A DNA stretch of 64,000 bases from Octopus sinensis (taxonomy: Eukaryota). Position 1 is the first letter of the stretch, and each line of letters starts with the position of its first letter. The stretch spans positions 21,390,001 to 21,454,000 of the forward strand of contig NC_043010.1 of assembly GCF_006345805.1 (NCBI RefSeq), read 5' to 3'. Positions 1 through 64,000 of this stretch are shown one piece after another. The notes under the pieces were generated by a model that saw nothing but the letters and a program-made list of their open reading frames with translations, was not told the DNA's origin and ran no database searches. The translations under genes were made by a program, and so were the position numbers.

Positions 1-474
1 ACATACAAACGTATAATATTTAACATTTTAATCTCTTATGAAATAATTTTATAGATTATTTTATTTGTCTCAGTTACCAAAACGTTCTAACGAACGGTTA
101 CATGAAACGGAATAACTGTGTGAAGTTTTTCGGCTTCAATAAAATAGTATTATATTTTTCTTTTGGTATTGGTCTCTTATTTAGCCACACCTAGGTTTGC
201 ACGTATATGCTTACCTGTGTACGTGCGTATGTGTGTATGTGTTCATGTATATGTGTGTGCATATGTATAGATATACACGTGCATATGTAAATATATACAT
301 ATGTACATATATACATATGTATATATATGTATGTGCATATACATACATATATATATAAATATATACATATATTATACACATATATACACACACACATACG
401 CAAACACACACGCACATATATATACCTGTAAATATATACACATATAGAAACACAAACATAAAAGTGTGTGTATA

Positions 475-517
<43 letters not shown>

Positions 518-1255
518 TACATATTCTTTTATATTTTAATAGACGGCAAAGTTGTTAACACGATAATTACTCTAACTAATAAAATAAAAAATGAAAAATA
601 TGCTGAGTTGGAGAGAATGGTATACCTATTTCCTTTCTCATACACTGACTTAAACTTCTACTAATAGCATCTACTAAACTAACGATCTTCATAATTCGAT
701 TCAGTTATTGCAAACGACTCGCCCTCAAATATGTGTTTCGTGTTCATTTTATAGCATAGAAGTGAAAGTTTCCGTTAATATCAATCTAAATAGGCGCCAT
801 CACAGATGGATCTTTCTGAAAATATCTAGCTAAAACGATATTAAAGTTGTGAAAACTCTGCGCAAAAGGTTTCCTTCTGATAACATTGGAAAAGTGGTTA
901 AAAATAATATAAAACGAAAATATATTCACATAAAATAAAAGACTAAAAATGGCGGAAAAAGAGAGATTGTCAAGTAAAAATTGAAGCTTGAATCGATTAT
1001 CGTATTTTAGTAGCTGGTTTGATTATTTTGTCACCTAATATTGTCTTCAGGAAATAACGGTAATAACAGCAGGCGCCTAATCGTCTCAGTTCTCTCTCTA
1101 TCTCTTAATTTCTCGTTGTCCCTTCTTTCACTTTTTCTCTAACCCACGCGCACACACACATTCTCTCTCTCTCCATTATGTATTTCTTACTATTCCTTCT
1201 CTCTTTTTCTTTCTTCCCTTATACTTCATGTTAGTAATGGAGGATATGCATGTAT

Positions 1256-1295
<40 letters not shown>

Positions 1296-2156
1296 CATAT
1301 ACATACATATATATATATATACGCATATACAACGACATATATTTTTATACATATATAATGTATATATATACATATATATATATGTATATGTATGTATATA
1401 TGTATGTATATACGACGACATATATATATATACATATATATATGTGTGTATACATATACATATATATATATATGTGTGTGTGAGTGTGTGTAAATTTACA
1501 TATGCACTTATATTATTATCCAACATTTCCTTCTGCTTCAATTCTCTATAACCACCACACGGCTTGCTGTTTAATCTACCACTTCTTGTTATTTTTTTAA
1601 TGCTTTTTGTTGTTGACACTGTTGTTGTTGTTGCTGTTGTTGTTGTTTTTCTCCTTCTTTTTCCTCGCCTTCTTCTTCTTTTTCTTCTTCTTCGCCATCG
1701 TATTGTACTTCTTATTTTTCTTCCTAACATCTTCCTGTTCAATTTCTCAATAGCTTATCTATTCCTCTATACATGAATATCCCTACACTTACCTGTGCAC
1801 ATAAGTACACATACCGTACTTGCATTTACATTCTAAAGAAACTCTACATACTCACACACATACACGCATACACACATCATATCGTTCGCTATCGAATAGA
1901 TGCATACGCAGAGCAAGACGCACGCGCTCTTGCATCGTTATTTACGAGTATTTCGAATTACGTTTGCGAATGTATCAAAAAGAGATTATACGAGTCTATA
2001 ACTGCCACAACGTACTTCACAAGCAACACTGCTACAGCCATACTCTGCTGCTGTTGATGCTGCTGCTGCTGACGTGGTGGTTGTTTGAAAGCAAATAAAC
2101 ATATATCGTATATAATATATCTGCATATTTGATATCTCAGCGGAATGTTTTATACG

Positions 2157-2307
<151 letters not shown>

Positions 2308-2491
2308 GTATGTATGTATATGTACATATGTGTAATGCATATATATGTATATATATATGTATATTCATATATATATGCACGTATATATGTGTATATATAT
2401 ATACTTATATATACATATGAATATATGTATGAATATATTGTGCATATGTATATATATGTATATATACGCTATATATTTATGGATATATATA

Positions 2492-2541
<50 letters not shown>

Positions 2542-3381
2542 ACACTTACCTGTATATTGATATAAGTCTATATATATATAACTGATATATATATGCGTAT
2601 ACGGGCATGCGTATTTTATCTACCATTCTTTTAAATTCACACACACAAACACACAGACACGCAAACATATCTGTGTGCGTGTACCTTGTATTGTGTGCGT
2701 GTATACCTACACATGAATAATATACTTAAACTTTATTCTCCTTTATTTGTTCCGTAGAAGATGGAACCTCCTTGTTTTGCTCAGTTTATGTATGTGATTG
2801 CTAATTATCACAATATTTTCAATAGAAGCTTGTTGATTTATGGAGTTTCATTAAGCGTTAATTTAATTTCACGTGGTTATTCTTTTGTAAAGAAATCTGA
2901 AAATATTTTATGCGGTACTAAAGCTGACACCAGGAAAATTGCTTTCTGGAATGATACTTGCAAATACCCTTTCTGGATGTAACAACAAACGTGCGAAGAA
3001 ATATACTGCGCATAATTTTTATTGAATGCATTTGAGCTGGTACATGCGTACACATACACTTACAGATGCCGCACGCATCCATTCAGCAATGGAGGTATTA
3101 TGTAATACGTGCGTATATGTGATATGGAAATGCACAATCATATATTATATATTAGCGCACCGTATTTGGTTATTTAGCTTTCATAACTCATACATGTTTT
3201 CGTATGTGTGTATTTCTTGTGAAAGGCGATTGAGCTTTATTTGCTAATTTTCTCTTCTGGAATATTATATTTAAAGATTCGTTCTTATTTAGAAGTAAAG
3301 ACAAAAGTCATGAACATTCCGTTGTACAGGCATGTGTGTGTGAGTGTGTGTGTGTGTGTGTGTGTGAGTGTGTGTGTGTGT

Positions 3382-3419
<38 letters not shown>

Positions 3420-3698
3420 ATGCGTGTATTGTAAATATTTTCTTTAGATTTATAATTCAGTGTATCTAACATACCCCAGTGTATCTAACGTACCCAAAGA
3501 CATAAACTATCGCAAGCTTACTGCCAGGTAAAGCAAATTCATGGCCATTGAAAGATCGTCCTTTCAAATTTCGGCTCCGACAGAGACAGTAAGCAATTCG
3601 TTCCTAGTAAGTATAAAATTACGTACCTACTAAGCAAAAAATAGTAAGTAAAAAATAACGTCAGCACGACCCAACCCAACTCTACATGGAAGTCATAG

Positions 3699-4022
3699 GC
3701 TTAAAACGAACACCAATAACTTTTGTTAATGAAAAGGCTAAAATACATAGCTTATTTAATTAGGAAATAACATTTTCTACGTCAACACACGCCGCCACAA
3801 AAATCTATAATATACTTCTGCTTAAACGAATACCGATATTTATTGCTAATCGTGAGGCTATGTATATAGATTATTACATAACTGAAAATATGGTAGGTTC
3901 TACGTCTGCATTTCACAGAAACTCGGTAATGTTTTAATAGGTTTAAACGAATACAAATATCTGTTTCAAATCTTCAGGCTAAAATCGATAGCTTATGATA
4001 TAATTATGAACTCAGACGTTCT
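3699..4022. repeat. Degenerate ~121-bp tandem repeat, ~2.7 units
   Basis: Motif G(C/T)TTAAA(A)CGAA(C/T)AC recurs at 3699, 3820 and 3941, each followed by AGGCTA...ATAG.TTAT and later TTCT(A/C) at matching offsets. Confidence 0.6.
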
Positions 4023-4039
4023 CACCTGCCGAATATTGA

Positions 4040-4222
4040 TTACAAATTTTGGCACAGTGCCAGCAATTTCATGCAAAGAGAGAAGTGAATTACATCAACT
4101 GGTATTTTTTTAAGCGACCTTGAAAGGATGAAAAGCAAAGTCTATCTCAGCAAAATTTGAACTCAGGACGTAAAGAATCGGAAAAATACTACCTGACGCT
4201 AACGATTCTGTCAGCTAGCCAA
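4040..4222 (-). mobile_element. tRNA-derived SINE, family B (degraded)
   Basis: Matches the GAAAGGATGAAAGGCAAAGTCGACCTCGGCGGAATTTGAACTCAG core of other family B copies in this window. Confidence 0.7.
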
Positions 4223-5048
4223 CTTTATAAGCTGCTGATTTAGCTACAATACCAGTAATATAATGTAAACTGTACAGACTTGTCACACTATGTCACACTG
4301 TTTCTGTTGGTGAGTTATGTTAATGGTACACATATCGGTGGAACGCTTATCCCTTTACATATTAATTCAAGAGCAGATAAATTGGCGTGAATCCTCGTCG
4401 ACGAAGATCCGCCCCTGTACATATATTTCAGAATGCAGTGACCATCTCTCTCCATTTGTCTTTCTCTCCTCGTCTATCATTTCTGTTGAAGAGCTTATGC
4501 TCGAAACATAACAGACTTTTAAATTTCCTGAGAGTCAACTTAATATATTCCGTTTGTTTGTTCTTTGTCTCGCCTTCGTATGGTAAGGGGTTTGTGTCCC
4601 AGCTACATCCTTCCGGGTTCAGTCTCACTGTGGGGTATCATGGGAAAGTATCTTCTAATATACCCTCAATCACAACTCTAATACAGGCATGGTAGGAAAA
4701 AATTCCAGTGAACATTTAAAACGTTTTACCTCTGCTAGGTCAGCACAAGCAATACTCATCAACCTGGAACCAGTTTCAAAATTAGCGCTAAAAGTGCCTG
4801 TTTCTCATCAGCCAAAGTCTGCCAGCTTACTACTACTGAAAATGTTCCTCACAATACCCGCAAAATCCGTTTCTAGTGATCAAACACTATTTAAATAATC
4901 GACCAGTGTTTGTCAAGCAGTGGTAGGAGGCAAACGCAGTCACAAAGAAACAGCCATACACACACACATATATATGTACATACACACCCATATATATATA
5001 TATATATATATACATACACGTATATATGTATATATATGTATGTATATG

Positions 5049-5088
<40 letters not shown>

Positions 5089-5089
5089 A

Positions 5090-6016
5090 CAATATGTTAC
5101 ATTACTCGGTAGTCAAGATAAAACTCTGAGTTTCAGATGCCGAAGTGGAAATCCACAACACCATCTCTTCGGTTATCTGGCTATTTGAAAACGTTATGAA
5201 AAAATACCGTTAAATAAAGGGAAATTACTCTGTTATAACTCTGCTTGCCTGCGTACTTATACATCGCTCGCATTTTTCGTCATAAAAATGATATAAAAAT
5301 ACATAAAAAATATATAAAAATATATAAATTCTTCTTGGGACATAACACAGAAAGCATGTTCTATCTGTTTTCTTTAGGGGACCAAAAACGTAACAGAAAT
5401 TTAGTCACATGTGGGCATGATCCGAAAAGCTCTGTCCTTGTATTTAGACATGTAGTAGGGTCTAAGCTGCTTTTCCAGATAAGCCATCTCTCCATGTCGC
5501 ATAGACCGCACCTTCCGCTACCGTTAGTATAGAGCTTACATCTGGCCAAAATCTTCCATTGTATGTTATAATCGACACCTTTATCTCTTAAAGACCAAAT
5601 ATGATTAGATAATTGTGTCGCTTTTCTTTTGTTCCAGTGCCTAAAGCTCAAAGTGTGGTTATTGAACCTGGCCTTGAAATTTACCCTCTGTAAGGCCCAC
5701 GTATTTCTTCGTCGAAACGGTGTCTTTAGTGGCTTTAGAGTTTACGGTAGCTTCATATATGATGGTCTTGGACATGCAAGCTCCATTTAGCGGGCACAAT
5801 TCTTTATTCCTGCATGAACAGCTGTTTTCTTCTTGTGTTTTTTGTATGTTATGTTTGATTATGTTTTTAAAATTGGTAGTTGAACTAAAACTAATTTTTA
5901 AATTGTGTCTATTGAAGAGTTTCCTATAAGTATGGTTAACTGGAAAATGTCTATCTACCAGTGCTATGAAATATTTACCTATATTGAAGGTCACCTCGGG
6001 TGAGTAAGGGGGCGTA
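5090..6016 (-). mobile_element. 5'-truncated Penelope-like element: GIY-YIG endonuclease C-terminus plus 3' UTR with HHR-like motif
   Basis: Minus-strand translation PPYSPEVTFNIGKYF...CSCRNKELCPLNGACMSKTIIYEATV...KKYVGLTEGKF, frameshift at ~5670, then KARFNNHTLSF...CGLCDMERWLI...LNTRTELFGSCPH, stop at 5361. Flanked by (TA)n on both sides. Confidence 0.85.
5116..5178 (-). ncRNA. Hammerhead-like motif, family H1 (core mutated to CCGAAGA)
   Basis: Minus: AGAUAA CCGAAGA GAUG...CAUC U GAAAC UCAGA GUU^UUAUCU. Stem I AGAUAA/UUAUCU. Confidence 0.55.
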
Positions 6017-6038
6017 ATATATATATATATATATATAA

Positions 6039-6255
6039 CGGAGTAAACACATAAATGTGAAACAAGGTGGAAAAAAGAGTACTCAAATACCAGTGGTAGA
6101 GTAATATGCTTTATTTTAAGCAGCAGAAAATTAAACAAAATCTGTTACTCTGAGTTTCTCGTTGCCGTCCATCAGACAGTTTTTGCTACTGATGAACGGC
6201 AACGAGAAACTCAGAGTAACAGATTTTGTTGAATTTTCTGCTGCTTAAAATAAAG
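6039..6255. mobile_element. PLE-type hairpin insert (family H2) with minimal hammerhead
   Basis: Inverted repeat 6109-6175/6189-6255 with a ~70-nt unpaired tail at 6039-6108, between (TA)n tracts. CTGATGA ACGGCAACGA GAAAC TCAGA GTA ACAG at 6189-6222. Confidence 0.75.
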
Positions 6256-6270
6256 TATATATATATATAC

Positions 6271-6327
<57 letters not shown>

Positions 6328-6328
6328 G

Positions 6329-6400
<72 letters not shown>

Positions 6401-6426
6401 ATATATGCATACATACATACATACAC

Positions 6427-6457
<31 letters not shown>

Positions 6458-6657
6458 TGGGTGTTTCTTTGTAATCATATTTGCCTCCCACCACTGCTCG
6501 ACAACCACTCTTGATGCGTTTACGGCCAGTAACTTACAAGTTCGGCGGCGAAAGTGACTGATTGAGAAAATCCCGGTCTTAAAGAAATAATTACTGCCAT
6601 CGATTCATTCCGCTAAAAATATTTCAAGAGTCCAATGACTGCAACAAGTAAATATAT

Positions 6658-6743
<86 letters not shown>

Positions 6744-6748
6744 TATAT

Positions 6749-6892
6749 AGGGAGGGTTTACGAAAAAACAAAAGACCAAGACAGGTCGTGTACAAAACAA
6801 ACAGATGTATTAGTATAACGCTCAGGAATAGAAAAAGTCTTTTACATTTCGAGCCTACGCTCTTCTACAGAAAGGGACACAGAAAAACAATG
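6749..6892 (-). mobile_element. Short (TA)n-flanked PLE-like 3' fragment (family H7) with variant hammerhead
   Basis: Minus 6874-6839: CUUU CUGUAGAA GAGC GUAG GCUC GAAAU GUA^AAAG. A related fragment in the opposite orientation lies at 12470-12543. Confidence 0.55.
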
Positions 6893-6941
<49 letters not shown>

Positions 6942-6978
6942 TGTATGTTTGTATGTATGTATGTGTGTGTGTGTGTGT

Positions 6979-7014
<36 letters not shown>

Positions 7015-8136
7015 AATGTATATCAACTGAAACATTGTTAATAATCAATAAATGAGCAAAATTGCAAAATTGGGGAGACTGATGAAGAGTTCGGATTGTC
7101 AGTGCCAAAGTGGAATTTACGAATGAAAATATAACGGACAGTAAATGTTGCTGTTGGGAATTGTTGGTGTGGAATTTGTACTGATATAAAATGTCCCTTT
7201 GTATCTGGATTGCGTAACATAAATATTCTGTCATCTATAACAAAAGCTGTTGCATTAAATACTGCGTCCTTCTGAACAGTTAGGGATGCATCTTGCACAG
7301 TTATACTTCCCTTAGGAATGCGGTGTTAACATAGAGAGGAGCGAGTCTCCAAGAAGGAGAAAAATGATAAGGTTTCCGTTCTGCAGATCTAATATTTCAT
7401 TATAACAGGAAAAAAATATATATAATTTAAAATAGAATGTTTTATTGTTGGTTATACTAAGATCGAAATTATCGACACAGGTATAAAAATGTGCCTAAAA
7501 GTAAAAGCAGATCCACCAGGAATCGAACTATGAATCTAAAAGCAAAACCAAGCGATCAATGGAAAGAGATAATATATTTAGTATTGCATATTAGTTTCAA
7601 CTATTTCTTTCATCCACTGAGAATAAAAATAAAAAACTTGTTACGATGGTTCCTTACACAGTCTCTATATTGATATTACAAGATAATAAAACGAAAGTTC
7701 TCTCTTGTAATACTTACCAAACATTCGAAGAAATAATGATATATAAAAATGCAAAGAAAAAAAACAACTTCTTAGACAAGCAATAGCAATTGCAAGAAAC
7801 AAACAAGTAAAACTTCAGTGGTAAATCAAACTGCAGACAAGAAAGAATTGTAGAAAGTTTCATAAGTTGATTATAGCCAAAATGGCGACGTTGTTGAAAA
7901 TGGCGACAACAAGTACGACGAGAAATAATAATTAAAAGATATAATATGATCAAAGTGATTGCAGAGAAGGAATTTGGTTGGTTAAATGAGCGACCACGAG
8001 AACGTGTAGGTTCATGCGACAGCAAACTACTAAGAACAGTATGACGCTACCGCTGAGTATGATAGCGAACAGTAACTACAGCAATATTGGTGTATGCAGA
8101 TGTTTTTTTCCATAAATGTGCTTATACTCACAAATA

Positions 8137-8258
<122 letters not shown>

Positions 8259-8829
8259 AACGACAGACTATGCTGACGATCTTGCAGATGTTTGCGCATC
8301 CATATACGTAAATAATAACAAGTGAAACTAATTAGTACATAGGTAATCGTGTTTTATTTCGTATATTTTCATTTGTTTTGCTTATTTTTACACTTTGGTT
8401 TTTTGGTGAATTGTTTCTTGAGAACACATTCTTCGTGGTAAATGGCGAATTTGACGTCTATTTCTAGCATACAGACTGTCCACTATTAGCGGTCATTCCT
8501 CTAAATTTTGTATATATATATATATACATATAATACATGTGTGTGTATGTGTGTGTATGCGAGTCAGTGATTGTGAATGTGTACATATACGTTTTTCTAA
8601 ATGGTAATGCGTCTATACATGAAAATGTATATGAATAGATGTGTGCATGTATGTCAATGTATGTATATGTGTAAGTATATGAACAAACATATGCAATCAA
8701 TTTCTATGTAACTTTTGATTTCTTTTTTAATGGAGGATAAGTTTGTTCGCGCGATCAAGTTTAACATATAGCTACATAAATACACACATGCATTCACACA
8801 TAACTATATACATATTTACATGCATATAT

Positions 8830-8914
<85 letters not shown>

Positions 8915-9087
8915 GTATGTGTATGTATATGTATATAAATATATATAAATATATATATGCGCGATCAAGTTTATCATATAGATAAATACATACGTACATG
9001 CATGCATACACACATAGTTATATACATATTTACACACACACACACATACATATATATATGTGTGTGTATGTATATGTATATGAATAA

Positions 9088-9128
<41 letters not shown>

Positions 9129-9468
9129 CATACATATATAATATATATATATATGTATATGCGTATATGAAAAAAGTCATATATAGATATGCTAATATGA
9201 CTATATACATGCGTACATTCGCAATTACATTTTTGTGATCCAACAGGAGGAAGTAAAAGAAAAAAATGTGCTATTTTTTGCTTTCTAAATTAATTTACAT
9301 CGTTCGATTCACACCTGTATTTTTTAAAACAGATTTCTTTGTTTCTATGTGACAATAAAAAGTGTTTTATTTAGAATCAGCATTCGATCATACTGCCGTC
9401 TGCATAAACCCATAACTGTATCGCATTTTCTTAGAAAAGTACTTTTGTTTACACCCACCATCTCTGTG

Positions 9469-9765
<297 letters not shown>

Positions 9766-9869
9766 TATGCGTGTGTGATATTACATAGCAAAAGATTTTG
9801 TGTTTCACAGTTCGCTCTAATCTCCATCATACTGCTGACTATATAATATTGCTATCTGTATCTTCAAAA

Positions 9870-10490
9870 CGTCGTTGTAACGACTTTATCGTCGCCATTA
9901 CACTCTCCTTCGCTGCCGTCCTCATCATCATATACCCCTCCATCTTTGTCATCGTCATTATCATCGTCGTTATCGCAGTCGTCGATGTAGTCATCATATT
10001 TTTCATCGTCGCTGTCATCATAATTATCACCATGGCCGTTCTTGTCGACACTCAACGTCATCACCGTTGGCGAAAGCAGCCGTCATCATTTTGCATCATT
10101 ATTCTCATTATCGTTCATTCTCATCATTCACTATCAGCATCAACCTCGTCGTCGACGTCGCCGCCATGATGATGGTGATGATGATCATTATCAACATCAA
10201 CCTCATCATCATCATCATCATCTCTATTCCTTTCCTTCTCCTCATCATATCATTTACGTTGTCTTTGCTGTGAACACTATCCACATTACCGCAATTGCCA
10301 CCAACACCAGTAACAACAACAGCAACAACACTAACGTCACGAACATAACACCATCAAATCGACGACGACTACCACTTGCACCAGCACCAGCACCAGCACC
10401 ACCAGCACCACCAGCACCACCACCACTACCACCACCACCACCTCCATCACCATTACTACAATCACCGTCGTCACCTCCACATTGTTGCCG
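9870..10490. repeat. Decayed trinucleotide low-complexity tract (CAT/CGT, CAA, CAC/CAG)
   Basis: Direct reading. It produces spurious His-, Pro- and Ile-rich ORFs. Confidence 0.85.
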
Positions 10491-10685
10491 TTAGTATATC
10501 GTCATATATAGCTTCAATTTTTATGATATTTGACACGTTGTCAATTTTATAGGGTGCGAAATAAGAAGCTGTTTTTTCTTTTGCGTTATCTGTCGGCTGC
10601 CATATACGACGAATATTGATAAATCAAATCAGCGTTAGATAATAAAACAACAACAGCAATAACAAGAACGACAACAAAAATCACT

Positions 10686-10890
<205 letters not shown>

Positions 10891-11164
10891 ATTCAGGATT
10901 AAATTAATAGAACAAAACATTAACGATGATACATATATAGATAAAATTGTGCAAGAGAGAAAAAAAAGTAACAGAATAAAACGAAACGTAATCTTACGCT
11001 GGTGTCCCTTTATTTTTTTTCATAATCTTTCGACAATTGATAATTATCTTCAAACGGTGCCTTCTTTCTGTCAGTCTGCCTATCTGTCAGTTTGTTACTC
11101 TATACAATATGCGAGCGTATCTGTGCACACACACACTCACAAACACACAAACACACATATATTG

Positions 11165-11464
11165 ATAGAAATGGCAAGACAACAAAAGAATGAAAGAGAC
11201 CTCGATATTATGTAAATAGGGGAATTTATCTGTAAATATAATATGTGACAATTATTCGGTAGCCATCATAAAACTCCGAGTTTCAGATGTCGGGGCGGAA
11301 ACCCACGCCGGTATCTCTTCAGTTATCGGGCCATCGAAAATTTTCTTAGCATTTTTTTCGATGGCCCGATAACTGAAGAGATCTCGGATTGAGTTTCCAC
11401 CCCGACAACCAAAACTCGGAGTTTTATCATGGCTACCGAATAATTGTCACATTTTATATTTACA
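11165..11464. mobile_element. PLE-derived hairpin insert, family H1
   Basis: Inverted repeat 11231-11340/11355-11464 plus a tail at 11165-11230. Homologous to 5090-5190, 23134-23382 and 43747-43946. Minus arm has an intact CUGAAGA...GAAAC UCGGA GUU. Confidence 0.85.
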
Positions 11465-11469
11465 TACAT

Positions 11470-11584
<115 letters not shown>

Positions 11585-12180
11585 TTATATGACCAAAAGG
11601 CACAGTTATGTACCTTTATACATACGTGCGTGTGTTATAGAACGTATTCATATATTATGTGTGCATAAATTATACGTTTTAAATATTGAGCATTTCATCA
11701 CTTGTCACCATATGACGATTATTAACGTGTTGACAGCCGAAATAATAATATTATAAACACTGCAACTCCAACATTGCATTATCGTTTATTTAAGTCGAGA
11801 AATTTTAACTAGATCTCTCCCGAACATAGACACATCAAATACTCTAGTAGTTTCGCCGAAAAGTGTCCCAGATTTCATCCAAGTGATGAACAGACGCACT
11901 CATTGAGTACTACAGTGCGTCACTTAACCTTTTACCAAAACATGTGCAATTACCATAGCCTAAACGCAGAATCACAGTAACACAGCGTGATACAGCGATG
12001 GTCTTTTGAAAGATAGTGATCTCTCTGTTTTGGCAAAAGAACTTATTGAATCAATAACAAATATCACTAGATGATGGGCGAATGGAAAGTCAACAAACTG
12101 TCAACAGAGAGAGGATCAACCAGTTTCGTGATTGTTTAAGGCATTTTCTTGAGAAAATACAAACACGGTCCCCAGCTACC

Positions 12181-12815
<635 letters not shown>

Positions 12816-14658
12816 ATTTGTTTGCTATATATATTTTTTCTTTTCATACAAGATACCATGCTGTCTTAGATATGGTGCCTAAAGTGCCCGAGTGATTACT
12901 GCAGAGACTTTTCACTGACGCTCTTAGAATTCTGCTAATCCACTGGACTGAACTGGATTTTATCGACCCCAGGATTTGAACTCAGAACATAAAGATCCTG
13001 GACACTTGTTCCTCACTTTTGCTTTCTACTGTAAGAGAAGCGTTCGATGCTCTGACTGTTTTCCCAATTTTGCCTCAATTCGGTTTCTGTCATCAATAAT
13101 CTTGGAAACGGCACGAACAAGGTGCAAACTCATTTCCTTTCCGGCAAAATCGTTTCGAAATTTGCGCAGCCAACGGGGAAAAATAAAAACGAAATCAATA
13201 TCGATTTCTGAAGATATTCGGACATCCAAATAATTATCTGAACAACTTACTACCTTTCGTTTAGAAATCTGTCAGAAACGCAAAAACAAAAACAAAACAA
13301 AAAAGAAAGAAAACATAAAACAATAAAAAATATAGACTTTTTTAATGAGTGTAGTTTAAGGTGACGAGATATAAATGTCTAATTAAATATGACATAGGAA
13401 ATGTAATTGTAAGCAATTTGGATGATGATGATGCTGATGATGATGATAATAGTAATGAAATAATGAGATGTCTATAGTTTGATTCGATGCTAAATAATCA
13501 CATCCCACTTCACCTTGCTATAAACGGAATTGTTAATGATTTGATGTGTTAACATTAATGTTAGCGAAAAGAAACATATTTATGTCGAGAATAAAAAAAA
13601 GAAATAGAAAGAAATGGAGAGAATTGTATGGAAAAGATAATATTAACAATATCGATGCAGCTTCCTTCTCGTTTTTCGTTTTGTTGTTTTATTCAATCAT
13701 CTCTTAGTCTTCGAGGGGAAACTGAAATTGAAGACTCGGAACGAGTATTAAAAGTATATCGTTTATCGAAACAGCGGAGGTCTGCGGTGCCATTGAATAT
13801 GGTTTTAGCTGAATCGTTCACCATATGGTTTTCATCTGGTGACCTTTCATTGAATAACAATTCACATTACTGCTGTATGTCCTAGCATCGACTGCCTTTC
13901 ACATATATTCCATCGAGGTAGACTGGGCGAAGAAGATATACTTCACTTATTTGCGAAAGCGTGAAGAAATAGCAGTCAAATCCTGCTCAAACTAAACCGC
14001 ACAACCTTACAGGTTAAATAATGCTTTGCTTAAGGCTGTCCTCGGTTGTGCATCCTTACATGAAAGAGGGAATCAAAGAGCTTTGGTTACAATTTTGTTT
14101 CATCAATGCCGACCTGGGGTTATACATCGTAACTCACAATTTCCAACAAGGAAAACGCTTCAGTGGTCAAACCTCGAGCAAGAAGTAAGAGCTAAATTTT
14201 AGCAAATCACTATCATTTAAATAAAGAACATGCCGGATGATATCGTCTTACTATTTAAAATAAAATGCAGGACGGTCACGGTTGGAACGCCTTTGTTAAT
14301 GGTCAGTGGGATTATTGAGATCAGTGCTGACATAAGACTAAATCGTAGTAACAATTTAACATCAACTGAAGAACTGATCTATACTTTTTGAAGAGCAGAT
14401 GTTTATTATACTTTTACTAGAGGTTTGATAGTGACTTCGCAGTTTTGGTCTACTAACCGTCATGAGTCTGACGAAGGGTGGTCGACCATTTTCTTATAAA
14501 AGTATTATGATATATATGTGTAACTGTCTATGTGTGGTGCACACACACACCTACACACACCCACACCACCTACACACAGCTACACAAACCCACCCACCCA
14601 CCTACACACACACCTACAAACCTACGCCCCACCGCCTACACACACACATACATATATA

Positions 14659-15275
14659 CAAGCAGAAGGACCCGGTTTCACTCGGGTTATAAACTCATAG
14701 CCTTAACACTGTTCTCTTTGCCTGTAGTGTAAGATTAGTACATAATACTCAATGGTTTTACACTTTTGTACATTGCGTGCACATACTCTTCACGTAAGTG
14801 CTCCTTTATATACTATGTCTTTCTAGTTTATCACTGAGAATGTAGAGGTTCTCTTCATCTCCAACTCTGGAACATCCATCATACAGCTGACCTGGTGAGA
14901 AGCATGGCTGAAGAAGGTTAAGTCCCACCACCTTTAGAGATTGACCTTGTGCTTTGTTGATAGACATTGCAAAGCTCAGTTTGACACGAAACTGCAGTCT
15001 TTTGAACTGAAAAGGGAGATCATATGAGATGAGAGGTATCCTTGGAATGAAGACATTTTCACACATCATGTTGCCTGTAACTATCGTTGCTTCCAGCTGA
15101 TGGCGCATGATTGCTTTAGCAACAAACCCTGTTCCATTGCAGAGACTGTGGGCATCAAGGTTTCTTAAGAGCATTATAGAAGAACCTATTTTCATGATCA
15201 GAATGTGTGGCAGAAACCCTAGTGGTTGAAATAAATTGAGGAACTCCACAGGGTAATGCGTTGCCTGCCCGTGAT
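14659..15275 (-). mobile_element. Helitron 3' fragment: PIF1-family helicase C-terminus plus terminal hairpin
   Basis: YPVEFLN...IMLLRNLD...LCNGT...IPRIPL...FKRLQF...FAMSINKAQGQSL...GQLY..CSRV. Hairpin ACCCG/CGGGT at 14670-14687, followed on the minus strand by CTTG (degenerate CTRR) and T at 14662-14658. Confidence 0.88.
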
Positions 15276-15464
15276 CAGGGACAGAGTAATTTGATCTGTA
15301 CTTTCACATAGTCACTTGTGGCTTTTGTAGTTTGTGGCATGCATGTACGTAAGGCATGCGTACATATGCGGCTAGCATTTATGCAAATAGTACAGATAAC
15401 AAAACATGGGTGATAAAACATGTTTATTAACATCGTAATTTTCACACTTGTTTCCATACCGAAA

Positions 15465-15810
15465 TTAATCGACCCCGAAAGGATGAAAGACAAAGTTGAC
15501 CTCGGAGGAATTTGAACTCAGAGTGTAAAGACGGGGGAAATAACGCAAAGAAGTTTTCCGAGTATGCTTGTGATTCTATCAGCTCGCCGCCTTTTTCCTT
15601 ATTGCCCACAAGGAGCTAAACATAGAGGGGACAAATAAGGACAGACAAAGGGATTATGTCGATTACATCGAACCCAGTGCGTAACTGGTACTTATTTAAT
15701 TTAATCGAACCCGAAAAGATGAAAGGCAAAGTCGACCTTGCGGAATTTGAACTCAAAATGCTAAGCATTTCGCCCGGCGTGCTAACGATTCTGCCAGCTC
15801 GCCGCCTTTT
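15465..15810 (-). mobile_element. Two tandem SINE family B copies
   Basis: Minus-strand head GGCGGCGAGCTG(G)CAGAATC, B-box-like GAGTTCAAATTCC and the shared central domain, each present twice. Confidence 0.8.
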
Positions 15811-16317
15811 ACGTTCACATATTGATGTTGATATAATCGAGATTACTCTCCTCCTAACATTTGATGCGATGTACTTGTAATACAAAGCTATCTAATGCAA
15901 GATGAACGAAGGTAAATAGAATACAAACCGGAGATTCATTCAGAAAAAATTAGGGACATATTTCAGTTAAATAAATATACGATTCCAGTAAAGGATTCAA
16001 TATAATGCTGCCATATTTTGTCAATAGCAGTCAAATTTCATTTAAACTATATTGAGAGAAAACATATGATTAGGGAGAAACACGGTGTAATTCGTGGTTT
16101 AAAGGTTACAGTATTCGACATATTGAATATTCGTCTTGATGTTAGGAAGACATTTATAGAAGTGTATTTACTGAAAGATGAAAGGAAAGGTCGCCATATT
16201 CCATAATGTCGGTTTCTCTGTAGAGTGTATTGATTGAGAAGACAGAGAACATTCTGCTTATATATATATATGTGTATACATGCGGATATGTTTATATATA
16301 TGTATATATGTGTGTAT

Positions 16318-16356
<39 letters not shown>

Positions 16357-16903
16357 TGAGTGTGTATATATATAATTCAGTGTTATTGAATGTTATATTT
16401 ACACACACAGTGTAGCTCTCTCTCACTCTCCTTCTCTCTCTCAATATATATTTATGTGTTTGTCTGGGTGTGAAAAGGGGGGGTGAAGAAAGTGAGGGAG
16501 AGAGAGAAACAGAGAGAAAGAGAGAGAGAGAGAGAAAGAGAAATAGAAGCAGATATTATATAGCAATAAGTATATTTGTACTGAGATGCAAGTTGTGTTT
16601 CTTGATGTTGGTAGTGGAGGTTTTTAGCCCTCATTCAGATCTTGCCAGGTAGGTCTATTGATTGCGGTTTCACAGCAATCAATCCATCTCTCTAATCATA
16701 TGCAATATATCAACATATCTCAGTATCAATTATTATCAAATATTTATTTCATCATATCAACGTGGTTAGGTATGACTTTAGGAAGTCTGTGGCTGCTATT
16801 TCTAGTTGGCACTCAGCTTAAACGCATTCAGATAGATTCAAAGCTTCAAAGTAAAACTATACATACATACATACATACATACATACATACATACATACAT
16901 ACA

Positions 16904-16937
<34 letters not shown>

Positions 16938-17002
16938 CATACATACAGGTATATATGTGTATGTGTGTGTGTATTATGTAGATGAGGTTATAATCTAAGG
17001 AC

Positions 17003-17058
17003 ATCTGCTTATTCCAGTATTCCAAAGACACATCTGTTTATTCCAGTATTCCAAAGAC
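17003..17058. repeat. 29-bp direct tandem duplication
   Basis: CATCTG(C/T)TTATTCCAGTATTCCAAAGAC occurs twice. Confidence 0.85.
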
Positions 17059-17109
17059 GTATGCAGATAATATATTTGTGTGAGGTACGTATAAGAGTGG
17101 AAAATAGAA

Positions 17110-17442
17110 GGAAGACCCCCCTACGTTCCTGAATGACCGTGGGATTGCACCTAGAAAGTTCCCCTCCGAGGTACAAGTCTGGGCAAGGTTGTTTATAGAA
17201 GGCCAGCAGTCGCCCATCCATACCAGCCTCCTCTCTCCACACCACCGATGTTATCCAAAGGAAAGGCAAAGGGGCTGATACAGCTTGGTCCATGTGCCGT
17301 CGCAACTCATTTCTACAGCTGACTGAACTGGAGCAACGTGAAATAAAGTGTCTTGCTCAAGAACACAATACGTAGCCCGGTCCGGTATTCGAACTCACGA
17401 TCGTAAGCTCGACGCTCTAACCACTGGACCATATGCCTTCAC
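17110..17442 (-). mobile_element. tRNA-derived SINE, family C (CORE-like central domain)
   Basis: Minus: A box TGGTCCAGTGG, B box GAGTTCGAATACC, then TGTGTTCTTGAGCAAGACACTT...CAGCTGTAGAAATGAG. Confidence 0.75.
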
Positions 17443-17697
17443 ATTTTAATATAACTATATATCAAAACACGAGACTGGAAATACGTTTTGGTATTATTGT
17501 TTCACAATTTCACGTCTTTCATTTGCTAAGAGGAGTTACAAAATTGTACATGTAGGGAAAGTGTACAGGTCTGAAGATTTTCTAATGGATGTCTGAGGTG
17601 TTTCTCCTGCTTGGAAGTCCCTTTAGCCTTTTAGACAATGCAACACGTGTAAGGGTGAATAATATCAAAAACTGTGTCCAATCTTCTGTTTTGATAT

Positions 17698-17716
17698 CTA
17701 TCAATCTATCTATCTG

Positions 17717-17807
<91 letters not shown>

Positions 17808-17830
17808 GTCTGTCTGTCTGTCTTTCTCTC
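17698..17830. repeat. (TCTA)n microsatellite
   Basis: Direct reading. Confidence 0.95.
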
Positions 17831-18274
17831 TCTGTATAGACATACACACACACATATTTGTTTTTATGACAAGTTCTATAGAAAAGCCTTTAACACACCC
17901 CCAATCTAATGAGTGGTCTAATGGTGTCTGTGTGAAAATGTTCCCAATCCATCTCCCTCACTTATCTTTCTTTTCCTGTCACACGTACTCAAGCTGAGTG
18001 GCAAAAACTTCGGAATATTGAAAACCTCACATTCTGTCATCTTCTACAGTCATCTCATCTTCATTCTAAAAGACATTTACTTTTCTAAAGATTATGTTAT
18101 TCTTCTTGGACTTGTCCTTCATCAAAAGAATCAGTTCCTTCTAGATCAGACATTGAAACTATTAACAATTGCTGTATATTTCTTTTACGTCGCCCAGTAA
18201 TCAGGTTGAACTAAATTACTGATACGTTAGTCATCATTTTCGATTAACTTTTTCATTGCACTGTTCAATATACT

Positions 18275-18534
18275 GGTTTTGAATTTCGGCACAAGGCCAG
18301 CAACTTTGGCTGAGGAGGGTCTGTCGATTAAATCGGCTCCATTACTCAAATGATACTTTATTTTATTTATAGGCGTAAGAGTGGCTGTATGGTAAGTATC
18401 TTTCTTACGAACCACATGGTCCCGGGTTCAGTCCCACAACGTGGCACCTTGGGCGAGTGTCTTCTACTATAGCCTCGGGCCAACCAAAGCCCTGTGAGTG
18501 GATTTGATAGACGGAAACTGAAAGAAGCCCGTCG

Positions 18535-18632
<98 letters not shown>

Positions 18633-19012
18633 ATATATATATATATATACATATATATATCTGTGTGTATGTTTGTGTATCTGTGTTTGTCCCCTCACCG
18701 TCGCTTGATGACCGATGCTGGTGTGATTACGTCCACATAACTTAGCGCTTCGGCAAAAGAGACCGATAGAATAAGTACTATTATTAGGCTTACAAAGAAT
18801 AAGTCTATTTTGCTCGACTAAAAAATGCGGTGCTCCAGCATGGCCACAGTCAAATGACTGAAACAAGTAAGAAAGTAAAGAATAAAAGAGCAACTCCGAA
18901 AGGATGAAAGGCAAAGTCGATCTCAACAGTATTTGACCTTAAAATGTAAAGACGAACGAAATGCTGCAACGCGTTTTGTCCGGCGTGCTAACCATTCTGC
19001 CAGTTCGCCACC
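18275..19012 (-). mobile_element. SINE family B interrupted by a SINE family A insertion
   Basis: Family B 3' part at 18275-18370 and 5' part at 18891-19012. Confidence 0.75.
18371..18890 (+). mobile_element. Full-length SINE family A with internal (TA)n
   Basis: A box TGGCTGTATGG, B box GGTTCAGTCCC, ACCTTGGGCGAGTGTCTT, (TA)n, then a 3' half ending CAGTCAAATGACTGAAACAAGTAAG. Confidence 0.88.
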
Positions 19013-19669
19013 ACATAGCAGTCGACATACAAGGCCCTTCAAAACATTGGCAAACCTATTTTACGCCGGATTTTGTTGCACTTTTTTCCTCTACTCTTGT
19101 TATTTCTTGAACGATTTATACATTCGTTTGTGTCCAGTCTTATCAAGAAAATGGTTCGACGATGACAAGTGATGTCTGCAAATTCCAATGCAATTACCAT
19201 AAACGTTCGATCGGTGAATAGAAATTCTACGAGACTATCTCAATGATTGTTGCTTACCGAATCTGATTTAAATTTACCCAAACGATGATTGGTTGCCAAA
19301 TGTGACGCGTTCGTGCCTTCACTTTGATTGATCGCCGAAATTGGAATGATCGTGTCTCATTGCTGACTGGGAACGAAAAACGACCTGGTCACATTTTAAT
19401 GCTGATTGGCTGTTGAATGTGATGTAAGAAATTCCGTTTCAATTTCCATACACCGGAACTGTATATACTTTTATATTTATATAATGTAAACGAAATATTA
19501 ATTGTCAAATAAGATAATTTAGACGAACGGATGAACTATCATTACAAAATGATTAAAAGAAAGTAATTACAAGCGGGAAAATGGCATAAAGCCAAAGAAC
19601 AATAACTGTAAGCCTATCGACCAATGGCGTTCACGCAAGCGCCTGCCCACACACACACATGTACACACA

Positions 19670-20075
19670 GGCGCAGGAAGAATGGCTGTGTTGTCAAAAA
19701 TTTGTTTCGCAGTCACGTGCTTTCGGGCACGTGATTTCCATCATGCGGTATTCTGTAGTTTCCTCCTTCAGCCATGCGTCGCAATCAATTCCTTGTTAGC
19801 GAAATCGGTTAATGGCAATGGCAAATGTTTAGATTCACATCGTATCATGCTTGTGTATACCTCTGTGTGTGCGTGTCTTTTTCTTTATTTGTCCCCTTGT
19901 TTGTGTGTTTGATTAACAATCTGTGTCGGTTTGTTTACATCCCACCGTGGCTTTAGTGGTTAAAAAAACAGCGATACAAGTAGCAAACTAGAAAATAAGT
20001 GGATTTGGTCAATAAAACCCAGGAATAAGGTGCCACAGAAAGGCCGCTGTCTAATGACTGAAGAAAGTAAAGAAA
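19670..20075 (+). mobile_element. Old, degraded SINE family A
   Basis: GGCGCAGG...TGGCTGTG head and ATGACTGAAGAAAGTAAAG end; the middle is diverged. Confidence 0.55.
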
Positions 20076-22981
20076 TACATATAAATGTATGTATGTATGT
20101 ATGTATGTATGTATGTATGTGTAAGAGAGAAGACTAATATATATGTATGTATGTATGTATGTATATATGTATGTAGGTCTCTGTATGTGTATGCATATAT
20201 GTGAATGTTCGTATGTTCGTTTATTTTTACCAATATTGACGTTCATACCGTTATATCATGTTTGGGGCTCTCTTATTGGTAATATCGCATTTTAAGGTAA
20301 TATAAACACACCTCAGATATGAATCTGTTTATTATGTATAGTTACCGCGAGGAAATAACAACAACACAACCCAACAACTGTAATGGAACCAGATAAGCAC
20401 GACAGAATAATCCGTGAATTGAATCCATCTTTCTTCACTAAACGAACTAAAAACTTCGTGGAAGACATCAGTGTCATGTCTTAATATTTACGCATCCCTT
20501 TTAACCAAATTTCTATGTAAATTAACAAATGAGAAACCAATATGCTATATTTCTCCTTGTATTTACATTAATGTTGAAATATTAATATTCATAAATGTAA
20601 AAGTTACACACATGTGCCCCTTGGGTGAGTCATCGATCGAAGTTTGGATTGAACTTTGCACTGAGTAGTACGTGCTGTTTCATTATGTTTGTATATTTCT
20701 ATTAAATATAATAAATGGAAAATAAACAGTAGTAAATACAGAATAACATTTTCTGAAATGTAAGTATGGATGAGAAAAGGAATTGATAAGTATCGAAATA
20801 GATTGAACGCATAGCTACAAAATATAAAGACAACATTATAATAAAACGTGGAGAGAAAAAAAAAAGTATGAGAAAAATGAGATATAGGATTGAGAGAAAA
20901 TATTAGAGAAAGAGGGAGATGTAGAAAGAAATAGAGAAATACTGACGAGGAAAATGAATGCTAGTGAGTGAATGCGAAATGGAAACTACGAAAGCGAAGA
21001 GTGGGGTGCATAAATTGTACATTATTACGGAACAATAATAAATGAGTTGAATAGCAGAACATGTGCAGGTGACACAACGTCGGTGCAAAAGCTTCGTATT
21101 AAAAGGGAAGTTTGAGTGCATATTAAATTTAGAAATTCAGGAATGCAGAAGGTTAATACATGGTGTTTCACTATGGCAAAAATTCTGAGGTAATCATAGT
21201 GTTAAGTTATGATTGGGTTCAGTTACTGAAGGAAAAAATATTTCCGTCTTGTACCTGAAATTAATCTAAAGTTGACTTCAGCAGGTGCATTTTACAAATA
21301 TTTGAGAAATCATTAAATTTTAATCCGATAGTGTTTTTCGTTTTCAGTGGTAAAACTTGAATTTTCATCTGAACGTAACTGAACGACAAACGACATACAA
21401 ATATATTTGCAGGTTGAGTTTGATTACTTCTCCATCGATACGTGATGAATTATCTCCCTGAAATGTTCTAAAAGTTAGTAATTCAGATTAAATATTTTGC
21501 TGGGTATTTCAACCTCATTTTAATTAACTATACTGGGCCCGGTTAGTATACATGACTATCTTAATAATCACTCTAACTCTCTATTAAAACAAAACCACTA
21601 ACTAATATGTTGCCGTCGCATCTCACACATAACTACGATCTCGAAAATCCTCTATCTTAGATATAAAATACATACGTAGTTTTGTTATTACTATAAATGA
21701 TGTGTTTGTTCAGCACTTGGTCAGCAGTGATCCAGCAGATAAAGGATCAAAGAGGATTTTGTCGCGACTCTCTACCTCCTATTTTTGTCTGCTCTGGATA
21801 ATGAACCCACGATGAATGTGACGGGTATGTTTTCCTTTTTTGTTGTAGAAGAATATTGTGTGTGAGTAAGATTCGGCTGCTATGTTGAGCAGAACGGAAT
21901 ACCACGCAGCGGTGCCCTCGTTAGCTTTGCATGGAAGAAATATATAGTTTCCTCTGGTATCTGACTTGTGCATAAAATTGTTCTCAAAGCCCTTGCTAAA
22001 TTTATGACAAGTTTCTTATTTCCAAAGCTTATAATGCTATCAGCTTCAGAGTAGTCCAACCCTAGATTTCGACATTCGGTGATGTGTACATGTCAGCATT
22101 TGTTGTGAGAAATATGTTTTGAGTAGTTTAATGCAAATTTTCAAACAATTTAAAATGACTACACATGTGTTGTTTATAGTTTTGGTGCAGTAAATATTAT
22201 TAACAGATTTTACATTACAAAATTAGAGGACCATTTATGTGTAGAAGAATACATTTCGCAGGTAACGGTGTATACCAAGCATAGCTAAAAAAGGTTTCGC
22301 GTAACTGATTTTGACGGAGGACTAATTATGTATGAAAATACATTGAAGTCAACTGTGATGAAATGGGAAAATATTATCAAGTTTAAGTTGAAGAAAACAG
22401 CCTCAGCAATATATCTTTGGGTTATGCATAAGAAAATAAATACACTGATTTACTAGTCGTATATTTTTCTCCGGGCAAAAATCCTTGCTTCTTAACATTT
22501 AAAACAAAGTGGTTTAACAAGAGACATATAGACAGATATACCGATTGCGAGAACTACAAAGATACGAACACAGCTTCACCCTAAAAAAATGCAGACAAAA
22601 TCGCAAAAATCTATGAACCATTTATATATCACCTGTGTTCATATTAATCTAAAAGTTTACTGAAACGGCCCACTATTAATGTTGAGTGATTTTTTCCGTT
22701 TTAATTATAAAGTTTGATACGTTATTAATGGAAAACCTGAATGAATTTTGAATGTTATTGAGCGCTCTACTGGGACAAGGCCTGAACACTTGTGTTATTT
22801 GACAAAATGGTATTTCTAAGGTGTATTGTAAATAATCCAGTTGAATTTCTATCGTTATAATTTTCTCTTTTTATGTTGATAAACTTTTGTATATCTATTG
22901 TAATTCTCCCTTTGTAATATCGCTTTGTATTCAGGAAATATAGAAACACATAGTTTTCTTTCAATTTAACACATGGCGCAG

Positions 22982-23095
22982 TAGACAAGTGTCTTCTACT
23001 ACATCTTCAGGCCAACCAAAGCCTTGTAAGTAGATTCGGCAGACGGAAACTGGGAGAAGCCCGTCGGATATACACACACACATACACTTAAACCC

Positions 23096-23140
<45 letters not shown>

Positions 23141-23575
23141 GTGACAATTATTCGGTTGCCATAAGAAAACTCCGAGTTTCGGATGTCGGGCTGGAAATCT
23201 GCTCCGGCATCTAGTCAGTTATTAAGACAAGATGCCAGAGCAGATTTCCGCCCCGACATCTGAAACTCGGAGTTTTCTTATGGCAACCGAGTAATTGTCA
23301 CATATTATATTACAGATAAATTCCTCTATTTACATAATATCGAGGTCTCATTCCTTCTTTTGTTGTCATACTATTACTATTTATACATATATATATATAT
23401 ATATGTATAAATATATAGGCGCAGGAGTGGCTGTGTGGTAAGTAGTTTGCTAACCAACTACATGGTTCCGGGTTCAAGTTTACTGGGCTTAAGTACGGGG
23501 TCGATTTGCTCGACTAAAGGCGGTGCTCCAGCATGGCCGCAGTCAAATGACTGAAACAAGTAAAAAGAAAAAAAA

Positions 23576-23648
<73 letters not shown>

Positions 23649-23860
23649 CATGCATATGTATGTGAGTGTATTCATGTGTGGGCTTGCGTATTTTGTCCCC
23701 ACCGTCGTTTGACAACCGATGTTAGGGTGCTTACGTCCCCGTTAGCTAGCGGTTCTAGGTTTACAAAGAATGAGGCCTGGCATCCTCGATTTCCTCGACT
23801 AACACCCTTTAAAATGTTGCTTCAGCGTAGTCGCAGTCAAATGGCTGAAACAAGTGAAAG
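22982..23860 (+). mobile_element. SINE family A whose internal microsatellite holds an H1 hairpin and a second, internally deleted SINE A (23418-23578)
   Basis: 5' part at 22982-23066 and 3' part at 23680-23860. Confidence 0.7.
23134..23382. mobile_element. PLE-derived hairpin insert, family H1
   Basis: Inverted repeat ~23134-23216/23226-23309 plus a tail to ~23382, flanked by (TA)n. Confidence 0.85.
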
Positions 23861-23922
<62 letters not shown>

Positions 23923-23947
23923 ATGTATATATATATGTATATATATG

Positions 23948-24254
23948 GACCGCGTTTAGTCGAGGAAATCGACCACAGGACTTATTCTTTGTAAGCCTAG
24001 TACTTATTCTATCGGTCGCTTTTGCCGAACCGCTAAGTTACGGGAACGTAAAGACACCAGCATCGGTTGTCAAGCGATGATAGGTTACACATGTACACAC
24101 GTACATATATACATATATACAACAGGCTTCTTTCAGTTTCTATCTACCAAATCCACTCACAGGCAATAGTAGAAGACACTTGTCCAATGTGCCACGCAGT
24201 GGGACTAAATCCGAAACCATGTTGTTGGTAAGCAAGCTACTTACCACACAGCCA
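23948..24254 (-). mobile_element. SINE family A
   Basis: Reverse complement of the family A head and 3' half. Confidence 0.8.
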
Positions 24255-25007
24255 ATCGATTTATGTTCCCGGAATTTGTTAATTTCTGTTCGTATTAGTG
24301 TTTATCGATGGTTCTTCTTCGACATTGGTTCTTAACGCTTATGAAGATCCAGTGGTCGTTATAGGAGAGCAGAAATTAATAATATAATATTTAAAAACAG
24401 TATGAACATAGAAAAATCAATTTATTTACATAATAGTCAATTTCATGTCGCCTACGTACGTTTCAATTCCCTCCTTCATTCAATTTTACAATTAAATTTG
24501 CATTATGAATTTAAAAGGTAAAACACACTTCATGGCAAAATATGATATATTTTCATATATATTCATTTACATCGTAATGGAAGGAGAGCTCCTTACATAC
24601 TAAATACAAGCATTTGTGTGTGTATGTGTGTGTATGTGTGTGTGTGTGCTTGAATGTGTCAGCATGTGAGACTTTGGATTCCATTCAAAAAACATCTATA
24701 GGTTCAACTTCGACCCTAATAAACAATGGACATTGTCTACTATGGTCGTAGGTTAACATCTGGCTATTTTTAGAGCGAAATGCAGGGTTAAACTACGATC
24801 ATAGTGGACAATAGCCATCGTCTACTATAGTCGTAGTTTAACCTCTAACTGGATTGGTAGACGGAAACTGAAATAAGACCGTCGTATATGTATATGTGTG
24901 TATAGGTCTGTGCGTTTGTGTTTGTCCCCCCCATCGCTTGACAACCGATACACACACATACATATATTCACATGCACACACACACATATATATATACACA
25001 CATATAG

Positions 25008-25039
<32 letters not shown>

Positions 25040-25308
25040 GTATACACATAACTGTATATACACAACACACACACAAAGGTATTTTTATATATCTTTGTGT
25101 GTGTGTTTGTTCCCCACCCCGCCCAACGACAGGTGTTGTTGTCATTACGTCCCTCTGACGTGAATATTCTGCAAAATGGACACGTTTGAATTGAAAAGTA
25201 CTGCGATTTGTTCAGCTAAACTCTACAGTGCCTTGCCCGAGCAAGGTGACAGTCCAATGACTGAAAAAAGGGAAAGAATAAAAGTGTAAAGGTGTGTGTG
25301 TTTATATG

Positions 25309-25383
<75 letters not shown>

Positions 25384-25454
25384 GTAGATAGAGATAGAGA
25401 GTATATACATTTATATGTGTGTGCCTGAGTGCTTTTAATATTCAAATAGATACT

Positions 25455-25853
25455 TTTATTTTCTACTCTAGGCACAAGGCCAGAAATTTTGGTGGGTGGG
25501 GCCAGTCGATTACATCGAACCAGTACGCAAATGATACTTAATTTATCGACTCCGAAAGGATGAAAGGCAAAGTCGACCTCGGTGGAATTTGAACTCAGAA
25601 CATAAAGACAGACGAAGTACCTATTTCTTTATTACCCACAAGGGGCTAAACATAGAGGGGACAAACAAGGACAGACATAGGTATTAAGTTGATTATATCA
25701 ATCCCAGTGCGTAACTGGTACTTAATTTATCGACCCCGAAAGGATGACAGGCAAAGTCGACCTCAGTGGAATTTGAACTCAGAACGTAGCGGCAGACAAA
25801 ATACCGCTAAGCATTTGGCCCGTCTTGCTAACGATTCTGTCACCTCGCCGCCT
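25455..25853 (-). mobile_element. Two tandem SINE family B copies
   Basis: Two GAAAGGATGA(A/C)AGGCAAAGTCGACCTC...GGAATTTGAACTCAG cores, with a head at ~25850. Confidence 0.82.
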
Positions 25854-26057
25854 CTCAAATTGAAATATAGCCAGCATTATCACATACTTCTTTGTGTGTG
25901 CGTATGTGCGCGTCTGTCTACCTTCCTCTCGCTCTCTATGTATGTATATTTATATACACTCACATATATATTTAGGTGTGTGTATGTACACATACATATA
26001 TATCAGATAACGTTACGTATATGTAAATTTAAAATGAGAGCATATATATATATATAA

Positions 26058-26728
<671 letters not shown>

Positions 26729-26802
26729 TATATATGCATATATATCTATATATATATATATATTTGTGTATATATATATGTATATGTATATGCCTGTGTG
26801 TG

Positions 26803-27010
26803 TGTGTGTCTGTGTTTGTGCCCCCAACATCGCTTGACAATCGATGCTAGTGTGTTTACGTCCCCGTAACTTACCAGTTCGGCTAAAGTATGCGATATGA
26901 TAAGTACTAGGCTTACAAAGAATATGTACTGGGGTCGATTTCTTCGACTAAAGGCGGTGCTCTAGCATGGCCGCAGCCAAATCTCTGAAAAACGTAAAAG
27001 AATAAAAGAA
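26803..27010 (+). mobile_element. SINE family A, 3' half
   Basis: TGTGTTTGTGCCCCCAACATCGCTTGACAA...AAAAGAATAAAAGAA. Confidence 0.8.
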
Positions 27011-27143
27011 TATATCTTATCAGTATTCACATACATATATGTATGTATGTATATATATATATATATATAATGTGGCCCCAGCACGGCCGCGGCCTTCGGG
27101 CTAAAACTTTTGTAAGGATTTAAGGATATATATATATATATAG

Positions 27144-27176
<33 letters not shown>

Positions 27177-27871
27177 GCAGAGCGAGAAGTAGCTATATAC
27201 ATACATACATACATACATACATACATAATACATCATACATACATACATACACATATGCATATATGCATTTATATGTGGAGGTAAAGGTGAGAGCGAAATA
27301 GAGAGGGAAAGAGTGAGAAAGAGATCTATAGATTTCAAAACAGAATGGAGGGGAAGAAACAGCTAGATCCATATAGACTCACGTATTTGTAAACCAATCG
27401 AATTAATAGTTATCATTTTTGTGTTGACGATTCGTTTACCCATCGCCCCTTACACACATTACAGAACGCACAGAAATACAGACGCATTCCACACACATTC
27501 ACGCAGTGTATGTGCAAGCAGACATATATATTTTTTTAATCTATCAGAATTTTCTAATTAAAATATTCCGAGCAGAAATAATTGGCCACGATGACTTGAA
27601 TGTAATAAAAAAGAAAACTATAAAATACTGCGATACAACTCAGAAAATAAACAGCCAAACAAGCCATGCAAATCTTAGTTGGTAAAACATACCTGAAAGC
27701 TACCGACTAATACGTTAGTCATGTGACGTGCACCGAGAGACCTTGCTAAATCAAAGAGAACAGAACTGAACAAAATGGAAGACGATTTGAGCAGAAAACG
27801 AACATGGAAAATCATATACACAGATATATGAATGTATGTACCTAAGTTTACATACACTCACAGACATATAT

Positions 27872-27920
<49 letters not shown>

Positions 27921-27958
27921 ATATATATAATATATATTATATATATATATATATTATA

Positions 27959-28044
<86 letters not shown>

Positions 28045-29023
28045 ATATACATATATATGTATGTATATATGTATATATATATGTATATGTATATATACAT
28101 ACATACATATATATATATATAAATATATACACGCACGCATTCACACGCGCGCACACACATACACACATACGTACATATATATAGTAATACTAACATGTAT
28201 ATACACAGAAATGTGTATGAATATTGTGTATAGACATAAAGAGTAAATGAGAGATTCATTATGAATATTTGTATGTGTGTGTGTGTGTGTGTGTGTTTAT
28301 ATGTGTGGATGTATCTACTTGCCAATGTGTATGTAAACATAATTTTTATAGAATTTTAAAGCAAAAGTTTTATGGAAAGTGAAAAAAGTAAATAACCTCC
28401 AAGGTAAAATCAAATAATAAAAAAAAAACAGAGAGAGAATCTAGGAAGGTCAAAGGTCGACGTTGATATCTCAAGTGAACCTAATTGCTCTCGTATGTCA
28501 ATAAAGATAATGATTAGTGATCTTGTAGCTGCAATACCAACTGAAACGTGATTTTATTTTCAGTCTTGAATTGAAAATCTGAAAATGACATTAGATACGA
28601 TGCTGTAGTCCTGAAACTAACCAAAAGAAAAGCAAGGAAAAGGAAAACGAAATAAATTGGAGTAAATAGGGAAGAAAAATGGTAATGAAAGCGACTCAAG
28701 TGTATTTGATATCACGGACACCATCTGTACGGACGCTGATTATTTGGTAGCAAGAGGATTAACATAATCACGTATTAGTATGCGATTAGCAACCTATGTT
28801 TCTTTACTGTTCGATATTTCAGTCAATGAAGTCGAGCCATTCCGGGCCGCCGTTTTGAAGAATTTGTTGATTGTATAACCCCAGCAGGATGCGATTCAAT
28901 TTGCCACTGTTGCATCGATTCTGTATTGCTCGAGACATTAACTTGAGGGTTATAAACAGCAAATCATTTTAGGCTGCTATACAAATAAACAGAAACGTGG
29001 CCACACAGTAATTCACACACACA

Positions 29024-29080
<57 letters not shown>

Positions 29081-29787
29081 ACTCACAATCACGCACACAC
29101 GTACAAACACACACACACATTATATATATTAACAATTTTCGATGTAAATAACAGAATGCAAAATATAATTAATTATTTTATTTTAATTTTTTTTGTCAAT
29201 GAAAGATTAGAAAGTGGAAACAGTTTGACATTTTGAGATGAAGACTTTCTGAAAAGAGAAAAATTGAGTTGTTTTGTGGCCAGTCTTGTTAAAAAGACGG
29301 AGTTCAGAAGATAAGAAGTGACCTAGGCGGAATGAGGCTTCATAGGAAGAGAGCTAATAGTTTCCAAATTATGTATGTACGGGTATGTATGTGACATAGT
29401 TTTACTCTGCGAGCAGTGAACCCTGTGTATATGTAGAAGTGTATATACAACTGCACGTATAATGACGTGTAAACACCCATGTGTGAACAAAGTCCAGAAC
29501 ATCCCACTTCAAACGGACTGAGTGTTCGAGCACAACAAACTGAACGTGTGATCTGTAATTGATGTTCTATGATCATCTGATACATGGATACTTAAGAAGA
29601 TAATTAATTTATATATATTACATATGAATATCACAGAAAATATATGATAAAATATGATTAAGACAAAACTAAACAGTGCACCTCTTATATAAATCAGCGC
29701 GGAAGAAGGAACGAAAGAGCCGAGGGCTTTTGGCGAACGATTCAGAAATGATTACCATTAGAAACCTAGTTTATCATTTATGCTATT

Positions 29788-29990
29788 AAAGGCGATGAGT
29801 TGGCAGTATTGTTATTAAAGCGTCGAATAAAATATCTTTCGGTATTTGTTATGATTTAACATCCCACCGGGGTCAACTTTGCTTTTATCCCGCTGGGTTT
29901 GATAAAATAATGTTCTAGTCTTGTACTGGAATCGAAAGTAGTGACTGAACCCTTTCTTTCAAAATTGCTGGCGGTTTTTCTATATCAGAA
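29788..29990 (+). mobile_element. Degraded SINE family B
   Basis: AAAGGCGATGAGTTGGCAG head and GGTCAACTTTGCTTTTATCC core. Confidence 0.6.
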
Positions 29991-30299
29991 ATCGAAATAG
30001 ACTTTTTAATACAATACAACGAATGAGATAATTTGGGAAAAAATGGTTATTAAAAAAGCTAAAAATAACACAATTTAACTATTTCTAGGCATAAGTCAAT
30101 CATCAACAACAAAAAATTGATGAATTAAATGGAATTTATTGTGATCGCTATTCGAAAAAATATTTCGTATCATAAACAGTGAGTTACGTGATTGCAGTTA
30201 CTCTGAAAAAAGTTACCCTAACCCGAAAGGCTCATCTCTTTATGTTAGTGTCCAAAACAACACAATTGAAAAAGAACCGCTGCAGCAATAAAAAATTCC

Positions 30300-31350
30300 A
30301 TTGCAGTTTTGCATTTATGCTGCACAGCAATACGATAACCAAAGCACGCAAGTATTAGAAAAGATACACGCTAGCTGTGGAGAAAATGAACAAAGAAGAA
30401 AAAATAACACAACCAACGAAGAAGCGAACGAAGGTAAATCCATAAAGAGATGCATAGCATTGAAAAAAGTTGGACTTACAGACAGACTTCTGCTTGGAAT
30501 ACAGCAAAACATCAAAACATCTGACCACATGTAAAAACGGTCTGCAACTAGTGAATGAAAAGATTACAACAGAACCAGCTACAATAGAGAAAAATAATGC
30601 AACACAGTATTACCTGGCCGACCACGCAAGCAGTAAAGGAGAACTCAAACCAGATATCAGAACCAGCCAAACAAGATACTAATAAGGTAAAATAGCAAAT
30701 CAAATAAGAGAGGAAAATGAAAACCTGCCAGAATATTGAAGACAATAGCATTCTCTATAGACATATTCAAGCAGATAGATAGGCACCGCTCTCTTTTATC
30801 ATCGAACTCCACGCTTAACAAAAACAGAAAAAAGACTCATGTCAACAGATCAAGCAGATTTAATGTTGAGGTGGGTCCCAATGGAAAAATATAGGAAGTA
30901 AAAGAAAACATTGTAAAATCGATGATCGAGGAACCACGTAAACAACTTCCCAAGCTACAAAGGAATAAACAGCTCCAAGAAATAATAAATAAATATAATA
31001 GGGTCTCGCAAGAACCTGTGTTCATGGTACCGAATTGACCGAAAATTGGTAGAGTGAATAATATGATCTATTCAGCTGCAGTGGTTGTATCACAGAAAAG
31101 GGAACTTGATCGTAATAGAGATAAAAGTTCCGCCATAATCTACACTCATGAATGAAGGGAAAATATATATAGAACTGACAAAAGGGAAGGACTAGCCTTA
31201 TTTAGCAACTGGAAATGGAGGGATCCAATAGGTATTCAAAATATAAAGATAAACATTATCGAACAATACAATGTCAATAAAGAGAGACTACTCTGGAAGC
31301 AAAGAGAAAGACAAGAATACCATGAAAAACATCCAGAATAAGGGTGCTTT
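30300..31350 (+). pseudogene. Possible highly decayed N-terminal region of an R4/Dong-like non-LTR retrotransposon
   Basis: Purine-rich + strand with fragments RKQLPKLQRNKQLQEIINKYN...NNMIYSAAVVVSQK...PP*, which resemble my recollection of R4-clade N-terminal motifs. Many stops; no search was run. Confidence 0.3.
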
Positions 31351-33078
31351 GAAAACGGAAGCATTTGGTGAAACTTCGGCTTCAAAACGGAAATGAAATA
31401 GAATAAACAAGCAACAAGCACGCTAACATTAACGGCTGCCCACTTTTATAAAGGGCAAAACAATCGAAACTGACAGCGAGATCAAAGCAACTGGATATAA
31501 CTATTAAGGACTGGAACGAAAATACCGGCGAGTTGAGGGGCATCACGATTCCTTCGGAACCATAAAAAGAAAACACACGCACACACACAACAACCAACAA
31601 AAAATGCTATTCGACACGGAGGAGGAGTGGGGAAACTGTCAAAAAACCCAACGATCTCCAGACTGAAATGAACAGGATATGGGCATAGAAATAACAATAT
31701 CAATAATAATTGGAGTACTGAATATGATAAAAAAATATGGATAAACAACATTCACCATAGCAGAGTTCACAGTGTTATAAGTAGTCGAAAAAATATCTCT
31801 GTTTTCTAAACTTCTTATCTTTTGTATCAAATTTACAATTCAATTATACTCCTCAATCATTGTCCTCTCTGAATATAATACGTACACTGTACAATAGCAG
31901 CCGAATGAAATAATACAATCTACACAACACATGCATTACATCATGGACACCGAGCAAAGCAACACAATACACACTCATACATCACCAACACCCCGATACT
32001 ATAACAATAGCAACATTTTAAACTCAAGTCGCACATTTTCGACTCATTGAAAGGATTGGTGGACTGTCGGCTCTGTTCTTCACGCAGTAACACGTGCTAA
32101 CGTAGATCTGTAGGTCTGCAGTATTCAGAAATTAAACAAATGCATAGCGGATAGATTGATCACGACTCAGGCAGGTCAGACTGCGGGCCCTCCCGTTCCT
32201 AGCGTGCTTATTCCGGACAGGTAATACTCCTAATCTGTTAACCACAATGCCGATTAAAAGATTTCATTTGGTTTTCGTTAACACCAAATTGATTCTTTAA
32301 GAATGTTGTCCATAATATGAATATGAACTTTCCACCAACTGTAACGCTCTACTGGTAGAATTCTGTGAAAGTCGCATGATATCCAGGTGCAAAAGGCCTG
32401 ATATTGATGTATAGCATTTCCCAAAACTGCAGATGTATCAAAGAAGGAATTAATTGGCAAGTGTGTTTTATAAAGAGCAAACAATTTGTCAGATTAATTG
32501 CACTGATAATATATTTGTCCCACTTAATATACAGACGGAAACCTTAGATAACGAGCAGTTGCCCCTTCAAGTATTGAATAGCATTTGTGCTATATTTTAC
32601 TGGTAAATAAATAATGGAGGTTAAATTCTTTACATGCCACTGGAATAGATTTACCTTATAATGATAATATAAAACCATGAGACTCAAGAAATGAAACGTA
32701 TAAATATCTGGGAACATGGAAAGTCAGAAAATTAAAAGTGTAGAAGTGAAGCCGTCACGAAAAAATACTTTCGCGAGGTAAAGATTTTAAAATTAAATTC
32801 AAGACGGTAACATCGTACAAGTAATACACCCGAGTGAGGTATCACTAGTAGTCCATGAAAGAGAAATGATTGAACGGAAAAAGAATGAGCTGAAGGGTAT
32901 CGATAGAAAGAAAACCCAGAAGCATTTACGATGCACAAAAGCATACGTCCCTGTACCGACTAATTATAGTGGAATAAAACAGAAAGAGGTGGAAAGAGAA
33001 TGAATGATGAAGATGTGGTGAGGTGGAATCTGGAACATAAGAAGAAACACACACACACACACGCACACACATATATAT

Positions 33079-33122
<44 letters not shown>

Positions 33123-35588
33123 ATATATGAGTGTGTGTGTGTGTGTGTGCATCCACAATGTCTGTATGCATGTGTGTAACAAATCCTAAGTCAGAACTGA
33201 CATTTACATATTACAAAACTCGCCGTAGCTTAAACAACAATAAGACTTTAAGCAGAGTATTTGTGTAATTCTTCAGGGCGGGATCTGGTGTGATGCAGAA
33301 AGACTAACCCACAGTATAGTTTTTAAAATCTCTACCTGACTCTCGTTCTTTTAAGGATCAATGGCAGGATGAACGCCTAATATTATTTGCGCAAAGTTAA
33401 GATTACTAGATTGATCGATATTTCAATTAAAGATAGTTACACGATGTGGTGTAAAAAAATTCCCTGTTTAATTTATTTAAACATAAAACTTGTTTTGTTT
33501 CACAAATATTTACTTGGCATTCTATTCTATGAACATTTAAAGAGAAAAGAATGATAATCGCAGTATTAAACATTCGGTTTTGGAAAGGGTCAATCGTAAG
33601 AAACCAATATTATACTGTCGATCTTCACTACCAGACTAGTTTTATCCTCATATGAAAGTCCATATCTATATTCATGCCGCTTATACCCTTGAGAATGTTC
33701 GATTCTCTTAATACCACAATCTTCATGGTTACTTATGAAAATCTTATCTGAATGTATGTTTCGCAGCATTAAGTTTTCGGTAAACCGAGTTATCCATCCG
33801 ATATTTGTTTTTAAGCTGCAACCATTTTGTTGTATCCAAGGTCCGTTAACAATATTTGAATATTGCAAGTGTATTTACAGTATGTTGTCTTTCCCTGTTA
33901 TATTTCATGCCTAACCACAAACATCTTATGGTCGATAAAACATGAACTATGAAGGATTGTGGTCAAATCGTTTAGTACCAGAGGTAACACTCACCTACTC
34001 CACTAGATAGGTATCGGAAAATATATTAGATGTGTAAAAACTGACGGTGTAAGAAGAGAAAAGCAATTATTTATTTAAATGTTATATTGATGATAAAGAC
34101 TTCAATAAAGGTGTAATAGAGATTATCAATATTAAAAACACAAGAAAATGACTTAAATTACACAATATATGTGAAATGCTGTCTTCAGATATGGTATTGC
34201 TATGGAAACGAAAGAGGCGAAGCTTAGATTAATGAGACTAAGAGAACTTGAAAGATGTGTGGCCTTAAATGTGAAAGCCTTATCAAGCGTTTCTTACTTT
34301 CTTCTCCTTTGCTTGATCCTCTGTTGCGTCTCTTTATTTTAAGTTCTTTCGCTCCGCTGGAGACTGTAACATCTCCCTATCTGTAGAACGTGCTGAAAAG
34401 GAACTGTTATAACGTGACATTAATTGTCTATCGAAGCATAAAAGATCAGAACCATCGTCTATATTCCTGTACGGAAGATAACCACAATGGTCATTGAAGC
34501 ATGATGATAATGAGACTTGCTTCTTCAGAACGATATCGAACACGCTAGCTTTCAGGTAGATTTGCTACAAGCATCTATTTCCTCGGTTGAATGATACTTC
34601 AAGTTTTTGACACATATCTTCCAATAAACATCTTGTTCTGGTTCTCTTACATTACAAGAATAAACAGTTCGCATGTGATTGATGTACATGTGAAGCGTAA
34701 GTGAGAATGTTTTAGAAATATATTTATGTCCATATAAAATTTAGCAATACAGCTTTTAAGTCTGAACATAAACACAACATGATATAACATAACAACATGC
34801 TTTATCGTAAATCTATAATAAAATAGAAAATAGAAACAGTTTAAACAGTTCAACTTAAAATCACAACAAAACACTTCACACATTTAAATCGTGGTTTTTC
34901 GATATTTGCAGTTTGTAGTTTGTTGCAGTAAACGATAACATTTTTCTATATTTGCACTCCATTTGAATAATTTAATATTTTCCACTCGCCTAGGTTAGCT
35001 AGGTAGATTTTAGATCGCGAGATTTAGTTTGGTAAATAAACATTGAAAGAAATAAGTATGATCTTCCTGTAAATGATTCCTAAGTGTCAAGTAAATCTGT
35101 TATCTTAATCAGGATATTTGATAATGGTACAGTCAAAATCTAATCTCTTCCACATTTCAAACAAACGCCGAAACGTATATAGATTAGTATATCACAGGCA
35201 AATTTAATTCTGAAAAAGTGCCATGAGTATGTCACCTTCTGTATATAATTCACATATATCATGAATGTTAACGTTCGCTTTTATTTTTTTACTCGAACAG
35301 GGAAAAATTCTATAGTGTTCCACAACATCTAAGCATCTATAAAAATGTAATTATCATGTCTAAAACCGAAAACGCCTCTGGGAAAAAAAATCCTTTAAAA
35401 TGGTATCCGCGTAAAATACTACGGCAGTTACTCCTATAGGATTCTAAACAGAATTTAGCAACAACCTATTCTATTTATATATATATATATGTATCTATGC
35501 ATACATAAACACTACACTCTCATTGCACACTAACACACATGTGCATAAACATGCACACGCATAGAGAAACACACAGACATATATATAT

Positions 35589-35639
<51 letters not shown>

Positions 35640-36569
35640 TCACACATATATGTACCTATATTTATATGCATACACTTACATAAACATGAACAGAGCATAG
35701 AAAAGAAGAAAAATGAAAAGCAAAGTACGATCTCAAAAGATAAATAGGTTGCTATAGAAAATAACTCGACCTATTCATGTTTATTAAACTATTTCAAAAA
35801 CACTTCCCACACATTCACATATATCACAAAATCTCGAGCAAAAACACACGAAACTTTTACAAAAAACAATTTCTAGCTGATATCAGATAATCCTTATTGT
35901 TCCAAACTTTCAACCCAGGCAGATATTTCTCTTTTCTCAGTTTCTCATTCTTGTAAGAGAAACAAAACAACTCCCAATTCTCTTGCGGTAAAATGTATGT
36001 GAAAATAACAAATATATTTTTGCTACAGGAAACAGCAACTCTACTGCCATGTCTTGCATATGCCTTTCGGCTAGGCTCGGCTAAGACCTTTCTAAATCGA
36101 CTTCTTAAACCGTACACTGATCCGTGATCCTAATAAGAATTCACTAGATCATACTATTTTCTTAAACGATATTTCATGAACAAAAGAAAAAAAAAATCCA
36201 TTTTCTCGATCCAACTCTTTCGAGATACTTTGCTACAACTTAAAAATGCTCAACAAGCCTCTCAAGCTAATTTCCTTATGTAAGAGGGATTGAACATTCG
36301 CAGGTACTGATGGTATTTTCAAATTGGTGATTCACTCTCTCTAAACAAATTAGAGATTAAAGACACATCACCTCCACAAGACGTTCGCTATAACCAAGCT
36401 GAGTTTACGCTATTAATTCCACAAATTTTAGTTACATTAACTTAGTCAAAACTACACACTTCAACGTTAGAAATAAAAAGATTCTGGCAAAGATCGCTTA
36501 TATTTTAACAGCGAAACGACCTCTAAACTTGTACACTGCCGCTTCACATCGTGAAGATAAACTGATACA

Positions 36570-37030
36570 TTCTTTTCTACTCTAGGCACAAGGCACCCAA
36601 TCTTTTTTTTTGGCGGGATCCCAGTTGATTAGATCGATTCAGTACGCAACAGGTACTTAATTTATCGACCCCTAAAGGATGAAAGGCAGGGTTGACCTCG
36701 GCGGAATTTGAACTCAGAACGTAAGGACAGACGAAATACCGTTAAGCATTTCGCCCTGTGTGCTAAGGACTCTGCTAGCTCGCCGCCTAGATAGACTGAT
36801 ATGTTACAGGTTTTTCTTTTGTAATATTAATAACACTCTCTCCCCATTTGAAGGCGACGAGCTGGCACATTGTTAACACGTGGGACAAAATGCCTAGCAA
36901 CATTTCGTCCGTCTTCACATTCGGAGTTCAAATTCCACCAAGGTCGACTTTGCCTTTCATGCTTGCGGGTTGGATAATAAGAGTACCAATTAAGCACTGG
37001 CGTCAATGTAAACGTCTTACCTCGACTTTG
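36570..37030. mobile_element. Head-to-head SINE family B pair (minus 36570-36788, plus 36850-37030)
   Basis: Both copies show the head, B box and central domain, in opposite orientations. Confidence 0.8.
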
Positions 37031-37356
37031 CTGGCGTTGTGTCACTAATTCAAATCAATATCACGCACCAATTTGAAGATGATGAGGCGGTATTTAGTCC
37101 GTCATTACAATCCTAGTTCAAAGTCACCAACTGTTGCCTTTTCCGGTCAATAAAATAAGTACCACTTGTACACTGGGGCCAATGTAATCGACTTACCTCC
37201 TTCCCCAAAATTGCTGGCCTTGGGGCAAAGTTTGAAACCAATATTTCTTAATACTTGTCCCTCATGTTTTGCCTTTATCCTTGCTTTCATTATGATCATG
37301 TCTTTCACAATACACGTATGTATGTCTGTATGTATGTATGTCTCTCTCTCTCTTCC

Positions 37357-37400
<44 letters not shown>

Positions 37401-37457
37401 ATATACATGCATACATACACATATATATATATATCTGTATATACACATACATACATT

Positions 37458-37496
<39 letters not shown>

Positions 37497-37499
37497 TGG

Positions 37500-37970
37500 C
37501 ACAGCGGTAGCTGTGAGGTAAGATGTGTACTTCTCGACATGGTTACGAGTTCAGTCCCACAGCGTGACAGATTGAGCAAACTGTTCACTTCTATAGTCTT
37601 GGGCCAACCAAATACTCGTGAGTGGAGTGAATTTGATAGTCTGTAACTGAAAGAATCTCATCGTACGTGAACGTCAGTGTCTGTGTGTGGATGTATACAT
37701 GTATGTGTGTGGATGTATACATGTATGTGTGTGGATGTATACATGTATGTGTGTGGATGTATACATGTGTGGGTGTTTGTCATTAACACTGCTTCACAAT
37801 CGACATTGGTATCTTTATATCTGCATAACTTAGCGGTTCAGCAAAGAACAAGGGCCAGATTCAAAAATTAAAAGGATGGAAAAATAGCCAGTTCAGTCGA
37901 TTCGTTCCACTAAAATTCCGCAATGTGGTGCCCCTGCATGGCTGCAGTCTTATGACTGAAAGAAGTAAAT
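37500..37970 (+). mobile_element. Degraded SINE family A with an internal 22-bp minisatellite (37682-37771)
   Basis: Family A head and tail are present; GTGTGTGGATGTATACATGTAT repeats about 4 times in place of the internal microsatellite. Confidence 0.65.
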
Positions 37971-37997
37971 ATATATACATACATACAGATATTCATA

Positions 37998-38155
<158 letters not shown>

Positions 38156-39060
38156 CATATATATATATATATATATAGAATATGAGAGGTTTAGTTCACT
38201 GGTGATCTAAACGAATAGCACGCTGCCTAAGCTCTATAATTGGTCATACGTTAGATTCCAAGTTCACAGCTGAGGCTGGAGCTTAGGATCCGTAGTAGGC
38301 CACCGAGTGAGCAGGTATATTTTAGAGGAAGGAAAACAACAAAAACAAAGGCGGGACGAGTATCTCAAGTCATATATATATATATATATATATTGTTATA
38401 TTTCGGAATGGTCATATTGCCAGTTTAGCCAATAAAAACACACGCACTATATATTTGGTGTTATTTTGCTTCAGTGATATTTATTTTTTACATTAATCTT
38501 AATCTTATTTCGGCCAAAGTTCTTTCGTCACACTCCTGTGACCGCATCAGTGGTCCTTTGTTTTCTTCTCACTTACTTGTGTCTCTCCTTACTAACCGTC
38601 AGCCATTTTGTATTTCTATTGTATGTCTTCATTTGCGCATGCTTATATCTCTATGTGCGTCTATGTTTATTTAGTGTGTGTGTGGGGGATGCCTGTAATA
38701 TTTGTATCTTCTGGTTATATACATTCTTGTAATTTGTATTTTGTTTTTGTTGTTGTTGCTTTTGTTCTAATTTTGTTCATGTGTTTACATCCACCCATTA
38801 TTATCATTACATATGCTTGTATGTATGTATAACAACAATATTAGTAATAATAATAATAAATCTAATCGAAAAAAAAAAAAAGAATATACATATACATATA
38901 TATACATACACATACATATACATATATATATATATACATATATACACACATATATACACATATACATATACATATATATACACATACACATATATATAGA
39001 TATTCATTTCTATTTCTTTAATTACCTGTGTATTTATTATGTTTGCAGGATCCACTATTG

Positions 39061-40966
39061 TCATATGTTGTGGTGTGCGCTATTGCTCCATTCTAGTTTT
39101 CTATTCAGGCTAGGTTTATTTTCTATTATATGTGTAGCTTCTGTAATTTGTCTAATTGTTGCATCTGTTCTATGTGTGGACAATATCTTAATCTCTATGT
39201 TATTGTTTGATCCCCGTGTTCTTGTTCGGCATGTTGGTACAGAATCGATGAGCTTTTACCTTCCTTGAGTTGTCTCCAATGTTCATTCACCCGCTCACCA
39301 ATGCTTCTTGCAGTTTCCCCTACGTATGTTACTGTCTTGTTACTGCATCGTCCCTCTGTGCATCTTATACTATAGACCACATTTCTGGCTTTACAGTTCG
39401 TTTGTGAGCTAAATCTACATACAGTGCAATAGTTATCCGTACAGAGAGTTCTACTAAAAGGATAGCTTCTACCAATTATAGATCTGATAGGGTTGCCTGG
39501 CTTTTCAACAACCTTAATTCTTAGTTTAAGTTTATCTAGGGTCCTTCTAAAGCGGTACGCTAGTTCACCTCCAGGGGTGGTGTCAACGAACATGACACTC
39601 TGGTATTTATGGCTATCATACCAAGAGTTGGCCTTCCCTATTTTCTTTTTTGTCCTTTCTATAGTGTTCCATGACTTGTTCCTATAGAGTGGGCAAATCC
39701 CATTCCTATCATTACATAATATATTATCAAATTTCTTCATGGCTCCTTTGTATACTCTGATCCTTTCTTTATGGCTGTAACCTGAGAACTGCATGCGGTG
39801 AATGAAATACTGTATGTGTCTCTTTAATTCTGTAGGCTCGCACATGCGTGACACATTTCTCATTATTCTGACGAGGTCTGCCATCAAAATATTGAATTTG
39901 GCATTGCCCGCAATGGCTGAGTTCCGGTGGATCAGGTATTTTGAGGCCATAGGTTTTGCATAGTATGAATGAAGGATTTGGGTTTTATTTTTCACAATTT
40001 CTAGCCAGAGTTCAGTGTCTAGTACTGGTAGTCTATGGTTGGGGTGTTTAGTGGGGTAGTCTATTGTGACCTTAATACTCTGGTGGATGGAGTTAGCTAT
40101 TTGCTGGATGCTCTCCATAGTATTAGTTTCTATTACTATATCAACAGTACTCTCTTGTGGGGGTGCCTTTACTACTATATTGATATCATCAACATAGCGA
40201 GAGTACATGTTTACGAGTATGGATTTCTGCAGTAGGCATTCTTTAAGCCTTCTGTCCCACCATACCATGAAGAGGTTGGCCACATCACCAGCGATACTAA
40301 TACCGATGGCTGCCCCCTCGTCCTGGGCATATATTTTATTATTAAATTTAAATGTGTGGCCTTTTAGGGTAACTCTTATACTAGCTCCTAGTGCATGTGC
40401 GATCATTTTCTTTACCTGATGGACATTTGCGGGGCTCCGTATGGCTCTGGTCCATCCGCGCCATCTTTCTATATGTGTCTTCCTAGCCATAGAAGTAATT
40501 GTAGGCGGTCTACCTCTTAAACATCTACTGGGGCAGAAACTACTAAGATTATGTTTATCTAAGTATTCACTATTATATGTCAGTCTAAGTAGGAGGCCCA
40601 GTTCTTCTGTGTCGACATTACAGAACTCCACCTGGCTCTCGTTGATCATCTCCACGCACTTCTCCACTGCAAAATCTACGTCAATCGATGGGTATAGGGA
40701 TACCACATCCATGCTACCTACTATACATCCTGTCAAGTCACGAGTTTTGCTACAGTCACTGATCCTGCTTAGGAGATCTTCTGTGCTGTCACACACATCA
40801 GGTGACATCCTGATTATAGGGCGTATGATCATTGAGAGGAAGTAGGAGATTCTGTAATTGCTAGCGATATTCGCTCCACAGACTGGTCTTGTTGGTGGTC
40901 CTACTATAGGGTCAGTAAAACCTTTATGGTCCTTGCGAAGTCCATACAGTGCCGGGATATCATTGT
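39061..40966 (-). pseudogene. PLE reverse transcriptase plus GIY-YIG endonuclease (5'-truncated, one frameshift near 39213)
   Basis: LYGLRKDHK, PTRPVC, SMDVVSLYPSI, QDEGAAIG, YSRYVDD, LPVLD, Cys-rich linker CTDNYCTVC...C, VVYSIRC...YVGETARS...RVNEH. Confidence 0.9.
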
Positions 40967-42986
40967 ACAAAAGTAACAACTGTACAGGCACATGAGGAGA
41001 GAGAAAAGGTCCTCAATGCCCACATGATGATGTGGACAATTGTTCTGGGACCTCAGAAACGTACTGCAAAGAATTTCCAAGCCTGGAACAATGATATCCC
41101 GGCACTGTATGGACTTCGCAAGGACCATAAAGGTTTTACTGACCCTATAGCAGGACCACCAACAAGACCAGTCTGTGGAGCGAATATCGCTAGCAATTAC
41201 ATAATCTCCTACTTCCTCTCAATGATCATACGCCCTATAATCAGGATGTCACCTGATGTGTGTGACAGCACAGAAGATCTCCTAAGCAGGATCAGTGACT
41301 GTAACAAAACTTGTGACTTGACAGGATGTATATAGGTAGCATGGATGTGGTATCCCTATACCCATCGATTGACGTAGATTTTGCAGTGGAGAAGTGCGTG
41401 GAGATGATCAACGAGAGCCAGGTGGAGTTCTGTAATGTCGACACAGAAGAACTGGCCTCCTACTTAGACTGACATATAATAGTGAATACTTAGATAAACA
41501 TAATCTTAGTAGTTTCTGCCCCAGTAGATGTTTAAGAGGTAGACCGCCTACAATTACTTCTATGGCTAGGAAGACACATATAGAAAGATGGCGCGGATGG
41601 ACCAGAGCCATACGGAGCCCCGCAAATGTCCATCAGGTAAAGAAAATGATCGCACATGCACTAGGAGCTAGTATAGAGATTACCCTAAAAGGCCACACAT
41701 TTAAATTTAATAATAAAATATATGCCCAGGACGAGGGGGCAGCCATCGGTATTAGTATCGCTGGTGATGTGGCCAACCTCTTCATGGTATGGTGGGACAG
41801 AAGGCTTAAAGAATGCCTACTGCAGAAATCCATACTCGTAAACATGTACTCTCGCTATGTTGATGATATCAATATAGTAGTAAAGGCACCCCCACAAGAG
41901 AGTACTGTTGATATAGTAATAGAAACTAATACTATGGAGAGCATCCAGCAAATAGCTAACTCCATCCACCAGAGTATTAAGGTCACAATAGACTACCCCA
42001 CTAAACACCCCAACCATAGACTACCAGTACTAGACACTGAACTCTGGCTAGAAATTGTGAAAATAAAACCCAAATCCTTCATTCATACTATGCAAAACCA
42101 TGGCCTCAAAATACCTGATCCACCGGAACTCAGCCATTGCGGGCATGCCAAATTCAATATTTTGATGGCAGACCTCGTCAGAATAATGAGAAATGTGTCA
42201 CGCATGTGCGAGCCTACAGAATTAAAGAGACACATACAGTATTTCATTCACCGCATGCAGTTCTCAGGTTACAGCCATAAAGAAAGGATCAGAGTATACA
42301 AAGGAGCCATGAAGAAATTTGATAATATATTATGTAATGATAGGAATGGGATTTGCCCACTCTATAGGAACAAGTCATGGAACACTATAGAAAGGACAAA
42401 AAAGAAAATAGGGAAGGCCAACTCTTGGTATGATAGCCATAAATACCAGAGTGTCATGTTCGTTGACACCACCCCTGGAGGTGAACTAGCGTACCGCTTT
42501 AGAAGGACCCTAGATAAACTTAAACTAAGAATTAAGGTTGTTGAAAAGCCAGGCAACCCTATCAGATCTATAATTGGTAGAAGCTATCTTTTAGTAGAAC
42601 TCTCTGTACGGATAACTATTGCACTGTATGTAGATTTAGCTCACAAACGAACTGTAAAGCCAGAAATGGGTCTATAGTATAAGATGCATAGAGGGACGAT
42701 GCAGTACAAGACAGTAACATACGTAGGGGAAACTGCAAGAAGCATTGGTGAGCGGGTGAATGAACATTGGAGACAACTCAAGGAAGGTAAAAGCTCATCG
42801 ATTCTGTACCAACACGCCGAACAAGAACACGGGGGATCAATCAATAACATAGAGATTAAGATATTGCCCACACATAGAACAGATGCAACAATTAGACAAA
42901 TTACAGAGGCTACACATATAATAGAAAATAAACCTAGCCTGAATAGAAAACTAGAATGGAGCAATAGCGCACACCACAACATATGA
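40967..42986 (+). pseudogene. Second copy of the PLE RT-GIY-YIG ORF with several short indels
   Basis: Same protein split over ORFs 40949-41335, 41562-42677 and 42684-42986, ending ...[20 protein letters not shown]. Confidence 0.9.
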
Positions 42987-43499
42987 CAATAGTGGATCCT
43001 GCAAACATAATAAATACACAGGTAATTAAAGAAATAGAAATGAATATCTATATATATGTGTATGTGTATATATATGTATATGTATATGTGTATATATGTG
43101 TGTATATATGTATATATATATATATATATGTATATGTATGTGTATGTATATATATGTATATGTATATTCTTTTTTTTTTTTTTTTTTCGATTAGATTTAT
43201 TATTATTATTACTAATATTGTTGTTATACATACATACAAGCATATGTAATGATAATAATGGGTGGATGTAAACACATGAACAAAATTAGAACAAAAGCAA
43301 CAACAACAAAAACAAAATACAAATTACAAGAATGTATATAACCAGAAGATACAAATATTACAGGCATCCCCCCACACACACACTAAATAAACATAGACGC
43401 ACATAGAGATATAAGCATGCGCAAATGAAGACATACAATAGAAATACAAAATGGCTGACGGTTAGTAAGGAGAGACAAAGTAAATGAGAAGAAAACAAA

Positions 43500-43544
43500 G
43501 GACCACTGATGCGGTCACAGGAGTGTGACGAAAGAACTTTGGCC
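43500..43544 (+). ncRNA. Variant hammerhead motif (H6) in the PLE 3' UTR; mirrored at 38512-38556 on the minus strand
   Basis: GGACCA CUGAUGCG GUCAC aggagu GUGAC GAAAG AA CUU^UGGCC. Confidence 0.55.
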
Positions 43545-43746
43545 GAAATAAGATTAAGATTAATGTAAAAAATAAATATCACTGAAGCAAAATAACACCA
43601 AATATATAGTGCGTGTGTTTTTATTGGCTAAACTGGCAATATGACCATTCCGAAATATAACAATATCTGTTTCAACACACGACTTCACATAAAAAATCTT
43701 GCACAACAAATATTTAAACGTATATATATATATATATATATATATA

Positions 43747-43946
43747 ATATGTGACAGTTAGTTGGTTGTCATAATAGCGTTTTGTCTTAATAACTGATGA
43801 GATGTCGGAGCAGGCTTCAGCCCCGGTATCCGAAACTCTGAATTTTATTATGACAACCAACTAATTGTCACATATATTTATAGATATATTCCTCTATTTT
43901 ACATAATATCGAGGTCTCATTCATTCTTTTGTTGTCATATTATTAA
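43747..43946. mobile_element. PLE-derived hairpin insert, family H1, with HHR at 43788-43850 (+)
   Basis: Inverted repeat 43747-43776/~43846-43875. UAAUAA CUGAUGA GAUGUCGG...CCGGUAUC C GAAAC UCUGA AUU^UUAUUA. Confidence 0.82.
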
Positions 43947-44072
43947 TATATATATATATGCAAATATACAGATATATATGTGTATACATGTACATATATA
44001 TATACACATATATATGCATATAGATATACATACATACATACATGCATACATACATACATACATACATACATA

Positions 44073-45365
44073 CAAGGGGCGTTCAATAAGTAATGCCCCT
44101 GACCCACTTCCCATAGCAGTAGAGCAACGAAACTTGGCACAGTTATTAGTCTTTTTCTACATAGGAACCACCCAGAGTTACGCGTTTCTCCCATCGTTTG
44201 ATGCATCGCTGGAGACCGTTTTTGTAGAAGACCCCAGCTTGGTCCTCCAACCACGACGTGACTTTAGAAATCAAGGCTGCATCATCTGTGAAATGCTTTC
44301 CTTTCAAAAACAACTTCATGGCTGGGAAAAGGTGAAAATCAGAGGGTGCAAGGTCAGGAGCGTAGGGGGGATGGGGGAGGAGTTCATAGCAGCACGCCTG
44401 TGCTTCTGATCTGGCGACACGCGAGTTGTGGACCGGAGTGTTGTCCTGCAGGAGGAGGATGCCTTTGCTGATCTTGCCCCACCTCTTGATTTTGATAGCT
44501 TCTCTTAATTTCCTCAAAAGTGAAGCATAATAGGCTCCTGTAATTGTGGTACCCGTTGCCAGGAAATCTGTCATCACTACTCCGTCCTGGTCTCAGAAGA
44601 CTGTGAGCATGACCTTGCCAGCGGAGGGCTGCACCCTTACCTTCTTTGGAGGATGTGAGTCACGGTGCTTCCACTGCATTGACTGGGCTTTGGTCTCTGA
44701 ATCATAGTGATGGACCCAGGTTTCATCCTGTGTAATCAGTCTTTTGAAAAATTTTGACTCATTTTCTTGGCACATCTCCAAATTCATCCTCGAGCACTCG
44801 ACGCGTTCTTGCTTCTGGAAAGGTGTGAGCAACCTGAGAATCCATCTGGCAGACACCTTTTGCATATGCAAATGGTCATGAATGATAGTTTCCACAGACC
44901 CGGTACTAATCTTGACCTCATGAGCTATTTGGCGAATAGTTATGCATCGATCTTCCAAAATGGCAGCCTCAACTTGACGCACAGATGCCTCATCAATGGC
45001 AGAAGGGGGGTGACCAGATCTGGGAGCTGTTTCCACAGAGTTCCGACCATGTTTGAATTCACGATGCCAGCGTTTTACAAGGTCATATGATGGGGCATCA
45101 TCACCATAAGTTACTTTCATTTCATCAAAAGTCTCCTGTGGTGTGCTTCCTTTCAAATACAAAAATCGGATCACTGCTCGACACTCAACAGGCTCCGTTT
45201 CACACTTGACTCAGTTCAAACACCTGTAAATCAGAAACCACAATTAGCTCAGAGCTGTAATTTGCCACTTAATCTATAGAGATATACATAATTGCACATG
45301 CAAACTTTCAGCTAGATCAAACAACTGCAAGTGGGTCAGAGGCATTACTTATTGAACGTCCCTCG
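44073..45365 (-). mobile_element. Full-length mariner (Tc1/mariner, D,D34D) transposon
   Basis: ~37-bp TIRs CAAGGGGCGTTCAATAAGTAATGCCCCTGACCCACTT and its near reverse complement; TA target duplication at 44071-44072 and 45366-45367. Confidence 0.95.
44146..45198 (-). pseudogene. Mariner transposase, ~350 codons, inactivated
   Basis: Probable start ATG>ACG at 45198 and in-frame TGA at 44593-44595. Motifs WILRLL, TQDETW, LLQDNTPVH, HPPYAPDLAPSDF. Confidence 0.92.
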
Positions 45366-45395
45366 TACATACATACATACATATATATATATATA

Positions 45396-48236
45396 TCGGA
45401 ACTCCACCGATTCAATTTTGACACCGTATCTCTCAGTGAAACCCGGAGAGCCGGAGAAGGCCGGCTGAGAGAAGAAGGCGGTCAATACACCTTTTTCTGG
45501 AAAGGTTACGATCCCGACCACCAACGGATCCATGGTGTGGGTTTTGCAATACGAAATACCATCCTATCCAAACTGACAGAGCAGCCTATTGGAATGTCCG
45601 CACGACTCATGACCCTCCGAATCCAGCTTGTCAAAAGTCAGCACGCAACTATCATCAGTGCGTATGCTCCCATCCTTGACGCGGAGGATTTAGTCAAGGA
45701 GGAGTTTTACAGCCAACTCGACAGCATTCTCTCTACCGTCCCAAAGGACGACAAGATCATTCTCCTGGGAGATTTCCACGCCAGAGTTGGGAGAGATCGT
45801 GAACTCTGGACAGGAACCATCGGAAAGGAAGGAGTGGGAAAAGTCAATGCCAATGGAACTCTGCTACTCAACAAATGTGCTGAACATAACCTGGTGATAA
45901 CCAACACCCTTTTTCGCCAGAAGAATCGATATAAGGTCTCACGGCAGCATCCAAGATCGAAACAATGGCATCTCATCGACTATATCATCGTGAGATCCCG
46001 AGACCAGCAAGATGTGTTGCTCACCAGAGCCGCCACTGGAGCAGATGAGTGCTGGACAGATCATCGCCTCATCGCCTCCACCATGAAAATCAAACTCCGA
46101 CCAAAAGTGAAATATCACAGCAAGGAAAGCAGAGTAAAGAAATTCAACATCGAAGCACTGCAAGACCCAAACACTCGTGTTGCTCTACAGGTCAATCATC
46201 AAAATTAGACTCCAAACCATCTCGTCGAAGAAAATTGGAACCAGCTGAAAGAAACCATCATCACCGCTTGCGAAGAAACCATCGGCCGCAAGAAAAGGAA
46301 ACACCAGGACTGGTTCGACGACAATGATGAAGCTCTCAAAGAACTGGTCGACCAAAGGCGGAGGTAATAAATACTAGATTAGCAAGAATAATCTGAACGC
46401 TAAAAGGTTAATATCAGACCTTGTTTTTTTCTTTCCTTCTCGCGCCACGCCTGGCTCATAAGGACCGGTTTCCCGGTTTCCTTGGCGTATAGGTTCCCCA
46501 CCTGGACGGGATGCCGGTCCATCTACAAGCTGGGAGGTGATTTTGTCCAACACCAGCTCCACCAACTCTTGGTCAAAATCTGGACAAATGAAGTTGTACC
46601 ATCCGACTTCAGGGATGCCAACATCATTACCATTTACAAAAGAAAGGGCGATCGTTCTGAGTGTGGAAATTACCGGGGTATTTCCTTATTAGCAACTGCT
46701 GGGAAGATTCTTGCACGCATCCTGAACAACCGTCTCAAAACGCTGTCAGAGAGGATCCTTCCTGAGACACAGACCAGCTTTAGGCCATCATGAAGCACAA
46801 CCGACATGATCTTCACGCTGCGACAGCTACAAGAAAAATGTCGTGAACAACACCAACCGCTCTACTTGGCCTTTATCGACCTATCCAAAGCCTTTGATCG
46901 TGTCTCGCGAGAGCTCCTCTGGGATATTCTCGCCCAGTATGGATGCCCAGATAAGTTCATCCGGATCCTCAAACTCCTCCACGACAATATGCACGCCAGA
47001 GTCCAGACCGACGGAGGCAGTTCTGAGTCCTTTAAAGTCACCTCCGGAGTGAAGCAAGGCTGCGTGATAGCGCCAACTCTCTTTACCATCTTTATCGCGA
47101 CAGTGTTGCACATCATACGAGATGACCTTCCACCTGGCATCGAGATCTCTTACAGAATGGACGGCAAGCTTTTCAACCTCGCTTGCCTCAAAAGTACGTC
47201 AAAGACAATGGTGCAAAGCTTGCTAGAGTTCCAATATGCCGACGACAACAGTGTAGCAGCTCACAGAGAGGATCACCTCCAACAGATCCTAAATGCTTTT
47301 CATCATGCATATACTAAACTTGGACTGAGCATCAACATCAAGAAGACTCAATTACTCTACCAACCTCCCCCCAATGCCCGTGTTGACAACCCGCCATCGA
47401 TTCAACTCGAAGGAAATCCACTGGAAAATGTGAACCACTTCTGCTACCTTGGGAGCCATCTGTCAGCAAAGGTAGACCTCAGCGATGAAATCCAACACCG
47501 TCTGAAGTGTGCAGGAACAGCTTTCGGCAAGCTTCGAACAAGAGTTTTTGCTGATCTGGACATCCGAACCGAAACCAAACTCATGGTGTACAGGGCAGTC
47601 ATTATTCCAACCCTCCTTTACGCATCCGAAACCTGGACCCCGTATAGTCATCACCTGAAAACGCTCGAGAAATTTCACCAACGCTGTCTTCGGAAGATCC
47701 TCAACATCAGCTGGGAAGACAGAAGAACTAACGTCAGCGTGCTACAAGAAGCAAAAATGACCAGCATCGAAGCCTATGTCATCAAAGGCCAACTAAGATG
47801 GAGTGGCCACGTGGTTAGAATGATTGACGAACGACTTCCCAAACAGATCTTCTACTCCCAACTCAAAGACGGCAAGCGCACAAAAGTGGGCCAGAAGAAA
47901 CGCTACAAGGACTCCCTGAAATTGAACCTCAAAAAGTGTGACATTGACTTCACCAACTGGGAGGAAACGGCAAAAAACAGACCACTCTGGAAAACCACCA
48001 TCCATGAGGGAACGGCGAATTTCGAGTCGAAAAGGTCTGCAGAGCTGGAGGAGAAAAGACGACGACGGAAGGAGCGCCAACAACAACCATGTGCGACTCT
48101 CCCTTCCGGCACTAGATGTCCGCACTGTGACCGATCTTTTCGAGCAAGAATTGGTCTTATCAGTCACCTGCGGACTCACCAATAAATTTGCGCGAAGACC
48201 ATCATCCTCGACCTTGAGGGATTGCCATAGTAGTAG
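45396..48236 (+). mobile_element. 5'-truncated RTE-clade LINE (APE + RT + C-terminal CCHH), disrupted
   Basis: APE: LSETRR, GFAI, SAYAP, LLGDFHARVG, IDYI, TDH. RT: NYRGISLL, FIDLSKAFD, GVKQGC, YADD. C-terminus CPHC...HLRTH; (TAG)n tail. Frameshift at ~46200, stop at 46791, linker replaced at 46364-46520. Confidence 0.93.
46430..46523 (-). mobile_element. 3' fragment of SINE family D inside the RTE LINE
   Basis: Reverse complement GATGGACCGGCATCCCGTCCAGG...GAAACCGGGAAACCGG matches 55598-55680. Confidence 0.75.
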
Positions 48237-49600
48237 TATATATATATATATAAGTTTTACAAAAAATTAGATTCAGATGAATGGCACCAGCATTTATTAT
48301 GGTAGTATCCATACAATTTCAAAATAAGGGGATTAGAATTAAAATAAGCCACAAGGATATCCAGAGGTAATGCAGTACGATCATTTCACGCAACTCCATT
48401 TAATTGAACAATGTAACCATTACATCAATTTAAATGCAGAGCAATCCTCAGCTGCACAGAGACATATAATTTAATTAAATTAAAACAGATGGACACATTA
48501 GTATAGTTTTGCCTAAAATCCCCAAGAAGACAAAGAACATGCTGCCTTTCCTTCCAATTACAAGCTGTTAAGTTTTGAGGAAGAAAGACTTGTTTACTGA
48601 TTTTGCTTGTCACTTTTATATGGAGTCAGTTTTAATTTATAGACTAGTCTTATCAATTCCTTGTATATCTATGGCCGAGTCTTTTAGGGGTAGGGCTGAG
48701 GGAGTCGACAGAAATCATAGTGGGTATAGTCATAAATTCAAGATTTATTTGAAGCAATATCATGGGATTTGGTAAAGGAAAACTTAAATCAAGATGTTAG
48801 CTGACAATTAAGGGGGCTGGTCACTAGTAGACCATTGATAATGAAACAGGGGAAATCTTATCATGTAGTACTATATTTAAATATTTTAAACAATACTGCT
48901 ATAATGTTTAAAGTTAAAGTTTAGGGGTATTCAGAAGATTATTAAGAAGAATAATTATAACAACAGGATAAAGTGTTTTTAATATACTTTTGAGTATATA
49001 CCAAACTTTTACCACAATAGAGGGAGGAAAAGAAAATTATCCAGAAATATTTTAATATTTATACATATTATGTAATTAAATAGTAACTTATCAGAGGGTA
49101 TCAGTGAATATTGATCAATTGGTATATACTGGTATTTGATAAAGGAGTACTGAGGTAACGGAACAAGCTAACTATGAATTAATTTAATTATAATCTAAGC
49201 AGTTTATTTTAAGTAGTGAATATACCAACATTGTTATATATAAGCTAAGAATGAACTTATAGAGGTACAGTTATTAGATTTATTTTATAAATAAATAAAT
49301 AAAGGCTATTATAAAATAATAAAGAAATAAAATAATCAGGTAGGGCAGAACACCATAGAAAAGGAATAAAATACCTTAATCACTAAAAAAATGATAAAGT
49401 ATATGTAATTTATTAACCACAATAGAGAAGATATATAGAAAATGTAAAATATATTTCAAAATACACTAAACTAAAAATTATATATCTACTTGTATAGCTA
49501 GTATCAATAAAGACTGATACTTGGTATTAGCTAAAGGAATATTTATGTTATGGAACATTCTAATTTACACTAATTTTTGAAAACTAATGGTTATATTATA

Positions 49601-49670
49601 TCAGCAGATGAGAGCTTAGCCTAGTAAATTACTTTATTTGCTGAAGATAGCTTGAAACCACGGTACAGGA
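49601..49670 (+). ncRNA. Degenerate hammerhead-like motif (H5)
   Basis: UCAG CAGAUGA GAGCU...(UAGUAAAU/AUUUGCUG)...AGCUU GAAAC CACG GUA^CAGG. U4>A substitution in the core. Confidence 0.5.
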
Positions 49671-49923
49671 AATTGAGGGTAAATGTTTTTATTTTACATT
49701 CCCTTTCGAAATTACCCCTAATAGTGGTTTGGACTTTAACTACTTCTTCTAGCGGGTCACATGTCCTGTTATGGTTATATGGTGTTTAAATGTACACTGT
49801 ATTTTTATATGAATAATATATAGTCTATTGACTAGTTTTTTCTTGATAGACAACTGGTAACAAAGAATTTTTCTAAATTTTTTGCTATCCTTGAATTTAT
49901 TAATTATATACAAATATATATTC

Positions 49924-49967
<44 letters not shown>

Positions 49968-50002
49968 CTATATATCTCTCCCTCTCTCTCTCTCTCTCTT
50001 TC

Positions 50003-50056
<54 letters not shown>

Positions 50057-50060
50057 TATA

Positions 50061-50222
50061 TGACGGGCTTCTTCAGTTTCCGTCTAACAAATCCACTCAC
50101 AAGTTTTTGGTCAGCCCGATGCTCTAGTAGGAGACATTTGCCCAAGTTGCCACGCAGTAGGAGTGAAGCCGGAACCATGTGGTTGGTAAGCAAGCTACTT
50201 ACCACACAGCCATACTTGCACC
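50061..50222 (-). mobile_element. SINE family A, 5' half
   Basis: Reverse complement of the family A head, abutting (TA)n. Confidence 0.82.
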
Positions 50223-50275
50223 TTTATAAGGTAAGAAAGGAAAATTGACAGATAGACAGACAGATACGTATGTGT

Positions 50276-50325
<50 letters not shown>

Positions 50326-50721
50326 CCATTTGACTGGCTCTGGACAGCTTCTCTGCCCGAAGATCTACTTGTGTAATAGGTCAACCTTGTAGCATGTAAC
50401 TAGTTACTCACCCTATGTATCTCGCAGTGCGATTCCACTCGTAACTGAATTTCCCATCTTTACACTCATGGATGTATACTTGTACATACAGCGTCTGATT
50501 TTAACCTTTCACTTAACGTGTTACCACTAATCTTTACTTAAGAACAAATGTTTACCTAATACTCTTTCTTTCTCTCTATCTCTCTTTCCCTCCTCCACCC
50601 TGCATACATATATATCTATGTCTATATAAATGTGTGTATACACATATGTGCATATGCGCCTTATTATACATGTGTTTGTGGCTAGTATGGACGTATATAT
50701 ATATATATTTATATATGTATG

Positions 50722-50802
<81 letters not shown>

Positions 50803-50973
50803 TATATACATATACATATACCTACATATATATACATATATATATACATATACATATACCTACATATATATATACATATATATTCATACACATGTGTGTA
50901 TGTGTATCTGTATCTATCTATCAATCTATCTATCTGTCAATCTCTCTTTTATCTCTCTCCTCACACACACACA

Positions 50974-51035
<62 letters not shown>

Positions 51036-52642
51036 TTAAATTATCAATTCCAATTTCAAAACGATAATGCGTTCGTGAAAACAGATGTAAATCAAATATA
51101 CGCTATAATTTGTATTACCACGTTCATTACGAAGTCGAACAACGTATTTATAAAATGGATGCAGTGCAAATGTAATAAGTGAGGAGAATTAAACCGTGCT
51201 ATCGTATTTCGTGGAGTGTCTGTAACCTCTCTGTCATGAACTAATCGATTTCATCGCATTATGCCAATATCTAGTCACGCAGACAACGAATTCTTTGAAT
51301 ATATACCGACTATTTGATCATCGAAGCAAATTGTCTGGAAATGATTGTCGCTTTCCTGAAAGCAATCCTGTTGGATTCGTTTTGTATTGAAATATATATT
51401 CCATCTACATCGTCCATTTTAATTATCGTTATTTATATTATTACCATCATGCTTTTTATTATTATATTATTACAAACGTGCATTGTCGCTCTCTTAATCA
51501 TTTGCTAATGTAGTACAACACTCTGATGTCGACTTTGTCTTTTTAGTAAAATACAAAAAAAAAAAGAAAAAGAAAAAGAAGGAACGCGAAAAATAGATCG
51601 AAAATATTGAATAATTCCGTCTAGGTCAACATTTGATATAGATACAAAAGAAATTTATTTATTTTCACCAGGCCTACCAATAATATATTTCTAGTCGTCT
51701 TGTAAGCAACTGTAAAAGTTTCTGAAGTATAAGGAGCCTTTTTCTCCATATATTTACTCCCAGTTCAATATATTTACTATACAGCTCACTTAACAGCATA
51801 TTAGATAATAATTATCCGATTAACTATTTTAGCTTAATACAAATAAAAAACGCTTTTTATATTCTTAGCATTCAATTTATCCAATACATATCCACATATG
51901 TGTGTGTGTGTGTGTGTGTGTATGTAGTTATACTCGTTGTTTTCGGTTACTTTTGACGATCTTTGTCTCTTTGTTTTTGTAGGATTGTTTCACGTTTTGG
52001 TGATGATTCAACGGCGGTTGAAAGCATGAAGATTAAAATTGTAGTTGAGAGAAGTTAGCTGATATGGAGGACTGGAGACCCTTTAAATACTGGAAAATCG
52101 ATACTTCTGTCATGATGATTCGCACTGGGTATCACAATGCTAGTATTACCGCTGTTCAATGATCTGTGAGTATTGTAAACGCTGCAAAACATAACAGGGA
52201 CAGCTGCAACGGAGACTACGAAGCTTTCGCCAGCATGAAGGGGACCCACAGGGCGTTGTTACTGCGTCCACATGCCAGAGAACCTCGGAAAATCTTTACA
52301 CAGTGCCTTAGGTTCAATTCGGACGGCTATGTGAAGCTGCCGAAGTCTGTTGTTGTCAATCCTTGGCTAGAGAGGGTTGCTACTGAAAGGCAATGTGTTG
52401 CAATAAGATTCAGTTCCTTGCTGTAACTCCAGAAGAAGTCAGAATTAGTTATGGGATAATTTCTACGAGTTCACCCGATCTTTGACTCCCTAACTTCTCC
52501 AATTGTAATTCCTTGGTTGCAATGTGTGGGGCGAGATAGTATATTACATCAGACGGATTTGTAAATAAGCTACCTTTATTTAGAAGGATTTTTGACGTAC
52601 ATATTTATATTTCTGGAACATGAAACATCAAATCATGAATTA

Positions 52643-54321
52643 CACTAGGCAACAAAGATTTTGTTACGGAAGACCAAAAAGGGGTTCCTAGCTATTTTCG
52701 GTATGCTGATTTGAAATCTCTTACGTCTAGATTTTGTGTAAAATGCAAATCACTCAGTATAATTTCCTACATCGTGGTTTTAATCGGCTTAATGCCGGTA
52801 ATGTGACACTTGCATTTCAAGGTTGAAGCAGTTGTTGTTTGCCAGCTATATACAAGTTCTAACGATTTTCATCAATAAAATTTATCTCAAGCTGGTAATA
52901 CTGAGTCAAAAAGCATAGGAACGGCCCAACGATCAGTCTCTGACAGTCATGTAGAGCGGTTGTTGGGAAACACTAGAGTTTCTCATTTCCGCCATCACCA
53001 TTTGCCGTTTTCATCATTTTACTTACAGGAGGAAAACGTTTGTGTCTGCCATGGCCTGGTGAAAAGAATTGACTTTCGCTATAATCTAAAAGAATGGCGA
53101 TTGTTCATTGACTCTTGTAAAGTTAGCCTTAAAGCTGTATTACTGCACATTGGCAATGAAAATCCTTCAATAACTGTAGCACATGTCACATGCCTTTATG
53201 AGACTTGTGAATCAATGGAACTGCTACTAAGACTCGTCAGATATAAGGGCCGTATATGGAATATTTGTGGCGACCTTTAAGTTGTATCATTACTCCTTGG
53301 GCTACAGAAAGCATATGGAAGAGCAGAGATGACAAGAATCACTACAAAAAACATGATTGGCCATCTAGAACTGAACATGTTGTTGGTAAACACAATGTGA
53401 AACACCCAGTACTTATTGACAATCAGAAAGTACACCTTCCACCACTTCATATGAAACTTGGCCTTACGAAAAATTTCGGGAAACGTATGAACCATCAAAG
53501 TATGGTTTCCAATATGTAAAGGATAAATTCAAAATAATGGTAATAGATGCTACGCTAGAAGCTGCAGTTTTCACTGGACTACAGACTCGCAGTGTCATCC
53601 ACGACTCTTTCCCATCTAATCTAAATTAGAATGAACTAGGAGCACGGACATCTTTTTTTGAAGTTGTCAAAGTTTTCTTGGAAAGCACAAAGCTGAAAAC
53701 CAACGTGACCTCGCAGCAAATAAACTTAGATCTTATGAAAGCAAAAATGGGATGCAGAATGCCTTTGAAAATGCATTTTGTTACGTTCTCATCTTGACTT
53801 CTTCCCGGCTAACCTCGGGGCTGCGAGTGACGAGAATGGTGAATGCTTCCATCAACAGATCTCAGTTATTGAAAACAGATACCAAAGTAATTTCAACCGA
53901 AACATGAGGAGAGATTATTGTTGGTTCATGCAGAAGGAGAGCTTGTCATCCTACAAGCGACAAAGGAAGAGAAAACGCCAAAGTTTCACTTAAGAACAAA
54001 AAGTTGTCTTTCAGTGGATGGTTAAGCGCAGGGGCGGTAACTCCGCCAGGGGAATTCCGCTGTCTTAAAGCAGAGGAAGGAGAAAAGACATCCCTGTTCG
54101 CCAATTACTTCAGTTTGCTTAACATAAAACATTCCACGGAAAAGTAGCTTAGATGATTTTCGTAATAGAAGCGGGTGAATAAAAATGAAAAATAGAGGTT
54201 TTCGGTTAGACAAACTCTGGACCTTTTGATATCAGATCTGAAATTAGCATCGGAAATTTGGTAGCAACCTGTAGTTTACGTGTCTGTAACAAGAAACAAA
54301 ATTGTAGTTTGTTGTCTAGCG
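52643..54321 (+). mobile_element. Decayed Chapaev3-like (CMC superfamily) DNA transposon
   Basis: Imperfect TIRs CACTAGGCAACAAA / TTTGTTGTCTAGCG with TTA on both flanks. Transposase fragments EWRLFIDSCKVSLKAVLLH, ICGDL, LPPLHMKLGL, SHLDFFPANLGAASDENGECFHQ...DYCW. Family assignment is from memory of these motifs. Confidence 0.75.
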
Positions 54322-55387
54322 TTAATAGTTATCACTGACTTCCTTAAGATGAATATTCTGCTTTATCTAATATGTACTCTTATTTTGTTCATACACTTTT
54401 TATCGGTCACTCTTCTCAGTTAGCTGTGGACGTTGACCCATGTGTAGACGTTTTGCAAAAAGCGCACAAAAGAAGTTAACGTTGCTTAGAATTTAGTAAT
54501 AATTAATTATTATGTTTATAGCAAATAATTTATTTATCTAATTGTTTTTGTTCACGATATAGATGGATTTTCTAATATTACTTTTGTACGCCGCTAGCTT
54601 ATATCACCACCATTTCTTCCGTTCGATATGTACAACTTTAGTAGTATGGTTGCCATATTGGCGTGCCGTGTTCATGTCGAAATATTTACGAAGATCAATT
54701 TGAAGTGCTATAGATAGATTTCTGAGGTTTTATTGGGAAAAAAATATTGATTCACTATGTCGAATTCAAAAGAAGCAAAAACCATGAAGCACAAAAAGAA
54801 GTGTAATTTTCATGATAGCTGAATAGCTTAACAAAACTGTAGAAACTGCAATACCGAAAATTCATGGGGTCATGAGCGTTACTCTGCAAGAAATGTTTAT
54901 GTAGGTTTTGGAAACTGGAATGCTTTCAATGTGATACGAAATTTAGTGTAGAATTTGTTACGGAAAGAGTGAGAAACTTTGATATTAGACATTTAGAAGC
55001 AACATTTTGGATGGAAATTGCATTTGGTCCGGGTACAAAAGCTAGTGGAGCAGAGCTTGTCATTAGCCGTTAAAGTTTTGATATATACGGTACATGAGTG
55101 TGAAAACGTTCAAGAAGGCCACTCATCAAATCCTGATCAAAGATTTTCTATATGGTGTATTATATAGTATTAAAATAAATAACAATAAATTTAGTGAAAT
55201 ATGTTGCTCAATTCCTTGATAGTTGGCACAAAAAAATTATGCTTTGTACTTCGTTAAATATCTCTGTTTGAAGGAATAATACCGGCAGTTTGTCATTGGA
55301 AACAGATGACAAAACTAAAGGAATATCTGTCAAGGAATATCTTTGTTCAGTACTTCAAATCTAATTGAAATTGTACTTTCTGACAGT

Positions 55388-55700
55388 GGAGGCGCAATGG
55401 CCCAGTGGTTAGGGCAGCGGATTTGCGGTCGGGGGATCGCGGTTTCGATTCCCTGACCGGGCGTTGTGTTTGTTTATTGAGAGAAAACACCTGAAAGCTC
55501 CACGTGGCTGCGGCTGGGGTTGGTAGTGGCGACCCCTGTTGTACTCTTTCGCCACAACTTTCTCTCACTTTCTCTTCCTGTTTCTTGATTAACGTTGCGA
55601 TGGACTGGCGTCCCGTCCAGCTAGGGGGGGGGCATATACACCACAGAAACCGGGAAACCGGGCCCATGAGCCTGACCAGGCTTGAAAAGGGCTAAGAAGG
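55388..55700 (+). mobile_element. tRNA-derived SINE, family D
   Basis: A box TGGCCCAGTGG and B box GGTTTCGATTCC. The head resembles family C but the body differs (GCGATGGACTGGCGTCCCGTCCAG). Confidence 0.8.
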
Positions 55701-56382
55701 ACGAAGAGTAGTTGGGCTTGAGGTGTGCAATGTTTCTGCGATCAAGCAATTATATGAAATGAATACAATTGTATTCCACAGACCAGCAAGTTTTCCGTCT
55801 GATGAGGTGCCAGTGATGCGGCGTAGAATTAATATTGTTGCAACAAGAATCGACCAGGATATTTCAAATTTTGACTAACAACTTTGTGGTGTACAAGGTG
55901 AAGACAGGGACTGGAGAAGCATAGCAAGGTATGACGAAACATTGAAACGTTGACACGAATAATGTATTCTGTATTTTTGCGAACCAAAGTTAAAAAAGGC
56001 ACAGGTAAATCTATAGTATGGGCTTCTTAAAATGAAACTTCTGGTTTCAGATCACATAAAACGATAAGTGGGTTATCTAAAACATTCAGTTGCGCATAAT
56101 AATGACAATCAATAGTAAAACACGACTTGATAAAGGATTGTCAGGAGTCGATGTTCAGAAAAGTAATGGAAATTACTAAATTATAAAAAAATTCTTAAAG
56201 TTAAAAGAGGTCAGATGTTCGTTACTCACATTAGTTAGTTTGTAAGAGATTTAAATTAATGTACACTAAATGTTTACAACAGAGAAAAGATTCATGTAAA
56301 CAATCTATAAACAAGGACCTTACCACGAAAGTCTAAATTGACTTGAGACTGTGGGCATGCATCTAAATCCATATTTAACAAA

Positions 56383-56688
56383 TATATGTGTTTAATAAAA
56401 TCCTCTGTTACGAGATCAATGTATACATGTTTAATATAGTACCCCGTTGTGAGATCAATGTAAATATGTTTAATATCATACCCCGTTGTGAGATCAATGT
56501 ATACATGTTTAATATAGTACCCCGTTGTGAGATCAATGTATATGTTTAATATAGTACCCCGTTGTGAGATCAAGGTATATGTTTAATATAGTACCCCGTT
56601 GTGAGATCAATGTAAATATGTTTAATATAGTACCAGTTGTGAGATCAGTGTATATATGTTTAATATACTACCCTGTTATGAGTTCAAT
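56383..56688. repeat. Minisatellite, ~8 units of 37-39 bp
   Basis: Unit TATGTTTAATATAGTACCCCGTTGTGAGATCAATG(TA)1-2. Confidence 0.92.
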
Positions 56689-56900
56689 TCATTCATTTTG
56701 CTTGATTTACGTCGATGATTGTAATTCTTCCTCATACAACATAAATTCTGCGAAATTATGGTAAGTATTATGGAGAAATATCTATTTCATGAATTTGTTC
56801 AATTTTTGCACTGGAATATATTCAGGAACATAAGTATATAGTACCAATTCGAATGAGAGCGATTTGTGTTTCACTCTTTGCCTCTCTCTCCCTTGCATGC

Positions 56901-57118
<218 letters not shown>

Positions 57119-57858
57119 TAATACAAATAAGAAAATGGAGAAATACACCTTAATCAATAATCAACTACCAGATAATACCCAATCACATAATTTATTAAAC
57201 CACTACATATGAACATTGAGGTCAAACATAATAGTATAGAACAAAACAATGTACATCAATGAGTAATATGATACAATAAGTACAGCATGTATAAGTGAAT
57301 ATAAATAAATACAAATATGATATTCATATTTAATTTAGTTTGTACTTCATAATCTCTGAAGAGGCCTTGGGATATTTTTGTAAGTGTCTCATTTGTAACC
57401 GCATATTAACTTATCACACATGGCTAATATGTGCATAATGAGATACCCATATCTGCATGGCTGAAACAGCTGTAAGATGTAGTTTATATTTATATTTGTA
57501 TTTATTTATATTCACTTATACATGCTGTACTTATTGTATCATATTACTCATTGATGTACATTGTTTTGTTCTATACTATTACGTTTGACCTTAATGTTCA
57601 TATGTAGTGGTTTAATAAATTATGTGATTGGGTAGTATCTGGTAGTTGATTATTGATTAAGGTGTATTTCTCCATTTTCTTAATTTGTATTATTAATTTG
57701 TGGTAAAACATTTACCTTTGCCCATATAATACAGTAAATGAATTAATTGCATCGCAATTCTTAACAGTTATGTATTAAATTTGTTGGATGCTTTACTAGC
57801 AGTATATTGGATATATGTTATCCCATGGTGGGTTGCACTCACAACCCCTATCTCAATT

Positions 57859-57859
<1 letters not shown>
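57119..57859. mobile_element. PLE-type hairpin insert (family H4): ~200-bp arms, HHR in the loop, 3' tail
   Basis: Inverted repeat ~57119-57318/57492-57692 with few mismatches, tail to ~57859, (TA)n on both sides. Confidence 0.85.
57352..57478 (+). ncRNA. Type I hammerhead ribozyme candidate (H4) with ~100-nt stem II
   Basis: AUCU CUGAAGA GGCC...GGCU GAAAC AGCU GUA^AGAU. Canonical core; palindromic ACAGCUGU stem III. Confidence 0.8.
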
Positions 57860-57935
<76 letters not shown>

Positions 57936-57961
57936 TATATATATAATATATATATATTATA

Positions 57962-57993
<32 letters not shown>

Positions 57994-58095
57994 ATATATA
58001 ATATATATATATATATATATACATATATATATGGAGGGTTGTGTGTGCGTGTATATGTGTGTAGGTATTCACTCTCATACGCATACCTGCATATA

Positions 58096-58143
<48 letters not shown>

Positions 58144-58222
58144 ATAAGGAAGTTGCAGATATGAGTATAGCATAAATTTAATATTGTTTAATACACGGAT
58201 ATACTACTCATCCCATATAGAG

Positions 58223-58318
58223 AATTACAGAATAATAAAGAAATAGATATATGTGTCGCATTAGGAAAGCAAATAATAGCAATGCAGTGGATGTTATTGT
58301 ATTTCATATATATACATG

Positions 58319-58351
<33 letters not shown>

Positions 58352-58470
58352 TCACATATGCATATATATACACACATACATACATATGTATATATATATA
58401 TATGGACGTAATAGAATGTCTACCTGCTGATGTATATCCTTTTTGTATCCCCTCCATTTTCTTCTTGCCC

Positions 58471-58501
<31 letters not shown>

Positions 58502-58824
58502 CTATATATATCTACATATATATATCTTTACACACACACACATATATATACATATACATATACATATACATACATATATATACACACACATACATATATA
58601 CATACACACACATATATATATATATATATACATGTATATGTGTGTGTGTACAAGTGTGATTTGTGTACTAAAACACATACACGTATATATAAACACCCAT
58701 ATATATATATTGTGTATACGCACGCACACACACTCATATATGAAATATAATTACATTCACTACATTAATATTATTTCTTTTAGTAATGCGACACATTTAT
58801 TTACTTCTTTATGGTTCTGTAATT
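58223..58824. repeat. Diverged ~88-bp inverted repeat flanking microsatellite
   Basis: 58223-58310 is similar to the reverse complement of 58737-58824 (shared AATTACAGAA..ATAAAGAA, ATGTGTCGCATTA, ATTTCATA). Confidence 0.7.
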
Positions 58825-60307
58825 TGAAGATTTGCTGCTAAGATGTGAGTGGGTTTCCCAAAGACATTAGCAGATTAAGCGTTGAAAATGGAAAATACAA
58901 AACAAACCTGCGTTTCCAAACACAGTTAAGAGTAAATATACATCTTATACACTTACCTTAGTTTCCAAATCCATTTACACATACTTGTCTATTCACACAC
59001 ATTTACATAAACGCTATCTCAGATATATTCCTCATTTAACCTTATAATATACAGCCTCCATAATTCCTGTTAGTTGATATAATAATACTGATTTATAAAC
59101 GCTGATCGATAAATTTCTAGATTCGAAATGTATTCATGAAATATCTACTTCAATGAATTCTCTCGTTTGGTAATTTGCTCGTAGATTTCCTGGAATTCAA
59201 TGGCTGGAAGAACCCTATCAAAATGTAATCTCTCCTCATTTTACTATGAACAGGTTTGTCTTGCTGAGACTCACTTGTATTAAAAGGTTTTAAATATTCC
59301 ACCATATCCAAGAGGCAACAGTTGGTACACAAAATCTAAACGACGTTGGAACTTAGAACTTATATTATTTTTTTTCCTATTTTATTATTAGCTAAAGTCA
59401 ATAAGATTTCGGATCTCAGTTCAAGTGAAAGTCGTTTTTAGCTTTTATTTACTTGCACTAAAATCAAATTCTTCTCCATTAGTTCTTTCCCAGTCTTTTA
59501 TTCACCCTCATGCAGTTTATTCCAACAGATTACCATCCCCCCCTTTTTTTTTCTTTTTAGATCATTCTTTATTTTCTATTTTCTATCTCAGTTACTGCAA
59601 TTCAATGCGAATTACTGAGGCATTCATTCGATAACAAGGGTCCGGAATCTACCGATTAATCTTCATTGAAAACTGCTTCAAACAATCAAAGATGTTAACT
59701 GCACCACTGAGACTAGTAGAGTCCCTGTCGTTTCCGATTGCTCTATCAGTTTCTATATATTCCAAGTTGAAAATCCTATTCACAGACGAACGAAGAATTC
59801 TTTTTACAATTCAACCTAAATTAGTTCCCTTGATAACCATTTTCAAAATCTCACATTAAAGATTGTCATTTTGAAGAGAATTGCAGACAACTGATTGTTA
59901 TTTTTATTGATGTTGTTTGTGTTGTTTTCGTTATTGTCATTGATGGTGGCAGAGTAAATGGCCCTGCTGTTATTGTTTCTGCTATGTTTTAGCCCCAGGT
60001 CATTCCTCGTGAAATGGAATGATCAAGAATACCAGCATTCCATTCCTGTCTACGTATATTAGGGCTTTCATTAACCGATGTAATATATTAAGTATAATGG
60101 GTTGTGATTTGAGGGCTAATTGGTTGTTATTTCTGCCAGATGCACACAGAAACCACTCTGTATAATCGCCTTCATAGGCTCGTGTTTAATTCTGATTTTG
60201 TTGCTGAGACTGGGTTTGGTAAACAACTGATTATGACGGTCGCGATGCGGTTGATCTGTGGAAAATACAAACGCATAAAACCAAAGTATAGTATTTTCAA
60301 ACATTAA

Positions 60308-60456
60308 GCAGGAGTGGCTGTGTGGTAAGTAGCTTGGTTACAAACTACATGGTTCCGGATTCAATCCCACTGCGTGGCACCTTCGGAAAGTGCTTTAACT
60401 ATAGCCTCAGACCTTGTGAGTGGATTTCGTAGACGGAAACTGAAAGAATACCGTCG

Positions 60457-60539
<83 letters not shown>

Positions 60540-60762
60540 GTGTGTGTGTGTGTGTGTGTATTTGTGTGTCTGTGTTTCCCCCTCCATCGCTTGAAAACCG
60601 ATGTTGATATGTTTACGTCTCCGTAACTTAGTAATTCGGCAAACGTAACCGATAGAATAAGTACTAGGCTTCCAAAGAATAGGTCATGGGATCGATCTGC
60701 TCGGCTAAAGGTAGTGCTTCAGCATGGCCGCAGTCAAATGACTAAAAAAAAATAAAAGAAAA
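60308..60762 (+). mobile_element. Full-length SINE family A with internal (TA)n(TG)n
   Basis: Same structure as 18371-18890. Confidence 0.87.
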
Positions 60763-60817
60763 ACTATGCATTGAAATACTGAAAACTTCCAAGTTAGCTC
60801 GCTGTGAGAAAGGCACA

Positions 60818-60862
<45 letters not shown>

Positions 60863-61026
60863 AACTCGTGAGTGAGTGGCCGTGTTATCTCAACACAAAA
60901 AGGATTGTGCGATGAGGTGTTTTGTCGTCTGCTGAACGGGGAGGGTATTCTACAGAACCTATTTCTACTTACCTAATTTCGTTTTTAACATAAGTTTTAC
61001 GCGCTTGAAACCTCTTAATCTTTTCA

Positions 61027-61084
<58 letters not shown>

Positions 61085-61654
61085 ATCTATCTATCTACAT
61101 ATCTATCTATCTCTATATAAACATACATATACATTTATGCACACGTATAAGTGTGTGCATGTGTGTTGACGCTTAGCCGTGTGTATATAGACTGGCGTGA
61201 GCTTGGTATTGCTGTGTTTATCCAGTCAATATCAGTTGTTTCCTCTGCTTTAGTATATTGAATGACATTCCGAAATGACTTTTATTCGGAAGCTTAAAGG
61301 CAAGATAATAAGATTTGTGCTGTCAAACAATCTACCGTTCGCCGTCAGAAATCGGACTCAATATGTAATGGCCGAAGTTCGCACCACGGTTTTTTAAAAT
61401 GCATAATGTCATCATATATTCTAGCCAAACATAAACACACGCTCTTGCTATAAATGTTTGAATGAAAGCTAAACTAGTTAAAGGTTCACAAAAGGCTAAC
61501 ATATCTGCGTATCCAGATGCGTCGATGCTAAGTTGGGAAAGAGGTGCATATTTATCTTTAAGAGAGAAAACTCTTTGGCTGATATTTATACATCGTTTCT
61601 GTTAGCCAAACCAAAGCTTCTTAAAATTCTACTAATCCGCCACATTGATAGAGG

Positions 61655-61790
61655 TACTTTATTTATCGATCTCGAAACTATAAGGTACAATGTTGACACC
61701 GGTGAGGATTGATTTGAGACTGCCGAGAGTCTGAACAATTAGCCAAACGTATTCTCTCCCACACGGTAACGACTCTGCTAATTTGCCGCT
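61655..61790 (-). mobile_element. Highly degraded SINE family B
   Basis: TTTATCGATCTCGAAA...GTTGAC...GATTTGA...TAACGACTCTGCTAATTTGCCGC. Confidence 0.5.
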
Positions 61791-62245
61791 TGTATGTGGT
61801 AACACTATTTTATGATTTTTCTGAAATTTTTCTGGAGATGTAACTGAAAGCAAGGTTGGCCTCTCTTGTTTATTGTATTTAAAGAATTTGTTCGTTCACA
61901 ACAGACAACATTTTCTTCAAGAACAGTTAACAATCGTTCACCTACTCGCTCAGGCACTTGAAACGACACATGTATAAGAACTGATTTCCATAATAACAAT
62001 CACGAGCCTTTTCTGGGACTCATGGCTAAATTTCTCGTTTGGCACTGACACATTTAATGATCAGACATACTTTGCTCATCCATAAAGTGAAATAAGGCCG
62101 AAATAAGTCGCGTTTTGGTTATTAGAAATATTTAGTTTCAACAAGGTGTGTTGAAAGTCATTTGCGTTGTATACCTAGAAGTACATTTACAGACGTACAC
62201 ACATGAGCACACACACACACACATCAATGTTCACATACGTTTTTA

Positions 62246-62457
62246 CGAGGAGTCACTGAAAAGTTCCTGGTTTTAGGGTTATCGTGAAAGGCCTGGTTGG
62301 AAACCCCGCTTCCGAGTTCTTTTACAAGGCGTAGAAAACCGGAAGAACCACTGCAATAAGTGAGTGAATCTGAGAGGGGAATATGCTGAATCAAAGCATA
62401 ACTGATTTTCCTGAAATTTCTTTTACCCAAAGCCAGGAACTTTTCAGCACTCCCTCA
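62246..62457 (+). mobile_element. Internally deleted mariner derivative (MITE-like)
   Basis: TIRs CGAGGAGTCACTGAAAAGTTCCTGG / CCAGGAACTTTTCAGCACTCCCTCA with TA flanks. Interior keeps the transposase C-terminus (HCNK*VNLRGEYAE). Confidence 0.8.
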
Positions 62458-64000
62458 TATAAAACACACACAAGTGTGTATTTGGGCGTATATGTGTGGG
62501 TTTGTGTATGTATTCGGTATTCTAAGAATCCCTTTTCTCAAATGAACTTTGATATCTGAATAAATAACATATTATTTGGTCAATTTTACAAGACCTAAAT
62601 CCTCGCTCAAACGCTGTACGCGTACTACACACACACACCGTAAACGTTCAGTAAAATTTCGAAGTTCCTATCGATAAAGCTAATGAAAATATCTGCCTCT
62701 ACGTCTTTATTCAGCCCTTTAGTTAATACTCTGTAATGTTTGTGAAAATTTGCTCTGCTTAAATACATACATAGATATGTATATGTCTATATACATACAT
62801 ATATGTATATATATATAGACATGTGTATATATTATATATAAATATGTATTTATTGTACATATATATATATACAAACACACAAACACATATTCACGCACAC
62901 ACACATATCTACATGCATACACATACACAGCACACATTCGTCTATGTACATATAAATCGATACAGGCACACATTCCAACAACGTGCTAACTATACACTTA
63001 TCAAACAGAACAGTTGTCCAGCTTTCATTTTATCGTGATTTATGATGGCAGCTTATCACTTGATCAATTTGTTGTGGATATCTCTCTATGATATCTGTAA
63101 ATTACAGCGTTATTGTCAAAGAGGTTCCATTAGAGATTTCAAAATAAAAAAGAAATATTACATCAAAATTTAATTTTTCATTTGACATTTACTGACTCAA
63201 ACTACAAAATGTTCACTATTGATTTTATTATAAATATCAGCTTCTAAATAATTCACTTGGGAAGCAACAATTTTACCTAGCATTCTACGTTGTCTTTCCA
63301 CACTAGTTTTATTTCAATGTCATATTTACACATATTCACACATGTGCTCTCTCACCCTCTAGCTGTCTCTTTCTCCATCTCCCTCCCTCTCGTATTCCCT
63401 CTGTCTCTCACTTCCTCTCTCTGTTCATATACACGCACACATACACATATTCACATAGAGCAGATTCGCATATATTCGTATACATTACTTAAAATCAGCA
63501 AAATTTCGAAGTTACTTGCAAAAAAGTAAATGAAAATATCTGACACTACATTTATGTTCATGCCTTTAATTAATATTCACAGGATTTATGCTCATGAGAT
63601 CTTTCATTTTGACTATGTTACACGTAAAAACACACAAAAGCACAAACAGACACAGTCACACAAATACACTTGCCTAGTGACACACAATCATGCACAGCAC
63701 TCTCACATGCACATACACATATGCACATAATGATATGCTTCTCTGGTTAAGAAATTAGCTTCGAAATTTCGTCTTTTTGGTTTCATTTCCACTATACGAC
63801 TTTCCGACTAAGGAAATATTTTGCGTAACATTAGTGGACCAAAACTCTGAGGAAATCTCCAAGAATCCTTTGGTTTTAGGTTGGTAAGCGTAATGGTCCC
63901 AGCATCCACCTTGTTGCAGGTATTCGGTTGATGGATAACATTTTACCATCAACCTTTCTGTTAAATAGGGTTTGACAATGCATTGAATGTGTCCCGTCTT

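What the first reader, a model, noticed from the sequence alone, without database searches (positions are those of the whole stretch)
38390..43720. 5.3-kb palindrome of a near-intact Penelope-like RT-GIY-YIG element
Seen: two ~2.58-kb arms joined at their truncated 5' ends across a 121-nt spacer that is in-frame upstream ORF of the right copy. Only the right copy keeps the 54-nt tail. The left arm is open for ~590 codons through YVDD and the GIY-YIG motif. The arms differ by substitutions (PIVG/PIAG, NYRI/NYII, SKTR/NKTC, clustered near the junction) and by short indels. Inference: this is the full-size version of the small hairpins, with an inversion covering most of the ORF rather than only the pLTR. 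It appears young and is a likely source of long dsRNA or cruciform instability.
Basis: partly seen in the sequence, partly recalled or inferred. Interest (0 to 1): 0.72.

Follow-up and report, generated by a model that had tools for sequence, protein, structure and literature searches.

The report
Octopus Penelope-like retrotransposon head-to-head palindrome
This is a truncated, non-functional octopus jumping gene inserted as two back-to-back copies, a known habit of Penelope-like elements, but its reverse transcriptase belongs to a lineage with an extra, apparently undescribed 70-residue segment where telomerase carries its finger insertion.

Summary
The palindrome is in the sequence as described: arms of 2,577 and 2,579 nt (98.8% identical), a 121-nt spacer of native coding sequence, a 54-nt tail on the right only, and (TA)n on both sides. 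It is most likely a real insertion (about 0.85) of a Penelope-like element (PLE) with a C-terminal endonuclease, from an octopus. Head-to-head 5'-truncated copies with one tail are standard PLE anatomy; five small hairpins of other families in the window share it. The right arm's eight single-base ORF deletions look like palindrome-induced read errors. The ten substitutions form two clusters, not one. A 121-nt spacer makes cruciform extrusion unlikely, and dsRNA is untested. The more novel point is the protein: RT motif A to motif B' spans 128 residues (123-141 in 162 of 162 measurable proteins) against 57-60 in four canonical C-terminal-endonuclease PLEs and 115 in human telomerase. The extra ~70 residues are conserved, fold confidently and match no solved structure. 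The zinc-finger linker is Nematis-like; no tree with named references could be built.

The parts
38372..38389 (.). (TA)n run at the left boundary (target microsatellite)
   Evidence: distance 0 from the left arm end, run 18 nt
38390..40966 (-). Left arm: 5'-truncated PLE copy without tail
39198..40964 (-). 589-codon open frame: RT motifs 1-7, thumb, CX4CxxC linker, most of GIY-YIG; ends by a frameshift at the G run at 39216
   Evidence: 97% to P0001 in one frame; pLDDT 91
40425..40634 (-). About 70-residue insertion between RT motifs 3(A) and 4(B') (residues ~111-180), at the position of the telomerase IFD; same segment is present in the right arm
   Evidence: compared by hand with Fig. S1 of PMC8557442
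39381..39443 (-). CX4CxxC-X7-C zinc-finger-like linker (residues 508-528), Nematis-like spacing
38514..38556 (-). Minimal type I hammerhead-like motif in the left 3' region (core departs from consensus at position 9)
40967..41087 (+). 121-nt spacer: native coding sequence just upstream of the arms; junction at 40966/40967 centres an 8-bp palindrome
41088..43666 (+). Right arm: 5'-truncated PLE copy; ORF broken by eight single-base deletions and one del/ins swap, correct frame at the endonuclease C-terminus (stop at 42984-42986)
43500..43542 (+). Minimal type I hammerhead-like motif in the right 3' region
   Evidence: 0 of 2,000 shuffles of the 540-nt region give such a hit; not significant by folding energy alone
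43667..43720 (+). 54-nt tail, right end only
   Evidence: single copy in the window, so its element origin is inferred from anatomy
43721..43746 (.). (TA)n run at the right boundary, shared with a small hairpin of another family that follows

Best explanation
A single retrotransposition event of an octopus PLE family put two 5'-truncated copies head to head into a (TA)n microsatellite. Shown: PLE protein, native spacer, one tail, (TA)n at both ends, a hammerhead-like motif near each 3' end. Inferred mechanism, preferred version (about 0.45): the endonuclease nicked both target strands and each 3'-OH primed a cDNA, one from the outer start site (with tail) and one from the inner start site (tail-less); both stopped within 121 nt of each other and were end-joined. 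Alternative within the same event (about 0.35): one cDNA folded back and primed its own copy. The insertion was dead on arrival because the N-terminal part of the ORF is missing. The right arm's single-base deletions are mostly sequencing or consensus errors provoked by the palindrome; the substitutions are probably post-insertion mutations, with the central 1.4 kb homogenised by arm-to-arm gene conversion or by polishing. The family belongs to a Nematis-like lineage whose RT carries a conserved ~70-residue insertion in the fingers; by position, the likeliest role is extra contact with the template-primer duplex, as the telomerase IFD does (inference only).
For: Boundaries fall on PLE-meaningful sites and the two flanks are unrelated. 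6 of 6 hairpins examined have spacers of 9-173 nt with arms of 36-2,577 nt and a simple-repeat run at or within 17 nt of one arm only. PMC8557442 (passages) describes inverted 5'-truncated copies, one-sided tails and (TA)n bias; PMC11167929 (passages) shows a PLE protein cutting and extending both target strands, with two RT start sites that delimit the tail. Family copies lie on at least five O. vulgaris scaffolds of different length. Error reading: 8 frameshifting deletions in 1.9 kb of the right arm against 0-2 in about 4 kb of adjacent mariner and LINE coding sequence (Fisher p 1e-4 to 3e-3) and 1 in the left arm (binomial p 0.04); missed bases in the second arm of inverted duplications are documented for nanopore reads (PMC7229812, passages). 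8 of 10 substitutions are transitions (p 0.003); both arms carry private alleles against 7 other close copies. Insertion.
Against: No reads, no second assembly and no empty-site allele could be examined. No target-site duplication can be read inside (TA)n. At most 1 nt of junction microhomology is possible given the native codon upstream, so neither priming model has direct support. Private alleles are lopsided (4 left, 1 right at the five polarisable sites), and the 1,377-nt substitution-free gap (P=0.006) needs an extra process. Transitions also dominate nanopore substitution errors (own knowledge), and a one-armed deletion excess would also arise in a fold-back chimeric read. The sequencing platform is unknown.
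Confidence: 0.82

Rival explanations
1. Assembly artefact: a fold-back chimeric read from one PLE copy was extended into a second, tail-less copy elsewhere, joining two unrelated flanks.
For: Strong one-armed excess of missing bases; lopsided private alleles would fit arms drawn from two loci; multi-copy family at 97-100% protein identity.
Against: A simple fold-back would mirror the tail and the right flank as well; it does not. The arm stops exactly where the small, older hairpins stop, and those are too short and too diverged (up to 11 substitutions in 110 nt) to be long-read chimeras. Over the central 450 codons both arms share six residues that differ from P0001, so they have one recent source.
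Confidence: 0.12
2. A normal 5'-truncated copy inserted first, and host repair or replication later made the inverted duplication.
For: Inverted duplications with a short native spacer are a known product of fold-back repair (own knowledge); 8-bp palindrome at the junction and the same 4-mer at spacer start and arm start (chance about 0.009, noticed after the fact).
Against: A host event has no reason to end precisely 54 nt short of the element's end at a (TA)n run, nor to repeat this anatomy in five other PLE-like hairpins.
Confidence: 0.04
3. The right-arm deletions are real mutations (hairpin-associated decay), so the right copy is truly a pseudogene and the arms are older than 0.4% suggests.
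For: 5 of 10 missing bases are not in runs; local substitution density reaches about 2% in two patches.
Against: Natural decay gives far fewer indels than substitutions (own knowledge); here 7 of the 8 ORF deletions sit in the tract with no substitution, although that tract is 73% of the ORF part.
Confidence: 0.12

Closest known systems
Canonical endonuclease-positive Penelope-like elements: complex tandem/inverted insertions (PMC8557442 Fig. 2 legend; PMC3846280)
   Same: RT followed by GIY-YIG; inverted 5'-truncated copy adjoining the 5' end; head-to-head junction with a small palindrome; tail at one end; microsatellite target; minimal hammerhead near the 3' end.
   Different: Arms are 2.58 kb and hold most of the ORF rather than mainly the pLTR; tail is 54 nt (30-40 nt quoted); no upstream direct pLTR and no full-length copy in the unit.
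Nematis clade (Nematis_C4, _Pp, _Cr in Figs S1, S2, S7 of PMC8557442)
   Same: CX2-5CxxC linker with 7 residues to the next Cys; lengthened loop between RT1 and RT2; V-x-x-VEKPG before the linker as in Nematis_Pp; endonuclease ends P-x-LN (by eye).
   Different: Motif A to B' distance 128 against 60 in the C. remanei sequence; the printed Nematis examples are from nematodes. No tree was built.
Neptune clade
   Same: C-terminal endonuclease, CX2-5CxxC linker, CCHH motif, simple-repeat targeting.
   Different: Linker spacing 7 against 25-27 in two printed Neptune sequences counted; motif A to B' 128 against 57 (DreriNep1).
Naiad/Chlamys PLEs and telomerase RT (IFD)
   Same: Insertion between RT3(A) and RT4(B'); the modelled RT's best structural matches are telomerases (human TERT Z 16.9, rmsd 4.0, 319 aligned). 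Naiads occur in octopus and target (TA)n.
   Different: Endonuclease is C-terminal here. The insertion is longer (128 against 81 in Naiad-Amil, 115 in human TERT) and, folded alone, gave no telomerase among the listed matches.
Adineta vaga Pen3/Pen5a Cys-rich insert between RT motifs 3 and 4 (PMC3846280)
   Same: A C-terminal-endonuclease PLE with an insert at the same position.
   Different: That insert is short and Cys-rich in Penelope/Poseidon-group elements; this one is about 70 residues with one conserved Cys and conserved Glu, Arg, Gly, Pro and Trp.

Membership tests
Endonuclease-positive Penelope-like element | Single ORF with telomerase-related RT | tested here: met
   RVT_1 weak hit below the curated cut-off; fold closest to telomerases; ESM Atlas clusters with RVT_1, GIY-YIG and HTH_animal at 0.95
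Endonuclease-positive Penelope-like element | GIY-YIG endonuclease with CCHH motif | tested here: met
   PF01541 E 0.004 in the left ORF, 6.6e-7 in relative P0081; C535, C540, H562, H578, H583 at least 90% conserved in 124 sequences
Endonuclease-positive Penelope-like element | Tandem or inverted 5'-truncated arrangement with one-sided tail | tested here: met
   tail origin inferred from anatomy
Endonuclease-positive Penelope-like element | Minimal type I hammerhead in the pLTR | tested here: inconclusive
   Core, 6-bp stem II and short stems I/III found in both arms; 0 of 2,000 local shuffles; position 9 departs from consensus; no hammerhead family among the 150 of 227 Rfam rows shown; cleavage untested
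Endonuclease-positive Penelope-like element | pLTR as a direct repeat containing the ORF start | not testable with these tools
   No tandem copy in the window and no eukaryotic DNA collection; relatives' N-termini gave no tblastn hit in the 3' region
Nematis clade | CX2-5CxxC linker before a C-terminal endonuclease | tested here: met
   (59 of 61 relatives that reach the endonuclease); spacing 7 in 92 of 118 measured
Nematis clade | RT phylogeny groups with Nematis | not testable with these tools
   No named clade reference was returned by any search, so no tree was built
Neptune clade | CX2-5CxxC linker before a C-terminal endonuclease | tested here: met
   but spacing 5-11 against 25-27 in printed Neptunes
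Neptune clade | RT phylogeny groups with Neptune | not testable with these tools
   as for Nematis
Penelope/Poseidon clade | No Cys-rich linker between RT and endonuclease | tested here: not met
   linker present
Naiad/Chlamys | N-terminal endonuclease | tested here: not met
   GIY-YIG at residues 545-587, after RT
Hydra clade | CCHH motif absent | tested here: not met
   CCHH residues conserved
Telomerase IFD | Insertion between RT3(A) and RT4(B') | tested here: met
   128 residues; 126-132 in 120 of 124 aligned rows
Telomerase IFD | Same fold or common ancestry as the TERT IFD | tested here: inconclusive
   116-residue model, pLDDT 88.7; best Z 5.1, unrelated; no TERT listed

The most novel reading that the evidence does not exclude
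The element represents an unnamed, widespread PLE lineage (277 cluster representatives at E<=1e-30) that joins a C-terminal, Nematis-like endonuclease to an RT with its own folded subdomain at the telomerase IFD position, larger than the human IFD and of a fold not in the PDB. This would break the published rule that only N-terminal-endonuclease PLEs carry an IFD, and would give a natural test of whether finger insertions raise processivity and so permit multi-kilobase inverted arms.
Probability: 0.45. Interest if true: 0.6.

Novelty: new variant of a known kind. Interest (0 to 1): 0.4.

Why it matters
The palindrome itself is a long example of a known PLE insertion form, useful as a test locus: its tailed and tail-less ends and native spacer can distinguish two-strand priming from cDNA fold-back, an open question in PLE biology. 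It is also a warning that one arm of a long palindrome can be falsely pseudogenised in an assembly. The RT insertion matters more: PLE RTs are the closest relatives of telomerase, and whether the IFD is ancestral or repeatedly gained is stated as unresolved in PMC8557442. A C-terminal-endonuclease lineage with a large, conserved, differently folded insertion at that site favours repeated gain and supplies an enzyme to test it.

Tried and rejected
Rfam scan of the window: only microsatellite-driven miRNA noise among the 150 of 227 rows shown, no hammerhead family. phmmer of the ORF against PDB sequences: nothing at E<=1; the profile gave only short bacterial RT and I-TevI matches. Folding energy of the hammerhead region: z -1.2, not informative. 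Fold searches of the insertion alone: no Foldseek match at E<=0.001, best VIA Z 5.1 among 48,161 chains; this absence does not show the fold is new. ESM Atlas search of the insertion: only unnamed clusters at 0.90-0.92. Word-index search with the insertion alone found 2 proteins, both O. vulgaris, among 35 candidates, a sensitivity limit. Full-length master: none among the best 120 of 299 and 120 of 121 hits; the longest close copy, P0001, loses frame inside the endonuclease. Same-family origin of the small hairpins: rejected, no DNA similarity. The 36662-36977 inverted pair was left out of the hairpin count because its arms are only 69% alike and match a dispersed repeat; the nested 26115-26620 structure, 58223-58824 and 24786-24843 were also not counted. 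Junction microhomology: at most 1 nt. (a stretch aligned to itself) served no purpose and was not used. Four lineage motifs were absent from the supplement of PMC8557442. Tree against named clades: not built.
Full report
OBSERVATION. The left arm runs 38390-40966 and the right arm 41088-43666; they match at 2,557 of 2,589 columns, with 10 substitutions and 15 indel events. A 121-nt spacer separates them, 54 nt follow the right arm only, and (TA)n runs close both ends. The left and right flanks are unrelated; the left flank is single-copy in the window and the right flank is a small hairpin of another repeat family.

IDENTITY. The left arm has a 589-codon open frame with weak Pfam RVT_1 and GIY-YIG hits, both below the curated cut-offs. 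Its closest relative is an Octopus vulgaris predicted protein, CAI9736119.1 (P0001), 97% identical in one frame over residues 246-800. Further O. vulgaris copies lie on four other scaffolds of different length (P0121, P0122, P0202, P0345), so the host is inferred to be an octopus of that group and the family is dispersed. The spacer encodes P0001 residues 205-245, so it is native sequence. An AlphaFold model from 124 sequences (mean pLDDT 91) is closest to telomerases (human TERT Z 16.9, rmsd 4.0, 319 aligned), as expected for a PLE. The linker has CX4CxxC and the endonuclease has the CCHH residues. Each 3' region holds a hammerhead-like core with a 6-bp stem II; 0 of 2,000 shuffles of the 540-nt region reproduce it, although the whole-window scan yields 0.43 hits per shuffle under looser rules against 5 observed. 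Position 9 of the core departs from the consensus I recall, so activity is doubtful.

INTACTNESS. Neither arm can be autonomous. The right copy with its spacer starts at P0001 residue 205 and the left at 246; relatives of about 1,030 residues have 370-410 residues ahead of the left arm's start. The left frame ends at a G run (39216), before the conserved endonuclease Glu, which the right arm retains in frame. The right arm has eight unpaired single-base deletions in the ORF and one del/ins swap, with the left reading supported by P0001. No intact master was found; P0001 itself leaves the frame inside the endonuclease.

ARM DIFFERENCES. Ten bases are missing from the right arm, five of them outside any run; five events shorten the left arm, four of them in runs or microsatellite and one the swap partner. 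The adjacent mariner ORF reads 353 codons in one frame with one stop, and the LINE has at most one short disturbed patch; 8 frameshifts in 1.9 kb against 0-2 in about 4 kb gives Fisher p 1e-4 to 3e-3. The excess is therefore local to the palindrome. PMC7229812 (passages read) reports missed bases in the second arm of inverted duplications in nanopore reads; the platform here is unknown, so this is a plausible cause, not a shown one. Substitutions fall 64-225 nt (4), 1,602-1,821 nt (5) and 2,397 nt (1) from the junction; the 1,377-nt gap has P=0.006 under uniform placement and 8 of 10 are transitions. Against seven close copies, the left arm is private at three junction-proximal sites and the right at one; a fourth left-private site rests on P0001 alone. 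One left change hits an Asn found in 112 of 113 rows with a residue. The simplest reading is mutation after insertion with the middle homogenised by gene conversion or by short-read polishing; I cannot separate these. On the clock quoted in PMC13282606 (0.09 at 25 My; passages read) the arms are about 0.6 My old overall, up to 3 My from the densest patches.

REAL OR ARTEFACT. A plain fold-back chimera would mirror the tail and right flank. Instead the left arm stops 54 nt early at (TA)n. Five small hairpins (6.1, 11.2, 23.1, 43.7, 57.1 kb) show the same pattern: spacers 9-173 nt, a simple-repeat run at or within 17 nt of one arm, and for four of them a stretch of 63-165 nt before the run on the other side. 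They share no DNA similarity with the large element, so they are other families with the same mechanism; the 57-kb one has a hammerhead-like motif in its spacer. I put a real insertion at about 0.85. A two-locus misjoin remains possible without reads.

MECHANISM. PMC11167929 (passages) shows an anole PLE protein cutting and extending both target strands, preferring AT-rich DNA, and starting reverse transcription at two sites that bound the tail. The geometry here fits directly: the antisense strand of each arm is attached by its 5' end to a target strand, one with and one without the tail. I prefer this two-strand priming (0.45) to cDNA fold-back or self-priming (0.35), which PMC3846280 (Discussion read in full) proposes for head-to-head junctions with palindromes; the junction here is an 8-bp palindrome and short spacers at all arm lengths fit a single template. 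Microhomology is at most 1 nt, so neither is proven. A search for Penelope with twin priming and inversion returned three papers whose listings do not concern PLEs. Cruciform extrusion is unlikely across 121 nt (own knowledge), though a single-strand hairpin would be very stable. dsRNA would need read-through or antisense transcription, which was not tested.

THE PROTEIN LINEAGE. The distance from the motif A Asp to the motif B' Gln is 128 residues. It is 123-141 in 162 of 162 proteins where both motifs could be found, out of 345 held; the other 183 were fragments or missed the patterns. All were retrieved by similarity to this protein, so this shows a coherent lineage, not its boundary. Hand counts from Fig. 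S1 of PMC8557442 give 58 (Penelope), 60 (Poseidon), 60 (C. remanei Nematis), 57 (zebrafish Neptune), 81 (Naiad-Amil) and 115 (human TERT; first block not seen, Asp position assumed and checked from memory). The extra ~70 residues are as conserved as the neighbouring helices (mean top-residue frequency 0.49, occupancy 0.98) and have near-invariant E121, L124, R147, G151, P154, R167 and W171. Folded alone they score pLDDT 88.7 and match nothing convincingly. PMC8557442 states that, unlike canonical PLEs, N-terminal-endonuclease PLEs have the IFD, and notes sporadic IFD-like regions in Coprina; PMC3846280 notes a short Cys-rich insert at this site in two rotifer families. Searches found no paper describing this lineage's insertion, but the library lacks most subscription papers (including Arkhipova 2006, not read) and Repbase, and bioRxiv supplements were closed. 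By motif the lineage resembles Nematis: 7 residues from CxxC to the next Cys (92 of 118 measured; Neptune 25-27), a long RT1-RT2 loop (11 in 101 of 146), and P-x-LN at the end (71 of 97) (compared by eye). Clade membership was not tested by a tree.

PAPERS SEEN. PMC8557442: passages, section 12, supplement parts 1, 54, 57, 58 and two supplement searches. PMC3846280: passages and Discussion. PMC11167929, PMC7229812, PMC6155905, PMC13282606: passages. bioRxiv 10.64898/2026.07.22.740005: first fifth and passages. PMC13282606 lists 336 recently active Penelope-like insertions in O. vulgaris and does not contain the words palindrome or hairpin. Hammerhead numbering, indel-to-substitution expectations, nanopore error bias and cruciform limits are recalled.

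VERDICT. Observation confirmed; interpretation partly supported. The palindrome is a long, probably real, dead example of a known PLE insertion form, worth about 0.25 alone. The fingers insertion in a C-terminal-endonuclease lineage raises the overall score to 0.4.

Noticed in passing
window 6104-6260, 11231-11464, 23132-23310, 43741-43882, 57118-57693: Five small head-to-head hairpins with PLE-like anatomy (simple-repeat flank, short spacer, one-sided tail); the 11.2, 23.1 and 43.7 kb ones are one family. Hammerhead-like cores are visible in several, clearest in the 57-kb spacer.
   Followed up: partly
window 26115-26620: Nested inverted structure (outer 89-nt and inner ~65-nt arms) with a hammerhead-like core at 26357; probably a tandem-plus-inverted PLE remnant.
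   Followed up: no
window 44071-45367: Mariner transposon with terminal inverted repeats and a 353-codon transposase frame broken by a single stop, on the - strand.
   Followed up: partly
window 45395-48235: LINE with APE endonuclease, RT and a C-terminal C2H2 finger; a cluster of stops at 46365-46401 suggests a short insertion or out-of-frame patch.
   Followed up: partly
window 14809-15303 (-): Pif1 helicase 2B-domain fragment (E 6.5e-10), possibly a Helitron remnant.
   Followed up: no
protein P0122 / P0201 (CAI9737557.1, CAI9737556.1): O. vulgaris gene models named dynein regulatory complex subunit 6-like begin with about 150 residues of this PLE family; probably a prediction artefact, possibly exonisation.
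   Followed up: no
protein P0001 residues 1-75: Asn/Ser/Gly-rich N-terminus; may be a gene-model artefact from simple repeats, or akin to the Asn-rich inserts of rotifer Penelope elements.
   Followed up: no
window 40963-40970 and 41088-41091: The spacer and the arms begin with the same four bases, making an 8-bp palindrome at the junction (chance about 0.009, noticed after the fact); may record a short template jump.
   Followed up: partly
window 36662-36977: Inverted pair of a dispersed SINE-like repeat, 69% alike; likely two separate insertions rather than a PLE hairpin.
   Followed up: no
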